NCBI RefSeq assembly: GCF_011745625.1 | Contig: NW_027191471.1 | Coordinates: 310,001 to 374,000 of the forward strand | Reading direction: 5' to 3' | Length of the DNA: 64,000 nt | DNA from: Cladosporium halotolerans | Taxonomy: Eukaryota | Part shown: positions 1 to 64,000 of the stretch, in pieces | Numbering within the stretch: the first letter of the stretch is position 1 | Layout: each line of letters starts with the position of its first letter | The notes under the pieces: generated by a model | What the model was told of the DNA's origin: nothing | The model's input: only the letters and a program-made list of their open reading frames with translations | The model's database searches: none | Translations under genes and position numbers: made by a program

Positions 1-181
1 TTATTAGAACAAGAGAGAAGGGTCGGTGGGACGGAGAATAGCATCTTTCCTCCCCTCACTTCGACTACCAACTGCAATACGAAGTCTCAATCATAAATAA
101 ACAATCCAGTCCAAACGTACCCCACCACTACGATCCTCACTCTCCCCTCCGAACAATACTTAAGAAGCAGCAACAAACAAG

Positions 182-1055
182 ATGTCCCAAGGCAAGCTCC
201 ACCCCAAAGTCGCCATCGTGACCGGCGGCGGCGGCGGCTTCGGCAAGGGCATCGCGGCCACCTTCCTGCAGCAAGGCGCGAAAGTGATCATCGCGGACTT
301 CGTCGAGGACGTCGGGCAGAAGACCGCGAGCGAGCTGGGCTGCGAGTTCGTGCGCGCCGACGTGACGAAAAAGGCGGACTGGGAGGCGCTGGTCAAGTTC
401 GCGGACGAGAAGTTTGGGCGGCTGGATGTTGTGGTGAATAATGCGGGCACGACGTATAGGAACAAGGTATGTGGGACTTGGACATTTACATAGGAGGGAT
501 TGGGTTTATGCTGATGGACTTGGACGAACAGCCGACGAACGAAGTGACGGACGAGGACTTCGACAAGGTCTTCACGGTCAACGTGCGCTCGATCTACTAC
601 TCGGCCAACGTCGTGGTGCCGTACATGCAGAAGAAGGGCCTCGGTGGCAGCTTTGTCACAATCGCATCGACGGCAGGCATCAGGCCTAGGCCTGGGTTGA
701 CATGGTACAATGCCTCGAAAGCGGCGGTGATCAACGCGACGAAGACGATGGCGGTCGAGTTTGCTGGTGACAAGATCCGCTTCAACAGTGTCTGCCCTGT
801 TGTTGGGCTAAATACTGGATTGTAAGTTGATGTCGATGCTCGGACAGTTGGGTCGATACGTCTGCTGACGAGACTTGCAGGTCTGATCTTTTCCTTGGCA
901 AGCCGGAGAACCAGGCCAAGTTCATGGCGACTGTGCCTCTAGGACGGGGCTGCTCGCCGGAGGACGTTGGCAACGCCTGCGCGTTTTTGTCGAGTGAAGA
1001 GGCTGCGTTCTTGACTGGCATTGACATGCCCGTTGATGGTGGAAGATGCGTGTAA
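182..1055 (+). CDS. Short-chain dehydrogenase/reductase (classical SDR), 3 exons
   Basis: TGGGGGFG Rossmann motif, VNNAG, YNASK catalytic motif, C-terminal VDGGRCV. Introns 467-531 and 822-880 (GT..CTGAY..CAG) join the ORF pieces in frame. Confidence 0.9.
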
Positions 1056-1166
1056 AAGTAGTCAAAGTAAATGATTCGTAATGTTGAAATGGAAACGCTT
1101 GTTGGCAAGATAGAGATTGAATTACTAGTATTAGCCAAGGTGTACCGTCCTGCAAGCTTCAGTGGA

Positions 1167-3055
1167 CTACGACTCCCCCTTCATCCCATTGAGATACCCC
1201 TTCAGAAAGATAGACGCTGCCATCGCTCCCGGGTCTGGCGGTGCTGAGCCCGCATCGACCTTGTCGCCCACGTAAGTCGCTGTAGTCCGAGTTAGCCAAT
1301 CTGTCCCGGCGTTCACTGGTAACCTCCAACTCACCTCTGCCAAATTTGGCCTTCATTCCAGCCGTGCTCTTTGCACCCTCCTCAGCAGCCGCCACAGCTT
1401 TTTCAAGTCCCTCCTTCTCGAACGTCTCGCAAAACGGAATCAGCGTATCCATTACCGTCCTCCCGCCCTTCCTCGCACTCGTGTACCCCATCAAATTCCT
1501 CAGCGCCCCACCAGCCGCCTGACCCGCCACTTTCTCATCGACCACAAACCCAGACCCAGCTTCTGCAGCCGCGCGCCTCAAATTCGTCGCAAAAGCCGCA
1601 ACGGCAATCGCGATGATAGCGCCAAGCGTGCCGCCGATCTCCTCAACAGCCTCGTCAATCTCGTCTAAAATGTGGAAGATCTTGCCCGATTTGCAGAGGC
1701 CCGCGTCGACTTGCTTCAGGATGCCCTGGCACATGCCCACGACCGCCTCGCCGCAGTCGCCATCGCCCATTTCGATGTCCCACTTCGTGATGTCGGGTTC
1801 GGCGGCGATGGCGGCGCCGCATGCGGCGCGGAGAGCGGATTCTAGTTTTGCGGCGTCGACGTTGGGGCCTTGAGCTGGGTCGTTCGCGGTCTTGCTGGAT
1901 GCGGCATCGTTCGAGGACGGTGAGAGGTCTTGAATGTCGCGGTAGCCGTTGCGAGGCCATGCTGGTGCTGTCGTCTCGGCGTCCAGGAGCTTGAGAAGGT
2001 CCGTCACAGAAGTCTTGGTGGTTCGCTCGATGCCGGAGACGTTGAGGAGGGACAGGGACCAGCCTGGGGCGTTGAGAGACGTCTCGAAGCATTGCACGTA
2101 ATGGCGTTTTGGCGTGATGTTCCAGTTCTTTTCTAGGAGCCTGCGGGTCGAGGCGGTCAAAGCTTCGATTTCGAAATTCGACAGTCCGCCGAAGTTGTTG
2201 ATGAGCAGGAGAATGGTGTCGTTTGGTTTGAACTCGACGAATGCACGATCCTTGTCATTCGGGTCCAAGCAGTACTTGAGCATGTCTGTGATAAGGTCGT
2301 CGACGCTGGGCATCGGGTCCAGCTCGTGAAGGCCGGCTTCGTTGTGAATCCCCATGCCTAGCACGACTGCAGTGTCTGGGATGTGCCGGTGATGCTCGCG
2401 GCCTGGGATGTGGCAGTGGTCCAAACTGCTACCGACTGTGACGCAGTTGTCGTTGACCGCCTGACCGATGTTGAAGCATGTCTCGAAATCGTATCCTGCC
2501 TCTGATGCGCTACCACAGAGCTTCAAGACTGCGCACGGTTAGTCGTAATGTTCTTAAATCCACAATTAGGTTGCAGCACTCACCAAACATATTCCCAGCA
2601 AGTCCTCTTCGTCCCAGATTGGATGTCTGTTGCCGCCCCAAAGCCACATCGTCCGTCATCCGAAGAATAGCGACCCTCTTGCCCATTCCAGCAGCCTTTT
2701 CTTTAGCAAGGCCAAAATGCAAGTTATCGCCGGTGTAGTTCGTAATGCAGAGAATGACTCCGACGTCTGAAGGAGTGTGCTCTATGGCGGCCATGACTTG
2801 TTTGGTGCACGGAGACGCGAAGACTTCTCCGTTGACGGCCGCAGAGAGCATGCCGTCTCCTACATACCCGCTCCATGCTGGCTCGTGACCGCTTCCGCCT
2901 CCAGATATGACTGTGACTTTTGAAGGCGAGTGCGTTTTGGAATAGACAACTTTGTTCGGCACGTCGAGAGCCAGATGGCTGTTTCTGGCCACCAGGCTCT
3001 CCAGGCCTAGTACCACGACGCCCTCGGTGGAGTGGAAGAAATGCTTTGTGCTCAT
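1167..3055 (-). CDS. Dihydroxyacetone kinase family protein (Dak1+Dak2 domains), 3 exons
   Basis: ISGGGSGHEPAW, NYTGD, GRRGLAG, LDHCHIPG, GMGIHNE, MGDGDCG, GGRTVMD, FGRATY, PDPGA motifs. Introns 2529-2583 and 1280-1334. Confidence 0.92.
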
Positions 3056-4171
3056 GATGAGAAGGAGACTGTGAAATGTTGCCCCGAGAAAACAAGGACA
3101 AAACAAGAGATGGCAAGAAACAATACTTAACTCATGCTCGCCTCGCCGCCACCGGGTGTCAGCACAGGCTCAACAGGCTCATTTGCATCCGGCTATCTAG
3201 CCTATGGCGGTTTCCTTGAGCCAGTACGCCTCTGGTTTGGCATCACCATGAACCCCTCCGACCCCGCGCCAGAGCTGCAAACACGCGACGCCTTGCTCGC
3301 TATGCTTACGGCACCGCTCGAATAGGCAATCCCGGAAGCGGAAGCAAAGAGCGACGCGACCGCATCGTGAACTTTACATCAGAATTGCGGGTTGCGTTGT
3401 AAGACTCTGCCACCGTCGGACTGCCTTGTTGGGAGACATGTGTGATGTGTTCCGGGGAGAAATGGTATTCGCAGATGTCATATCCGGGGGCGTGGTAAAC
3501 AGACAACGTCGTTCGTTCATCCTTCCCGAGGTCGTTTCGAGCCCGGGAAGGACGCATTATTGTGCGCCCGTGCCGAACCCCTGCGGACTGCGGGAGGGAC
3601 AAACCGTCTCAAAACGTGTAATAACAATTATGGCAGCTGTAAGCAGAACGATACCGTGCGACTGGCAAAGATTGGCTTTCTACCTGGTGTCTGGAAGAAC
3701 GAGATGAACTTCGCTTGCTCTTCCCAGCAAATGCGCGTTCTATTATTGTATTGTTCGTCGGCATACCGCTTACACGGGAACCGCTACTGCCTGGCCGCCG
3801 TTATTTTTGAAAGCCCAGCGCCCAAAAAGTCTGTGGCATGAGACCTTCCCAGCCGCAACAATCAGTTCGAATACTCTAGCGGAGATGGTAGCAACGTACC
3901 ATATATTACGTCGGGGAGATGCTTCGTGGGCGCTTCTCATGTCATCTCCCCAACCCCTACATAAAATGCGGTACTACCATTACCTTTGTATTATCCAACA
4001 GACGCGTCTCTGTCGAAAGGCAACCGGACAGCGGCGCCACAAATTTTCAGGACTCCACTCTCTTCCTCGGCTCTTTCTCCACCACAATGCGGAGGTCGTC
4101 GGTTTCGGCTTCACTTCGCGCCGCGCAGTTTTTAACTTGCACCCCGTGTCGAGTTCAGTGCATGGCGCGAA

Positions 4172-6131
4172 ATGTCGTCCTCGGCCGGCAGTGGCACGAC
4201 TGGAGTTGTCAAGAAGCCTAGAAAGTCGCGAGGCAGGGGCCTGCGGACTAACACAGGATGGTAAGTCTGCATTTCAACGTCGGATCGAAAGCCGTGGCGA
4301 GTGCCATTGTTAGACACTCGCCGCTTGCCGCCACCTGCGATCCGATGCGAGCCGTCACTGTTGTTCGAGACGACCAACCTGATGAAACGATAGCGCCATC
4401 TGTCGTAAACGGCACACGAAGTGCGATGAAGTGAAGCCCGTCTGCGGTCCCTGCGCTAAAGGACAACGACCATGTGTCTATGGAACCCCAGCAGCCGCGG
4501 AGCCTGCAGCCACGGCACCTGCAGCACACGATGTCACACAAGTTACGCGACCGGAAGTCACACAAGCGCCTAAACCCCGACGCGTAGCACCGCTTTTCAT
4601 GGAGAATCGTCCTGGAGAGCACACACGGTTCTCTCCTATCCCGCCTGGCGATGAGAACGATCAACAACAATGGCGTCCTGACGAGCTTGCAAACGAGACC
4701 ACATACATTTCGAGCCCGCAGTCCAGCTTAGGATCCGCTTACGGCACGGACGTTGCACCTCTTCGATGGTTTGGCCTGCTCGCAGGTGACGTACCTAGCG
4801 ATGTACACGAGGTCTCAGCACTCGAGGCTCTAGGAGACGCGGCGTTATCGCAACGTTATATTCAGCAAACCCGCGAGAACGACAGTCCCAGCACCAACCG
4901 GGATCAATCGTTAGGATCACCTCATGATACGGGGTTTGTCCCTTATGCTAGTAGCAGGCTGCAGATATCGTCCTTGTCGCCTCCAGTAACGGACGAGCGT
5001 TCATTCTGGCAGGCTGCCGATCCTATACAGCTGCGGAGTCATGAATATGAGATTTTCGAACGCTTCGTCAACAGTGTATCTCTCTGGATAGATCTTTTCG
5101 ATTCACTGAAACACTTCTCGACACTAGTGCCTCACCTGGCTTTGCACAACGTAGGATTGATGCGAGCGATACTCGCGCTCGGTGCGAGGCATTTGTCTAT
5201 CAAGCCGAACGGTGGTGGGGGCAACAACGTCGATCGAACCGCTGCTGTGCAATACTATTACGAAACGTTGCAGTACCTCCAGACTGCTATGCGCTTCACC
5301 TCATATAAGAATAGTCCGGAGCTTCTCGCCACGGTGCTCATTGTAAGCACCTACGAGATGATAGATGGCGCGGCCAAAGGATGGGAGCGTCACCTCAAAG
5401 GCGTGTTCTGGATCCAGCGTAGCCGCGATATCACCGGAGAATCTGGAGGCCTCGAGCAGGCAGTTTGGTGGGCATGGCTGCGACAAGATATATGGGCAGC
5501 GTTCCGAGAACGACGGCGCTGCTTCAGTTTCTTCAGACCCGCCAAGCCCTATATCGACATGGACGTGTGGGACATGGCGTCAAGAATTGTCTACATTGTC
5601 GCTCAGGCCATCAACTATAGTTCTACGGAGGACAGGAGGGCCGGAGAGACGGATCTCCCTTCTCGAATATTACGCGCTAACGTCCTGCTGGATCTCTTAG
5701 ATGAATGGCGACGCGGCATTAGCATCCACTTCAACACGCTGCCGCTTCAAGGCACATTCGACTCCGCCTTTACGCCGCTGTGGTACGCGACTCCCGCGTT
5801 TGGCGTCTCTATACAGATGTACTGCGTGGCGCGTATTCTTCTACTAGTAAACCAGCCAGCTGTAGGAGGTTACCTGGAATACCAGAAGCGAGACAGGACA
5901 ATATCCGACTGTGTCGATACTGTTGGCGGTATTGCCATGCGCCTTCCGGATGACGCTTCACGGCTCATGTCAACGCAGTGTTTGTATGCCGCGGGTCTCT
6001 ACTGCACCAACCGGACGAAGCAGGATGGTATCGCTGAGCTGATACGCTCGCATTCGGAGCATACAGGGTGGCCCACTAATGCGGATCTGGTCCAGGAGCT
6101 CAGAGTGCACTGGGCTGAGCAGGGCTCATGA
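4172..6131 (+). CDS. Zn(II)2Cys6 transcription factor with fungal TF middle domain
   Basis: After splicing intron 4261-4393 the protein reads [29 protein letters not shown]. The downstream ORF carries a fungal TF domain (WERHLKG, WAWLRQD). Confidence 0.9.
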
Positions 6132-6141
6132 ACGTATTGAC

Positions 6142-6657
6142 CGAAGTCATTCTGATGAGCGTCTCCAATCATGCGAGGAAACATGACGTGCTACCTTCGC
6201 CTCCATGCTACTGAAATTCAATTTCGGCTCCGAAAGAGTCTCGAGATTTGTGGAATTTATTCTGAGCATCTCCGCATGTTCGAGGAAAGATAATGTGCTA
6301 CCTTCGCCCCTGTAGTACTGGGATTTAGTTTTAGCTTCGAGAAAGTCAAGAACTTTATCGAAGTCATTCTCAGAATCCGCAAATATGTGAGAAAAGGTAA
6401 CGTGCTGTCTTCGCCTTTGTACTACTGAAACGTGATTTTACCCCTGAGAGAGTCAAGAATCTTGTCGAGGTCATTATGAGTATATCTTTTACGTTCGAGG
6501 GGAGATGCGGTGCTGCCTTCGCCTCCATACCACTGAGATCTAATCCTACCCCAAAGAAAATTAGGACTTCTATAGGTATCTTTGACTATGCGACAGAATA
6601 TGTGGCGCTACCTTCGACTTCATATAACTGAAACCTGGTTTCGACACGGAGGGAGTC
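6142..6657. repeat. Degenerate tandem repeat, ~107-bp unit, about 5 copies
   Basis: Core G(T/C)GCT(A/G)(C/T)CTTCG recurs at 6188, 6295, 6402, 6510 and 6605. Flanking GTCATT, ACTGA and GAGTC blocks recur in register. Confidence 0.85.
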
Positions 6658-6872
6658 ATGCAGCTCATGCCACCAAGTTCGAAGCAATGAAGGTTTGTCC
6701 ACTACCCGACAACAGTACACTGTCAGCGGTACGCACACTCACGGCAACAGTCTTGCAGAGCAACACTTTCCCAGCGTTCAGGGTCCAACGAAAGTGTCCA
6801 AGACTCTAGCTCAAATGGAAATCGTACTATAGAAGGTACAAATCGTGACCATACTATCCAAACACCGGCTCT

Positions 6873-8511
6873 CTACGTCCTAATGTACTTGCGGAACAAG
6901 ATGTGCGCCAAAGCGTACACGAAGACACCGAACGCGCACATGCCCGCGATGACGCCAAAGCCGAGCAGATACTTGGGCTGATCCTTCTCTGGGAAGAGGT
7001 ATGCGCCGTAGATCTGGGCCAGATTGCCCAGAGCGTTGACCAGTGCGAGGGATACTGCCCGTGTCTCACGCGGCATATCACCGAAGGTACTCGCGGCGTA
7101 GCTCAAAGCGCAGCCGTTCGTCGACCAAAGACCAGCTGCCATGATGACCAGCAGTGCATAGCGAGCGCTGTATCCATACACCACGCAGATGACGATGGCG
7201 CAGGTGAGAGACACAACGAGCCAACCTGAGATGATAAGGCCGCGCACCTTGGGGTACTTGTCGCCAAAGTACCCTGTGACACCGACGCAGACAAAAGCCA
7301 CGGCGTAGATAGGCACGACCATGAACTGGGCTTTCACGGCGCTGTAACCGAGCCCTGCGACGAGTGTCGGGTAGAAGTAGGAGAGGGTGGATGACCCGAC
7401 GATGACCATGTATCCTGCGATCATGATCCAAACTTTCCAGGAGCGAACGGACTGCGTCAACGCTTGGATAGAGCTGATGTGTGCCGTCTCTTCGGTCTGT
7501 CCGTGTCCCTGGTCATCTTCTAGCCTTGAGACAGCGAGCTCACGCTCCTGCTCGCTGAGCCGTTTGGTGTTTGCCGGATAATCGGGCAGAAGGAAGAAGG
7601 CGACAAGCGCCCAGACGCATGTCGCAGCACCCTCAATGATCTGTGAAAATGTCAGCATCAACAGCCATGAGGCAAGAGGCGAACGATGAAGACCTACAAA
7701 AAGCCACCTCCAGCCGCGTAGCCCAGCTGTGCCCTCCATGCCGCCAGTGATCGCTCCGGCAATGATGCCGCCGAATGCACCGGACAAGACCGCGGCGGAG
7801 ATGTAAACGGCGAAGCGCTTCGATTGTTCATGCTTTTTGTACCAGGAAGACAGCATCAAAAGAATGCCCGGCGCGAATCCAGCTTCGAAAACACCGACGA
7901 GCGTCCGGAGAGCGATTAGGTGTTCGTACGTCTTGATAAGTGCCATGCAGCATGTCACCTGAACGAATTGAGTCAGTACCGGTGGACTGTCGCATCAGGA
8001 GACCTGGAAAAAGACTTACGGCGCCCCAGAGGAACATGATGGTTGAGAGGAAGATAGAAGGCTTGGTTCGAGAGAGGATGAGGTTACTTGGAACTTCGAA
8101 TAGTACGTACTATACAGGGGAATATCTCGTCAGTCTGGCTCAATCTCTAGATGTCCATAAAGTCAAGGGGGACAAACTCACGGTGATGAAGAACACGACT
8201 AAAGTGATAGAGTATTGGTTCGAGTCCATGACCAAGTCGTCTGTCATGCCGGCTACTTTGGCGTTGCCAATGTTGGTTCTCTGTCGCAAGTGTTAGCATC
8301 TGGCATTGATAGTATTCATCAGTTTGGGTCAACATACGTCCATGTAACTCAACAGGTACATAATCCAGACACAGGGCAAAAGGTAGAGGTCGACCTTTCG
8401 CACGAGTGCCTTCTCCGCTGCCATCCTTTCGGCGTCGGTGGCCACTGCCTCTTCGGCCTCTTCGACATACTTGATGTCATCCATGTCTTTTAGGCTCTTA
8501 TCATAGGACAT
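6873..8511 (-). CDS. MFS transporter, anion:cation symporter (Dal5/Tna1-like) family, 5 exons
   Basis: LVRKVDLYLLP, YMDRTNIGNAK, FEVPSNL, GVFEAGFAPG, GLRGWRWLFIIEG, LPDYP motifs. Introns 8281-8337, 8110-8181, 7959-8019, 7641-7697. Confidence 0.92.
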
Positions 8512-9599
8512 GATCGATGTACAAAGCGGTTTGATGTTGAGATGGAAGGAGACCCAGTTCAAAGGCGAGGGGATATCGCTCATGCATATATAGGCGTCAC
8601 TGCCATTGACATCGCTTCCGGAGACTTGCCGGACGCCAGACAATGGATGCAAGGCCCGTTCGACTGATACCTCAGCTGGCTGTCGATGTTGCAGTAGATA
8701 CTGATTGCGGCCACGTGAATCATGCGCCCCCGTAATGCACTGAGTTCGAACCATGAGGCAGTTGCCGTTGACTAGCGTGCCTTTGGCACGAGGGGATCGA
8801 CGCTATAGGACAGATTCTCCGCATCTTCTCCAGAAAAGCCTGTTCGTTACCTGTGGAGGTGGCGTTTCGGTTTCTAGTGGCCTCGTTGCGAGGATGTACG
8901 GGTCCCGTCTCGAGACGAGGTGTGATCTACGTTCAGTCCCCGATCTAAAGGCCGGCATCTGCTATCCCCGAGCGTCTGTAATATCACGTGACCGTACCGA
9001 TTATGTTCATTCTAAAAGCGAAATTGGCATTGAATGCTAACGTCAGTACCACCTTCATAGATGCTTTTGTGTGACTTGAATGTCAAGTCCCGTAAAGCAG
9101 GCGTGGTAAGACCACGTAACACGTTCGCTTACGTACGATTATTAGAAAGTTATGCCTTCGAGACCGTTACGAGCAGGCAGCGTGTCGGGAAGGTGCGGAG
9201 TCAGCAGAAGCCGGCCTTTAGATCGGGGACTGGCAATAGATCAGACCTCGTCTCGAGATAGTGCTGGTATATCCGTCACGTAATTAGGGTCTTTTCTCTC
9301 CCTGCCGTCCATATTGCGTGAATATCGACAGGATATCGTCACGAGGGCAGACTGCACGACAGTCTGCAGACATCCACTTCGTGTCACCGGTACATTCCGT
9401 CTTCCTGAAAGGGTTGCGAGACGGCAGCGCCTGGAAACTCCCCGTATCACATATTAGGACTGTATCGGTACGCCCTCGAGCCATGTTCTTCCATCATACA
9501 CAACCCTATTCGCTTTTGCCCATTTGAACCCAGAATCGTCGAGCTGCATATTCCTTTCTCTCTTATATCAGCATAACCAAGTAATCACCTGCCAACACA

Positions 9600-10517
9600 A
9601 TGGTTCAGGCAGTCTCAATCCACGAGTCCGGCGCCTCTTCGTCGAATGGACACGTAAACGGACACCCAAACGGAAATACAAGCACCATGGCGGATACACA
9701 AGGATCAGAAGCCATGCCATACCTGTCAACAGAGCCTTCACCCAACGCCAGCTGGGCCGTAAACCTCAGTCATAAAGTCATCGCCATCACCGGCGCCAAC
9801 CGTGGCATTGGCCTTGGCCTCGCCGAAGTCTGCTTAGCCAACGATGCCGCCGTCGTCTACTCCCTCGATCTCTCTGAGCCGGATGAGGACTTTCAGGCCC
9901 TCGCCAAAAAGAACCCCAACCGCTTTAAGTACCTGCACATGGACGTGACGGACGAGGCCTCGATCAAACAGACCGTCGACGCAATTGTGGCCGCCGAAGG
10001 CGCCATCCACGGTATGATTGCCAACGCCGGCATGACTAAGCACCAGCCGGCGCTGGAGTTCTCGCGTGAGCAAGTCGAGCAGCTGTTTAAGCTGAACGTC
10101 TTCGGCGCGTTCTCGTGCGCGCAAGCCGCGGCGAAGAAGTTTATTGAGCTGGGCATCAAGGGCAGCATCGTCTTCACGGCCTCGATGACCTCCTATAGAC
10201 CCAACCGTGCCGGCCCCTCGGCACCGTATGGCGGTACGAAAGCGGCTGTGAGGAACATGACGCACACATTGGCGATGGAGTGGGCGCAGTATGGCATTCG
10301 AGTCAACAGCGTAAGCCCAGGTTTTGTGCGGACGCAGATGACAGCGAAAATTGAGGCCGCGCCAGACTTTGACACCAAGATGAAGTACTACGGCGGTATG
10401 CCGAGGCTGGCGCTGCCGCAGGAGCTGGGCGGCGCATATGTGTATTTGATGAGTGACACGGCGACGTACACTACAGGCATAGATATCCCGGTGGCCGGTA
10501 TCGTGGGAGCTTGGTGA
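9600..10517 (+). CDS. SDR of the sugar/polyol oxidoreductase type (sorbose/L-xylulose reductase-like)
   Basis: TGANRGIG, IANAG, TASM, YGGTK, EWAQYGIRVNSVSPG. Single exon. Confidence 0.85.
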   Translation: MVQAVSIHESGASSSNGHVNGHPNGNTSTMADTQGSEAMPYLSTEPSPNASWAVNLSHKVIAITGANRGIGLGLAEVCLANDAAVVYSLDLSEPDEDFQALAKKNPNRFKYLHMDVTDEASIKQTVDAIVAAEGAIHGMIANAGMTKHQPALEFSREQVEQLFKLNVFGAFSCAQAAAKKFIELGIKGSIVFTASMTSYRPNRAGPSAPYGGTKAAVRNMTHTLAMEWAQYGIRVNSVSPGFVRTQMTAKIEAAPDFDTKMKYYGGMPRLALPQELGGAYVYLMSDTATYTTGIDIPVAGIVGAW

Positions 10518-10801
10518 AAAGAATCGGCTGTTGCTTCACGTTTCCTAGATGAAGCTGCAATCTAGACGATATGCACGATTTACAAAACGCTCATTCTCCT
10601 TTGTTGCTCGTAAATACTCACATCTTGTGAATTTCTTTTCGAGAGTCTGATTCTCCGTCGGCCAAGTCTTGACTTGAAAGCCAATCAATCTGCTATACGA
10701 TCCCATCCCTCAAGAACGCTCTTCCTGGGTATACCTGCCCCGGAAACACTCGCCCTGGTCCGCGCAGACGTAAGAAAGTGTGCTCATATTCACCAATGCC
10801 A

Positions 10802-12193
10802 TCACTCCTTTTGAGCCCTTGCGCGCTTTTGAAAGCGCTCCGTACCATTAGCCAGCTTCGCCTCCAAGTATCTGCGCTCGTACGCACGGCCGTCCATGGT
10901 CTCGACGCAAGCTTTGGCGGCAGTGCTGTTGCTGAAGCGTACGGTCATGACACCTTGAGGTTCGGCATCGAAGAGGACGACGTTCTCGACCTCACCAAAC
11001 TTGGAGCACTCTTCGCGAGTGTCTTCGATGATGTCTTCTACGAGCTCTTCGTCTTCTTCGAGCTCCTCGAGCGTGAACATGCGCTTGAGGACGACGACTT
11101 TATCCCAGCGGTGAGAGGTTGCTTGCAGGACAGACACGTCGTCTTCGTCCCATTCGGCAAGGCGTCTGTGAATTCATATCAGTATCCACTGATCATGAGA
11201 GCACGGGTAGCAACGGGAGAACTGACTTGTTCATCTCTTCGGTCTTTTTGATGATCTTCTGACGATCCCGGTTGGCAGCGGTGCCCTTCCTCTTCGCGGA
11301 CTCAGATGCGGCCGGCTTGTCTTTCTGGACCTTGTAATTCTGATCCGCTACTCTGACACGCATCCTGCCGTTCACACCAGGGACACCGAGCCGGAAATCC
11401 GAGTCATCAGTCATGTTGATGGCAAGGTTCACCGACTCAGGGCGGAAGTACACTGCGACATCGAGTCAGTGCTGTGATCAAAGCTGCAGAGGGGGAAAGC
11501 ATTACCAATGAGAGCGTCTCCATTAAATGCGCCATCCTCATTGTAGTACATCTTGATGCGAGGCTGGTTATCGTCAATGCCTTCGGCGATTACGCCAAAC
11601 TTGGAAAACGCCTTGAACAGTTCATCTTCGGTGACGTCTTGAGGAAGCGATGAAATGTAAATCGCTGTGTTTGCGCGCTCCTTCGGCTTTTCGCCTTTCT
11701 GTTTCTTGGAGTTGTCCTATTCATCCGATAAGTAGGAGGTCATGATACCACAGCTTCCCGCCATGGAAGACGAGAGATTCAACTCACATTTTCAGCTTCA
11801 GCAGCCTTGCGTTTCTTGGACGGATCGAGGGCAGGTTCATCGTCGTTGACACCAGGCATCTTGTATGCCTCGCGCTGCTGCTCCGCAAGCGCTTCATCCA
11901 TCTAAATCGCACAAAGACCAGAATGTTAGGGTCACGCCACGGCCGATGTGTATGAACAGCAGCTTCGAATACGCAGGCCGAAGCCCGCCGAGTGTTTCAT
12001 GGTGAGGACGGGATTTGCTTCAGCGCGAGTTGCGTACCATGGGGACCCATTTCGAGGTGCGAGGGAACCATTCCCATTCTTCGCCGTTTTCATCCTCTAG
12101 GATGTAGTTCTTGGTGTCTTTCGAGAAATTGATTCGCGTGTCGGCTTCGAAGTCTTGCACATCGTAAGGGAAAGGCGCGCGGTTCGTCGCCAT
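10802..12193 (-). CDS. U2 snRNP-associated RRM/UHM protein (Uap2/Cus2/Tat-SF1 family), 5 exons
   Basis: Spliced N-terminus MATNRAPFPYDVQDFEAD; RRM with AIYISSLP and YFRPESVNLAI; UHM VVVLKRMFTLEEL..REECSKFGEV. Four GT-AG introns. Confidence 0.88.
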
Positions 12194-12822
12194 CGCCGCG
12201 AATCTCGTGTTCGAATACCACGGAGATTATGGATCAGAGGTATTGAGATGGACAATGGAGCCAAGACCAGTGATCACTCGCAAGACGAAGATCTGCAAGT
12301 CAAAACTTCATCCGGTTCAGGTGCGAAGGAAGTTGGAGTACAGTATGGTGATGGTCGAGGAAGTCGAGCCGGTCTCTGAAATGCGCAGCGGCCTCATATC
12401 TACGGAGCGCCACCCACCGCATGGGACAACATCGGGAGGACATGGTTATGTCCAGCTCTTTTGTAAACGTCCCAAATACGATATGAGTCGACGTCATGAA
12501 TGCAGGCTGCTAATGAATTGATCACCAGGCGTCACATGGACCACAAGCAAGGCTGAGCTTCGCCAATACGGCAAATCGTAACGGGCAGCAAGGCGGAGCC
12601 AACGAGGTTCCCATAGACGAGATCCTGAAGGATCAGGCTTGTGGCACACTACTGTGACCGTGCGGTCTGAGCGCGTCTCTTCTGCAGCAGGATATAATCG
12701 TCTAGAACGACCCTCGGCCCTGAAGTCTTGCAACGTCTTTCTGAATAATTTGATCTTTGGGACAAACCGTACCCTAGCGATATCACGCATCACCAGCATA
12801 TAACAGCCAGACACTATCCAAC

Positions 12823-13238
12823 ATGTCAACCTTGGGAAACGACAGTATGTCTCACCGACCCTGCGTGCCACAGGTTGGCTAACAGTACCACCAGCTACAC
12901 AATGTTACCCCAGTCACGCACCAGCCGGCGGGTCAGTGCCTGGTTTCGAAGACTCCAACCAGCTGAGATGCGGCTTCAGTTACCCGCAAGCTCAGCTCAC
13001 AAACATGACCAGCTGCTGCTCGGGACCAATCTCAGTGTATGACGGCTGTTTTCACTTCTGCGATGCTGAGGATGCATTGTCCTTTAACGACTGTGTCGGG
13101 CGCAACGTCTTCACTGAAGGAGGATTTGGAACGTTATGCAATGAGGCTGCTTCGTCGGCGGCGCCAAGCAAGGTTGGAGGGAGTTGGAAGCTGAGTGGGC
13201 TGCTGGGAGTAATTGTGCTTGCGCGTTTATTTTATTGA
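12823..13238 (+). CDS. Small 8-Cys protein (121 aa) with hydrophobic C-terminal tail and no N-terminal signal peptide
   Basis: ATG 12823, phase-1 intron 12845-12894. Similar in sequence and intron position to the gene at 17055-17567. Confidence 0.75.
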
Positions 13239-13945
13239 TGATACCTACATGAACAAGACATTTGTTGCAGAGGAATCAAGTATGAACACCAGAATCAAAA
13301 AAGCGCTTGACACAGCGTTACGAGTCCTGACTTCGAGAAGCGGGTGAGGATTCAAATGGTAGTGGTCATGCGCCACCGCGATTGCTGGAGTTCCAGCTTA
13401 TGTCTTCGCTGCCGCGGCGTAGAGGTTGGAGCGAGAATGTCTGTCAGAGCTGTCAGCATGTGATTTATGAACTCAAGATGCTCAAAGGACAGCGAAGTGG
13501 TAGGGATGGAGTCAGATCAAGTGTAGTTTTAGAATAATCCGCATTCGGCTTCCGAAGAAACCGTTGGCATTGCAGAATTCTCTTTAGTCATCACACTGGA
13601 AGGGGGAGAAGTATGCAGACGAACGAATGCCAAGAAGGTTACTCACCTATTGAGGTGCGTGGGTTGTGCGGTCGATGATTGTGAGTCTCACCGAGATGTT
13701 GTTGCGGAGGAAGAAGCGCAGGCGAAGTGCGCAGCTTTCAACCTCCTCCGCTCGGTCCCTGGAGGCTGGAGGCCCGTGCAACCTCATGCCGACGACTACC
13801 ATCAGCACCCACTGGCGAACCGCCAACATCACGCTGCGGAGCACCTTCAACCTAATCTCATCACGCGATTTCTGCCATCCAACGACACCTTCACATCTGA
13901 AAACACAAATCTTATACTGTCTGAACGCACATCAATACGAACACC

Positions 13946-15454
13946 ATGGCGTCCTCGCCCGGCGGCAGCTCAGACCTCTCCTCTCCGCCCTCAGAAGATT
14001 ACGACCACGACGAGAACAGCGCGATCGAACCCTCCTCGCGCCGCAGCGCGGATGTCGCGCACCTTGACCCCGACCACCTAGCACCACCTCCCAAACGCCG
14101 CAAGACTGCGCAAACCAACCCATCTCTCCTCGGCTACGACCGCGCGCCTTCCTCACAGCCAGACGCGCAAGACGACGATGCAATCTCCCTGTCCGAAGAC
14201 GGCTGGAGCGACGCGCCCGGATCGCCGTCACACGACGAGTATGCCGTGCGCGAGGATGCGCAGACCGAATGCCAGTGGCGCGACTGTTCGTGGGGCCCGG
14301 CCGAGAACAACGACGAGCTCGTCAACCATGTCCAGGGCGTGCATTGCGCGACGGGCGGCCCTAAGAAGACGAAGTATACTTGCGAATGGGGCGAGTGCCA
14401 GCGCAAGCAGAGCAACCACCCCAGTGGATATGCTCTGAAAGCGCACATGCGGAGCCACACGAAAGAGAAGCCTTACTACTGCTCGCTACCAGGTACGTCG
14501 AGCTTGCTTACAAGGTAGATATGACAAGATCGGAAACTAATCATTATGCTACAAACAGAATGCGACAAGTCCTTCACGCGCTCCGACGCGCTCGCAAAGC
14601 ACATGCGCACCGTCCACGAGCCCGAGCCCGCGCGCGGGGGCACATTCCCCAACCCGACGGCGATGAGCAAGTCCCAGAAATCGAAGCTCTCCAACGGCGC
14701 CGGCAAACCCGACATGAGCGGCGTCCCGACACACGACGAAGACGGGACGCCGATCGAGCCCTCGCACCCGAACGACAACATCACCTACATCCCCGCACAC
14801 CACCCCATAACCGGCCAGCCGGGCTTCATGATCCACTACCCGGCCGACATCCACTTCACGACGTTCGAAAGCGCCGTCGAAGCCGACCACCTCATGCGCA
14901 TTCTGCGGCGGCAGATTGCGTGGGCGGAGAAGGAGTCCGAGCAGCTGAAGAAGGAGAACGAGGAGCTCGAGCGCGTGAAGCGGGAGGAGTGGACGGCGAA
15001 GGAAATGCTGCTCGAGGCGGTCATGGCCGCTGAGCTCTCGCGGGCGGATCAGGAGGGTCTGCTGGCGCAGGTGAACGCGCGCGTTGAAGAAGCGATGGAG
15101 AAGGACACGCAGGTCGCGCAGAAGCTGGAGTGGAATGGTCCGAACCCCCTCAAGCGAAGACGCAAGAACCCTCGCCAGCCTCGCGACGACAAATCTGCTC
15201 TGGAAACGCCCGCGGAAGCAGGAGACGACGATGATGAAGAAGCGGGCTCGCCGCCCCCAACTGGCGCATCTGGCGGCGGGTTCGAAGGCGAGGGCGACCC
15301 GTACGACAACTACCTCGAGGGCATGATGGCACAGTACGAGAAGCGTCAGCAGGCTGAATCCGCGCATAACACGCCGATGAAGACCGAAGCAGACCAGGAA
15401 GCGGCCGAAGCAGACGCAGTGGGAGCACTAATGGGGCTCAGCGGAGGCAAGTGA
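13946..15454 (+). CDS. iec1: C2H2 zinc-finger protein, INO80 complex subunit Iec1-like
   Basis: CQWRDC..HVQGVH, CEWGEC..HMRSH-TKEKPYYC, C-DKSFTRSDALAKHMRTVH, then a coiled coil. Intron 14493-14558. Confidence 0.75.
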
Positions 15455-15475
15455 GAAAGAGAGAGAGAGAGAGAG
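15453..15475. repeat. (GA)n microsatellite at the stop codon
   Basis: gagaaagagagagagagagagag. Confidence 0.85.
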
Positions 15476-15709
15476 CTCCATCCGACATGTATGGCCTGAA
15501 ACGGCCCAGTAATGACTTTTTGTTCTTTCCCATCTGGCCCCGCGAGCTCTCAAACCCAGCCGCAGTTGCCTTCGTATGTACTTTAAAACCCCGGCTTTCC
15601 GAGCCCGTTTTCAGAATCAAATGCCGCTATCATCACATCCATCCCTCGTCCCAATCTTTCCCTCCCTTTGAACGTAAAATCAAACAATAGCCCAACCTAC
15701 TCCCACCCC

Positions 15710-16413
15710 TTATTTCGACTTCAGACTACTCCTCTTCCCCCTCGCCTCCCTCTTCTTCTCCCTCGCCGCCTCGCTATTCCCAAACGGAAACCCGCTCGTC
15801 CGCTTGTCCGCGCCCGTCCGCTTGCTCGTGCGCGCCGGCTCGCGCGCAAACAGCAGCGCCCACACGCCAAAGCAAAACAGCGCCGCGTTGCCCACGAGCC
15901 CGGCGCCGAAGGCAAACGTCCACCCGCCCACGACCTGCGTGTACAGGTAGAAGGCCGTGAGGGCCTGGAAGGAGACGGCGACGACGGCGGTCGCCATGCC
16001 GACGTCGTTTTTGTTCGCGGCGCCGACGACGCCGCGGCCGGAGCGCGGCGGGGACGACTCGTCGCTGCCGCTGCTGGGGCGGTCTTTGCTGCTGCGCGAG
16101 GAGGGGCTGGAGCTCGAGGGGGCTTGGGGGCCGAGCGGGATGACGCCGGTGAAGATGAGGTTTGAGGCGGCGAGCGCGAGGAGGGTGAGGCCGAGGGTGC
16201 GGCAGAGGTAGGTTTCGAGGGAGGTGATGGGGCGGGCGTCGGCGCTGCAGAGCGAGACGATCAGGCGGGGCGCGAGAAGGAGGGGGAGAGATTGGAGGGT
16301 GCCCCAGGCGGAGGTGGAGAGGGCGTAGATGGTGAAGGGCTGGGAAGGCTTGTTAGATGCTGGGTTTGTTTTGGGCGAGACGGTGAGGTTGGACGTACGT
16401 CGGAGGTGGCCAT
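15710..16413 (-). CDS. Hypothetical integral membrane protein (about 4 TM segments, basic C-terminus)
   Basis: ATG 16413, intron 16340-16398 (GTACGT..CTAAC..CAG), hydrophobic segments, strong GC3 bias. Confidence 0.75.
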
Positions 16414-17054
16414 TTTGGCGGAGCTTGTGGTTGTGTTGCTCGTTCAGATGCGGTGGTTGCTGTATGTTGAGCTTTTCCTTTTTCAAGAAGGGAGTCGGCG
16501 ACCCTGGAAGAAGGATGTCTCGGTTGGCTCCGCGCAAGGCAGGTGGGTGATTAAAGAGGTAATATCAAAGTGCAACGGCAGGCCGCAGCAAGCGGCGCCA
16601 ACAACGCGGTGTGAGAAGCCGACGCGGACTGACGCAACCCTGCCTGCCGCCGATCGCCTTTTCCACCTGTCACGCGGCTGAATTGGCGAGCCATCGCGCC
16701 TATTTTGTTGCTGCGAGTCTAGGGCTTACACTGGATGTTTGTATAAATTGGCAGTCTGAGCAACTGTTACGTCCAGGACGAAATTGAAGCGATACTGCAG
16801 ATTCCGGTAGACGCCGGCGCGTCTCTGTCAAATCACCCGTCATAGAAAAGCATCTAGTTATTTCGACTCTATACGTGCTATATACGCATGTTGATGTACT
16901 TCTGGGGTATATCGATGACTGTTTCACCATACCAAATCCACAAAACAACGCGCCTGCCAACTCCAAAGGGAAATCCCAGGTCCTGTACATGTACCCAAAG
17001 TTTTAAAGAAATCCCAGACAAAGGAAAGCATGTCCACTCCATCTCCTTCTCCAT

Positions 17055-17567
17055 CTAGCAGAGAACCTGCAGCAGTCCAACAACACCAACCAGCACGCCG
17101 ACCTTCCAGCTCGCGCTCACAGCGACGCCAGCAGAAGCAACCGGGCCCTTCCTCGGCACCTGGTCCTGGCTCTTCGCAGACTCGACCTCGAGGTTGCCGA
17201 CCATGTTGCAGGCCTGGCCGAACTTGAGCTCGTTGGTGTAGACGTTGTCGGAAATGCAGGTGGCCCAGGCCGTGTAGTCCTTGGTGGAGGGCTCGCACCA
17301 GTGGTAGCAGCCGGCGTCGTCGGTCTGCAGCTTGCCCTTGCAGCACTCGTCCTCCAACTTCGTCACCAGGTCCGGCTGGCTGACGGAGGCGGCGCACATG
17401 AGGTTCTTGTTGTCGGAGAAGCCGGGGATCCAGGTCGCAGGGCTGATGGTGCTGGGCGTGCACCACTCAACTGTGGTAGCGAGGGATTAGTCTGCGGTCT
17501 GAGGATTTGTGTGCATAGGGTGCGTTGAGGAAGACGTACCCGGTCCGACGGGGAGTTGGTGGGCCAT
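17055..17567 (-). CDS. Small 8-Cys protein (147 aa) with hydrophobic C-terminal tail; paralog of 12823-13238
   Basis: ATG 17567, phase-1 intron 17471-17539, strong GC3 codon bias, same Cys pattern as the paralog. Confidence 0.8.
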
Positions 17568-18442
17568 TGCGACGGCTGTGTGAATAAGAGTCTTGGGTGG
17601 TAACGACAGCGACGCGACCCCTTCAAAAGAGCGTACTCGGTAGGGACTGTGAAAGGTGCGGCTTCGGTGGTTGTGGTGGTGATGGCGGCAGTGGCTGAAG
17701 AAAGAGGCGGCACGAACAAGGAGGAGGGAGCGGACGGACCAAGGCACAAGGTTCGCGTGTCTGCATGGCGGCAGATCCTGGCTGGCCGTTGCGCCGTGCT
17801 GGGCTTAGCTCAATCTCGCGCTCGTGTCTGCGGTTATTTCTGGGCGTCGGTTGAGCCAACCAAACGCTTTCAAGCATGCTAGCGCCGCTGTTCCGGTGCG
17901 CCAACCGCACGGCATGCTCGGCAGCTACGGCGCCACGACGTTTCGAATGAAGAATCGAACGGGGCTTAAATTGTCATCTATATCATGATGTAAGTAATGC
18001 TATTGTTCATGACAATTGCTGGCTGCTTGTCCGAATGACACAGATTGGCACAACTGATTACATGAGTCGTCAGAACGATGCTATGCCGAAATGTTGCCAT
18101 CACTTGATTGAGTGCAACTTTCCAGGACAGCGAATGTACAGGAGGCGAGGACCGGTAGCACCTTGAGATGATCGATGAAAGCACATGCTGAGAGCGCTGA
18201 CTGGCTTCCGGGGCAGACCGGGGCTAGCAGCTGTCTGCAGAATCAGCGCCCCCTCGTGTCTTTTAGGGTTAGGGTTGCCCAGCGTACATTGGGGTCAGAA
18301 GCCTCATCAACGACGCAGCATGTCTGAACATGTTGGATGGTCTTTGGACTATTCTGGCCGACTTCCGGCATGAAATTCGAACGGCTTCGTCTTTCTGTCA
18401 ACCGCGAACGGCCTTCGTCCCCGCTCCCGACGATAACATAAA

Positions 18443-20343
18443 TCACATCAACCGAATCGCCGGATCTCGCATAGAGTGATGAACCCTCCGCCCGCGATAC
18501 TCAATCCACTCCGTCCACACACACAGCCTGCCCCTGACGCCCTCCGGCCTCGTGCAAAACGTCACCCGGTTCCCGCTCGGGTTCAGGCCCGGCGCCGAGT
18601 CGATGTTCGCATTGCACACCCGCACCTCCTCCCGGGGCAAGACGCTCCCGTCGAAGACGTTCAGCTCCGTCTCCTCGATCTCCATGATCCGCTCCGCGAT
18701 CGCGGCCGCCATGTGGCTGTCCCAGAGCGCCTCGCGGCGGACGAAGCGGCGCAGCACCGCAATAGCGCGGCGTCGGAGGGCTGGATGGCGGCATTTGATT
18801 GAGACGAGGTAGAGCGGCGAGATGAGCTGCATGTCGAAGAGGAAGGTGGAGGGGGAAGTCGAGGTGGAGGAGTCGTCGATAGATTCCGCGAGGCAGACGG
18901 CGCGGTCGTATAGAGGCGTGTCGGCGTCGGTAGCGCACTCGGCTGCGTAGAGGCTGCGGTGCAGCCAGGTGGTCATGGCTAGATGATGTATTTCTAGGAT
19001 AGCTGCAGCTTCGACGAGGCGCGGAGAGGTTTGCGCGGTGGCGAGGTAAGTGTCGAGGGTGGCCTTCCACTTACGCATGTGGGCGATTAAATCGGCGCGT
19101 TGGGCGATGTCTTGTGGGGTCAACTCGTGATCGATTCGGCGGGTTTTTGATTCGTGGACGAAGCGGATACTGAGGTTGATGAGATGCACAATGCTGTCTC
19201 GGGCTTCATCGATCGACGTAAAGGTCTGCGGTACGGTCTCTGAAGGCATGAGGCCGTAAGGATAGGTAGGTCTCAGGCCAAAGAGTTGGGACAGGAGCTC
19301 CAGTCGGTTGAAGAATGGTAAGACCTGTTCCCGTATGCCCATCGCTCCTACGCGGCTATTGGGGCCGTCACCTCCCGTGCCAGCTTTAGCAATTGCCATG
19401 CCTGCTTCGAAATGCTTCACCGCAGGCTGATAGTCTCCCCTCAAGCATTCCACGCAAACGAACAAGATGCATACCAGCAAGGCAATGTTGACTGATTCCG
19501 AAGATGGGCTACTCATAAGCTGTGACAAGTGTTTGATAGCTTTGTTGTACTGAGACAGGGCTAACGGGTCGTTGTGTTGATGCTGCCATATGCGTCTCAT
19601 CTCTTTAGCGTTCATGGAAGATTCACGCACAACGGATCGACTGTATGGCAGGTCTTTAAGGAACGAATCTCTCCGTTCGTTCAAAGCACCCACTGCAACT
19701 AGAGCATGTCTAACTGCAGGTTCACTCTGGGCGACTTGTATCACAAGATGTGTCCACTGATCGATTGACCATGTTAGTCCTCTTTCTCCAAGCTGGCGTG
19801 GCCACCGTGATTCTCTGTGCACTCACAAAGTCGGCATCGAAATAGCCAGAAACGCCAGGCGCAGTGCGGCATCGGAAATAGTCGATCGCGCGTCTTTCCG
19901 CCGAAGCGCCTTGCTCCAAATCGATGTTTCTGCAGAGGACAAGCTGTTGACCGCTCGGTGGAGCTCTGCATGCTGGTTCCTTGGGCGACGAAGCCTTCTT
20001 CGGCGGTGGTATCGCATATCCATCGCACTTTCGCCCGGTACTTGTACAGCGTTCGCAATGGGGTTTTGCTTCATCACATTTGATACGACGGATCCTAATC
20101 AGATCAGACTACCGTCATTGAAACCAGCAGTCGAGGCTGGACGTACTTGCAGGTGATGCACCCTGTCTTGACTTTTGGCCTGCCCACACGGGTGTGCCTT
20201 ACGACAAGTGCTTGATTGTTAATTCGTTTGAAGTCCGCAGGCGTCTGGTCCTTGATTCCTGAGCGCGGTAATCTGACCAATGGAAGAATTTGGCATTTCC
20301 CAGGAGGAATCGTCTCCGTGGGGGACATTGAATGAGCTTGCAT
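18443..20343 (-). CDS. Zn(II)2Cys6 transcription factor, 3 exons (start codon uncertain: 20343 or 20328)
   Basis: KVKTGCITCK|IRRIKCDEAKPHCERCTSTGRKCDGY after intron 20095-20146; second intron 19757-19826; EPAVRHA..LYLVSIKCRHP domain. Confidence 0.88.
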
Positions 20344-21354
20344 TTCTTTAGCTCCGGCATGTACGGGGGAGAAAAACCTCAAGCGCTCTAACTGAAGGCT
20401 TATGTGATTACTTTCACGATTATCTAGGCGAGGCCAGACTCTCGGCTACTTGTACACGATTTAGCCGTCTGACAGGGTCGCACAGCTGAGGAGCGACGGT
20501 GACGACTAGGGGCTGTGCTGCATGAAAAGCGAAGCGAAGGAGGATCCCTTGGATCTGATCCATATTGGAGCTTGCGACGCCTTGGCGCTCAAGGATGGAC
20601 ACGAAGACGCGTTACATGCGCCTAGGCAGTTGCATAACCTTTCGCCGTCGTACGACCGGCGTTGCACGCCTCCCCGGCGATGTTCATGTCACACGTTTGC
20701 GTGAGCGCAAGGCAGTGGCCGAAGTTCGAGGCAAACGGAGCCACTTGCAAGCGCGGCGCTAGCGAGCGGGTACTCCCGCAACGGCCCCGCCGAGACCCAC
20801 CACAATAGCAAAGCCAACACCTCAATCATGCGCGACAATAGCAGCACCAGGCCACTTCGTTTCAGCTGCCCCCTCAACGCTGGCTGTAATTGGCCAGGAT
20901 ATGCTATTGTAGCATGGAAAGACGGTGAGAAGCATGTGCCTGCCACCGAGCAGGCATTGCAGCGTTTGCTGGCGCCCACCTGACGGCTCCGCTGTTGCTA
21001 TTGTAGATTCTGCTATTGTCGTCGACATGTCAATAGGGTCACTGAAGTATATCCCTTCCAGCACTTCCTCCAATCTCAGTTTTCTCCATCACGTACTCAC
21101 AAGCATACCCAAACATTCACACAACCATCTCCTAAATCTCTGCAACCCTTTCCCCTCTTCGCCGCCTCCAGTTTGAAGACACCGCCTCACGAGGCATCTC
21201 GCAACACAACACCGGCAGGAGCGACCAAACGCGTGCCTTCCACAACAACAGTGTGATCGTGATCGCATTCCACTCACAAAAACTCTGCCTGGTCACAACT
21301 CTGCTCATCACAACTCTGCCTGATCACACCTCGGCCCCCACCCACGCCCACAAG

Positions 21355-22008
21355 ATGGACACCTTCATCACGCAACTCACCAACAAAATCATGGCCGAGC
21401 GCGCCAACCAACCACAACAACAACACCAAGCAACCCACACCGCCCCACCACCCCCATACTCCGACCCAGACACGGACGCCGACTCCGACGACGAAGAAGA
21501 CTCCGACGAAGAGCCCATGAAGCTCGTCATCAACGCCTCCAACACCATCCACGGCAGCAACAACGTCGTCCCGACCTCGCCGGCCGCCCTCGCCGACGCG
21601 TCCAAGTTCAGCGCCATCCTGCTGCAAACCATCGCGCAGCTGAACCAGGCGGCGCGCGCGCACGATGGCTCGATGCGCCCGCTGCGCGTCGACTTGACGG
21701 TCAATTGCGGCGTGGCGGTTGTTGGGGACAGGAATGTCATTGGCACATTCGGGCTGAAGCCGAAGGCGCCGCCTACTCTCACGCCGAACAGCTTCGGTCC
21801 TGACCCGCAGTTGGCCGTGGCCGAGGCGCAGGTGGCGGCTGGTGCGAAGAGGAAGGCGGAGGATGAGGTGAGTTCGTCTTATCTTGGACCTGTAGAAAGA
21901 TCTAGTACTGACTTGAACACCAAATAGGCCCCCGAGCACGAGCGTGAAGCAAAGAGGCTCGCCGAAACCATCGACGGGGTCAATGGGCAGCAACAGCCTG
22001 GAGTGTGA
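21355..22008 (+). CDS. Hypothetical protein (PPPY motif, acidic tract, C-terminal KRK basic motif)
   Basis: Coding-like codon bias; intron 21868-21928 (GTGAGT..CTGAC..TAG). Confidence 0.7.
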
Positions 22009-22468
22009 TGGCTGCCCAGGAGGTACCGTGAAGATTATCGACTTGGCGTGTTTGCTTTTGAAGGGCTGTTTTATGGATGTGCTACGCTTGGGCGACGGAG
22101 TTTACTCGCTTTTTTTGTTCTTCCTTCTTGCGATCATGAAGCGAGCGAATGTTTCAAACCGAAGGCGATTGCTGTACGAATCACTGGGGGTGTGTGTGTA
22201 AGCGTATGGAAAAGCTTTCCATTCAACTCTCACCATTCAATCTCACGTACATCATCTGAAAATGCCACGTCACACCTGCTCTCTCAAGCGTACAACAATG
22301 CAGGTTCAAGCCCATCGATTTTGATACAAAAGCAACACGTCGACCTGCGCCATCGCTAAGACACATATCACTACAATCCCCACTCGGGAGCCTCCGCGCG
22401 CGAATTCAAACAAAGAAAGCCTTTTGGTATACCCATCCACTCCCCCTCCCGCTCTCAAACCGCACCCC

Positions 22469-24977
22469 TCACTGCATCTGCATCTGCTGCGGCGTCGCAG
22501 GCGGCTGCCCGCCCGCCTGCTGCTGCTGCGCCGCCTGCGCCGCGGCCTGCATCTTGGCCCTCTGCAAGCTCTGCCTCTGGCCGTAGCCGGTGGACATGAA
22601 ACTACCAGCGCCGGAGGCGCCGGGGTAGTTGCCGCCGCTGCCGCCCTGGCCCTCGGCGGCCAGGCGGCGCTCGCGGTACTTGCGGCCGTTGATGATGTTC
22701 TGCAGGCGCTTGCGCTCGCGCGGCTCCGTGATCTTGGTCCAGTCCAGGTCCTCGCCGGGCTCGGCGTAGTTGGTGATGTCGGCCATGGTCGAGGCGGAGA
22801 TCTGGCCTTGGCCGCCGGCGCTGGCGCCGGTGTAGAGGTGGGAGGAGGGGTTGATTTCGGTGCGGGGCGTTTGGTGCTGGACCGGGGGTTGAGGGGTGTG
22901 GTGGTGTGGTTGAGGGGTTGAGGCGGGGAAGGAGGCGATGTCGGATTGGAGGTGGGTGACTTGGCGAGGTGGAGGGGGAGGCGGTTGGTAGATGGGGTTT
23001 GCCTCGCTGAAAGGTTGGTTAGATGATGCGTTGAGATTTCTGGGTTGATTGATTGCATACCGTGAGCCTTGGTACTTCTCCAGGTGGAAGAGCAAGAAGT
23101 TCCATGGCGGAAGGCGCTTGTCGCGCTCGTAGAGAAGACCACAGTTCATGCAGAGCGACTTTAATACTCATTAGCCATGTCAATTGTGTCAAAGTGGACA
23201 TTCCACTTACCTTCTGTCCACTGGGACCGTCTCTAACGCCCCACACAGCTGCTCCCCAGATCTTGCAATGCGAGCACATCCAGTATTGCCTTTCGCCCTC
23301 CGTCAACTGCGTAATGCTGCCAGCGAAACCAGATGTCTCTGGAGTTTCGCGACCAACAGGTGACAAACTCCTGAATCTTCGCTTCTTCTTTGAACGCTCG
23401 CCACGACCCATGCGTTCGTCTTCGCCACCACCGTTTGCTTGTTGCGACCGAAGTCCACCCGCAAAGTAGTCATTGACTCCGCTGTTCTGCGTCTGCAGAG
23501 GCGCAAATGAGGTAGTAAATCTCGCGGTTTCTCTCCTCTGCCGTCGGATTTGTCGTTCACGATCTCCCTCACGCTTCTCGATCTCTTCCTTCGACAAAAC
23601 CTCAATCTTCGGCTCCCAGTCAGATCCGAGTCCATCTTCGTCGAATCGCCACCCAGCACCAACTCCGAGCGCAGATTCCGTGGTTCCGTGATATTCGCAA
23701 GCCTCGTTCTCCAGCTCTCCCCACGCGTTGACTCCGCTTCCTACGACACCGGCCAGACTACCACCGTTGTCAAGCATGTCTTTCTTCAGACGGAGACTCG
23801 CCTCGTAAATCGCATGTGCCATTCCAGGGACCCATTCTCCACTCAGGCCGAGATCCGCGCAAGTCTGCTTCGCGAACATCTCGGCAAATCCAGGAGGGTG
23901 GAGTAGCGACCACTCGAATTTGTCAGTGTAGAGCTGGTTTTGAAGGTTTATCGAGATTGAAAGGACGCAGCGGTGAGTGTCGGCGGGGTTCAGTACTGAC
24001 GATGTGGCATTAACCGTCGGTAATGATTGCGCAGACACTGCAATACCAGGCGTCGCGGTGCCGTTTGGTGCAGGTGAAGCTGGATCAGACGTCGGGATAA
24101 GGCCGTTAGTCCGGGGAGGTTGGAGGTAGCTCGCGCTGGGAGTGTCTGCTTGCATTGGCGTCGAAGACATCTCGCGCGAAACAGGAGCATTCCCAGGGGT
24201 CGCAGCGGCTGTAGTGGGAGGTGCTGTCTGCGGCGCATTTGCTTGAAAAAGCGGATGCAGGGCGGTCGTAGAGTGCTCTTCGAGCTGTTGACGGATCTGA
24301 TTCGAGATTTCAATGATCATGCCTTGTTTCCGAGACATGGGAAAGTCCAGATCCTCCACAAACGTGCGCGCGAATTGGTCAGGAGTGATCAAAGCCTCGT
24401 GCAGGTTCCAGAGGAAGCTATCTTTCAGTCGAAATTGGGGCGTCGGCTCCGGCTGCTTGTATGCGGGTAAGCTCTCGTCGATACCGAAATCTCTCGCATT
24501 ACTCGGAGTAGGTAGCGCAGCCTCTGGGCGGAAAGGCGCAATGTCTAGGTCAATTCGAATGGGAACCAGGATGGTAGGCAGGGCTGACTGTGTGTGCATC
24601 TGCTTCTCCGTCAAGACACGCTTTGGCTTGCCCATCCATTCGCGCCAAACACCTTGCACGTCAACAGGCTCGTAAATGTCCTTCCCAAGCTCCTTCTCTG
24701 CCGCCTTCTCGCCATTTGGATCGGGGTCGCGTCGCTGCTGCGCCGTGCGCAATCCGGTCTGTCGTCGCGGGTTGTCGGAATCTTCGATGCTCTCATCCGC
24801 GAAGTCCTCGGAGTAGTTGATGGCAGTGGTGCCGCGTTTGGTCGTGCGAATGGGAGGGATGACATTCTGAGGCTGCACCGGGGCGAGGATCGAGTTGCCG
24901 TACGTCCGTATGCGCGGCGCATAGCTCGAGACGAAAGCCTGGGGCTCATTCAGCCTGTTTGCGTTCATGGCTGGCAT
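22469..24977 (-). CDS. SFH1: RSC subunit Sfh1 (SNF5 domain) with GATA-like zinc finger and C-terminal extension
   Basis: LVPIRIDLD, KDSFLWNLHE, DKFEWSL, CADLGLSGEW, EIEKREGDRERQIRR. C-x2-C-x20-C-x2-C finger across intron 23159-23210. Probable in-frame intron 23007-23060. Confidence 0.88.
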
Positions 24978-25747
24978 TGTCGAAGCCTCTCCACCCAGAC
25001 GCGCCGCTGTTTGCTGTTGCTAGGAGGATCGCGCAAGTTTTCGTCGGATGAAAGGAGGGCTGAGTCGCGACGAAGCTAGGGCGATAAGGGTATCATTAGA
25101 GTCGCTTTGATCTTGTGATTGCGACTGTGAAAGTGAGTGCGGAATCTGCCCAGCAATGTGGTGAAGGTGTGGTGAAGAGCAATTAATTTGCGTGGAGGAA
25201 GCGTCTGCTGTCTCTCGCGCGCTGGTCGCTGGCACGTCGCGGGAAGGGAGCGCCCGCACGTTGCCGCAAGGGCCACCTCCTCCCTACGCGCATCCCACCT
25301 CCTCCCTGACAGAATGCTTCCGTGCATCGCCGACGTACCTCTTTGCTTACATTAGAGGTGCAGATAAATCCTTGTCACGTGCAACAGAATGACACAAGCC
25401 TAGCTCAACACTGCCACCGGAACAGGCCCATCATGCGTGCGGCGCAAGGGCGCCTACAGCGCTCGGCGGCTCGAGATCGCTGAACGAGGCGATGACCATC
25501 CACAATTTGGCGCGTACCGCTACTAACACAAGGCGCTGTACACATGAAACTGCCCACCAAGTAACGCCGCAGTGTGGCAAGTAGGTAGGTAGGAATAAAA
25601 TGCTGCATTGGATCCCCTTTCGTCCCAATGTCCATCTTTGTTTTAATCAAATTCTGCTACCTCCTGCACGTCGGACAATCACAAGTACCACTTCGTTTCG
25701 TGTGAGCAAATAGCGCTTTCGCTAAGCACCGCACTTCATGGCTGGCA

Positions 25748-27114
25748 TTGCTCAGCAGCAACAGCATATCGTCCCAACTCTGGAAGAGCCTAGACCGGAC
25801 ACGTGGGCTTTCATCTCACAAGTTGCTTGTTCCACCTGTTACACGAGATGGCTCACAACTCAATAGTGCGCAGCTTGCGCATTCGACATCAGAAAGTATT
25901 TTGGTCTCCAAAAGCTGGCAACTGCCTCCGACAGAGTCCGAGAAGAAGAGTGCGCATTGGTGGATATGGGAATGGCTGTGCGAACTACTTGCTCTAGGTT
26001 CTGCGCGGGCATGCTCAGCTCACAGCCAACAGGGACATGTAATTACTCGATCCCTGGGGGCATGGCACTCACCAAGCCAAGAAAGCTTATGGAATGGAAT
26101 GACACCACACCTGTCTTTATAGCCGGATCTGGAAGCAATTACATCTTCAACCGATCCGACGTCGTCGGCGAAGGCGACATCTACGGAGGTATATCTCAAC
26201 TTTATCGGCCAAACATTCTCGGAATTCGCCCATGCCAACGGAGGCGACTATTCACCCGGCAACAACACTGCATTCTACAAGGCCAACGTCTTGGCCTACG
26301 AGTGCGGACTTTGGACTTGCCTCCAAGCTCGATCCGTCAACGCATCTAACGGCATCGTGCAAGACACGCTTATTGACTACCGCAATGGCAACTCCTCGAA
26401 AGACAGGAATGATAAGCCTTTCATTTACGACGAGTCCTTCGATATCAAAGATATTTCCGATTAGAATGTGTGGGACTTTGGTCCTTATCTGGCAATACAG
26501 AGCACACTGGTTGGGGCCTTGAGCGGTTCTATCACCGTCAAAGCCAATGGGGATGTCGACTATACGTGGGCGCAAATTCCGATGGCTTACAGGGGCGGTC
26601 TGAAAGGCGGTATGGGATCTCTTGCTGACTGCTTGCATTCCGCCTGGGTGTACGCTGACGGCATTGAGCGTTGGTGGGCAGACTTGCTAAAAGCCTAACG
26701 AACAACATCAGGATGAATGGGTTCTTGCGAGATCAGGACAGTACCAGATACGCAGGTGTTGCCCGGTCAAAAGTCGTACATATCGAAGTGAGATGGCTTT
26801 GGCTCATCTTCCCAGGCGTCCTGGTGTTGCTTTCGGCCATTTCCCTCGTGGTCACCATTATTGCCAGCTACCAAAGTGTCTTGAGACCATGGAAGACTTT
26901 CATACTTCCTGTGTTCTTCACCAGGCTTGAAGAAGGACTGCAAGAAGAATGGAAACAAGAATACGCTAGTGAGAGCAGCTTGCTGAGCGAAGTCAAGCAC
27001 CGATGGGCTGGACTCGACAACAGCGGAGACACATGGATTTTCCGGCATGTTGACAAGAAGTCGCACAAAGCTCGCGACTTTGAGATCGCTGGTGATACGT
27101 CTGTAAACGGGTGA
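25748..27114 (+). pseudogene. Disrupted DUF3176-like fungal membrane protein gene
   Basis: Family-like segments (WWIWEWL; AYECGLWTCLQ; LAKSLTNNIR..HIEVRWLWLIFP..WKT) lie in different frames. In-frame TAG at 26462-26464; frameshifts near 26190 and 26680. Confidence 0.65.
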
Positions 27115-27771
27115 ACGGCCGAGGATGAACGGATTGTCTGGAAAATGTGTTTAGAGCTTAGCGATCAAAATCGAGAGGCAAGCGTCTCTTCCAGTTATTC
27201 ATGATCACGTGACCGCGCTGAAACGCACTAACTCGTTGCACATGCGCTTGTTTCAAACCCCGTCTCCCGCGCTTCACCACCTCCAATGACCGTCTCAGAT
27301 CGACGCTCCCCAAGGCTTTCATTGACCAGGCTCGTGTGTGAAGTCAGACTGCATACACATTACCTAGGCGCCGGCTTGACGCAGGCGGCCTGCGTCGGCC
27401 AATAGTCAACAAAGCAGCAAAATTCACTGGAAGCTTTTGTTCACTGGGCAGTCGCAAAGCCCGCTATTGTTCGACCTGTCATTGTCGGCGCGCTTCGCAG
27501 TAGTGAAAGCAATAGTCTATTGTTTCATTATCGGTGGGTGCATTACGATCTCGCTGACCGCTAGGTATAAGGATCTCTCTTTGTTTTTCGCACATCCTTT
27601 GTTTACCTGCCACCGCTCTTGACTTGCAAATCACTCTCTTTCGACAGACAATCGCTTTGCCAACACGTTCACCGAACACCCTCCGTCTATATCTTGACTA
27701 GCTGGCCTAGTCTCATCAGCACATCTGCAACCAACCGACTCCAACACAACCACTCCGAGAACTACAATACC

Positions 27772-29085
27772 ATGGCACGAAACTTCGCCCTCCAGTTCTT
27801 TTTCGCCCTGGGGCTTCTCGGTGCTGTTAATGCGCACATGATCCTGGCATCTCCTGTGCCCTTCGATGATGCCAGTCTCGTGGACAAGGCTCCTTTGGAG
27901 AGCGACGGGTCGAATTTCCCGTGCATGGGCTCATCGTACAAGATCAGCGCCATGAACAAGATCCCGGTCAACGAGCCTGTACTTCTTAGCTTCAAGGGCC
28001 AGGCCAACCATATGGGTGGTACATGTCAGCTTTCTATCTCTATGGATGAGAAGCCGGATGCCCAGAGCGTCTTCAAGGTTATCCAGACCTTCCAGGGGGC
28101 ATGCCCTCCGAAGGATACCGAGCCCGGCCTCACTTTCAACATTCCGAAGGAGTTCCCCACAACCAAGCGTGCCACACTTCTGTGGACCTGGTTTAACAAT
28201 CTTGGCGCCCGTGAAATGTACGCCAACTGCGCACCGATCGAGGTCACAGGTGGCTCCAACAACATGGACTTCTACAACTCTCTTCCCGACGTTTTCAAGG
28301 CGAACGTTCCGGCAGCCGACTGCAGGGTTCCTGATAGCACGGACGCCATTATTCCCAATCCTGGTCAGTACATCATCGAGGGTCCCAACATCAAGCCTGG
28401 GACGGTCACCGGTCCGAAGTGTGGCACCGCCTCACAGCAGAAGAATGTGAAGCCAGTCCCCAACCTCGCCGCCTACACTCCGCCGGCCAAGGATTCCAAC
28501 CAGATCACCTACGTCAATGGTAATGCTGGAGGCAACGGTGGAGCTAGTGGAGCTCCCTCGGCTGGTGCTGGCAACCCTGGCGCTACGCAGTCTGCGAACA
28601 ACGGTCTCTACATTCCATCAGCACCTGCACCTACGCAGTCTGCTCCGGCGATCCCGAGCTCCATCGCCAGCTACAATCCGCCCGCGGGTACCAGCTCCGT
28701 AGCTGCTCCACAGCCGACTACTCTTCAGACCAAGCCGAGCGCCCCGGCCTACCCTACGCTCTCGCCTTCTCTTGGCCAGGGTGTCTCTGGGCCAACCTCT
28801 GGCTCCACGGCCTCACCAACGGGCAGCGCATCATCATCTGGTGGATCTGGCTCCAACAGCTGCACCCAGGATGGCATGATCGTCTGCAACGGTCCTACCC
28901 AATTCGGCATCTGCAACCACGGCAGCGTCGTTTGGCAGGCAGTCGCCGCCGGCACTACCTGCTCCAACGGTTCTATTCAGAAGCGCCACGTCCACGTCCG
29001 TCGCCACGCCCACGGTGCTCACAAGCAGCGTGCGGTGAGCTTCGCCGAGGGCGAGGAGGCTCTGATCGAGGCCAGCCTCGAATAA
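27772..29085 (+). CDS. Secreted lytic polysaccharide monooxygenase, AA11 family, with S/T/P linker and C-terminal Cys-rich (X278/CBM19-like) module
   Basis: Signal peptide ends VNA|H (His1); NFPC, NHMGGTCQ, WTWFN..EMYANCAPI; C-terminal CTQDGMIVCNG..FGICNHG..AAGTTC. Confidence 0.88.
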   Translation: MARNFALQFFFALGLLGAVNAHMILASPVPFDDASLVDKAPLESDGSNFPCMGSSYKISAMNKIPVNEPVLLSFKGQANHMGGTCQLSISMDEKPDAQSVFKVIQTFQGACPPKDTEPGLTFNIPKEFPTTKRATLLWTWFNNLGAREMYANCAPIEVTGGSNNMDFYNSLPDVFKANVPAADCRVPDSTDAIIPNPGQYIIEGPNIKPGTVTGPKCGTASQQKNVKPVPNLAAYTPPAKDSNQITYVNGNAGGNGGASGAPSAGAGNPGATQSANNGLYIPSAPAPTQSAPAIPSSIASYNPPAGTSSVAAPQPTTLQTKPSAPAYPTLSPSLGQGVSGPTSGSTASPTGSASSSGGSGSNSCTQDGMIVCNGPTQFGICNHGSVVWQAVAAGTTCSNGSIQKRHVHVRRHAHGAHKQRAVSFAEGEEALIEASLE

Positions 29086-29800
29086 CTTTCCTTCCTTTTT
29101 TTCCTTTTTTACTTGATTGAATTTGCATAGCTCTGGAGTTCGGGAAAACAACCTCGAGATGTCGGAGAACGCTCGCATGGTATTGCATAGCGATGGCGAT
29201 TGCATTTTGAGCGTCTCTTTTGTTTAGACTGAGTGCGAAATGAAAATGAACTGTTTTTGGCTCTTCAACTATTGAATCCTGCGTTTCCAATGAAATCTCG
29301 TGAAATATCCGTAACCTCTGCATCGATCGCTTTGATCGTTTGTCTTTGTCCGTCGCTAAATAGTATCAAATGACTCGCGTGCTGGGAACCCTCCAGCGCT
29401 GAACCCTCCACGGTGTGGGCTTCGCAGCAAACCCCGTGGTCTCGACCGCACCCTAGCGGCACAGAGGAATCGCGCCCTTCGAGGACATGCGGCGCGTAGA
29501 CACTTCGCATTCGCATATATCCATAACTGCGTAGAACACCTTCCTCTTCCGTCTCCGTTATCTCCAAAAGCACCCGGGGAAAGGGCACACGCCCTACGCA
29601 TTGCGTGAATTTCATCAGCCGAAGGATCCTGCCTGCGCCATCCATCCACAGCCGCCCGCTCCTTTCCTATACCTACCTACCCACCTACCTACCGCAAGCG
29701 ACTACATATACAACGATAGAGAAGGGCAAAAAACCCCCCGCATGCCAATTCCCAAAATCCCCACTCTGCAACCAATCCTACAAAAAAAAAAGAATAAAAA

Positions 29801-30522
29801 ATGCCCCCCACCCTCGCCCTCTCCCTCCTAACCGAAGAATCCGTCCCCGCCTTCGCCGCCGTCGACGACGCCGCCATGGCCTCCTGGCCCTACGCGCAGG
29901 CCATGGGCGTCGGGCTGCCCGGCCCGCGCATCGAAATGGTCGAGCGGTGGGTGCGGCGCGGGCTGCTGCACGACTCGACGCAGACGTACCTGCGGGTCTG
30001 CGACGAGGGGAGCGGCGAGATGGTCGCGGGGGCGCTGTGGCGGTTTGCGCCTGCGGAGGAGGGGGGTGGAGGGACGGAGGAGGAGGAGGAGGGGCAGAGC
30101 GAGGGGGAGAGGAAAGCGAAGGCGTTTGGGCGGGCGCGGAGGGAGATGTGGGAGGCGTTTCGGGCGGGGTTTTTCGGTGGGGGGGAGGCATATGCTAGTG
30201 AGTTTTTGATGTGTTTTGGTCGGGTCGTGAATGCGATCGATCGAGCTGCCTTGCTAACGTCCACGCAGATCTCCAGATTCTGGTCACGATCCCCCAATAC
30301 CGCCGGCAGGGCGCCGCGTCGCAGCTCATCGAATGGGGCACGAAGCGCGCGGACGAGCGCGGGCTCAAGTGCGTGCTCATGGCGTCCGAGGCCGGGCTGG
30401 GAGCTTACCTCAAGCACGGGTTCAAGGTTGTGCGAGAGGTGGAAATGGACCTGAGGCCGTACGGGGTGGACGCCACCGAGCTCAGGCGGTGGATGGTCAG
30501 AGAGCCTAGGAAGGCTGGCTGA
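29801..30522 (+). CDS. GNAT-family N-acetyltransferase
   Basis: LVTIPQYRRQGAAS acetyl-CoA motif, AYLKHGF; intron 30198-30268. Confidence 0.85.
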
Positions 30523-30965
30523 ACGGCGGAGGATTCATTCAACAGAGAACACGGCGTGTGAAGCGTGATAAAGTGAAACGAGAAAAACATTAATTGATCC
30601 CAATCTATCATCCACAGCCACAGCGATAGCGATAGCGTACGATCAGCAGCCGACAAGAGAACACGAGCGTGACCGCACGCTCGCTGAGAAGGCCCAGCAT
30701 AACCAAAAGAAAAATGGAAGCCACTGCAAGTATCAAGACAGAGTCGGACAGCGGGGTCGAACCGGCGTCCACAGATGACAGAGTAAATGGGAAAGCCATT
30801 CGACTCCGTAGATCGCAAATACAAAGCAAAGAAAGTATCAAAGCGTGGCTGAGTGGTATCTTCATCTCTCTCCTCTTCTTCTTCCCCTCCTTCCATGAAA
30901 ACATAGACAAAAACATAAAGCGAAAGATGGTGGTGGTGTCCCCTTTAGCCCAAACCAAGAGAAGC

Positions 30966-30983
30966 AAAAAAAAAAAAAAAAAA
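30966..30983. repeat. A18 homopolymer between convergent genes
   Basis: Direct reading. Confidence 0.85.
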
Positions 30984-31204
30984 GGACGCCTTTCCCATTT
31001 TCGAAACGAGCTGTCGGTCTTCCTTCTGGCATGCCGCTTGAACGATCACGGTGGTCGCAAAGCAAAAAAAACACAGTATATTAGATCGCGACGGGAGAGC
31101 TTGTTTCTTCCTCTCCCCAACAGTTTTCGTCAACTCCATGTGGGGGTATCTCAGTAATGTCCAGTCTCAAAATATCAGTCTTCAGATCTCAACCCAAATC
31201 ACTG

Positions 31205-33217
31205 TTATTGCGCGCGCGTCTGCAGTATCCAAGAGCGGAGCGCCATGCTGCAGATCCTCTGGATGACCTGGCTCGTGCCGCGCTGGTCCTCGGTCTGCAC
31301 GAAATCGTACGCGACGTGGAGTTTGTTCAGGTCGTCCGTCGGGTCGTTGCTCAGGGGCACATGCGGGTTTTGGGGGCTCCATTCAGGGAAGCGGCCGCCG
31401 ATGTGGCGCATGACGGCGATGGAGTAGAGTACGTCGCGGCTCTCGAGCACGTTGAGGATCATGCGTAGGTTGGTGAGCTCGGCGGAGATTTGGTCGAGAG
31501 CGTGGGCGTCGCCTTGGTCGTCGCGGAGGGAGGTGAATTTGCCGAGGTGGTACCAGAAGGCTTGCTGGTTGTTGCGCTGGACTTGCTCTGGGTGACTCTC
31601 CATTCCTGGTATAGGCGACCTTGGTGCTCGCAGGAAATCCAAGAAGCTGCCGGTGAGGAGATGCTCGATTGTGTCGAGGCGTGAGAGCAGCTCGCTGATG
31701 ACCGGGTCATCATTTGCGTTCTGCGCTTGTTGTGTGCGAGGCATCACCGCAAGTGACCAGACTAGCCGGGCCTCCAACGATGCCAGTGCCGGCATGGACG
31801 CTGACTGTCCGTATGGGCCAGGCCTAGTACGCATCTCCTCCATATATTGAGCGGCAAATTCACAAAGGTTTCGGTCTGCAGAGAGTGCGGCGAAGCCTCG
31901 AGTGGAGTACCATGTCGTTTCGAAGAGCTTGTCAAGTGCTTGGGCGTATTGAAAGTTGTAAAGGGACTCGAGCTCCTTTAGATTTTCGGGTGATGGCAGG
32001 TCTGATGTGTTTCGAATGGGCAGTTGCGGAGGGATGTCGTTGAGGTTGATGAGCTCGTCTATAGTGACCTTGACAGCTGTGAGGAGTCAGCAAGCGTATC
32101 AACAAAGCTTACACAAAGGAATACTCCGTACATCGTCTCGCGGCGTGAAGTGTGGGTGCATAATTATTGGTCGTCACGCTTCCTACCTTCGAGTCTTGCT
32201 CTGATAATACTGAATCGACGGGAGCATGGTAGGAGATCGGGCCATCCAAGGGCGCAGCGTGATGAGGAAGTTGGTGGCCATAGCCGTCGCCACCTCCATG
32301 GTAAGGTGGGTACGAGTTGGGGGGAATCACCGATGCGGTCGGGCTGCCCTTCACGGTCGGAGTGTTGCTAACAGGCGCGGGCTGAATGCTTGGCGGAGGA
32401 GCGGACTGCTGCTTGAAGATGGGATCGTACCCAAGACAGGCGCGTTTGGATTTCTGGCAGTTGCGACATGTTGGGTGGCCTTCGTCGCACTGTTCAGATA
32501 GAAGTGTCGTTAGCGTTTGCGTAGGCGGGTGGGTTTCAAGCTTTCGCTTGACTTTAAGGTGTTCGCTTGCAGCCGCGACGCGACCGCTGTGCGCGCGACG
32601 TCTCCACCGAAACTGAACAGCTTCAGTTCGCGACGCATCTAACAACCGGCACTCACCTTTATTCTCCTCTTGCGACACGTCAAGCATCCTGTCTTTGTGC
32701 GTCGCTTGATCTCCTTCTTGTGCCGGCCACCGGACATTTGTCTCGCATCCATGGCGGCCTGCGGAGGGATCGGGTAGCGCATCATGCCGTTGTGCCCGTT
32801 CGGCGCGTTCGACGGCATGGGAGGAGGCATGGACTGCGGCTGGTATTGAACCATGCCCGGGTTGTAAGGCGGCGCATGCATCATGGGTGGAGCGCTGTTC
32901 ATGTGCGCGGTGGGGATGTATTGCGGTTGCGACTGAAGGCTCGCGCCCTCGAAGTGCTGGATGGAGGGTAGCGACATGGGAGCGGCGCCGGGCGGCGAGC
33001 CGCGAAAGTCAGGCGAGGGTAGATGCTGGCCGTTAGGAGGAGGGTAGTATTGCTGGTGCGGTGGTTGCTGGTGTTGCGGATGGTGGGCAGGCGCGTTCTG
33101 CATGTTGGCCGGCGAGGGACGACGGTGGTGGTGCTTCTCGTCGGGCGCGGGCTTGGGAGAGCCTCGCGGCGCGGTCTTCTTGTTGTCCGCGTCCTCGTCC
33201 ATGGCGACAGGGAGCAT
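31205..33217 (-). CDS. Zn(II)2Cys6 transcription factor with P/Q/M-rich N-terminus, 3 exons (start 33217 or 33202)
   Basis: KRRTKTGCLTCRKRRIK|CDEGHPTCRNCQKSKRACLGY; introns 32490-32656 and 32077-32131. Confidence 0.88.
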
Positions 33218-33587
33218 TTGCGGCGTCACCTGCACGGCGGCGGCGGCGGCGGTAGGCTCGATGCGTTAGCGCACGAGAAGCGGCAGGCGTCTGGCAAGGC
33301 CTCAGCGCGCCCGCCTTGAGAGGCCCGTTTATCCTTAAGCGAGAAGGAGGAGCGACGGGCCACGGCTCGTATGGGCAGGCGGCGGGACAGCGACAGGGCA
33401 GGGTCGCGGCAGGGAGGGTGGGCGAGGGGCGTTAGTGGAGAAGGGCTCGAGCTGGTCCAGGGTCGCGGGCATATCAGGACGCAGCACGCGGCGGGTCAGC
33501 TGGATGCGCGCATTCCGCCGGCCAGACGAGGCTCGACGTGTGAGGCACTGAGGGCGAGTGTGGGAGTGCGGGCCCGCACCAGACGGC

Positions 33588-33634
33588 AGTGTGTGTATGT
33601 GTGTGTGTGTTTGTGTGTGTGTATGTATGTATGT
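33588..33634. repeat. Imperfect (GT)n/(GTAT)n microsatellite upstream of the TF
   Basis: gtgtgtgtatgtgtgtgtgtgtttgtgtgtgtgtatgtatgtatgt. Confidence 0.85.
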
Positions 33635-35505
33635 AGCGAGGCTCGCGGTACCTGGAGCAGCGGGTGGCAGACGAGTGCGGTGGGCGCTGGCGGTGCAACG
33701 GCGCGTCTTCACGCAGGGCGGCCTGGCGAGGCTGGGTGGGACATGAGGCGTGGGCGCTGCCTTCACACGCCGGGCCGTGTGAACCGAGGAGGGAACAGCA
33801 GGGGAGCAGCAGGGGAGGCGGGCGAGGCGGGGCGCGCAGAAGGAGGCGCTAGGGATTGTCCCGTCCAAGTTCCAACGCACGCAGTCGGCGCACCAGGGAG
33901 GGCTCTGCGGAGACGCTGCTGCAACGGCGGCCGGCGTGCCCTGGTGTGTGCCATGGTGTGCCATGGTGTGTGCCAGCCCGCCTGCGCCGGCCGCTCGCAT
34001 CGCACCGCATCGCGGCGCCCATCAATAATAACACCTTAATGTCGCGCTGCAATCAATCTCCATCAAATCTGGGCGCGCGATCCCCACGGCCGGCCGCGGC
34101 GGCGGCGTCCATCGTCCATCGTCCATCGTCCGTCGTCCGTCGTCAATCGCGCCCGCCGCGAGTTCGTCTCGTGTCGGCGCAAGGTTCGACGGCACATAGT
34201 AGGTACACGTGCAGCGCGTAGGCAGGCGGCCGTGCAGCGAGCATCATCTCGACTGCCATGAGCGGCGGCGGCGGCCATGCATGGAGGCACACGACCGAGG
34301 CAGCGACAGCCTGCCTGAGGCGGTCACACACAGTAGGGCAGTCTACAGAGCTACTACTGTCTACACACAGTCAACAAAGCCACACGCGTCGCCGCAGGTT
34401 GGGCACCACCACGCCATCTCACGGCACGGCAGGCCTGCTCGTCGTCACGGGTGGCTTTCTGCCTGCTCTCGCTAAGGCGCTGCATTATTTGCATTTGCAT
34501 CCGCATCCGCACTTGCGATTGCCATGCGCCCGCGCGCAACAATCCCCCGATCCTCACGCATTCAGCCATCCCACTTATCCATCCACACGCACCCCGGCAA
34601 AAATGCCCTCGGCGGCGTCGGCGAGTGGGCCCAGGGCCTGCTTCGATCGCGACCTTCCCCGTTCGGCTGCCGTCTCGCCCACCAAGGCACGGCGCCCGCG
34701 CACTCAGCCGAGAGAGACTACTGGCCGGCTGCCCGTCGTGATCGATGGAAATGGCCATCCTTCGCGGGCAATAGAAGCCATGCACGCTGCACGCCGGCTC
34801 GCCCGGCTGCTCACTCGCTTGCTGCGCCCGGAGGCACGCGCAGCAGCCAAGCAAGCCGCATGCATCGCTTACAGCCGCAGCCTGGCAGACGCAGACGAGG
34901 CGGGTGAAATAGCAACATGGCTCGCATGGCCAGCCTTGGAGCCTTAGGCCTCTCGGCCGAGCCACTGTGTCGGTAAAGCACCGAGGCACCCGGTCTGCGA
35001 TTGGAGGAAATTGGCATGCGACCAAATGGCCGCAGCGCCCTTCGCTTGGGAGGAAGAGGGAGGGCGGGAGGCACAGTAGCAGTGCTAGCAGCGGCGGTAG
35101 TGGGTGTGATGGCGCAAGCTGAGGGCTGAGCACGTCCGTCGCGCCGCCGCGATCTTTTTTCACTGGTCCGGTCTAGGCTTGCCGCGGCTCATTGCGTTCA
35201 GTAGAGCCCGAGTCATGCGTGGGCTGCGGAGTTCCCTGGGGCGTCTCGTGGAGGGAGGGAACGCCTTCGGTTCGGTAGCCGAAACGCAAAGATCGTCTAC
35301 ATGACGATGGCCGCTGGTTCATCACATGCTAGGGCTTGCAAGCAGCCAGGGTTTCCAAAGCATGAATGGGCGAATGGGAGATTTTCCTCAAAACATGAGA
35401 ATAACAGCGCGGTGGTATTATTCTATTATTCTCACTGCTGTATCAGGCCAAATCTATCTCACGCAGTGTAACAAGCACTGATACCAGAGATAAATTCAAC
35501 GTCGC

Positions 35506-36734
35506 CTACAAATCCGCCTGCTCAGGCACCGGACTCACCAGCTTCCCTGTCTCGATCGCACTCTTGACGTTTCCAATACACCACTCCTCCATCTTCTCCA
35601 TCGTCTCGACCGTGTACGTGCCCATGTGAGGGATGAGCATCGTGTTCGGGTTTTTCAACAAGCCCGGATGCACCTTGGGCTCTTCCTCAAACACGTCGAG
35701 TCCCACAGAGCCCACCTGACCACTCTCGAGCGCCTTGACCAGCGCGTCTTCGTCCATAACCGCTCCTCGCGCAGTATTGACGATCACGACGCCGCGCTTC
35801 ATCTTCGCGAACTCGGGCGTGGAGATGATGTGGCGGGTGTTTTTCTGCAAGCACCAGTCAGCCAACCACCAATCCACTTCACTTCCTCCCAAGACACCGA
35901 AGCCCACTCACATTCAACGGCAAGTTCAAACTCAACACATCCGCCCTGGCCAACAACTCCTCGAACCCCACCCACTCCGCGCCCCCCGCCGCCTCCGCCT
36001 CCAACCTCCTCCGGTTGTGATAGACCGTCCTCATCCCAAACGCCTCGCACTTCCTCATCATATTCCGCCCGATCCCACCCATGCCCAGAATCCCCAGCGT
36101 CTTCCCCTGTCACCACGCGTCAGCGCCCCTCAAACTCCCATCCCAAAGAAAAAAAGAGAAAAAGAAAAACAAAAAAACAAACCTGCGGATCCCTCCCCAA
36201 CCCCGCCACACCCGCCCTCCACGCCCCCTCCCTCAACCCCGCCATGCCCGCCCCAAACCCCCTCAGCGCCCCCAGCATGAGGAAAACAGCCGTGTCCGCC
36301 GTCGCGTCGTCGACGGCAGTCGGCACGTTGCTCACTCTGAGCGGCGGCTCCCTCGCCGAACAAGCCGCGACGTCGATCTGGTCGTAGCCGGCGCCGTTGT
36401 GCGCGCAGAAGCGCAGAGACGCGGGCAGGGCGGCGACGAGCTCGGCGTCCCAGGGGCCAGTGATGGAGGCGCTGGCGAAGGTCCTGTAGGCGGCGGTGAC
36501 GCCGTCGAGGCGGCCGGAGCGGCATTCGGCGAGGAAGGCGGGGCGGGTTGTTGAGGTGGGGGTGAGGATTTCGGTGGTGGTGGAGAGGGCTTGCCAGGAG
36601 GCGTGGGCGCTGGAGGGGGGGAGGGGTCAGTTTTTGTGTTGTGTTGGTTGTTGTGTGGCGGTTGGAGATTGGGGGGTGTAGAGGTGGACGTACTGCTCTA
36701 TCTCGCCGAGGAGGAGGATCTTGGGTTTCGTCAT
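35506..36734 (-). CDS. D-isomer-specific 2-hydroxyacid dehydrogenase (glyoxylate reductase-like), 4 exons
   Basis: HNGAGYDQID, LGILGMGGIG, IVNTARGAVMDE, GLDVFEEEP, PHMGT. Introns 36610-36693, 36107-36182, 35845-35911. Confidence 0.92.
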
Positions 36735-37448
36735 GTTGGCTGTATCGTCAGTATCAATGGATCTAAGCAAAGACAAGAAAGAATGATTCTTCACAAAAAC
36801 ACAAACAACCTCACAAAGATATGTCGTTATAAGTCCCAATCAACAGCGCCCCATCCCGATCGACGTCAAGTATGACTGACCCCCCACAACGCAACCAGAT
36901 CGGCTATTGCGGCCTTTGGTATCGGGCATCGGCGACCCTCGCTATCAGCCAGCGCGATCCCGGAACGGCTCCCGAAGCAAACCAACGATCTTCGGCAATC
37001 CGATAGAACGTCGGCACTCCGCAGTGAGAGCAAGCGAGTAAGTTATCCCTGGAAGCTACCTTACCCGACGCCCTCCTTTTAGACTTTCAGTGAGCGCCGT
37101 GCGCGTTCCGATTACCTGGTTTGCGGATGGGGTTATAGTAGTGGTGATTCGTGGTAATCGGGATGGGCACAGTACATTCAGCAACGCGAGATGGTCAAAG
37201 GCCGCGCGAGGAATTTCATGCGATGGGATTGGGAACGTGAGGATTGTTCATCGAGCATCGTATTCGCGCAGCGTACAAGTATAGCACATACGACTACACC
37301 ACACTCCACTCCATCCAATCTCAAGCGCCGTGCCATCCACTCCATTCATTCCATCATTCCCATAGCCCCCCATACATCCATCCATCATAACAGCATCGCA
37401 GGGTATCATCCCAAACAAAAGTAACTCCACAAAAAATGCAATCTCCCC

Positions 37449-40400
37449 TTACAACCCCGTAATCTTCTTCAACCAGCTCCCAGCCTTACTCTCCCCGCGG
37501 CCCGGCATCGCCGGCCTGCCGTCGAAAGTCTTCACGCCGTCCATGCTGTCGTAGCCCATCGAATTCACCGCGCCGCCACGGCTACCCCTCCCACCAGGCG
37601 CACCACCGCGCCTCCGCTCGGGATCCTCAGTGCTATAGCCGTCCAGATCGCGGTGTCGGCCCATCGCCTTCCGGCGCGAATGCCTCAGCTCGCGCGCCGT
37701 GAGGTCCTCGTCCATGATGTTGCCGTCGGGGGTGTTGTCGGCCGCAAAATGGACCGGCGCGTCGATGATGGTGCCCTCGACGGGCGGGGGAGGAGGGGGG
37801 TCGGAGGAGACGGAGTGGACCCAGGAGGCGGTCTTGTCCTTGCCGGTCTTGACGGTGGGCGGCGGGGCGCCGCCGTCGGGGTTGTCGTCGCCGTAGGGCG
37901 GGTGCTCGCCGTTGCGCGTGTCGAAGTAGCCGTCGACGGGCGCGGGGCGCTCGGAGCGTCGTCGCGAGTGGCGGGGGCGCTCTTTGTCGGCGGCTTCGTG
38001 GCGCATGCGGCGCTCTTCGTGCCGGATGCGGCGCGCTTCGTCGTCGTCCGGGTGGTGGGAGCGGCGGCGTTCGCCTCGGGGGCGGGCAGCGGCGGCAGCG
38101 GCAGCGGCGTCGTCCTCCATGCGAGCTTGGTCGCGTTGGCGGCGTCGTTCGCGGCGTTCGGCAGCTTTGGCTTCGTCGTCCTGGGCGACACGGTCTTCTT
38201 CCGCGCGGCGAGCCTCGCGCTCAGCGTGTCTGACTTTGCGCTCCTCGCGCCTGCGCTCGTCTTCCTCCTGCACGAGGCGATCACGCTCAGCACGTCGGGC
38301 TTCATGGCGAGCGAAGCGCTCCGGGTCTTCAGCCATCAAACGCTCTCTGCGCTCACGGCGCTCGGCTCTGCGAGCTTCGCGGGCGACGGGGTCTTCAGCA
38401 TCTGTACCGTGGCCACCGTCAGGGTGTCCTTCGCCGTCAGCAGAGCGCTGACCGCGGTGGAGCCTCCTATCCTCACGGCGCAAGCGCTTAGAAGCTTCAT
38501 CATCATAAGCAGAGCCACGCTTGCGACGGGCACCATCGTAGTCGCTCTCGTACGCGCGGGTACTCTGATGACGTTCCATCGCCGGTCGTCCAGACAGCGC
38601 GCCCAAAATACCGCCGATAATGCCAGGCTTCTTCATGGAATCGCTGCGCTTGAGCGGCGACGGCTTGTCGACGAAAGCGATATCGTCCGGCCCCGAAGTG
38701 ACCTTGGCCTCGTCGCGCGGCGCGTCGACCATGACGGCGTCCTCGTTGCCGAGCGCGCCAGACATGTAAGCCGAGTCACGCTTGGAGCGGCGGGACTTGT
38801 GCCCGCCGCGCTCTCGCGGCGGCTCCTCGGCGTTCGGCGAGTCGACCATGACCATGTCGTCGCTGTCGAGCGCGTAAGGGTCGGGGACCTTGCGCGCCTT
38901 GCGCTCCTTGAGGGTGCCGCTTCTGCCGGTGAAGCCCATGACTTTCGCAGCTTTGGCCGCGACATCCTTCGCGCCGATGTCCTCGGGCGGCGGCGACACG
39001 AGGCCGTTGTCGTCGACAGCCGTGGAGTGGCGGCGAGAAGGCCTCGGCGCGTCTCTGGACGAGTGCTGACGCGTCGACTTCGAGCGCGACATAGGCGGCG
39101 GCGCGGTGCCGAACATGCCGCCGAGGCTCATGCCGCGCGAAGGCGTCGGGCGCGACTTGCTCTCCTTGTCGGAGCCAGAAGACTTAGACGTCTTGTCAGT
39201 AGGGTCGCGCTCTGACGGCTTGCGCGCAGACTTGGAGCGCGAAAGATTAGCAGGTCTCTCCTTGACGGGCGAAGAGGGCTTGCTCCTGGAGCTGGACTTG
39301 GGAGGCGGGGCTTGCGCGCCCCAGAAGCCCCAGGACTGCGAGCCTTGGTCGCGCACGACCTTGGGGCGCTCTTTCCTGGACGAGCGCGGCTCCTCCTTGT
39401 CTTTGGAGCGCGACGAGTGCTCCTTGCTGCGCGACTTCTCGGGCTTCTCGGGCGGTGGCGTGGGCATGGGCGTGTCGTCCAATCCGAGCAGGTCGTCGGC
39501 GGGGGTTTCTTCTCTCTTGGAAGAAGACTTGGAAGACTTGCTGGACTTCTTCTCCTTGTCTTTGCTGCTGGAAGATTTCTTCGGCGCGGGCGCGGGCATG
39601 TCTTCCTGATTGGGCGGGAAGTAGTCGTCGACAGGGAAGCCTCCGGGGATGGGGGTGGAAGAGTCGGCGATGGGCGGCGACGCGCTTTCCTTCTTGTCTT
39701 TCTTTGACGACGACGACGAGGACTTCTTCCTGTCCTTGTCCTTGGACGAAGACTTCTTCTCCTCGACGGGCGACAACACGTCAACAACGGGGTCAGGGTC
39801 CGCGAGCAGGTCGCGTTCGGGCGGCGGGGCGGACGACTTGGAGGACTTCTTGGAATCCTTGGACTTGACGGGCGGCTCTGGGTCGGCCTGCTGCAGGGCC
39901 TTGATGCGATCTTGGATCTTGGAGCTCTTGCTGGACTTGGGCCGCGATGCGTCGACGGGGTCGTCAGCAAAGCTGACTTCTGGCATCTTCGCATCGGGCG
40001 TTGCGAACGCGTCCTCATTGGCCGGCGCGGGCGAGGCAATCTCCTTTGGCGCGGCCTTCTTGCTGGACTTGAGCGACGCGCCCCAGAATCCCCAGCCGTC
40101 GGCTTTCGGCGCCTCCCGCGCTTCATCTTCCGCCAACGGCTCCGGCTCCGGCTCCGGCTCCGCAGGCGGGGGCGGCTCGTCCTTGGACTTCTTGCTGGAC
40201 TTGCTGTCCTTGCTGTCGGTCTTGGTGAGCTTGCCCTTCTTGTCCTTGGACGAGGATTTCTTAGCCGCCGCAGGAGGCGCTTCTTCTGCGACGTCGAGCA
40301 AATCACCCGCATCGTCGCCCATCGCAGCGGCGAAAGCCTCTTCGTCCGCCTTCTTCTGCGCCTCCTCGTCAGCCAGCCTCTGCGCCTCTTCCGCAGCAGC

Positions 40401-43400
40401 CTTCTCCTCCTTCTCTCTCTTCTCCTTCTCCTTCTTCTCCTTCTCCTTGTCTTTAGAAGAAGACTTGCTGCTGCCCCACAGACTGCTGCCCCAGCCGCCA
40501 GAAGATGACTTCGACTTCTTCTCCTCTTTCTTCTCTGGCTCCGGCGCAGGCTCTTCGGCCGGCGGCGCCTCGTCGACGACATCAACAATATCGTCCGGCG
40601 ACTCCGCCTTCGAGTCCTTCGACTTCGTCTTCTCCAACTTCGCGTCGTCGCCCTTCTTGCCCTTCTTGTCCTTCTTAGACTTCGTCGCCGTGCCAAAAGA
40701 CCAAGGATCGTCCGCCGGCGCAGGCTCCGGCTCAGCGACATCGACCAGCGGAGCAGCCTCAGGTTCCGGAGGCGGGGGCTCAGCGGCCGCAGCGCCCTTC
40801 TTGCCCTTCTTCTTGTCCTTCTTGCCCGTCGTCCAGCTGGCCCAGGGATCCTCCTCGGCGGACTTCTCCTGCACGGACTCCGGCAGGACGACGGAGGCGT
40901 CCGGGCTGGGCTCGACGGAGACCTCGACGGCGGCATCCTTGCTCTTGTCGCCGCCCTTCTTCTTCTTCTCCTTCTTGCCCGTCGCCCAGCTGCCCCAGGG
41001 GTCGTCTTCGGCCTTGGGCTCGTCGACGGCCGCGGGCGCGAGGACTGGCTCAGGTTCAGGCTCCGGGACAGGTTCAGGTTCAGGCGAGGCCTTGCCCTTC
41101 TTCTTCTTCTTGTCCTTCGTCGAGCTGCCCCAGCCGAAACTCCAGTCGTTCGACTCCGGCGCGGGCTCAGGTTCCGGGGCCGCAGGCGGCGGGGGAGGCG
41201 GGGGCTCTTCGACGGCGGCAGCGCCCTTCTTGCCCTTCTTCTTCTTGCCCGTGTCGCCCCACCCGCCGCCGAACCAGTCGTCAGCGGGCGCCTCGGCCGC
41301 GGGCGGAGGCGGGGGATCTTCGACGGCGGGCGGGGCGGCGGGCTCGTCGATTGCGCCCCAGTCGAAAGCGCCCTTCTTCTTCTTGTCCTTCTTCGACGTC
41401 GGCGCGGCGCCCCAGCCGCCAAAGTCGTCCGCGGGCGGCTCGGCGGGGGGTTCGGGCTCGGGCTCTGGAGGCGGTGGAGGAGGCTCTTCGGCGGCGAGCA
41501 GGCCCTTCTTCTTGGCCTTCTTCTTTTCCTTGGCCGTCATGCCGAAGCCACCCCACATGTCGTCGTCCTTCTTCTCTTCCGCAGGGGGCTCAGGCTCAGG
41601 CGGGGGAGGCTCTTCGACGGGTGGTTCGGGCTCGGGAGGCGGCGGAGGCGGGTCGTCAGCGACGAGCAAGCCCTTCTTCTTCGCCTTCTTCTTCTCCTTG
41701 GCCGTCATGCCGAAGCCGCCCCACATGTCGTCGTCCTTCTTCTCCTCGGCCGGAGGCTCAGGCTCAGGCTCCGGCTCCGGGACGACGACGACAGGCTCCG
41801 GCTCAGGCTCGGGCTCCGCCTTGCCCTTCTTCTTCTTCTTGTCTTTCTTCGACGTCGTGAACCCCCACGGATCATCCTCAGGCGGCTTCTCGGGCTCCGG
41901 CGGGGGAGGCGGCGGCGCCTCGACAGCAGGCTCAGGTTCGGGCTCCGGCTCCCACGAGAAAGCAGCGGCCGCGGCGCCCTTCTTCTTCTTCTTATCCTTC
42001 TTTGCCGGGATCGCCGCCCACGGGTCCTCTTCCTCCTTCTTCTCTTCAGTCGCCGCGCCGAATGCAGGCGCCGCATCCCCAGCGGGTTCATCGAGCCCGA
42101 AGTCGAACGCGCCCTTCTTCTTGTCCTTCTTCGTCGACGCGAAGCCCCAGCCGGAGTCGTCGGCCTTCGCGTCGTCCTTGCTGCTGTCGCCGAAGCCCCA
42201 GGACGAACCGCCGCCGCCCGCGCCCGCGCCGGAGCCCCAGCCGCCGCCCCAGCCGCCGAAGCCGGAGTCCTTGGTGCCGCCTATGTCGACGTCGAGCTGC
42301 GGCGCGCCCTTGTCGTCGTTGAGGTTGACGTCGTCGAAGCCCTTGTCGGCCGCAGCCGGCGGGGGCTCGGGGTCGGCCTGCCGAGTGGTTAGTTGGGGAG
42401 CTGCTTTGCGGCGAGGCATTGTCTATCGCGTCCGCGACATTGTAGGTCGGTGCGGTGGGAGGGCGACGGGGTCGCGTGAGCTACTTCTAGCGCGCGTGTA
42501 GATGTACAGCAAGGTATGGCTGGGGCTAGAGTTCGAGGGCGGTATGCAGGGTGATGTGCGGAGGCCTAGAAGCTCTGCGGCCGCATGTAACAGCTCTCTA
42601 GCTAGCTAGCTAGCTCGCTCGCCCGCTTGCTGTAGGCGCGGCACGGGTAAATCACATCATATGGCGGTGAAGCATACATGTGCGCCCAACGCGATATGGA
42701 GAATTAAGCGCCAGAGAAGCGAAAGAGAAGATATAACTCACCTTGCCCTTCTTGCCCTTCTTCTTCTTGCCCGTGGAGAATCCCCACATGTCGTCCGCGG
42801 CCGCCTCGGCGGGCGCTGCGGGCTCCGGAGCCGGCGGTTCGGGCTCAGGTTCGGGCTCGGGTTCTGGCGGTGGGGGATCGGGCTCCGCCGCCTTGCCCTT
42901 CTTGCCTTTCTTCTTCTTGCCAGCGGTCGCGAAACTGCCCCAATCGTCCTCTGGAGGGTCGGCCGGAGGGTCAGGAGGAGGCGCGTCGCCGCCTTCAGCA
43001 GCAGCAGCTTCCTCGGCCTTCTTCGCCTCTTCCTCCTCCTTCTTCTTCTCCTCGTCTTCGAACTCCTCCCTGCAATCAAAGTCAGCTCTCCCTCCAATGC
43101 CGCGAACGACCACCGTCCGACAAAAACCTACCAAGCATTCTTCTTTTTCTTCTTCTTGTTCTTCTTCCCGCCCCCCACCGCGCCCCAAATATCGTCCGGG
43201 TCCTCTCCTCCTCCGCCTCCACCATCACCACCAGGCGGATCTCCACCACCTCCATCGCCTCCTCCGGCATCACCGCCGCCATCTCCAGCCCCATCGCCGC
43301 CCGCGGCCCCGTCCGCGTTCTCCTCCTCCTTCTTCTCCCCGTCGTCGTCCGCCCACTTGTCCTTCTGCGCCTGCTTGGCCGCCTTCTTGGCCTTCTTGTT

Positions 43401-43844
43401 CGCGTGCGCGCGCACGCCCGCGGGCCGCGTGAGGTCGACTTCCTCGTCCGGGCGGCGCGGCTGCGATTGAGGGTTGGCGTCGGGCTTTGCGTCCTCGAAA
43501 AGGCTCTGCGCGGCGGCTAGGGCGGTCGTGCCGGTGTAGTCGGGCGGTGTGTCGGCGAGGGTTTCTTCGTAGGAGGGCGGAGGCGGGGGAAGGAGCAGGT
43601 CCAGCGTCTGCGTTCGGGTTTGTTGACGGTGCTGACAGTCGAGAGCGTAGGATTCGCCCAGTCCTCCTCGGCCCTTCTCAGAGCGTCTGCGCCTGCCATT
43701 CTGCGAATCCCTCCAAAGCCCAGCGATCGCCGCGAGCTTGACGCTCAGCCGCTCATCCCGCCCCGTTTCCTTCGGCGCGCGATTTGAGGCGGGCCAGCGC
43801 GGCGCAGGGAGGCCGCCGGTGTATGAGGTGACGGCAGCTGCCAT
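37449..43844 (-). CDS. ~1990-aa low-complexity, probably disordered protein with repeated acidic-W/F plus Lys-rich motifs
   Basis: Exons 43844-43132, 43069-42742 and 42377-37449 join in frame (5970 nt) through introns 43070-43131 and 42378-42741. Start codon less certain. Confidence 0.8.
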
Positions 43845-44406
43845 TGGGGGAGTCGAACGCGAAACTGCTGTGGAGCGCCGGGGCTGGGATCATTGAAGGC
43901 GATTAGTCGGGATGCGGGAATATGTCGCGCGCGGGGTTCGGGGTTCGTGAGGGTGCGGAGAATAATGGACGACTGGGGCTGCTTGCGTCGTCGTCGTCCG
44001 AAGCGGGAGAGGTGCGTGGGTAGACAGGACGGTAAGGTGGTCCAGGGATTATCGAGAGAGGTGTGCGTGCGTGCGTGCGTGTGTGTGTGCGGCCGTTTCC
44101 AAGCAAAAGCGTTGCCAGCCAGCCAGCAGCAACAGATGGCCCGGGAGCGTGAGCGCTGATTGCTCCAGTCCGGGGGAGGGTGTGGTCGCTGCGCCGGGTG
44201 TTCCAGTCAAAGCCCGGGCGCCTTGCCCGCTTGAGAAGTGTTGGAAACCCCTGCGGCAGGGAGGCGTTTTCGCCAACTGTGTATCAGGCCAATCGGTGCC
44301 GAGAGTTGGCGGGCGAGACACGCCGCGCCTGGCGAGTGTCCTGCGCGGTTCGGGGAGGGGTGTTTGTCGTGTGGGTGTCTGTCTGCTGGGCGGGTGGGCG
44401 TGGCAG

Positions 44407-44450
44407 CAGTCAGTCAGTCAGTCAGTCAGTCAGTCAGTCAGTCAGTCAGT
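44407..44450. repeat. (CAGT)11 microsatellite
   Basis: Perfect tetranucleotide run. Confidence 0.95.
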
Positions 44451-46209
44451 AGCAGTTAGTGCCAGCCGTGCCAGCAGTGGGAAGAACCGGAGCCGGCAGC
44501 GTTATAAAGATGCAGGGCAGGCTGGCTGGGTGCAGTAGGTATGTCATGAGAGTTGCTGAGCCGACGACCGAGCGCGCGACAGGATGCAGATTTTTCCCAG
44601 CGTCACCGTCCGCTGCTCGCTGGCGCACGACCTACCTTGCCTGGCCCGCAAGCTACGTGGAGAGGGCGTATGCAGTCGTGCTAGACGGACGGGCGCAGCG
44701 ACAAACCGCTGCAGGCTGGGAGGAGGCAGGGCGCGGCCAGGTGCGCTGGAGCCGGCCTCACCGCCAGACACGGCTTCGCAAGCGCGGCGCGAGCAGCGCG
44801 CGGGCCGCTGCCGCCATGGGGATGTGGTGGGGCAGAAGCAGCGTCGTCGTCGTCCTGAATGGTCTGCGCGTGTGTCTCGAGGCTCGCACGCCTGCAGTAG
44901 CAGCCGCCGCCGGCGATGTGTCCTGCTCCACCCCTCGTCTCGTCACCCACGCGCAGCGCCAATCGGGCACACGGTGGACGTCAGGGAAACGCGGTATGGC
45001 GAGCGGTCGCAGGCTGTGCCCGACCGTGACCGCCGGATTGACGACACGCCCGGTGGGCGCTGCACGACATCACATCATCCACCCGGCGGGTCACCGCGAG
45101 GCAATCGGCGGCAGCCCATCCCAGATCTGCCCTGCGTTCTTGACCAGATGGCGGCGGATGCGTGCGTAGTAGGTGTGTGCTGGACGGCGATACCGTCTGG
45201 AAGGGTGGTCGCCCTCCTCGCCAGGCTCGCGGCGAGTCCAGGCCTATACCGCCACTGCTTGACGGTCTGCATGGCGGCGGGCCCGCCCCGTTCGGGTGCC
45301 CAACGTCTGCTGACTACCCACGATGCAGTGGGTGCGCCGTGGCGGGGCGAGTGAGGGCGAACGGTCGAGTAGGAAGAGGCAGTAGAGGCAACGTAGCCGG
45401 GCGAGTAGTGACTACTACTGCTGAGGAGCATATCCCGCGCGTTGCCTCGCTTACAGATAGCCATAATGATAATATAGATGTGACGCCGGACTCAGTCCTG
45501 CACGCGCTCATCGTTGAGCTCGGAAATGTGAAGTCGTGGTAGTGGATGTTTGACGGACGGGGTGGAGCACTCTGCATGATTCATCGAAAGACCTGGACTG
45601 CGCAAGGCCCGCTTGCAAGGCTTCAGACTCGAGAAGAGCAAGTCTCGTCACGGAGCAACAGACACGGAAAGCAACGACGATCATAAAGCACACACATTGA
45701 TGAAACTTGAAAGAGAATGAGGACAATTTGTTTTCATTCCGCGTATCCGCGTTATCAGTATCGAGTGATTCACAGCTCGGAGTGACAATTGTTAACGGTT
45801 CCCTCAGCCACGTCGCTCTGCAGACCCAAGTGACCCACCAGCTGACGTTGTAGGCCGGGACCTGAGCTTTCTACGAGTACAAGATATCCAAAATTTGTCT
45901 CTGCTCGGGCTATTCCAAGATGTTCCGAGTATGCTTTTTTTGTTGTTTTCAACTTTCCGTGGTCGTGCCCAATGGCAGAGTCGAAGCCCGAGTGATGTGA
46001 ATCGTTAAGAAAAGTCGTAGCCGCCGTGGCCGCGGCGTTCACCGCATGGAAAGGCCCGGCTGGCTTTCAGGAAAGGAAAAATGGGGTTTTCTGACCGACA
46101 CGCCGACCGCAAGCCATGTTGTGTCGTGCGTCGATCGCTGTTGTCGTCAGGAGGAGCTTCGCAGCCCGAGCAAAGCCCAGAGCAGAGTGGAGCCCTTGAC
46201 GGGAGCAAC

Positions 46210-47815
46210 TCAAGCGTCGCCTCCAGCCTTCTCGACGGGCTCAGCAGGCGGAGCGGCACCGAACTCCTCGTCCTTGTCGACGTTCCAAAGAATGAAGGGA
46301 CCGGAGTACATGCGCTGGCCGTAGCCGTCGCTCGGGCACCACCAGCGGCCGACCATGAGCCTGCCGCCGGGGAGCATGATGCCCTCGTAGGCCCACAAGG
46401 CGTCCATGTCGATGTTGCCGTCCTCGACGAAGTACTTCATCATGGTGATACGCTGCCAGCCCGGGATGCCGTGCTGCGGCGGAAGCGGGTTCAGCCAGCC
46501 GTCGGCGAAGAAGTTCTCAGAGCTGTCCTGACCGCCGCCCTGGAAGCGAAGGGACTGGGTGGCGAAATCGATCGGGTTGGACTCGGAATCGGCGTTGCTG
46601 CTCCTCTGAGCGCGGGTCCTGGCCCTGCTGGCGGGCATAGTCAAAGACTGCAAATGGTGCTCGAAGACCGGCGGCCAAGACCTCTGAGACTCGTCGGAAG
46701 CGTTAAGGTTGAGTTCCTGAAACGCGTGGTCCGGGTCCTCTTCGCCGTTCAGCTGGTCAAGGATGGCCTCTTCATGGTGAAGACCACCGCGGATCATGTC
46801 GATCTCCTCACGGTCGACGAAAGCATAGCTGCCCTTCCACTTGCCACCGAGGGGCTGGGTGCCCTGCGACAGCTCGGAAACCCACCAGTGCGGACGGTCG
46901 AGCTCCTTGAGGGCCTCAAAGGCCGGACGCAGGACCTCGCCCTCGTGAATGAGGTGGCAGCGCCAGTACTGAATGTTGCGAAGAAGCCACTGCATATTGA
47001 CGTCGAGGCCTGATGGACCGAAAATGATGGGGGTTGTAACGTTGTTGGCGTAGACCATCGACTGGGCGTACGGGAAACCGTAGTGGTGATCGACGTGCCA
47101 ATCATCGAAGGACAGGAGAGCTGGGGCAAGAAGGCATTGGATCGTGTAGAGGAAGCCAACGTGAGCAGGCAGCGGTGTAGCCGTCTGGCCCGCGAACCTG
47201 TTGCTGTCGCATCCGACGATCTGAATCAAGTTGGTCTTGCCGACGAACTTGATGAGGTGGGCAATGTTCTTAGATTCGTAGATGATTCCGGCCTTGGTGG
47301 TCTTGTTCTTGTTGTGAGCCTCTGTAATCATGTTAGCGCACTGCCGCATCGTTTGCAAATAATTATGAGGAGCCTCACCCTTGATCAAGTCCTTGAGAAC
47401 GGCGAGCGCATTCTTCTCGTTGCCGCGAATGCCCAGCCCGAACTGGAGTTGCGGCTTGACGCCAAGCTTCTGCGACTTGACGTCGATAACGTGAAGGACG
47501 CTCTGACGCTGCTTGTAGGCGTCACGGAACTTAGCGTTATCGTTAAAACGCTTGCCAGTGGGCACCCAGGCAGGAGAGTCGAAGAAGTCCAGGAAGCGAC
47601 GGCGCCAGAAGGAACACCCATCAGCTTCAACAGCGTCAAGAGTGGCAGTGCAGACTGCCATGAAGCTGAGAAGGTCCTTGTCAGAGAGGTTGGAGCCAAT
47701 CTGCTGGTTGATCTGTGAGGTAAGTTGTTAGTCAGGCACGTTGCCCTTGCCGGCGATTTGGAGCCTGTGGACATACCTCGATTGGCAAAGAGGCGAAGGC
47801 TTGCTTCGTAGCCAT
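46210..47815 (-). CDS. F-box domain protein
   Basis: Spliced N-terminus FASLPIE|INQQIGSNLSDKDLLSFMAVC..FWRRRF. Intron 47713-47776 and probable in-frame intron 47322-47378. Confidence 0.8.
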
Positions 47816-48580
47816 GGTGATGGTGTTTGCTGATCTTTGGAGGCAGAGGTGCTTGCTTGATGTCTTGTTTGCGCCCTCCTATGACCAGGAAGGAGCAGAG
47901 TTGGAGTAGGTGTGGGAGGTTGTCGGTGGTCGGGAGGAGAAGGTGACAATGACAGCAGGAAGGCCACTCTTTATAGAAAGGGACCTTGCGATTTTCACAT
48001 GCTCATGCAGAGTACTCGCGGCGACCTTTGCTGCCTAAGCACGAGTGAAACACGCTCGCGGAGCGGTGGAGTGAGGTAGCGCCTGGGCTGCTAGAATGAT
48101 GAGGTAAGTTATCATATGACGAAGGGTCATTGTATGTTATTGACCGCGCTCCATCCAAGGATGAGATGCTGCTCATACAATTAGGGACTGCAGCAGCGTA
48201 TTACCATTCGCTGGTAACCATAGATGCAGCGCTTGCCCAAGACGAGCACTTTGCCACCAGCGACGCAGACCTCAATGCGGCCACTCATTGAGCGACTTGC
48301 GCCCTTTCACGAGACAGCAGCAAGTGATTCTGGGCGTTCCTCAATCACCCATATCAATTCTTTTCGGCTTCGCACACTCACATGTCGACCCGGGCGCTCA
48401 GCCGAATGTGAAGACGCTAGCAGTGCAGAATCCGAAGCATCTGACAGAGGATCGAAGCCAGGAGAATGATGCGAGAAAGAGCAATGCAATCGGCGGAAGA
48501 TGTATACCGGACGACATTGGGATTACGCAGGTACCAATGCATGCTGCCAAAGGCGTTTCGCGCGTATCGGACATGCCGCT

Positions 48581-50121
48581 TCAAAGGAAGAAAGCCAGAG
48601 CACAAACCACAACGGCAAGCGCGCCCATGCTGTCAATCCTGCGCGCCGAAGTAGCAGTGCTATCGGAAGCAGTGGAGGATGGCGATTCTGCAGACGCATC
48701 ACCAGTACTGGCCGACGTCGAAGTATCCGTAGTGCCTGTCCCGTTGGGCCTTTCTGTTGCACTGTCCAATGTCCCTGTTCGCCAGTTCCATTAGCATACC
48801 TTAAGCAAATCAGACTGGCTGGCAGCTACTTACCTTCGATGCGAGTAATCATATAAATCTCTCCGGTCCAATCCGAGCTCATGAACAGCCGGCCATTACC
48901 ATCCCAGGCCAACCCAACAGGCCTGAAGCATGCGCTTGGGCAAGCCGAGAGATCTGGATTGGAGACAATGTCGACTGCAGCGGTTCTGCTATCGCTGGGT
49001 TCGACAGGTTCGCCATTAGCAAATTCAACCACGCTCAACTTGTACCCAATGGGCTCCTCTCTGTTCCAGCTGCCATGAAAGGAAATCCAGGCCTGCGTGC
49101 CTTCAGAGTTGAATTTGATGTCGAGAGGTGCCATGTGGGAATCGAAGACCAGGCGAGGCGGGATGCGTTCTCCGCAAATCTGATCGTTGTTCGTCGAGTT
49201 CTGATCGTTTGGAGCAAACTGTTCGCCGGTCTGGCCTTGGAAGTCCGGAAGATCGTCAACTTCCCAGGCTGAGAAGCAATCTGGATATCCGAAGTTTTGG
49301 CCTTGATTGGGACTTTCGGTCCCATTGAGATATCCCAAGAAGTTCAGCTCTTCGGCGGGATTGTTCTCGTGGATGTCTTCTCCAGATCTGTTGAGTCTAT
49401 CGCCACTATTCTCAACAGCCCAAATGCCGCCACCATTGGGCTCTTCTGCAATACCAACGTTGTTTCGAAGTCCCCAACCGAGAAGCACACCGTCGCCGTT
49501 GAAGTCTAGCGGCGAGGTGATGCCTGTTATGTTGAAGGCCTTGACTTGGCTGTGGCCAGATTCGATGTCGCGCGCTTCGAAGTCTATATTTCCAAAGCTT
49601 CCGCGGTTGACCACGATCATTCCCGGAGCAGCGCGCGAGAGTAGCAATGTCCTGGATGTATGATCTGTACCCTCCATGTTTTCGACCAGTGTGCTCGCCT
49701 CGGAAGTCACCTGACGTTCGGCACCGGAATAGCTCCAGGAGTATAGCTTATCCGAATTTGATGCGTACAGAGTCCCGCCATCAGAGGACAATTCGATGCC
49801 ATGGTTGAGCGTGACATCAGTTATAATGGTGTCCTGGGAGGCGACAGTGACACAAGATCCGCCGTCATCATCGAAACTCAGAGCCGTTATGCCAACGCCT
49901 TCTTCTACTACCAGGAGATTCCCGTCGTTGTCAAACTTGATGCCGCGTGGGGAGTCCAGTCCATTTGCCACCAAGCGGGCGACATAGCCGCTGGCGACTG
50001 AAGGACCGCTATATGCGGCCGTCAAGGTCGAAGAACACGATTCTGTTCCGGAGATGCTACTGGACTGAGCGCTGATGCTTACGACCAAGAAAGCCAAAGA
50101 GGCGATGATATTCTTATCCAT
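48581..50121 (-). CDS. Secreted PQQ-dependent sugar dehydrogenase beta-propeller (AA12-like), probably GPI-anchored
   Basis: Signal peptide; PRGIKFD, LNHGI, HTSRTL, GWGLRN, NPAEELN, HMAPLDI, FHGSW, CFRPVGL. Intron 48775-48833 adds an S/T-rich linker and hydrophobic tail. Confidence 0.88.
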
Positions 50122-51386
50122 TATGGGCAGCTGAGCGTGTTTTTCCTGAGTCGGTGAGCAGTTGCTATTCAGCATCGGAAGCGATGGTGCCTTTATCGCC
50201 CTGTGATGTAGCAGCAAAAGCACTGTGAGCAATGACGGACCACGCTAAGGAAGAGTTCCTTGGCTGGAGGGGCAGGATGCGCCTTGCGAATCACCGCGAG
50301 GCTGGTCTATACAGCTGACTTACCGAGCCGGGTGTCTGAAGGTGCAAAGCAGGCGGAGTCTCTTGGCGACCTGAGCTTAACCGGATCTCATGCCAAAGCA
50401 ACCGAGCCGCGTCGTGCTCGCCCTGTAGCCGCATATGTTGTATTCCCGGGTTCTTTGCATGAAGGCGGACATGGCGGCTGTGTTGTGGTGAGGGCGTTGC
50501 GGCAGTGTTGCGCAAGGTGTCTGGAAAGCAGCTTCTGCGCGTCAACGGCGGTTCTTGAAGCACGCCGCGTTCACTTGAGAGGCAGTCGGCTTGCGAGCTG
50601 CCTCAGCGTGGCCGTCATGCCTCTGATCTTGAGTGCTGATGGGGTGCTTGGGTGCAAGGCGGGCTACAGCAGCCTACGCTGACCTGTCTGATGGCTGCAG
50701 TGTGCCATCCAGATCGACGGCCAAGCATGTTGCATCGTGCAGGTGGTGTAAGGTACCTTAGCGTTGCGATGCCGCCCATCACTGCCGCGGACTTAGCCAG
50801 CCCTGTTTAACACCGCGCGACGATCCACCATGCAAGGGCCGCCTCTCCGGTTCTCTGCACCGAATGGGCACGTCCGGCACGTGGAACTTCGATGGCCTTG
50901 GAGCCCCGGCAGAGGTCGCCAAGCTGGTGCAAGGCTGAGCTTATTACTCGCACTGCCGGTGTTGATGGAAGACGCGGTGCTGTGAAGTGTTTGCATTCCG
51001 GCAGTGGTGAAGCCCCCGCGAAGGGCGGGACAGGCGGGTCAGCACCACGGCAGGCCGGCAGCAGACTGGATGTGGGCTTTGAGAGAGTGAAGGGGCCCAT
51101 TGCATCATGCCCGCCGGACTTTGCCATACCAGCGATCTTAGCACCGCTCGCGTCGTTCTGTACATCGCAGAGGACCGGAGGTAGGTGCTAGAAAACCGCG
51201 ATCACCATTACTTGAGGATTTTTCATCTTTCGTCTATATATTGACCTCCAAGTCACAACCACTCGATCTTCACACAACGTCAACCCACAAGCCCCATCAA
51301 CAGCTCTCGACGAACTTGAGAGCAACGCCACCAACACCACCCACAACAACATCCAAACCCAAACCCCCCCAGCCCTAACCCACACC

Positions 51387-52451
51387 ATGGCCGCCATCAT
51401 CGACAAAGCCAAGGAAGCCCTCGGCCACCACAGCGGCAAAACCTACACGCTTGCCGGCCAAAAAGTCGGCAGCACAGGCTTCGGCCTGATGGGCCTGACC
51501 TGGCGCCAGAACCCGCCCTCGCAGGCACAGTCCTTCGAAGCCATGCGCACCGCCCTCGCTCGCGGCGCCAACTTCTGGAACGGCGGCGAGCTCTACGGCA
51601 GCCCCGAGCGCAACTCCCTGCACCTGCTGCGCGAGTACTTCGAGCAGCACCCCGGCGACGCCGCGAAGGTCGTCATCTCGATCAAGGGCGGGCTGGAGAA
51701 GGGCGGCATGAAGCCCGACGGCCGCCCGGAGAACGTCCGCAGGAGCATCGACGAGTGCCTGACGCAGCTGGCGGGCACGAAGAAGTTGGATTTGTTCGAG
51801 TGTGCGCGCGTAGACCCGCAGACGCCGATTGAGGTTACTATGCGTGCGGCGAAGGAGTATGTCGATGCTGGCAAGCTGGGCGGCATCAGCCTGAGCGAGT
51901 GCAGCGCCGACACGATCAGGCGTGCGGCGAAGGTGGCGACGATCAGCGCCGTGGAGGTCGAGTACTCGCTCTGGGCGACTGAGATCCGGGACAATGGCGT
52001 CCTCAAGGCCTGTGGCGAGCTGGGCATCCCAATCGTTGCTTATTCGCCACTTGGCCGTGGCTTCTTGACTGGTCAGATCAGGAAGCACGAGGACCTTGCA
52101 GACGACGATGTCAGGAAGCACTACCCTCGCTTCTCGAAAGAGAACTTCCCCAAGAACCTTGAGCTGCTGACTCGCCTTGAGGCGCTGGCAAAGAGGAAGG
52201 GCTGCACCCCCGGGCAGGTGGGCATGGCTTGGGTCAAGGCACAGAGCGAGCGCGATGGCAACCCCGTCATCATCCCTATCCCCGGCGCCACGACTGCGGA
52301 GCGCGTGAATGAGAACACGACGGACGTCGAACTAAGCGAGAACGACCTGAAGGAGATCGAGAGCATTCTGGCAAGCGTGGAGATTCACGGCGACAGGTAC
52401 GGCGGACCGGTGAATGCTCTCAACTTTGGTGACAGCCCGCCTGAGCAGTAG
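51387..52451 (+). CDS. Aldo-keto reductase (pyridoxal reductase-like)
   Basis: GFGLMGLTW, WNGGELYG, DLFECARVD, ISLSE, VEVEYSL, AYSPLGRG, PIPGAT. Confidence 0.92.
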   Translation: MAAIIDKAKEALGHHSGKTYTLAGQKVGSTGFGLMGLTWRQNPPSQAQSFEAMRTALARGANFWNGGELYGSPERNSLHLLREYFEQHPGDAAKVVISIKGGLEKGGMKPDGRPENVRRSIDECLTQLAGTKKLDLFECARVDPQTPIEVTMRAAKEYVDAGKLGGISLSECSADTIRRAAKVATISAVEVEYSLWATEIRDNGVLKACGELGIPIVAYSPLGRGFLTGQIRKHEDLADDDVRKHYPRFSKENFPKNLELLTRLEALAKRKGCTPGQVGMAWVKAQSERDGNPVIIPIPGATTAERVNENTTDVELSENDLKEIESILASVEIHGDRYGGPVNALNFGDSPPEQ

Positions 52452-53149
52452 TGGCAAAGGGGTGGTTATAGATATTGCAACGATGAATACAAAAGATATT
52501 TCAACTACTTCAAAATTTTCAAATGCTGCTTCGCAGCACGCGAAATGCAAGATTGAGCTGGGGCCCCCGTCCAATTGTTTCGGAGAAACTCCACCTCGAG
52601 TAGTTTGAACTATTGCGGAATGACTTGGTCAATATCAGTCCAATGGAGCCCCCAATTAGCGCCTGAGAGTCATCTGCTTTCTTGAATACCTAAGCACAGG
52701 TCGACAAGTCCAGAACTTCGTGTGTCGACCTTCAAGGCATCAAACCACACAGACACTCGGGGTTGCAAGGGTTAGGGTTGCTTCTGGGCTCATCATCACG
52801 AGCTCACAGGAGGACAGCCACGCGCAAGGATGCGGAAAGACAGAAGGCTGATCAGAGCCCTGATCTTCCTTTGAAGGCTGCTTCAGCATCTATGACCTCG
52901 AGTCTCACAAAACATCGTTCACGTGTGCCATCTGCCCATGCTCGAGTCTTCACATGCCGTCACAAGCACAGGCGTGGCCATTGAGAGGGACAACAAACGC
53001 AATGACAATGGATTTGAAAGTTCACATCTTATTCATTCTAATTGACTAACTCTAGCACATGTCGAGAAGCACGTGAAGATCCTACAGGCACGTCAGCAAC
53101 CGTAAACGTGACAACATGTCGGGTTGAAGCATGTGAAGGGACGGTGATT

Positions 53150-53292
53150 TCAGGTCTCCAAGGTGATTGGATTTTTCGTCAACGTGTACACTCCCCTCCT
53201 CTCAAGCCTCACTTCACGAATGAGGTGTGCTTGAGCGGAAAGGGAAGCGCGAGTCTCGGTAAGAACACAGCGAAATATTTGTTGTTCATCAT
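53150..53292 (-). ncRNA. Box C/D snoRNA, U55/SNORD55-like guide plus a 5.8S guide
   Basis: C box ATGATGA, D box CTGA. CACCTTGGAGAC is antisense to LSU GUCUCCAAGGUG. D' guide TTTCGCTGTGTTCTT is antisense to 5.8S AAGAACGCAGCGAAA (one G-U pair). Confidence 0.85.
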
Positions 53293-53494
53293 TTGAGCAG
53301 TGCGAAGCAGAGATGAAGACGTACCATTGATTGAATGGCTATGCTAATATGGACGGCTGCCCCAACGCAGAACCTCATGCAAATAGAAAAGATGCCGTCT
53401 AGGAACTGCAATTCATGGAGGAGTATATATCTGCTTGGATCGTTAGCAAAGCTCTTCGCTATTATTGGATTGCCTCGCGCCAGACTGATCAACT

Positions 53495-53564
53495 TCAGAG
53501 ATTTTGATTTTCGTTTGTGTTTGTAATTCTTCACTGAAGTTGCAGCAGAAAGGGTTGACATCAT
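53495..53564 (-). ncRNA. Box C/D snoRNA, unassigned family, predicted 25S target near U2717 (yeast numbering)
   Basis: C box ATGATGT, D box CTGA, 13-nt guide GAAAATCAAAATC antisense to 25S GAUUUUGAUUUUC; intronic position matches its neighbours. Confidence 0.75.
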
Positions 53565-53718
53565 GAGATGAAGTCGAGGCGGAGGAAAGGATAAGAGTAA
53601 CGTACCTTGACTTATTTATCACACGCAGGGAATCATCATCACGTAGGCCACTGGATATCTGTCAGTAAGACTTCCGAGAAGAAGATCCATAATCGACAAG
53701 ATAGTGCAAGCTCTGCAT

Positions 53719-53874
53719 TCAGGCTGGAATTTGGTCAGTAATTGTTCTCGTGAACTCGAAGATCTTCGGGACATACCTCATTAAATCAGAATTTTCAGTG
53801 TAATGTACGTTCATAACGGCCTACGGTCGTTTACACCGTAGGCCGTTCAAACAGTGTGAATAGTTGTTCATCAT
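53719..53874 (-). ncRNA. snR51: Box C/D snoRNA snR51, interrupted by nested intron 53724-53776
   Basis: C box 53868-53874. D' guide ATTCACACTG (25S Um2729). Spliced 3' end CTGATTTAATGAG|CCTGA (18S Am100). Terminal stem CTCTGCA/TGCAGAG. Position follows snR41-snR70. Confidence 0.88.
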
Positions 53875-53982
53875 TGCAGAGGCGGGAGGGCGTAGGGGAA
53901 ATTGATGCTAACCTATCGGCCGTTGTCAGTTATTTGCTTCAAGCGAATAGCACTTTCAAGGTTCGACAATGCAGGGCAAAGA

Positions 53983-54109
53983 TCAGTCGACGCTTTCTCA
54001 ACAATCAAGGCCCCGGCCGAACACCCACGAGGGTTTGTACGCCCTCGCTTTTTGCGAATGCCGACCGAAGACTTGGTCTGTCCGCCCGTTGCGTTGTAGG
54101 TCTCATCGT
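53983..54109 (-). ncRNA. snR70: Box C/D snoRNA snR70 (18S Cm1639)
   Basis: C box ACGATGA; ACGGGCGG-A-CAGA(D') is antisense to 18S CCGCCCGU with +5 on C1639; D box CTGA; lies between snR41 and snR51. Confidence 0.8.
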
Positions 54110-54215
54110 AGAAGGGGAAATGGTGTTGAGAGGAGGATAATGTACCTGAGAGGCTTGTTAGTGCTATGTTCGCAGAAACTATGCCAATGATATAATGGTG
54201 GTAAGAGCGTGTATG

Positions 54216-54299
54216 TCAGACAAGGCTGAAACTTAGTTTGACAACATTCAACATGATATATTCGTGTTCGAGGAATGCCATTTGTCACAATATCATCAA
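54216..54299 (-). ncRNA. snR41: Box C/D snoRNA snR41 (18S Gm1126)
   Basis: C box TTGATGA; 14-nt guide AAGTTTCAGCCTTG-T-CTGA antisense to 18S CAAGGCUGAAACUU with +5 on G1126. Confidence 0.88.
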
Positions 54300-54501
54300 T
54301 CGGAGGGGAAGGGTAGGAATGATATGAATCGGAATGTCGTACCTTTTACAACATGAGACGGTGTGATGGGACTGCAGAGTCCCGAGTACGAATGGTATCG
54401 CAGAAAAGAGATCATTGATCATGCATTCTACCTGAGATGTATTGTTAGCCTATGGCCTAATTCGTATGCACTGTTGCATAAAGATGAAAGACCACAAGTG
54501 G

Positions 54502-54574
54502 TCAGAGTAATTCTAGAGTTGTATAGTTCCTTCATGACGCTATAGGAATTGGATTGTTCGTGATATAACATCCT
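54502..54574 (-). ncRNA. Box C/D snoRNA, U45/SNORD45-like (18S site equivalent to human Am159)
   Basis: 3' end CTCTAGAATTACTCTGA antisense to 18S GUAAUUCUAGAG; degenerate C box AGGATGT; internal GAACAATCCAA antisense to LSU UUGGAUUGUUC. Confidence 0.8.
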
Positions 54575-55058
54575 TTGGTGGCCGTTTCGAGGGAAGGGAT
54601 GGGGTACCGTACCTGTTGGCGTGAATTGTCGCGAGAAATTAGTGCATGCTTTCCCGCGCATCGAAGCGCATGGCAGCTGCCAACCACACGAAGACTTCAT
54701 CTCAGTCAATCTCTTCAAGCTCGAGTCGAAGAGAGTGCGTTGGCATTGCCATGGCTGTCGAATCAACGAGAAGCGTGATGGGAGAAAGACGTCTCGAATT
54801 TGAGGAAGAGAAATCTTATACCAAGCGGCGGCGTAAGCGGAGGTGCCGCCCGACTTTGCCAAGAGATTTGGTGAGAAGTGACTGCACGCGACCGCGTGAG
54901 GGGTTCGCGTCACGGCTCGACGCGACTTTCGGCTTGCCTTGGTGATGACGATTCGACCAAACAGAGAGTCGCCGCTCTGCACCACAACAGCTGCACCACA
55001 ACAGCTTTGGACCTATTGACTGAGGGACTTCAACAAGCACAAGGCCGCTGCATTCAGC

Positions 55059-57778
55059 ATGGAGGGCCAAGAGCGCCCGGGCATCTTTGAGGATGTTCGC
55101 TACACCATCATTCCAAGCGACGACCTGACCGATGATCAAACCAAGCTGGTATGGCCCTCTACAACGCGTGATCGTGAATGCTTGCTGACCCTCCACAGCT
55201 CCGCGAGACCCTCGATGAAGAAGGTGCTGTCTTCTCGTCTCTGGGCGATCATGGCGGTATTGCGAACCTGCACGAACTTACGCATGTCATCTCCACCCAC
55301 ATCGATTTCCCCGATTATTCTCGCGCAGTCGACCTCGCCGTCGATGTCGTCAGACCCATGTGGGTGCAAGTTAGCATTAAGAAAGAGAAGATGACAAACG
55401 CGAGGCCTTTCAGCCCAGATCCGAGCCAATACTTCCACGATGTTGTCCTTACATCCGCAAACCTGCCTGAAGGCGACAAGGAAGCTATCATGGCCGGTGT
55501 TCTAGCACTTGGTGGGCAGTTCAGCAATCCACTTACGAAACTATGCACACACATTGTTACGACGGACGAGAATCATGATAAATGTATCATTGCGAGGACA
55601 AAGGGAATGAGCTGCAAGATCCTGCTGCCTCACTGGTTCGATGTTTGCCTCAAGCTCGGCAAGAAGATCAACGAGGGCCCCTATACCTTTCCTGACCCGG
55701 AGATCTTGAGGTACGATCATGAGAGACCGCCAAAGGCAATTCCGTCACCACACCTTGAGGATGCAAGCACAGATCAACCCTCGCACGCGCCTGAAGCCTC
55801 GCCTCCGTCTTCACCATCTGCTGCACGCAAGAGCCTGAACGCTTTCTCGAATAAGAGGGTCTTCCTCTGCAAGGATTTGGAGCTTAGCAAGCATCTCCGT
55901 GGCACCTTGGAGGTCATTGTTCAGCAAGGAGGCGGGTCCTTATCTGACAACGTCGCGGACGCTGATGTGTATATCGGACGTTACCGTGAAGGGCGTGATT
56001 ACGTCCAAGCATCTCGTGCCCGCAAGGAAGTTGCCAGTCTGGCTTGGTTGTATCACGTAATCAATCGAAACCATTGGACATCCCCAACCAACAAGCTGCT
56101 TCATTATCCCATCCCGAAGGAGGGCTTGCCTGGATTTTCGAACATGAGAATAAGTGTATCGAACTACTCAGGAGAGGCCCGGATCTATCTGGAGAACCTA
56201 GTCAGACACTGCGGTGCTGAATTCACGAAGACATTCAAGCAAGACAACACCCACCTGATCACCGCGCACGAGAACAGCGAGAAGGTCGAGGCTGCCAAAG
56301 AGTGGGGAATCAATATCATCAATCATCTCTGGCTGGAAGAAAGCTACGCGAAATGCACCGTCATGCCACTGACTGTCCCGAAGTACACCATATTCCCTAC
56401 TCGCTCTAACTTAGGTGAAGTCTGTGGGAATATGGCACTGGACCTACAAGCGGTGGAGCGCAAGTTTCTACCGAAAGAATCATCGCCTCCTAAAACATCG
56501 AACAAATCATCGCCTCAGAAGGCTTCGTACGTTATGACCGATGCTACCAGCCACACAATGTCCGATCATGAAGAACACCCAGAAGAGCCGGCAGATGCTG
56601 AGAACGTCGTCGAGCCTGAAGAACCCGAGGAACCGAAAACCGTCAAAAAGCGCGCTGGTAGGCCGGCGAAGACCACAGTTGCAACGCCACGCCCTGCATC
56701 TGATGAAAAGGAGAACGAGTCCCCAATCACTAGTACTGGTCGAGCATCGAAGATGAAGGCTGTGGGCAAGCTCTCTCTTGCAGCTGAAGACATGGCGTTA
56801 TACGATCGTGAGATGAAGCGCAAAGGCGGCTTGCTGCACGGAGGTCGCAGGTCAAGCCATCATGAAGAGGACTCGCCAGCCCCTGCGGCTCATCAAGCCA
56901 AGAGGCAGAAAAAACGAGCGAGTGATGAAAATACCTACGACGTGACGGCACAAGGCAGTGATCTCAGTGACGGTGAGACACAGAAGCCCATGAAACCGGC
57001 AAAGAAGGCGAAGACCGCGAAGGAACCCAAGGACAAGAACCCTAGTTTGCCGCCAATAGTCCACAGGATGATGGTCACCGGCGACGAGCGGTGGGTTGGG
57101 AAGCCGAAGAAGGAAGACGAGGACAAGAAGACTCTACGCGCACTCGGCGTACAATTAACCCAGGACCCGAAGGATGTCGACATTCTTGTTGCCCCCAAAA
57201 TGCTGCGCACACCAAAATTCGTCTGCGCCCTGGCCTCTGCGCCTCTTGTTGTCGACACTAAGTATCTTGACACAGCGCTGAAGCAGAAGAAGCTAGTGGA
57301 GAACCCGAAAGTCTTACAGGACCGTGATGCCGAGAATAGAATGGGCTTCTCTCTCGCAGATGCACTTGAGAGGGCCAAGATCAACAACCGCAAGCTCTTC
57401 CGGGGCTGGAGTATATTCGTCACACGCGACATTCCAGGAACCTTCGACACTTTCAGTTCCATCGTATCCCTCAACGGCGGCAAGCCATTGATGTACCAGG
57501 GCCGCGCGGGCACCACGCTCCCAAAGCGAAGGCTGAAAGACGACCCAAATGCAGGCGGCGAAAGCCAACATCAGGGTGGCGAAGAAGAGTTTGATTATGT
57601 CTACCTGGTATCTGGTACTAGTGAGCCGGAGAAGAAACTGTGGAAGTCCTTCTCGGAACTAGCGGCCAGGCAAGGTCTAGAGGCGAGGATTGTGAAAGCA
57701 GATTGGCTACTACATGCGGCCATGAGTCAACAGATTGCATGGAAGGACACTTGGGATTTGACAGAGGACGCATCCTAA
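55059..57778 (+). CDS. RTT107: Multi-BRCT DNA-damage scaffold (Rtt107/Brc1 family)
   Basis: Tandem BRCT motifs (THIVT..PHWFDVC; ISVSNYSGEARIYLENL..THLI..HLWLEES; RTPKFVCALA). Intron 55149-55198. Confidence 0.85.
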
Positions 57779-57969
57779 GCCAGAGCGATGTTGCCTCGTG
57801 TTGATGCACTTTCTCTCCTCTCTGCATTTGCGGCTCGACTCTTTGGCATGGTCGGCACAACGGTCTTTGCATGATTTTGACGATTTTTGTTTTCCAGCGT
57901 GGCGCAGGAGGGTCTGGCTTCTGGTTCTTTCGACGTTCCTCATACCCCGTTTGTGAATAAAATAGTTCC

Positions 57970-58671
57970 TTAGCTCTCGACCTTCACTTTCCTCATCTGA
58001 TCCGTGATCGCATCCTCGCCCTCGTCCTCGTCGTCCTCTCCACCCTTGCCAGCCAAGCCTTGCTCCCAAAGTTGCTTTCCCGTAAGCCTCTTCTCTTCAG
58101 TCTTGCCCCTGCTCTTCTTCTTCTCTTCCGCCTCCGCCTGTTCTTTCTGCCTCTGTTTCAACTCTGCCATCTCCTTCTTGAAGTCGGCCTGCCACTTCTT
58201 GAATGACTCCGGAGTCACCTTCTCACCCTCAAACTTCCTGTTCTCTTCTTCCTCTGCCTTCCTCATCTCCTGCTCGTGCGCCTCGTTGACAGCATTCTGC
58301 CGTGAAACAATGAGCGATTCCGCCTCGTCCTTCAGCGTCGAGTACAAAGTGAACACCATAGCCATGCCCATGTTCTCCTCAATCGTAGGCTGCAGAGCCT
58401 CCAGCAAGCGGGCCTTGTCGTCTTGAATGTCTAGGTGTTCATGTTTGGGCGCATTTGGCGGCGCGGTGATGTCCAGCGTGGGTGCTTCGTCCGGGTATGC
58501 TTCGCCATATCGCACGTTCAGAAGGATGGTCGGGGGCTCATCATCGTCTTCTCGTGTGGGGATGTCCAGCTGCATCGATATGCGGTATTCGGTCTCACTG
58601 ACGTCTGTGATTTCCTCCGGGAAGATTGATTCGAGGACTTCCCGCTCCTCCTGCTGCTCTTCGCGACCCAT
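57970..58671 (-). CDS. GIR2: RWD-domain protein, Gir2/RWDD1 family
   Basis: EEQQEEREVLESIFPEE, YPDEAP, ENMGMAMVF, FEGEKVT, LTGKQLWE. Confidence 0.88.
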   Translation of the reverse strand: MGREEQQEEREVLESIFPEEITDVSETEYRISMQLDIPTREDDDEPPTILLNVRYGEAYPDEAPTLDITAPPNAPKHEHLDIQDDKARLLEALQPTIEENMGMAMVFTLYSTLKDEAESLIVSRQNAVNEAHEQEMRKAEEEENRKFEGEKVTPESFKKWQADFKKEMAELKQRQKEQAEAEEKKKSRGKTEEKRLTGKQLWEQGLAGKGGEDDEDEGEDAITDQMRKVKVES

Positions 58672-59012
58672 AACTGATTGTTTATTCCGGATATGTGGAA
58701 AGAATGAGGCTAGCTCAACGCAAAGTCTTGAAATGCGCCTGTATGTGCAGAAGCGAACAGTGAGTGGCCGTGTAGGCTTCTCGTTCAATATGTACAGCAG
58801 CCTTTCTACAGCCCGCTTGAATCAAGTGGGATGAGCTCTCAGCAATCTTGTTGCCGACCGCTGGCGCTCCTTATCGATAAGAATCTCGGCTGGGAAATCT
58901 TCGCTACCGCCCGCTTTCACGACCTCTACCAAAATTTTGCTCCTTGCTCTCACGACCTATACCAAAGAATATTCCAATCTGCATATATTGATACGACTTT
59001 TGAAAAACTGCT

Positions 59013-60230
59013 ATGGCCAAATCCAAGCCGAGCAAAGCAGACAGCAAAGCTCGCAAGCAAGCCAAGAAGATGGCCACCAACGAAACCCCCGAGCAGCTCT
59101 ACGCCTCTGCTTTGACCTTTGTCGAGCAGTCGCAGCCCCTCGAGGCTCTTCAGCAGGCTCAAAAGCTTTACAACGCTGTCCAGAACCAGTCTGTCACTCA
59201 AGCGCTTCCGGCGCTGAACCTGCTCGGCGAGATCTGTGTTGAGCTGGGAGAGATCGAGATGGCCAAGGGTTACTTTGAGCAGGCTGTTGCCCTTGACCCT
59301 CAGGGCACTGTTGGTGGAGCTCTTGCCGACGGTGCAGAGAAGTTCCTCTGGCTCGCGCAATTGGCGGATGAGGGTGGAAAGCAGAGTGTGGCGTGGTTCG
59401 AGAAGGGTGTGCAGTGTCTGCAAAACGAAATCGCCGCGCTCGAGTCTGGGCAGGCTATTGGCTTGGACGAGGAATCTCTGCTTCTGTTGAGGGTGGAGAA
59501 GAAGCGCAAGCTCGCCAATGCGCTCTGCGGCATCGTGGAGATCTACATGACCGACCTGTCTTGGGAGGACGATGCTGAGGCGCGGTGCGAGAACTTGATC
59601 ACCCAGGCTATGGCCGCCGAGGATGAGACCAGCCCGGAGATTCTGCAGACCTTGGCTTCCGTGCGATTATCTCAGGAGAAGAAGGAAGACGCGCAGGCGG
59701 CGCTGAAGCGGTCTATGGGCGTGTGGAAGGATCTGGATCCCGAAGACTCAGCGGTGCCTGACTTTGCGACGCGAATTTCACTTTCTCGGTTACTGATGGA
59801 GGCTGAATTGGAGAGCAGCGCCATGGACGTGCTAGAGAGATTGGTTCTGGAAGACGACCAAAGCGTGGAAACCTGGTACCTTGGTGGCTGGTGTCAGAAT
59901 TTGATTGCCAAAAAGACGGAGCGCGGTGAGTCCGGACCCGCAGGCGCTCAAATGACCGATGCAGAGCACGAGTCAAATCTGGGAGCGATTTACAAGGGCA
60001 GCAGGCGCTGGCTGAAGACGGCCCTGAAGCTCTATAAGCTTGTGGAGTATGAGGATGAGCGGTTGAAGCAGCATGCGGAGGAGCTCGTGGCTTCGTTGGA
60101 TGGGATGTTGGGCGCGGAGAAAGAGGGCGAAGAGGATGCAGACGATCAGTGGGAGGACGAATGGGAAGGCATCGAGGATGACGAGGACGATGCTCAGGAT
60201 GGTGCCGACACTGAGATGAAGGACTCGTAA
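59013..60230 (+). CDS. ACL4: TPR protein, assembly chaperone of Rpl4 (Acl4)
   Basis: EKFLWLAQL..GGKQSVAWFEKG, EIYMTDL, QTLASVRLSQ, DDQSVETWYLGGW, acidic tail. Confidence 0.85.
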   Translation: MAKSKPSKADSKARKQAKKMATNETPEQLYASALTFVEQSQPLEALQQAQKLYNAVQNQSVTQALPALNLLGEICVELGEIEMAKGYFEQAVALDPQGTVGGALADGAEKFLWLAQLADEGGKQSVAWFEKGVQCLQNEIAALESGQAIGLDEESLLLLRVEKKRKLANALCGIVEIYMTDLSWEDDAEARCENLITQAMAAEDETSPEILQTLASVRLSQEKKEDAQAALKRSMGVWKDLDPEDSAVPDFATRISLSRLLMEAELESSAMDVLERLVLEDDQSVETWYLGGWCQNLIAKKTERGESGPAGAQMTDAEHESNLGAIYKGSRRWLKTALKLYKLVEYEDERLKQHAEELVASLDGMLGAEKEGEEDADDQWEDEWEGIEDDEDDAQDGADTEMKDS

Positions 60231-62831
60231 TCTTTGACCATTTCTTATCAGACTCACGATAGATGCCGGGATCCATGTTCGGGCTGTGGAGGCTTGAAAG
60301 AACCAGCAATTCTTGACTAGCATCAAACAACCAGCTAATATGTCGCCCTCATATCATGGACCCTATCCTCAATGTTGTCGATATAAGCGCAGGCTCCCCT
60401 ACTTGCCTCGAAACTCGGCCATTTGACCACATACCTCCGCCAGAACACATGACCGCTTGGTGCCCTCATCCCTCTTATTGCAGAGCACCTCACCAGCTTC
60501 TACTGTAAGAAAGTTTCGGCGAAACCGCCCTATCTTGCAACCACATGCTTCTGGCCCATGACTTAAATCGCAGTGTTTCTCCACATCCCAACCGATCCTC
60601 CCGGAAGCTACGCCAGGGCCTTCTATCAAAGCCAGTCGAGCCAGAGGTCAGCAAAATTCGGGTACTTGTGACTTTTCTCCACCTCCACACGGGATGCGAG
60701 GCTGCAGTGCACGCGTGACTATGCGTGCTGAACGTGCGTGGGTGCGTGTCGCTGGCCAAAGGTTCGGCGCTACGGGGGCTTCTTGTGGACCAATGTTTCA
60801 ACGGACGACCTGAAGATGCTGGTCGCGATTGACGGAGCTTGTACCACTGTCAACGGTTGGGATGAGTAGGTGTGGCGTGTGTCATCCAAGAAGTTTGGCA
60901 AAAGTCATTTGGGAGGTTCTGGACACCTCGCCGGCCCCGCCGAATCACACGAAAATCACGACCACTGCAATGCACGAACGCGGCCAGGGCGCTGGGATCC
61001 TGCCTGGACAACCAGTGGTTTCCCGGTGGGAAGGAGACGCTGCTGCTTCATCAAGTTCCAGTAATGGCCACACCAACTGCAGCCGGCAACCCGGACACGA
61101 CCCAAGCCATCTCCGTAAGGGGCCTGCAAAATGTTTGGACGTTCGCGGTGTCGCTGGAACGAGCGCGAGTCTTGAGACAGGGTGTGGTGGCACAGAGCCT
61201 GATGCGATAGGGCTAGCGCACATTCCAGCGCTCACGCCGAGTGAGTGCGCCCACGGCAGCTCGCCGACAGGCCCCATCACCCGTCACCATCCTCGGTGGC
61301 TCTTATAAGGTTTGCGGCACTGCCGCTCAGCCATCGAGTCGGCGTTGCAGAGGGTGATGCGTATGTGCAGCTCCCCTGCTGAAGATGCAGGTCGTGCCGA
61401 CCTTGGACGTCAAGCCCTCCCAGCTGAGCACACCATGAGGGCCTGGGTGTAGCTACGCGTTCGATCGTTCGAAGAGTACACACAATCTGAGGCATACGAT
61501 TGGCTGCAAGCCTCCGTGGGCCAGATGGCTGGTAGCCAAACAGCAACGCGATCCTGGCGCCCCAATCGTGGCTCCGACGCAGGTATCCGGCCGGGTGGCA
61601 ACAGATCATGCTGCGTTCGCAGATGGTGCACGCAGGTACAGGCCAACTGTCCCTCATTCCATGGGCTACAATAGCGATGAACTCGCGAGCAAGATGCTAA
61701 AATTGACTTGGCTTGAGGAAAGGCTTCGGCCGGTTCCCCTGGATTGACGCGAACGGGGTGTGGGAGGAATGCGGCTACGGAGCCTTCCTTTGTGCAACAA
61801 ATACAAGCATGCGGACCGCCATCTTTGAGTTCAAGCGCCGGATAAACGTTGAGTACACGTTCGCGCACGATCCATACCTTCACAATAGGCTTCTGGGGTC
61901 CATATGATTGCTGCACGTCAACCATGCAGCGCTGCGAACCACGTCCAGCGTGACCGTCAAGACCTCTGCTGCCTCACCGGACGCGGCCAGACATCAGACA
62001 GCGTCACGCTGTCTTTGGGCTAGATCCGTCCCACACAGGAGGGTGTGGCGCGGCTGGCCGTGCATCCTGGCTGCACGAGCGAGAGAGGGCATTCGGGGAA
62101 GTATGAATCTCTGGAGTAGCGCCAACGCTCGCGCAAGGATGACTTACTGAAGTGAGAGCGCTGAGAGCACCTATATCTCTTCGCCGACCACTGCAATCGG
62201 TATCCTGCGAAGCGCTGTGCGAGTGGTGCCTTTCCGAAAGCGGCCATCTGAGACTCACAGCGGGCCTGGGCTCAAGACATCCACGGATGCGGCGAGAGTC
62301 GTCCGTCTTCAGCATCAAGTTCGCTCTCGTCCAGATCGCTATGCTGGTCAGCGATGATATCTTTTGCTACAAGTACTTTTCCTCTTACCTGACACAAAGG
62401 ATCTTGTGTGAACTCTCTTTCGCTTCCTTTCCTGTCTCTTGCCTCCCTGCCAGCCTCTTTCGCCATCGCGAGACAAAGCCTCGTACAGACAACGACAGCA
62501 GCAAAGAAGCTCCCGCCGAACGGATCGCCAAAGCCCACTCCTTGTGTGCTGTCGTGTGATTGCAGCAAAGGTGAGTGGCCCATTCTTTGCAACAAGTAGA
62601 CAAAGTACCTCGCAGCGGCAACGTGCACCACGCATGCCGGTAGCCCCTGATGCCGCATGAAGTTGCGCATACATGCGCGCGAGACAAACTGCTTCCTGAA
62701 ATGTTAGCAATGAGTTCATACACTTACGAGACATGCATCAGGACGTCAACGAAGCTTTTGTGCTCCATCGACTCTTTTGAATCGGTGGAAATCCATCAAG
62801 CAGCCTCAGCACCAGCAGATATCACCTCAAG

Positions 62832-64000
62832 ATGGCCATGGCTTCAACGGAGATCGTGACCCAGGGCCGCGGATCAGGCGACGATTACGGGCTCGGTGCC
62901 ATCGTGGAGCACAACGCAGCCAGTACCGAGCAGTTTCCGCAACATACGGAAGACTCTTCCAAAGGCCTGGGAATTTATGTGAGTGCGCTGCTATTCTCAA
63001 CTCTGACCCTTGCTTACCGTTCCTTAGCATGATGGATATGCTCCAGCTTACCAGGATGGACAATACTTCGTCCAAAGCCCACCGACCCCCAGCCCGAGTG
63101 ATGGCATCCGCACCAGGAGCGGCCGGACCACGAGAAGAACTGACTCGCCCTTCAGCACCAGCAAGTCTCGCATGTCCATGTCGCCGATCGGCAAGTCCAA
63201 GAAGTCCAAGAAGACCAAGCTCGACAAGTCAAAGACGCCACATTTGACAGCACCGCTTTCCGTTCTGACCAAGGATATGGATGTCCCGCTCAAGGACATG
63301 GACGAATGGGTCCACCGTCCCGCGGAAGTTCGACGTCAAGAGGTGGAGAAGCGCAACGGATATGTCACTCGTCCGATGAACTCTTTCATGCTTTATCGCT
63401 CAGCATACGCCGAACGCACGAAGCAGTGGTGCCTCCAGAACAATCACCAGGTCGTCTCTTCCGTTTCTGGTGAGAGCTGGCCCATGGAGCCACCAGAAGT
63501 CCGAGACCAGTTCAACGAGTGGGCCAGGATCGAGCGCGCCAACCATGCTGCCGCGCATCCAGACTACAAGTTCTCGCCCAGTAAGACCTCCAGCAAGCGC
63601 CGCAAGGACGAAGACTCCGATGAGGACGAGCCCGATGGCCTAGACGACCCGGACGGAGAGTATCGCGGTGGCCGCAGCGTTCGACAGCGAAGGCAAATCA
63701 TCAAAGACGACCCTTCTCTTCTTCCGAGCAGCCACGGCTTCGAATCGACCCCGTACTTCGGTCAACAAGGCCTAAGCTACGAGCACGCCCAGTACCAGTA
63801 TGTCACTACTGGCCGTCCGCTGCCCTCCAACGTAGCTTACGACCACAATGGATTGCAATACAATCCTCAGACCGGCGCATATATCCAGTCCACCGTCCCA
63901 GCGCAGCCTCAGTACCAGTACGCCGTGCAAGAGCCCCTGCCACCGCGCGCCCCCACGCCGCAGTCGCTCGGCACGTACGGTTTACCCAGCGGCCAGACTC
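62832..64000 (+). CDS. Sequence-specific HMG-box (MATA_HMG/SOX-like) transcription factor, truncated by window end
   Basis: Intron 62979-63054. Exon 2 encodes YVTRPMNSFMLYRSAY..NNHQVVSSVSGESW..HPDYKFSP and stays open to 64000. Confidence 0.88.

Follow-up and report, generated by a model that had tools for sequence, protein, structure and literature searches.

The window analysed here, 64,000 nt of a Cladosporium halotolerans contig (NW_027191471.1), carries on its minus strand, from ~54,830 to 53,080, a non-coding snoRNA host gene of a filamentous ascomycete. Two Rfam families match in this gene above their gathering scores, namely Afu_455 (54303–54214, 54.3 bits) and Afu_294 (53296–53147, 47.2 bits), the former containing the guide AGTTTCAGCCTTGTCTGA of Neurospora crassa CD9, a homologue of snR41. 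The first intron holds a CD17-like unit with two guides, each of which agrees by eye with a printed N. crassa CD17 guide in 16 of 17 letters. CD9, CD17 and CD6 form one cluster in N. crassa (Liu 2009, PMC2780460; this paper, like Luo 2013, Canzler 2018, Buchhaupt 2014 and van Nues 2011 below, is cited from excerpts).

The fourth intron-like unit of the host gene is an snR51. It lies in an outer intron (53912–53651; 'intron III' of cluster III) that is defined by sequence and by the joints of a public sequencing run, X4, and whose signals comprise the donor GTTAGC at 53912, the branch motif ACTGAC at 53666–53661 with the branch A at 53662, and the acceptor AG at 53652–53651. The donor adjoins the acceptor AG of the upstream intron (53914–53913) with zero exon in between, as read from the sequence and from an X4 intermediate in which exon 2 is joined to 53912. 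At both 54146/54145 and 53913/53912 an acceptor is directly followed by a donor (AG/GT), which places three snoRNA-bearing introns side by side without exons, and these juxtaposed introns match the 'complex introns' of Luo 2013 (PLoS One, PMC3596301). The middle intron (54145–53913) holds a box C/D-like unit, GATGAGA ... CGACTGATC, for which no Rfam family match was obtained even at E values up to 10; judged from its position, this candidate should be the snR70 homologue of cluster III. The neighbouring intronic snoRNAs, together with the exon-less juxtaposed introns, place the gene in cluster III (snR41–snR70–snR51).

Downstream of the snR51 unit, the next intron (53605–53431) holds a box C/D unit at 53569–53492 with a weak, sub-threshold Rfam match to snR61/Z1/Z11 (21.7 of 45 bits, E 1.3). 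The Afu_294 match covers 150 nt as compared with an 83-position model, and the ~67 extra letters between its halves can fold as a long hairpin-like insert; the snR51 unit likewise has an internal hairpin.

Taken as a whole, the reading developed below, namely that the third intron in the juxtaposed trio of an snR41–snR70–snR51 host gene contains the filamentous-ascomycete orthologue of the box C/D snoRNA snR51 (N. crassa CD6 family), with nested splicing, a second guide and competition during assembly, is in our judgement likely.

Anatomy of a split snR51

Read 5′ to 3′ on the minus strand, the snR51 unit begins with CTCTGCA (53881–53875), the 5′ half of a terminal stem, and the C box ATGATGA (53874–53868), which aligns to the C box of the Rfam snR51 model. 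The D′ guide TATTCACACTG (53862–53852), a T and the D′ box TTGA (53862–53847 in all) follow, with the equivalent of 25S U2729 as the predicted target. Guide and box, TATTCACACTGTTTGA, are identical to the printed N. crassa CD6 sequence 5′-UAUUCACACUGUUUGA, which is paired to 26S-Um2687 in supplement 4 of Liu 2009. The interval 53845–53809 comprises a hairpin in the MFE fold (53845–53817) and a C′-like ATGAAC (53814–53809). Across orthologues the hairpin is kept though its arms differ, and ATGAAC recurs in most of them; we infer it to be the C′ box.

Two guides then adjoin one another. The upstream one, ACACTGAAAAT (53801–53791) plus a T at 53790, lies directly in front of a first CTGA and would be directed at the equivalent of 25S U2724. 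The other starts at that CTGA: the 13-mer CTGATTTAATGAG (53789–53777) is the exon-1 part of an 18S-A100 guide, its first 12 letters being the D-guide of the Rfam snR51 consensus, yet its first four letters (53789–53786) can also be read as a D box, with TTTAATGAG following up to 53777. At this point the snoRNA is interrupted by 53 nt (53776–53724; GTATGT...TACTGAC...CCAG) with the appearance of a spliceosomal intron, the branch A (53735) lying 11 nt before the AG; this is the 'intron B' of Luo 2013. Beyond it (53723–53711) come the last guide letter C (53723), the D box CTGA (53722–53719), an A (53718) and the 3′ stem half TGCAGAG (53717–53711), which pairs perfectly over 7 bp with 53881–53875 and does so in the MFE fold whether the inner intron is present or removed. 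The first D box ends 51 nt from the inner branch A and the second 57 nt from the outer one. Within the window, there is a single copy of the 13-mer CTGATTTAATGAG and of the 16-mer ACACTGAAAATTCTGA, and 100 dinucleotide shuffles contain neither. Every element and coordinate of the original prediction was found at its place on the minus strand.

The C box near the 5′ end and the U2729 D′ guide agree with snR51 as otherwise described (Rfam RF01214; N. crassa CD6; CD_6). The Rfam model aligns over its whole length (1–98) except for the D box, which has no partner because it lies beyond the intron, and on unspliced genomic DNA it stayed below its gathering score (28.2 vs. 44 bits, E = 1). Once 53776–53724 is removed, two letters and then CTGA come after the 12-mer in common with the Rfam consensus, exactly as in that consensus, and the predicted guide falls into the A100 register, the target position facing the fifth letter upstream of box D. 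We take this target to be A100, as in yeast 18S rRNA. In the literature, snR51 guides A100 and U2729 (Buchhaupt 2014).

Nested splicing in RNA and across orthologues

We compared the window with four public runs (X2, X3, X4 and X16) that were picked by share and size, none of them on record as RNA; stretches without cover in X3 and X4 were left out of the interpretation. The GT..AG joints of X4, together with adapter sequences as loose ends, suggest that this run is RNA, whereas X2, X3 and X16 resemble DNA from relatives or from mixtures. The source of X4 is a relative that differs from the window at 7 positions in 239 nt and is not necessarily the same strain.

All four X4 joints have GT..AG ends on the minus strand. 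One of them, 53723>53777 (depth 471.5), is an exact skip of the 53 bases of the inner intron, with CT..AC on the plus strand corresponding to GT..AG on the minus strand. It is contained in a contig of 239 nt (record 25) that covers 53623–53723 and 53777–53914 and thus retains both flanks of the outer intron as well as 28 nt of the next exon. As the outer intron is still attached, the inner intron must have been removed first in these molecules. A second joint, 53650>54343 (depth 1025), removes the three juxtaposed introns at once, and the remaining two correspond to the downstream intron (53430>53606) and the first intron (54428>54610). In addition, an X4 loose end at 54341 matches 53885–53910 in 23 of 26 letters and represents a junction of exon 2 (with its end at 54343) and 53912, as an intermediate of stepwise removal should. 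Contigs of the DNA-like runs X2 (record 11) and X16 (record 5) cross the inner intron without a break. Since no X4 contig covers this intron while one joins across it, unspliced molecules appear to be rare in X4. GT donor, branch, AG acceptor and removal in RNA are therefore all present for the inner intron, the joint itself having been found in X4 only.

In X16, a 3283-nt contig from a more distant relative aligns in short blocks only (53773–53882, pieces near 53973–54004, 54076–54107 and 54215–54235, and from 54502). These blocks appear to be snoRNA bodies, and the one over snR51 ends four letters into the inner intron.

Orthologues were sought in metagenome contigs with a gapped pattern made of the D′ guide core, the A100 guide and GT. 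At least 118 metagenome loci were retrieved, giving 119 sequences with the window, four of which are cut by a contig end. Among the matches listed, GT...AG plus one nucleotide plus C[TC]GA was present at the same place in all 115 evaluable sequences, a figure that says nothing about the share of intron-less snR51 genes, as the pattern itself demands the guide motifs and the GT. With one sequence dropped for a C box (CTGATGA) outside the C-box pattern, the other 114 reduced to 86 unique sequences. Among these listed matches, the inner intron measures 46–68 nt (median 53), a CTRAY branch is found in 83 of 86, and the box after the intron reads N plus CTGA in 85 and CCGA in one. Donor, branch and acceptor are conserved while the interior of the intron is randomised.

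It might be argued that the 53 nt are no intron at all and that they represent an insertion kept in a long mature snoRNA, given that the terminal stem closing box D also forms in the MFE fold with the insert present. However, an X4 contig carries the exact GT..AG deletion, the conserved signals flank a randomised interior, and guide and D box become adjacent only after removal, so that we regard this explanation as extremely improbable.

Signals of the outer intron recur as well. A branch and an acceptor follow downstream in 79 of the 81 loci with enough flank, the branch A lying a median of 59 nt away from the second D box. AG/GT stands directly upstream of snR51 in 35 of these 81 under a strict pattern, outside of which short exons and weaker donors fall.

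The terminal stem differs in sequence between lineages (CTCTGCA/TGCAGAG, GCATGCGTCT/AGACGCATGC, CCATCT/AGATGG or GGTCCATCA/TGATGGAC). Duplex energies were computed with one sequence per cluster (64 clusters) and compared with 10,000 permutations of the partners: the mean was –5.90 kcal/mol with a sequence's own partner vs. –3.17 kcal/mol with permuted partners, and none of the 10,000 permutations reached the observed value. Covariation across the intron shows, at the level of sequence comparison, that the spliced long form is the selected structure. The longest unbroken run of pairs, which had also been tried as a measure of the stem, was discarded as too crude, its control being raised by related loci.

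The central part of the original prediction, an snR51 split by a spliceosomal intron nested in its host intron, was hence borne out by the X4 joint and by the orthologues. Its predicted junction, 53777^53723, is found in X4 with the outer intron still attached, and record 25 displays the proposed order of inner before outer splicing. Sequence, Rfam consensus and stem permutations all agree with its statement that removal of the inner intron yields an A100 guide, a D box and a terminal stem. It had also called for an alignment of orthologous loci, in which intron, N and C[TC]GA recur in 115 of 115 evaluable sequences retrieved with a pattern demanding GT.

It knew of no earlier description, but the nested intron had been reported before. 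Luo 2013 describes a non-snoRNA 'intron B' in intronic snR51, located between the antisense element and box D in all Euascomycetes, and traces it to a single gain in an ancestor. The same excerpts report an intron–intron–intron arrangement without exons and its stepwise removal, with 42 EST products of three kinds only (PMC3596301). The position of the intron, its nesting in intron III, the exon-less arrangement, the extra snoRNA introns and the stepwise 5′-to-3′ removal are shared by the C. halotolerans locus and cluster III of that study, and we see no essential difference between the two. The upstream CTGA, a U2724 guide and alternative forms of the snoRNA are not discussed in these passages of Luo 2013.

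The consensus of Saccharomyces cerevisiae snR51 (RF01214) agrees with the locus in its D′ guide core and in its A100 12-mer, which stands two letters ahead of CUGA; it differs in being intron-less and in having an A-rich spacer where the window has its U2724 guide. Yeast snR51 lies in a polycistron. Spliced snoRNA genes are familiar from U3, which contains spliceosomal introns in yeasts and other fungi and whose mature form arises through splicing of the mRNA type. The genes of U3 are units of their own, however, whereas the snR51 of the window is itself inside another intron and needs two splicing rounds. Sequential splicing within one stretch is also known from recursive or zero-exon splicing and from fungal stwintrons. 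In the window, too, the AG/GT sites at 53913/53912 and 54146/54145 regenerate a donor after each step. The hallmark of a stwintron is an outer intron with one of its splice signals split by the inner intron. We rejected this classification for the present case, as the outer signals (53912, 53666–53661 and 53652–53651) are intact and far from 53776–53724, and the inner intron interrupts the snoRNA cargo instead.

A probable second guide before the first CTGA

The 12 letters before the first CTGA, ACACTGAAAATT, are invariant in 41 of the 86 unique orthologues listed, which represent 25 clusters by intron similarity. Right beside them, the next 18 columns are only 34–63% conserved, and the introns of these loci have a pairwise identity (median 0.61) equal to background. 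In the other 45 (39 clusters) a variable A-rich spacer takes the place of the 12-mer, as in the Rfam snR51 consensus, one of them having a single change.

The same block is known from other snoRNAs. ACACTGAAAATT-CTGA forms the 3′ end of the Rfam snR67 consensus, which ends in the same ACACUGAAAAUUCUGA; in S. cerevisiae, where snR67 (RF01177) ends in the 12-mer plus CUGA seen here at 53801–53786, the U2724 guide lies in a separate snoRNA. The second guide also has the 11-mer and the register of the printed D guide of N. crassa CD49 for 26S-Um2682. As a whole, the snR51 unit does not belong to the Rfam snR67 family (19.7 of 55 bits). The two guides of the window have six letters, ACACTG, in common, and their targets consequently overlap at a distance of five letters, just as the CD6 D′ target Um2687 lies five positions from the CD49 target Um2682 in N. 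crassa.

As originally predicted, then, the upstream CTGA possesses its own U2724 guide, with the 12-mer plus CUGA of the Rfam snR67 consensus and in the register of CD49. This guide is probably functional: invariance of all 12 letters points to a real methylation guide, and such a guide would need the first CTGA as its box D, which implies that the latter may serve as D box in some fraction of molecules. Three predicted targets are thereby encoded in one locus, i.e. U2729 via D′, U2724 via the first CTGA and A100 via the spliced D box. The basis of these assignments is published work and the presence of identical guides in other fungi.

The U2724 target of snR51 has likewise been published. 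According to excerpts of Canzler 2018 (PMC5824354), snR51/CD_6 has 25S-2724 as a conserved target of its D box in Onygenales and in a part of the Dothideomycetes; in Sordariales this target falls to snR54/CD_49, and snR67 retains it in Saccharomycotina only. Luo 2013 is not among the references of Canzler 2018. The first CTGA, which that study reads as box D, is the same element as in the window, and N. crassa CD6 (Liu 2009) has the C box and the D′ guide and box of the window snR51. In the excerpted annotations of both papers, however, the snoRNA ends at or just after the first CTGA (N. crassa CD6 as an 'exon-encoded' RNA), and the intron, the A100 guide and the second D box are left out. Two published annotations of the same gene are thus in conflict: in one, the first CTGA marks the end of the snoRNA and the guide is for U2724; in the other, box D lies beyond the intron and the guide is for A100.

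Nested intron and U2724 D-box target have each been published already, in Luo 2013 and in Canzler 2018, and the locus described here is a further instance. The original prediction, which knew of no earlier description, had been right to the extent that our literature search, covering sources other than subscription journals, found no paper combining the nested intron with the U2724 target into alternative forms.

Long and possible short forms of the snoRNA

Strong evidence for the second D box comes from the covariation of the terminal stem, and it could be asked whether the long spliced snoRNA is the sole functional product. The 12-mer would then provide extra pairing that aids the U2729 reaction, or be a conserved spacer. 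Extra pairing with pre-rRNA that aids methylation is indeed known for yeast box C/D snoRNAs (van Nues 2011). Yet the 12-mer overlaps the target of the D′ guide by the six letters ACACTG, so that both cannot pair with one rRNA at once, and the overlapping part is as invariant as the rest of the 12 positions. Moreover, the 12-mer plus CUGA is the D guide of the yeast snR67 consensus, in register with the D guide of N. crassa CD49, and excerpts of Canzler 2018 name no other carrier of a 2724 guide in the lineages concerned. A long form acting on its own therefore strikes us as quite unlikely, and we retain the reading in which the U2724 guide is used.

How a molecule ending at the first CTGA might arise was the subject of the most specific part of the original prediction. 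According to this proposal, splicing connects the inner acceptor (53724) straight to the outer donor (53912) or, once earlier steps are complete, to exon 2, yielding a lariat that releases a short snoRNA ending at the first CTGA, while inner-then-outer splicing releases the long form. A conserved U2724 guide would require some short or alternative form, and the two D boxes lie 51 and 57 nt from a branch A. These distances proved correct, but they are not specific, the median from the first CTGA to the inner branch A being 51.5 nt where orthologues carry the U2724 guide and 52 nt where they lack it. Since the spacing is equal where there is no such guide, it reflects the usual size of short introns. 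The joints to be expected of this route, 53723>53912 or 53723>54343, were absent among the 13 joints listed across the runs, in which the dominant mature host junction is 53650>54343, although contigs can drop rare forms. The route would furthermore leave 53723–53651 in the host RNA, where a donor for its removal is lacking, and the 42 EST products in the excerpts of Luo 2013 were of the three kinds noted above. In our estimation, a switch of this kind is very unlikely.

A further possibility is that the short form is a by-product of uncompleted inner splicing, either a 5′ fragment left after the first catalytic step and ending in ...AATGAG, or an unspliced transcript trimmed to the first CTGA. 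The sole cloned cDNA of the family, N. crassa CD6 (Liu 2009, PMC2780460), is in line with this notion: reported as a 76-nt 'exon-encoded' RNA, it starts at the first letter of the C box and ends exactly at CUGAUUUAAUGAG, where the genomic sequence continues with 'gua' (supplement 1 of that paper), and because of this genomic gua its 3′ end coincides with the inner donor site. A weak AAG acceptor is also commoner in loci with the U2724 guide (16/41 vs. 5/45, uncorrected for relatedness). On the other hand, the N. crassa CD6 gene lacks the U2724 guide, so its short clone is not tied to U2724 function, and the clone may stem from a spliced cDNA that was printed no further than its match to the genome. 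Unspliced molecules appear rare in X4, too, where a contig joins across the inner intron and none covers it. We consider the by-product explanation unlikely. As for the 76-nt clone itself, a fragment from the first splicing step, a genuine short form or a spliced clone cut off at the end of its genome match could each account for it.

Loci with and without the 12-mer differ in other respects. Terminal stems are stronger in the former (mean –9.2 vs. –3.7 kcal/mol, uncorrected for relatedness), and this difference, like that in AAG acceptors, may bear on the choice of D box. A putative stem closing the short form, between the 5′ flank and TTTAATGAG..., has a mean energy of –4.7 kcal/mol and is similar in both classes; its 3′ flank is constant, for which reason it cannot covary. 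A C precedes the second D box in 40 of 41 loci with the 12-mer and in 24 of 45 without it (uncorrected for relatedness).

We thus arrive at the following model, in which two mutually exclusive usages of box D would exist and the choice between them would most likely be made by competition during snoRNP assembly and by 3′ trimming. The inner intron, which interrupts the gene two letters before box D, is spliced out while the outer intron is in place. Splicing joins ...AATGAG to C-CTGA and thereby creates a guide in the A100 register of yeast snR51, along with a D box and a 7-bp terminal stem. The outer intron is then removed in a stepwise fashion, after the upstream introns, and presumably the snoRNA is set free when this excised intron is debranched and trimmed. 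Some of the molecules in lineages that carry the 12-mer may instead assemble the C box with the first CTGA, in competition with the stem-closed second CTGA. We favour such a competition over a dedicated splice route, which is less likely because it would leave 53723–53651 in the host RNA, because it is absent among the joints listed and because the spacing is equal without the guide.

Put in its boldest form, the model would have one snR51 gene of the 12-mer lineages give rise to two mutually exclusive snoRNPs with the C box and the U2729 guide in common: with the first CTGA as box D, the snoRNP would methylate U2724, and in the spliced form it would methylate 18S A100, so that the efficiency or timing of nested splicing would set the ratio of two modifications on different subunits. 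This we put forward tentatively, as a possibility that is rather doubtful at present.

In any case, the locus adds a further example to a curiosity known from the literature, namely a snoRNA that depends on two splicing rounds, one nested in the other. That a single gene should use box D in two ways is plausible; the isoform switch is an unproven extension, the specific splice route of which is unlikely. In yeast, Am100 is sub-stoichiometric and limited by the level of snR51 (Buchhaupt 2014). If both forms are made, the same four letters would act either as a protein-binding box or as guide sequence, and splicing kinetics could tune two rRNA methylations.

Follow-up and report, generated by a model that had tools for sequence, protein, structure and literature searches.

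How three box C/D snoRNAs are released from what appears in the spliced RNA to be one intron is the question raised by the minus strand of the window, the 64-kb stretch of DNA that was analysed. Two exons there are joined over 692 nt, and within those 692 nt two acceptor AGs are each followed at once by a GT. The original prediction held that the snR41, snR70 and snR51 introns are spliced out recursively and that the finished RNA shows a single apparent intron. The present analysis leads to much the same picture, in which three snoRNA introns lie end to end and are, with high probability, removed stepwise by recursive splicing through two zero-length exons. The phenomenon is already known and published for snoRNA cluster III in filamentous fungi, and the window is another instance of it. 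What the window adds is a quantitative view of conservation and of the weak internal donors.

The snoRNA host gene

Between 54790 and 52900 the minus strand is a row of short exons and six introns, with one box C/D snoRNA per intron. This row is best explained as a host gene, probably non-coding, for the fungal snoRNA 'cluster III', which joins snR41, snR70 and snR51 with additional snoRNA introns. A filamentous ascomycete is indicated by the matches to Rfam families derived from Aspergillus fumigatus and by intron B (described below). The longest ATG-started open reading frame in its spliced RNA of about 600 nt (ends approximate) encodes 86 aa, which falls inside the range of 159-267 bp given for Neurospora crassa host ORFs in the relevant part of PMC2780460.

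Four sequencing runs (X1 to X4), none of them recorded as RNA for this region, were compared with the window as assembled contigs, not reads. Run X4 behaves as RNA, with adapter loose ends and four minus-strand GT..AG joints; it derives from a related strain that is not demonstrably the window's own organism, its contigs being 90-99% alike to the window. No joints occur in X1 (probably DNA) or X3, and X2, whose kind was guessed, has one non-canonical joint only; all three look like DNA of related strains. The X2 contig concerned, at 53370-53520, skips 149 bases with non-canonical ends (AA..TG), for which a deletion in the strain or an artefact of assembly is a likelier cause than splicing.

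All features described below lie on the minus strand. Exon 1 of the host gene (54613..54765) is covered by X4 contig 26, which spans 54610-54765 joined to 54343-54428; the RNA contig reaches 54765 and the 5' end is approximate. The joint removes intron A (54432..54612; GTACGG...GCTAAC...CAG), skipping 181 bases (cut +3, GT..AG). Intron A contains a box C/D snoRNA at about 54502-54573, with box D at 54505-54502 and the branch adenosine at 54445, 57 nt away. No Rfam family matched this snoRNA at E values up to 10. On the basis of position alone it is probably the U45-type snoRNA of the 'intron A' that appears in the cluster description of Luo and coworkers (PMC3596301).

Exon 2 (54343..54431, 89 nt) ends in AAAAG and lies in X4 contig 26 at a depth of 1908. 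The acceptor of intron A (CTCAG, at 54431-54432) also abuts a GT, since GTAGAA are the first bases of exon 2. This AG|GT is present in several relatives and absent in others, and exon 2 is retained in X4 RNA at high depth.

Intron I (54146..54342; donor GTACGA, branch adenosine 54158, acceptor CAG) holds an snR41-type snoRNA (Afu_455, 54214-54303) that scores 54.3 bits in Rfam against a gathering score of 48. Its 19-nt guide plus box D equals the Afu_455 consensus exactly, there is a weak Rfam snR41 match over the 3' guide and box D, and 58 nt separate its box D (54219-54216) from the branch downstream. Intron II (53913..54145; donor GTACAT, branch adenosine 53926, acceptor TAG) holds a box C/D snoRNA at about 53983-54109, whose C-box match begins at 54108 and whose box D (53986-53983) lies 57 nt before the branch. 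This snoRNA has no Rfam match at E values up to 10, and the name snR70 comes from published cluster order and position only. The outer intron III (53651..53912; donor GTTAGC, branch adenosine 53662, acceptor CAG), whose 3' end is taken from the X4 joint 53650|54343, carries snR51 in two parts.

Downstream, exon 3 (53606..53650, 45 nt) is delimited by the X4 joints 53650|54343 and 53430|53606. It contains a C-box-like GTGATGATGA and may be a stage toward exon loss or a snoRNA remnant. The next snoRNA intron (53431..53605; GTACGT...GCTAAC...CAG) corresponds to an X4 joint that skips 175 bases and encloses a box C/D snoRNA at about 53492-53569 with a weak Rfam match to snR61 (21.7 bits). A last snoRNA intron is predicted from its splice signals at 53082..53324, around Afu_294 (53147-53296; Rfam 47.2 bits against a gathering score of 43). 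Its splicing was not seen in X4, where contig 22 (depth 273) passes the donor at 53324 unspliced and runs to 53124.

Zero-length exons between the snoRNA introns

The two juxtapositions at the centre of the question were confirmed by script on the minus strand. Intron I ends with its CAG at 54146 and GTACAT starts at 54145 (...ACTAACAAGCCTCTCAG|GTACAT), and intron II ends with its TAG at 53913 and GTTAGC starts at 53912 (...ACTGACAACGGCCGATAG|GTTAGC). The first zero-length exon (54145..54146) is therefore the place where the acceptor G at 54146 adjoins the donor G at 54145, and the second (53912..53913) the place where the acceptor G at 53913 adjoins the donor G at 53912. The branch adenosines named in the original prediction (54158, 53926 and 53662) lie at the positions claimed, with their motifs recovered by script, and no other GT occurs between either internal donor and the next C box, where the original prediction had noted no better donor.

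The three abutting units are each provided with a separate branch site and share the internal spacings of an ordinary intron, and thus each is built like the gene's ordinary introns. From the donor to the start of the C-box match, which begins one base before the core, the six snoRNA introns measure 40, 44, 37, 39, 42 and 33 nt, close to the distances first proposed (36 and 38 nt for the internal donors, 32-43 nt for the others). From box D to the branch adenosine they measure 57, 58, 57, 57, 52 and 57 nt, with the acceptor following the branch by 11-13 nt in all six. In intron-encoded box C/D snoRNAs, box D typically lies about 50-70 nt upstream of the branch point. The introns of the window fit this rule, and for snR51 in related loci the distance is 52-71 nt.

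The bare motif is no evidence alone. In the 64-kb window, with both strands counted, CTRAY-N5-12-YAG|GT was found 5 times as compared with 4.35 +/- 1.95 times in 100 shuffles, a count that is not above chance. The context does exceed chance: three of the five sites are gathered inside about 520 nt of the snoRNA host gene, all on one strand, both internal AG|GT sites come 57-58 nt after a box D, and relatives keep the AG|GT more often than shuffled intervals contain it (figures below).

Splicing forms in RNA

The X4 contigs contain the final product. A joint at 54343|53650 with GT..AG ends skips 692 bases in a contig of depth 1025, which bears out the predicted apparent intron from 54342 to 53651. 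Further X4 joints remove 54612-54432 and 53605-53431, both ordinary introns, and contig 25 (depth 74.2) is unspliced from 54320 to 53885.

An intermediate is also present. The contig of exon 2 has a loose end of 26 letters at 54341 that equals window positions 53885-53910 at 23 of 26 letters, and the three mismatches coincide with the variants that X4 itself carries at 53897-53899. As GT opens both donors, the junction of this loose end is 54343|53912, so that exon 2 is joined at the second zero-length exon. In this form introns I and II are gone and intron III is present. Contig 24, in which intron III is retained and continues past the acceptor to exon 3, stops at 53914, having gone two letters (AG) past the donor; contig 25 begins at 53885, so that the two overlap by 30 letters. 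The ends of contigs 24 and 25 are read here as an assembly-graph fork just upstream of the shared AG, with spliced and unspliced forms both in the sample.

The intermediates that had been predicted are thus found in part: 54343|53912 occurs in X4, and 54343|54145 is not among the joints and loose ends listed. Neither 54343|54145 nor the reverse-order product 54146|53912 occurs among the X4 joints listed, a result that is uninformative either way as contigs drop rare forms. The form that lacks introns I and II could also arise directly from donor 54342 and acceptor 53913, and is no proof by itself that donor 54145 is used.

Published transcripts of the cluster come from other Euascomycetes. Among 42 ESTs reported in the cluster III account of Luo and coworkers (PMC3596301), 18 lack intron I, 14 lack introns I and II and 10 lack all three, with no other order given there. 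This order fits stepwise removal from 5' to 3'.

Conservation of the internal splice sites

Metagenome contigs were scanned with the 19-base snR41 guide plus box D, which gave 113 loci. The guide motif of the intron II snoRNA is common to 88 of these 113, lying within 260 nt, and these 88 loci reduce to 69 distinct intervals for the first junction. These intervals run from the box D of snR41 to the guide of snR70, and AG|GT occurs in 68 of the 69 as compared with 22.6% of shuffles. AGGT is found once in 65 intervals, twice in 2, three times in 1 and not at all in 1, the last being an unrelated chance match. The acceptors divide into TAG (33) and CAG (32), and GTA opens the donor in 64 of 65.

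The count at the second junction is based on those 59 of the 113 loci that possess the C box and 5' guide of snR51 (67 have at least 600 nt downstream), and these represent 54 distinct sequences. In 52 of the 54 an AGGT stands in the 100 nt that precede this C box, as compared with 21.0% of shuffles, and the remaining two have AG|GC at the same place. These two loci (L012 and L031) look like GC-AG donor variants; a close relative, L026, has AG|GT.

The sequence between the splice signals is highly diverged in the relatives. The GT behind each acceptor is kept while its flanks diverge, which indicates that the internal donors are under selection, and such selection speaks for internal donors that are real rather than for one donor paired with three acceptors. 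With the final join, one intermediate, the conserved AG|GT and the published ESTs, the proposal that the snR41, snR70 and snR51 introns are recursively spliced is supported. In 12 of 32 related clusters the acceptor of intron III also directly abuts a GT, making a third zero-length exon that is absent in the window.

These counts are anchored on snoRNA boxes and guides. They took the place of rule-based acceptor calls (the first AG to follow a CTRAY motif by 6 or 7 nt or more), which were dropped with 19 of 88 distinct segments uncalled and loci with an early AG mis-called. The 19 uncalled segments are chance matches, another lineage with the 19-mer in a different snoRNA context, or loci with non-CTRAY branches. 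In eight loci (L001, L002, L025, L054, L060, L086, L089 and L108) what comes after the 19-mer is another sequence, similar among these loci and ending in TCTGAGGG, with neither a branch nor an acceptor. These eight are probably another lineage in which the guide occupies the D' position of a longer snoRNA.

A stepwise model and the order of splicing

In the model that very probably applies here, two exons that once separated the three snoRNA introns would have been lost, leaving each acceptor AG abutting the next donor GT. Exon 2, with its AAAAG end, would be ligated at 54146/54145 and would thereby regenerate a donor, AAAAG|GTACAT. This donor would be spliced to the acceptor at 53913 and regenerate AAAAG|GTTAGC, which in turn would be spliced to the acceptor at 53651. 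Exon 2 would thus serve as the 5' exon for all three recursive steps, and each step would release one lariat whose single box C/D snoRNA sits 57-58 nt ahead of the branch point. Such a layout would let the snoRNP assemble and the snoRNA be trimmed from the debranched intron. The nested 53-nt intron in intron III would be removed first, joining the snR51 guide to its box D. Three parts of this scheme we infer: the separate lariats, the occurrence of the first intermediate in this organism, and an obligatory order.

The order may have a basis in the donors themselves. With one locus taken per 80%-identity cluster, G is present at position +5 in 11 of 51 donors at the first zero-length exon, 16 of 40 at the second and 1 of 12 at the third, as compared with 39 of 43 exon-flanked intron I donors and 30 of 32 donors of the nested intron B (Fisher p values of 1e-6 to 5e-12 for internal versus other donors). 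The window's own internal donors are weak in isolation, GTACAT being without G at +5 and GTTAGC having T at +3. The AAAAG end of exon 2 is kept, with A at -3 in 40, at -4 in 36 and at -5 in 34 of 43 clusters, and the rest of the exon is unconserved; positions -2 and -1 are fixed by construction in this comparison, where the intron I donor was taken to be the one AG|GT that precedes the C box by 25-65 nt, present in 57 of 58 distinct loci.

These patterns allow the tentative suggestion, which is somewhat less probable than its converse, that the 5'-to-3' order is written in the sequence, with the internal donors forming a distinct weak class of AG|GTA with degenerate positions +4 to +6. Such donors may be usable only after the A-rich exon end has replaced the pyrimidine-rich tail of the acceptor, and the exon end would act, for example, via exon contacts with the U5 snRNA. 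If true, this reading would explain the lack of reverse-order intermediates among the ESTs. No mention of the idea was found in Luo et al. (PMC3596301), the sole paper searched for it.

Alternative explanations

The EST pattern fits equally well with a scheme in which only the exon-flanked donor at 54342 works, paired with the acceptor at 54146, 53913 or 53651, so that the intermediates are alternative end products or dead ends. The text of Luo and coworkers on this point (PMC3596301) leaves the choice between stepwise splicing and alternative acceptor use open. Of the spliced forms, only the one without introns I and II and the final one are among the X4 joints and loose ends listed, each one step from donor 54342, and the weakness of the internal donors also agrees with such a scheme. 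Nothing in it, however, would keep a GT behind the acceptors, yet GT (mostly GTA) is found there in 68 of 69 distinct relatives at the first junction and 52 of 54 at the second, with GC in two more. A lariat holding two or three snoRNAs would moreover yield at most one of them by exonucleolytic trimming, and at a zero-length exon in a Schizosaccharomyces pombe snoRNA host the internal 5'-P and 3'-OH ends made by the spliceosome are known, as described in part of a preprint (10.1101/226894). Use of a single donor is accordingly improbable.

The final RNA with its one apparent 692-nt intron would also be produced if the segment from 54342 to 53651 left as a single large lariat, or if RNase III-type cuts separated the snoRNAs and the internal AG|GT sites were relics. 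Precedent for the latter exists in Saccharomyces cerevisiae, where the same three snoRNAs are obtained from an unspliced polycistron by endonuclease cuts. The intermediate that ends exactly at an internal site speaks against both versions, as do the separate branch motif of each unit, 57-58 nt from box D, and the splice signals that are kept in spacers that have otherwise diverged. The spacers hold no stable hairpin beyond those of shuffled sequences: they fold no better than shuffles (z = -0.91, +1.07 and -0.70), and thus nothing points to RNase III-type hairpins. We regard this explanation as very unlikely. Still less credible, to the point of being nearly negligible, is that the two juxtapositions are functionless coincidences; the bare motif is about as frequent as expected (5 in the window versus 4.35), but its position relative to the snoRNA boxes, its conservation in relatives and the RNA intermediate contradict chance.

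Relation to known systems

The closest counterpart is cluster III itself. In the sections of Luo et al. 2013 (PLoS One, PMC3596301) devoted to it, the snR41-snR70-snR51 intron-intron-intron structure is reported for all Euascomycetes examined, together with extra U45- and U55-associated introns in the cluster. The window agrees with that description in the two missing interior exons, the flanking snoRNA introns, the nested intron B and probably also the order of the snoRNAs and a non-coding host, and it has the same intermediate in which introns I and II are removed and III is retained. There is no essential difference, the exon after intron III being 45 nt in the window and reduced to AG|GT in the 12 of 32 related clusters mentioned above.

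Similar arrangements have been described in other lineages. The snoRNA polycistrons of the Candida clade and Debaryomyces hansenii likewise have zero- or one-base exons between snoRNA introns and non-coding hosts, and Donovan et al. 2016, in the portion that treats them (PMC5033589), term the zero-exon case recursive splicing and give an exon size of zero for D. hansenii snR41/snR70. These fungi belong to the Saccharomycotina lineage and, unlike the window, some Candida cases have overlapping ('negative-size') exons, where splicing of one intron creates the next site. Recursive and nested splicing in the Candida clade and D. hansenii is also the subject of Mitrovich et al. 2010, as represented in papers that cite it. 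In S. pombe, SPNCRNA.445 (the host of snoRNA 61) has a zero-length exon that was detected by spliceosome profiling and called recursive splicing in a 2018 preprint (bioRxiv 10.1101/226894, in the part concerned with this gene). As in the window, a 3' splice site adjoins a 5' splice site in an apparent single intron of a snoRNA host, and the arrangement is conserved in related species. The cluster and lineage differ, and internal catalysis was demonstrated there on spliceosome-bound RNA, whereas the window is known from assembled RNA contigs.

The zero-length exons show how exons can disappear from a gene with one snoRNA per intron while all its snoRNAs are still delivered. They represent an intermediate step, with the intronic arrangement found in most fungi on one side and, on the other, the polycistron of baker's yeast, which has no exons and is processed by nucleases. 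At the ratchet points of Drosophila and the recursive-splice sites of vertebrates an acceptor likewise lies beside a regenerated donor, and removal is stepwise from 5' to 3'; these sites occur in very long introns and have strong donors of the AG|GTAAGT type. The segments of the window, in contrast, are about 200 nt long with one snoRNA each, and their regenerated donors are weak.

A split snR51 and its nested intron

For annotation, the apparent 692-nt intron is really three introns and a nested one. The snR51 snoRNA had been taken to end at a CTGA near 53789, which proved wrong: the real box D is at 53722-53719, behind a nested intron (53776-53724) that is a feature absent from the earlier account. 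The 5' part of snR51 (53777..53878) consists of box C, the 5' guide, an internal hairpin and the 3' guide, which ends ...GATTTAATGAG at 53777. The nested intron B (53724..53776, 53 nt; GTATGT...ACTGAC...CAG) follows, sitting inside the snoRNA between the 3' guide and box D. The 3' part (53715..53723) carries the true box D (CTGA, 53722-53719), and the guide and CCTGA are joined once intron B is out.

Splicing of intron B is seen in X4, where a joint skips its 53 bases at a depth of 471.5; in the contig concerned, contig 24, intron B is gone and both ends of intron III are kept. With intron B removed, box D follows at the distance that the Rfam snR51 consensus gives, and the distance from the snR51 box D to the branch at 53662 is 57 nt only with the box D behind the nested intron. 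The unspliced sequence matches Rfam snR51 at 53878-53774 with 28.2 bits (E 1.8), below the gathering score of 44. In this alignment box C and both guides align and four consensus positions are absent just before box D. Thus the Rfam model scores under its threshold because snR51 is not contiguous in filamentous ascomycetes, and in these fungi the snoRNA is unfindable as one contiguous gene. The region 53784-53878 also has a weak Rfam snR67 match (E 0.47), in which ACACTGAAAATTCTGA equals the 3' end of the snR67 consensus; the snoRNA may hold a third guide-like element, or the CTGA may serve as a D' box.

An intron inserted in snR51 between guide and box D has already been published as 'intron B', as stated in the account of the cluster in PMC3596301. 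In Liu et al. 2009 (the entry in PMC2780460) the snR51 homologue of N. crassa is given a length of 76 nt and the label 'Exon', which fits a snoRNA annotated only up to the donor of the nested intron.

As in the stwintrons of Pezizomycotina (PMC8469720, in the part that defines them), the nested intron would have to be removed first. The inner intron of a stwintron breaks a splice signal of the outer one, whereas intron B interrupts the body of a snoRNA. Classification of intron B as a stwintron was rejected, since 135 nt separate it from the donor of the outer intron and 61 nt from that intron's branch adenosine.

Among the 54 distinct relatives, 41 have snR51 interrupted as in the window and 6 have an uninterrupted AATGAGCCTGA; of the rest, 4 are cut by a contig end or differ (one having the intron shifted by 3 nt) and 3 are without a guide match. 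The loci with contiguous AATGAGCCTGA and no nested intron (L007, L028, L030, L041, L055, L063 and L071) may belong to lineages that lie outside the group in which intron B was acquired, or at its base. In L021 the nested intron lies 3 nt further upstream (AAT|GTAAGT...CAG|GAGCCTGA) with the spliced snoRNA sequence unchanged, an apparent case of intron sliding.
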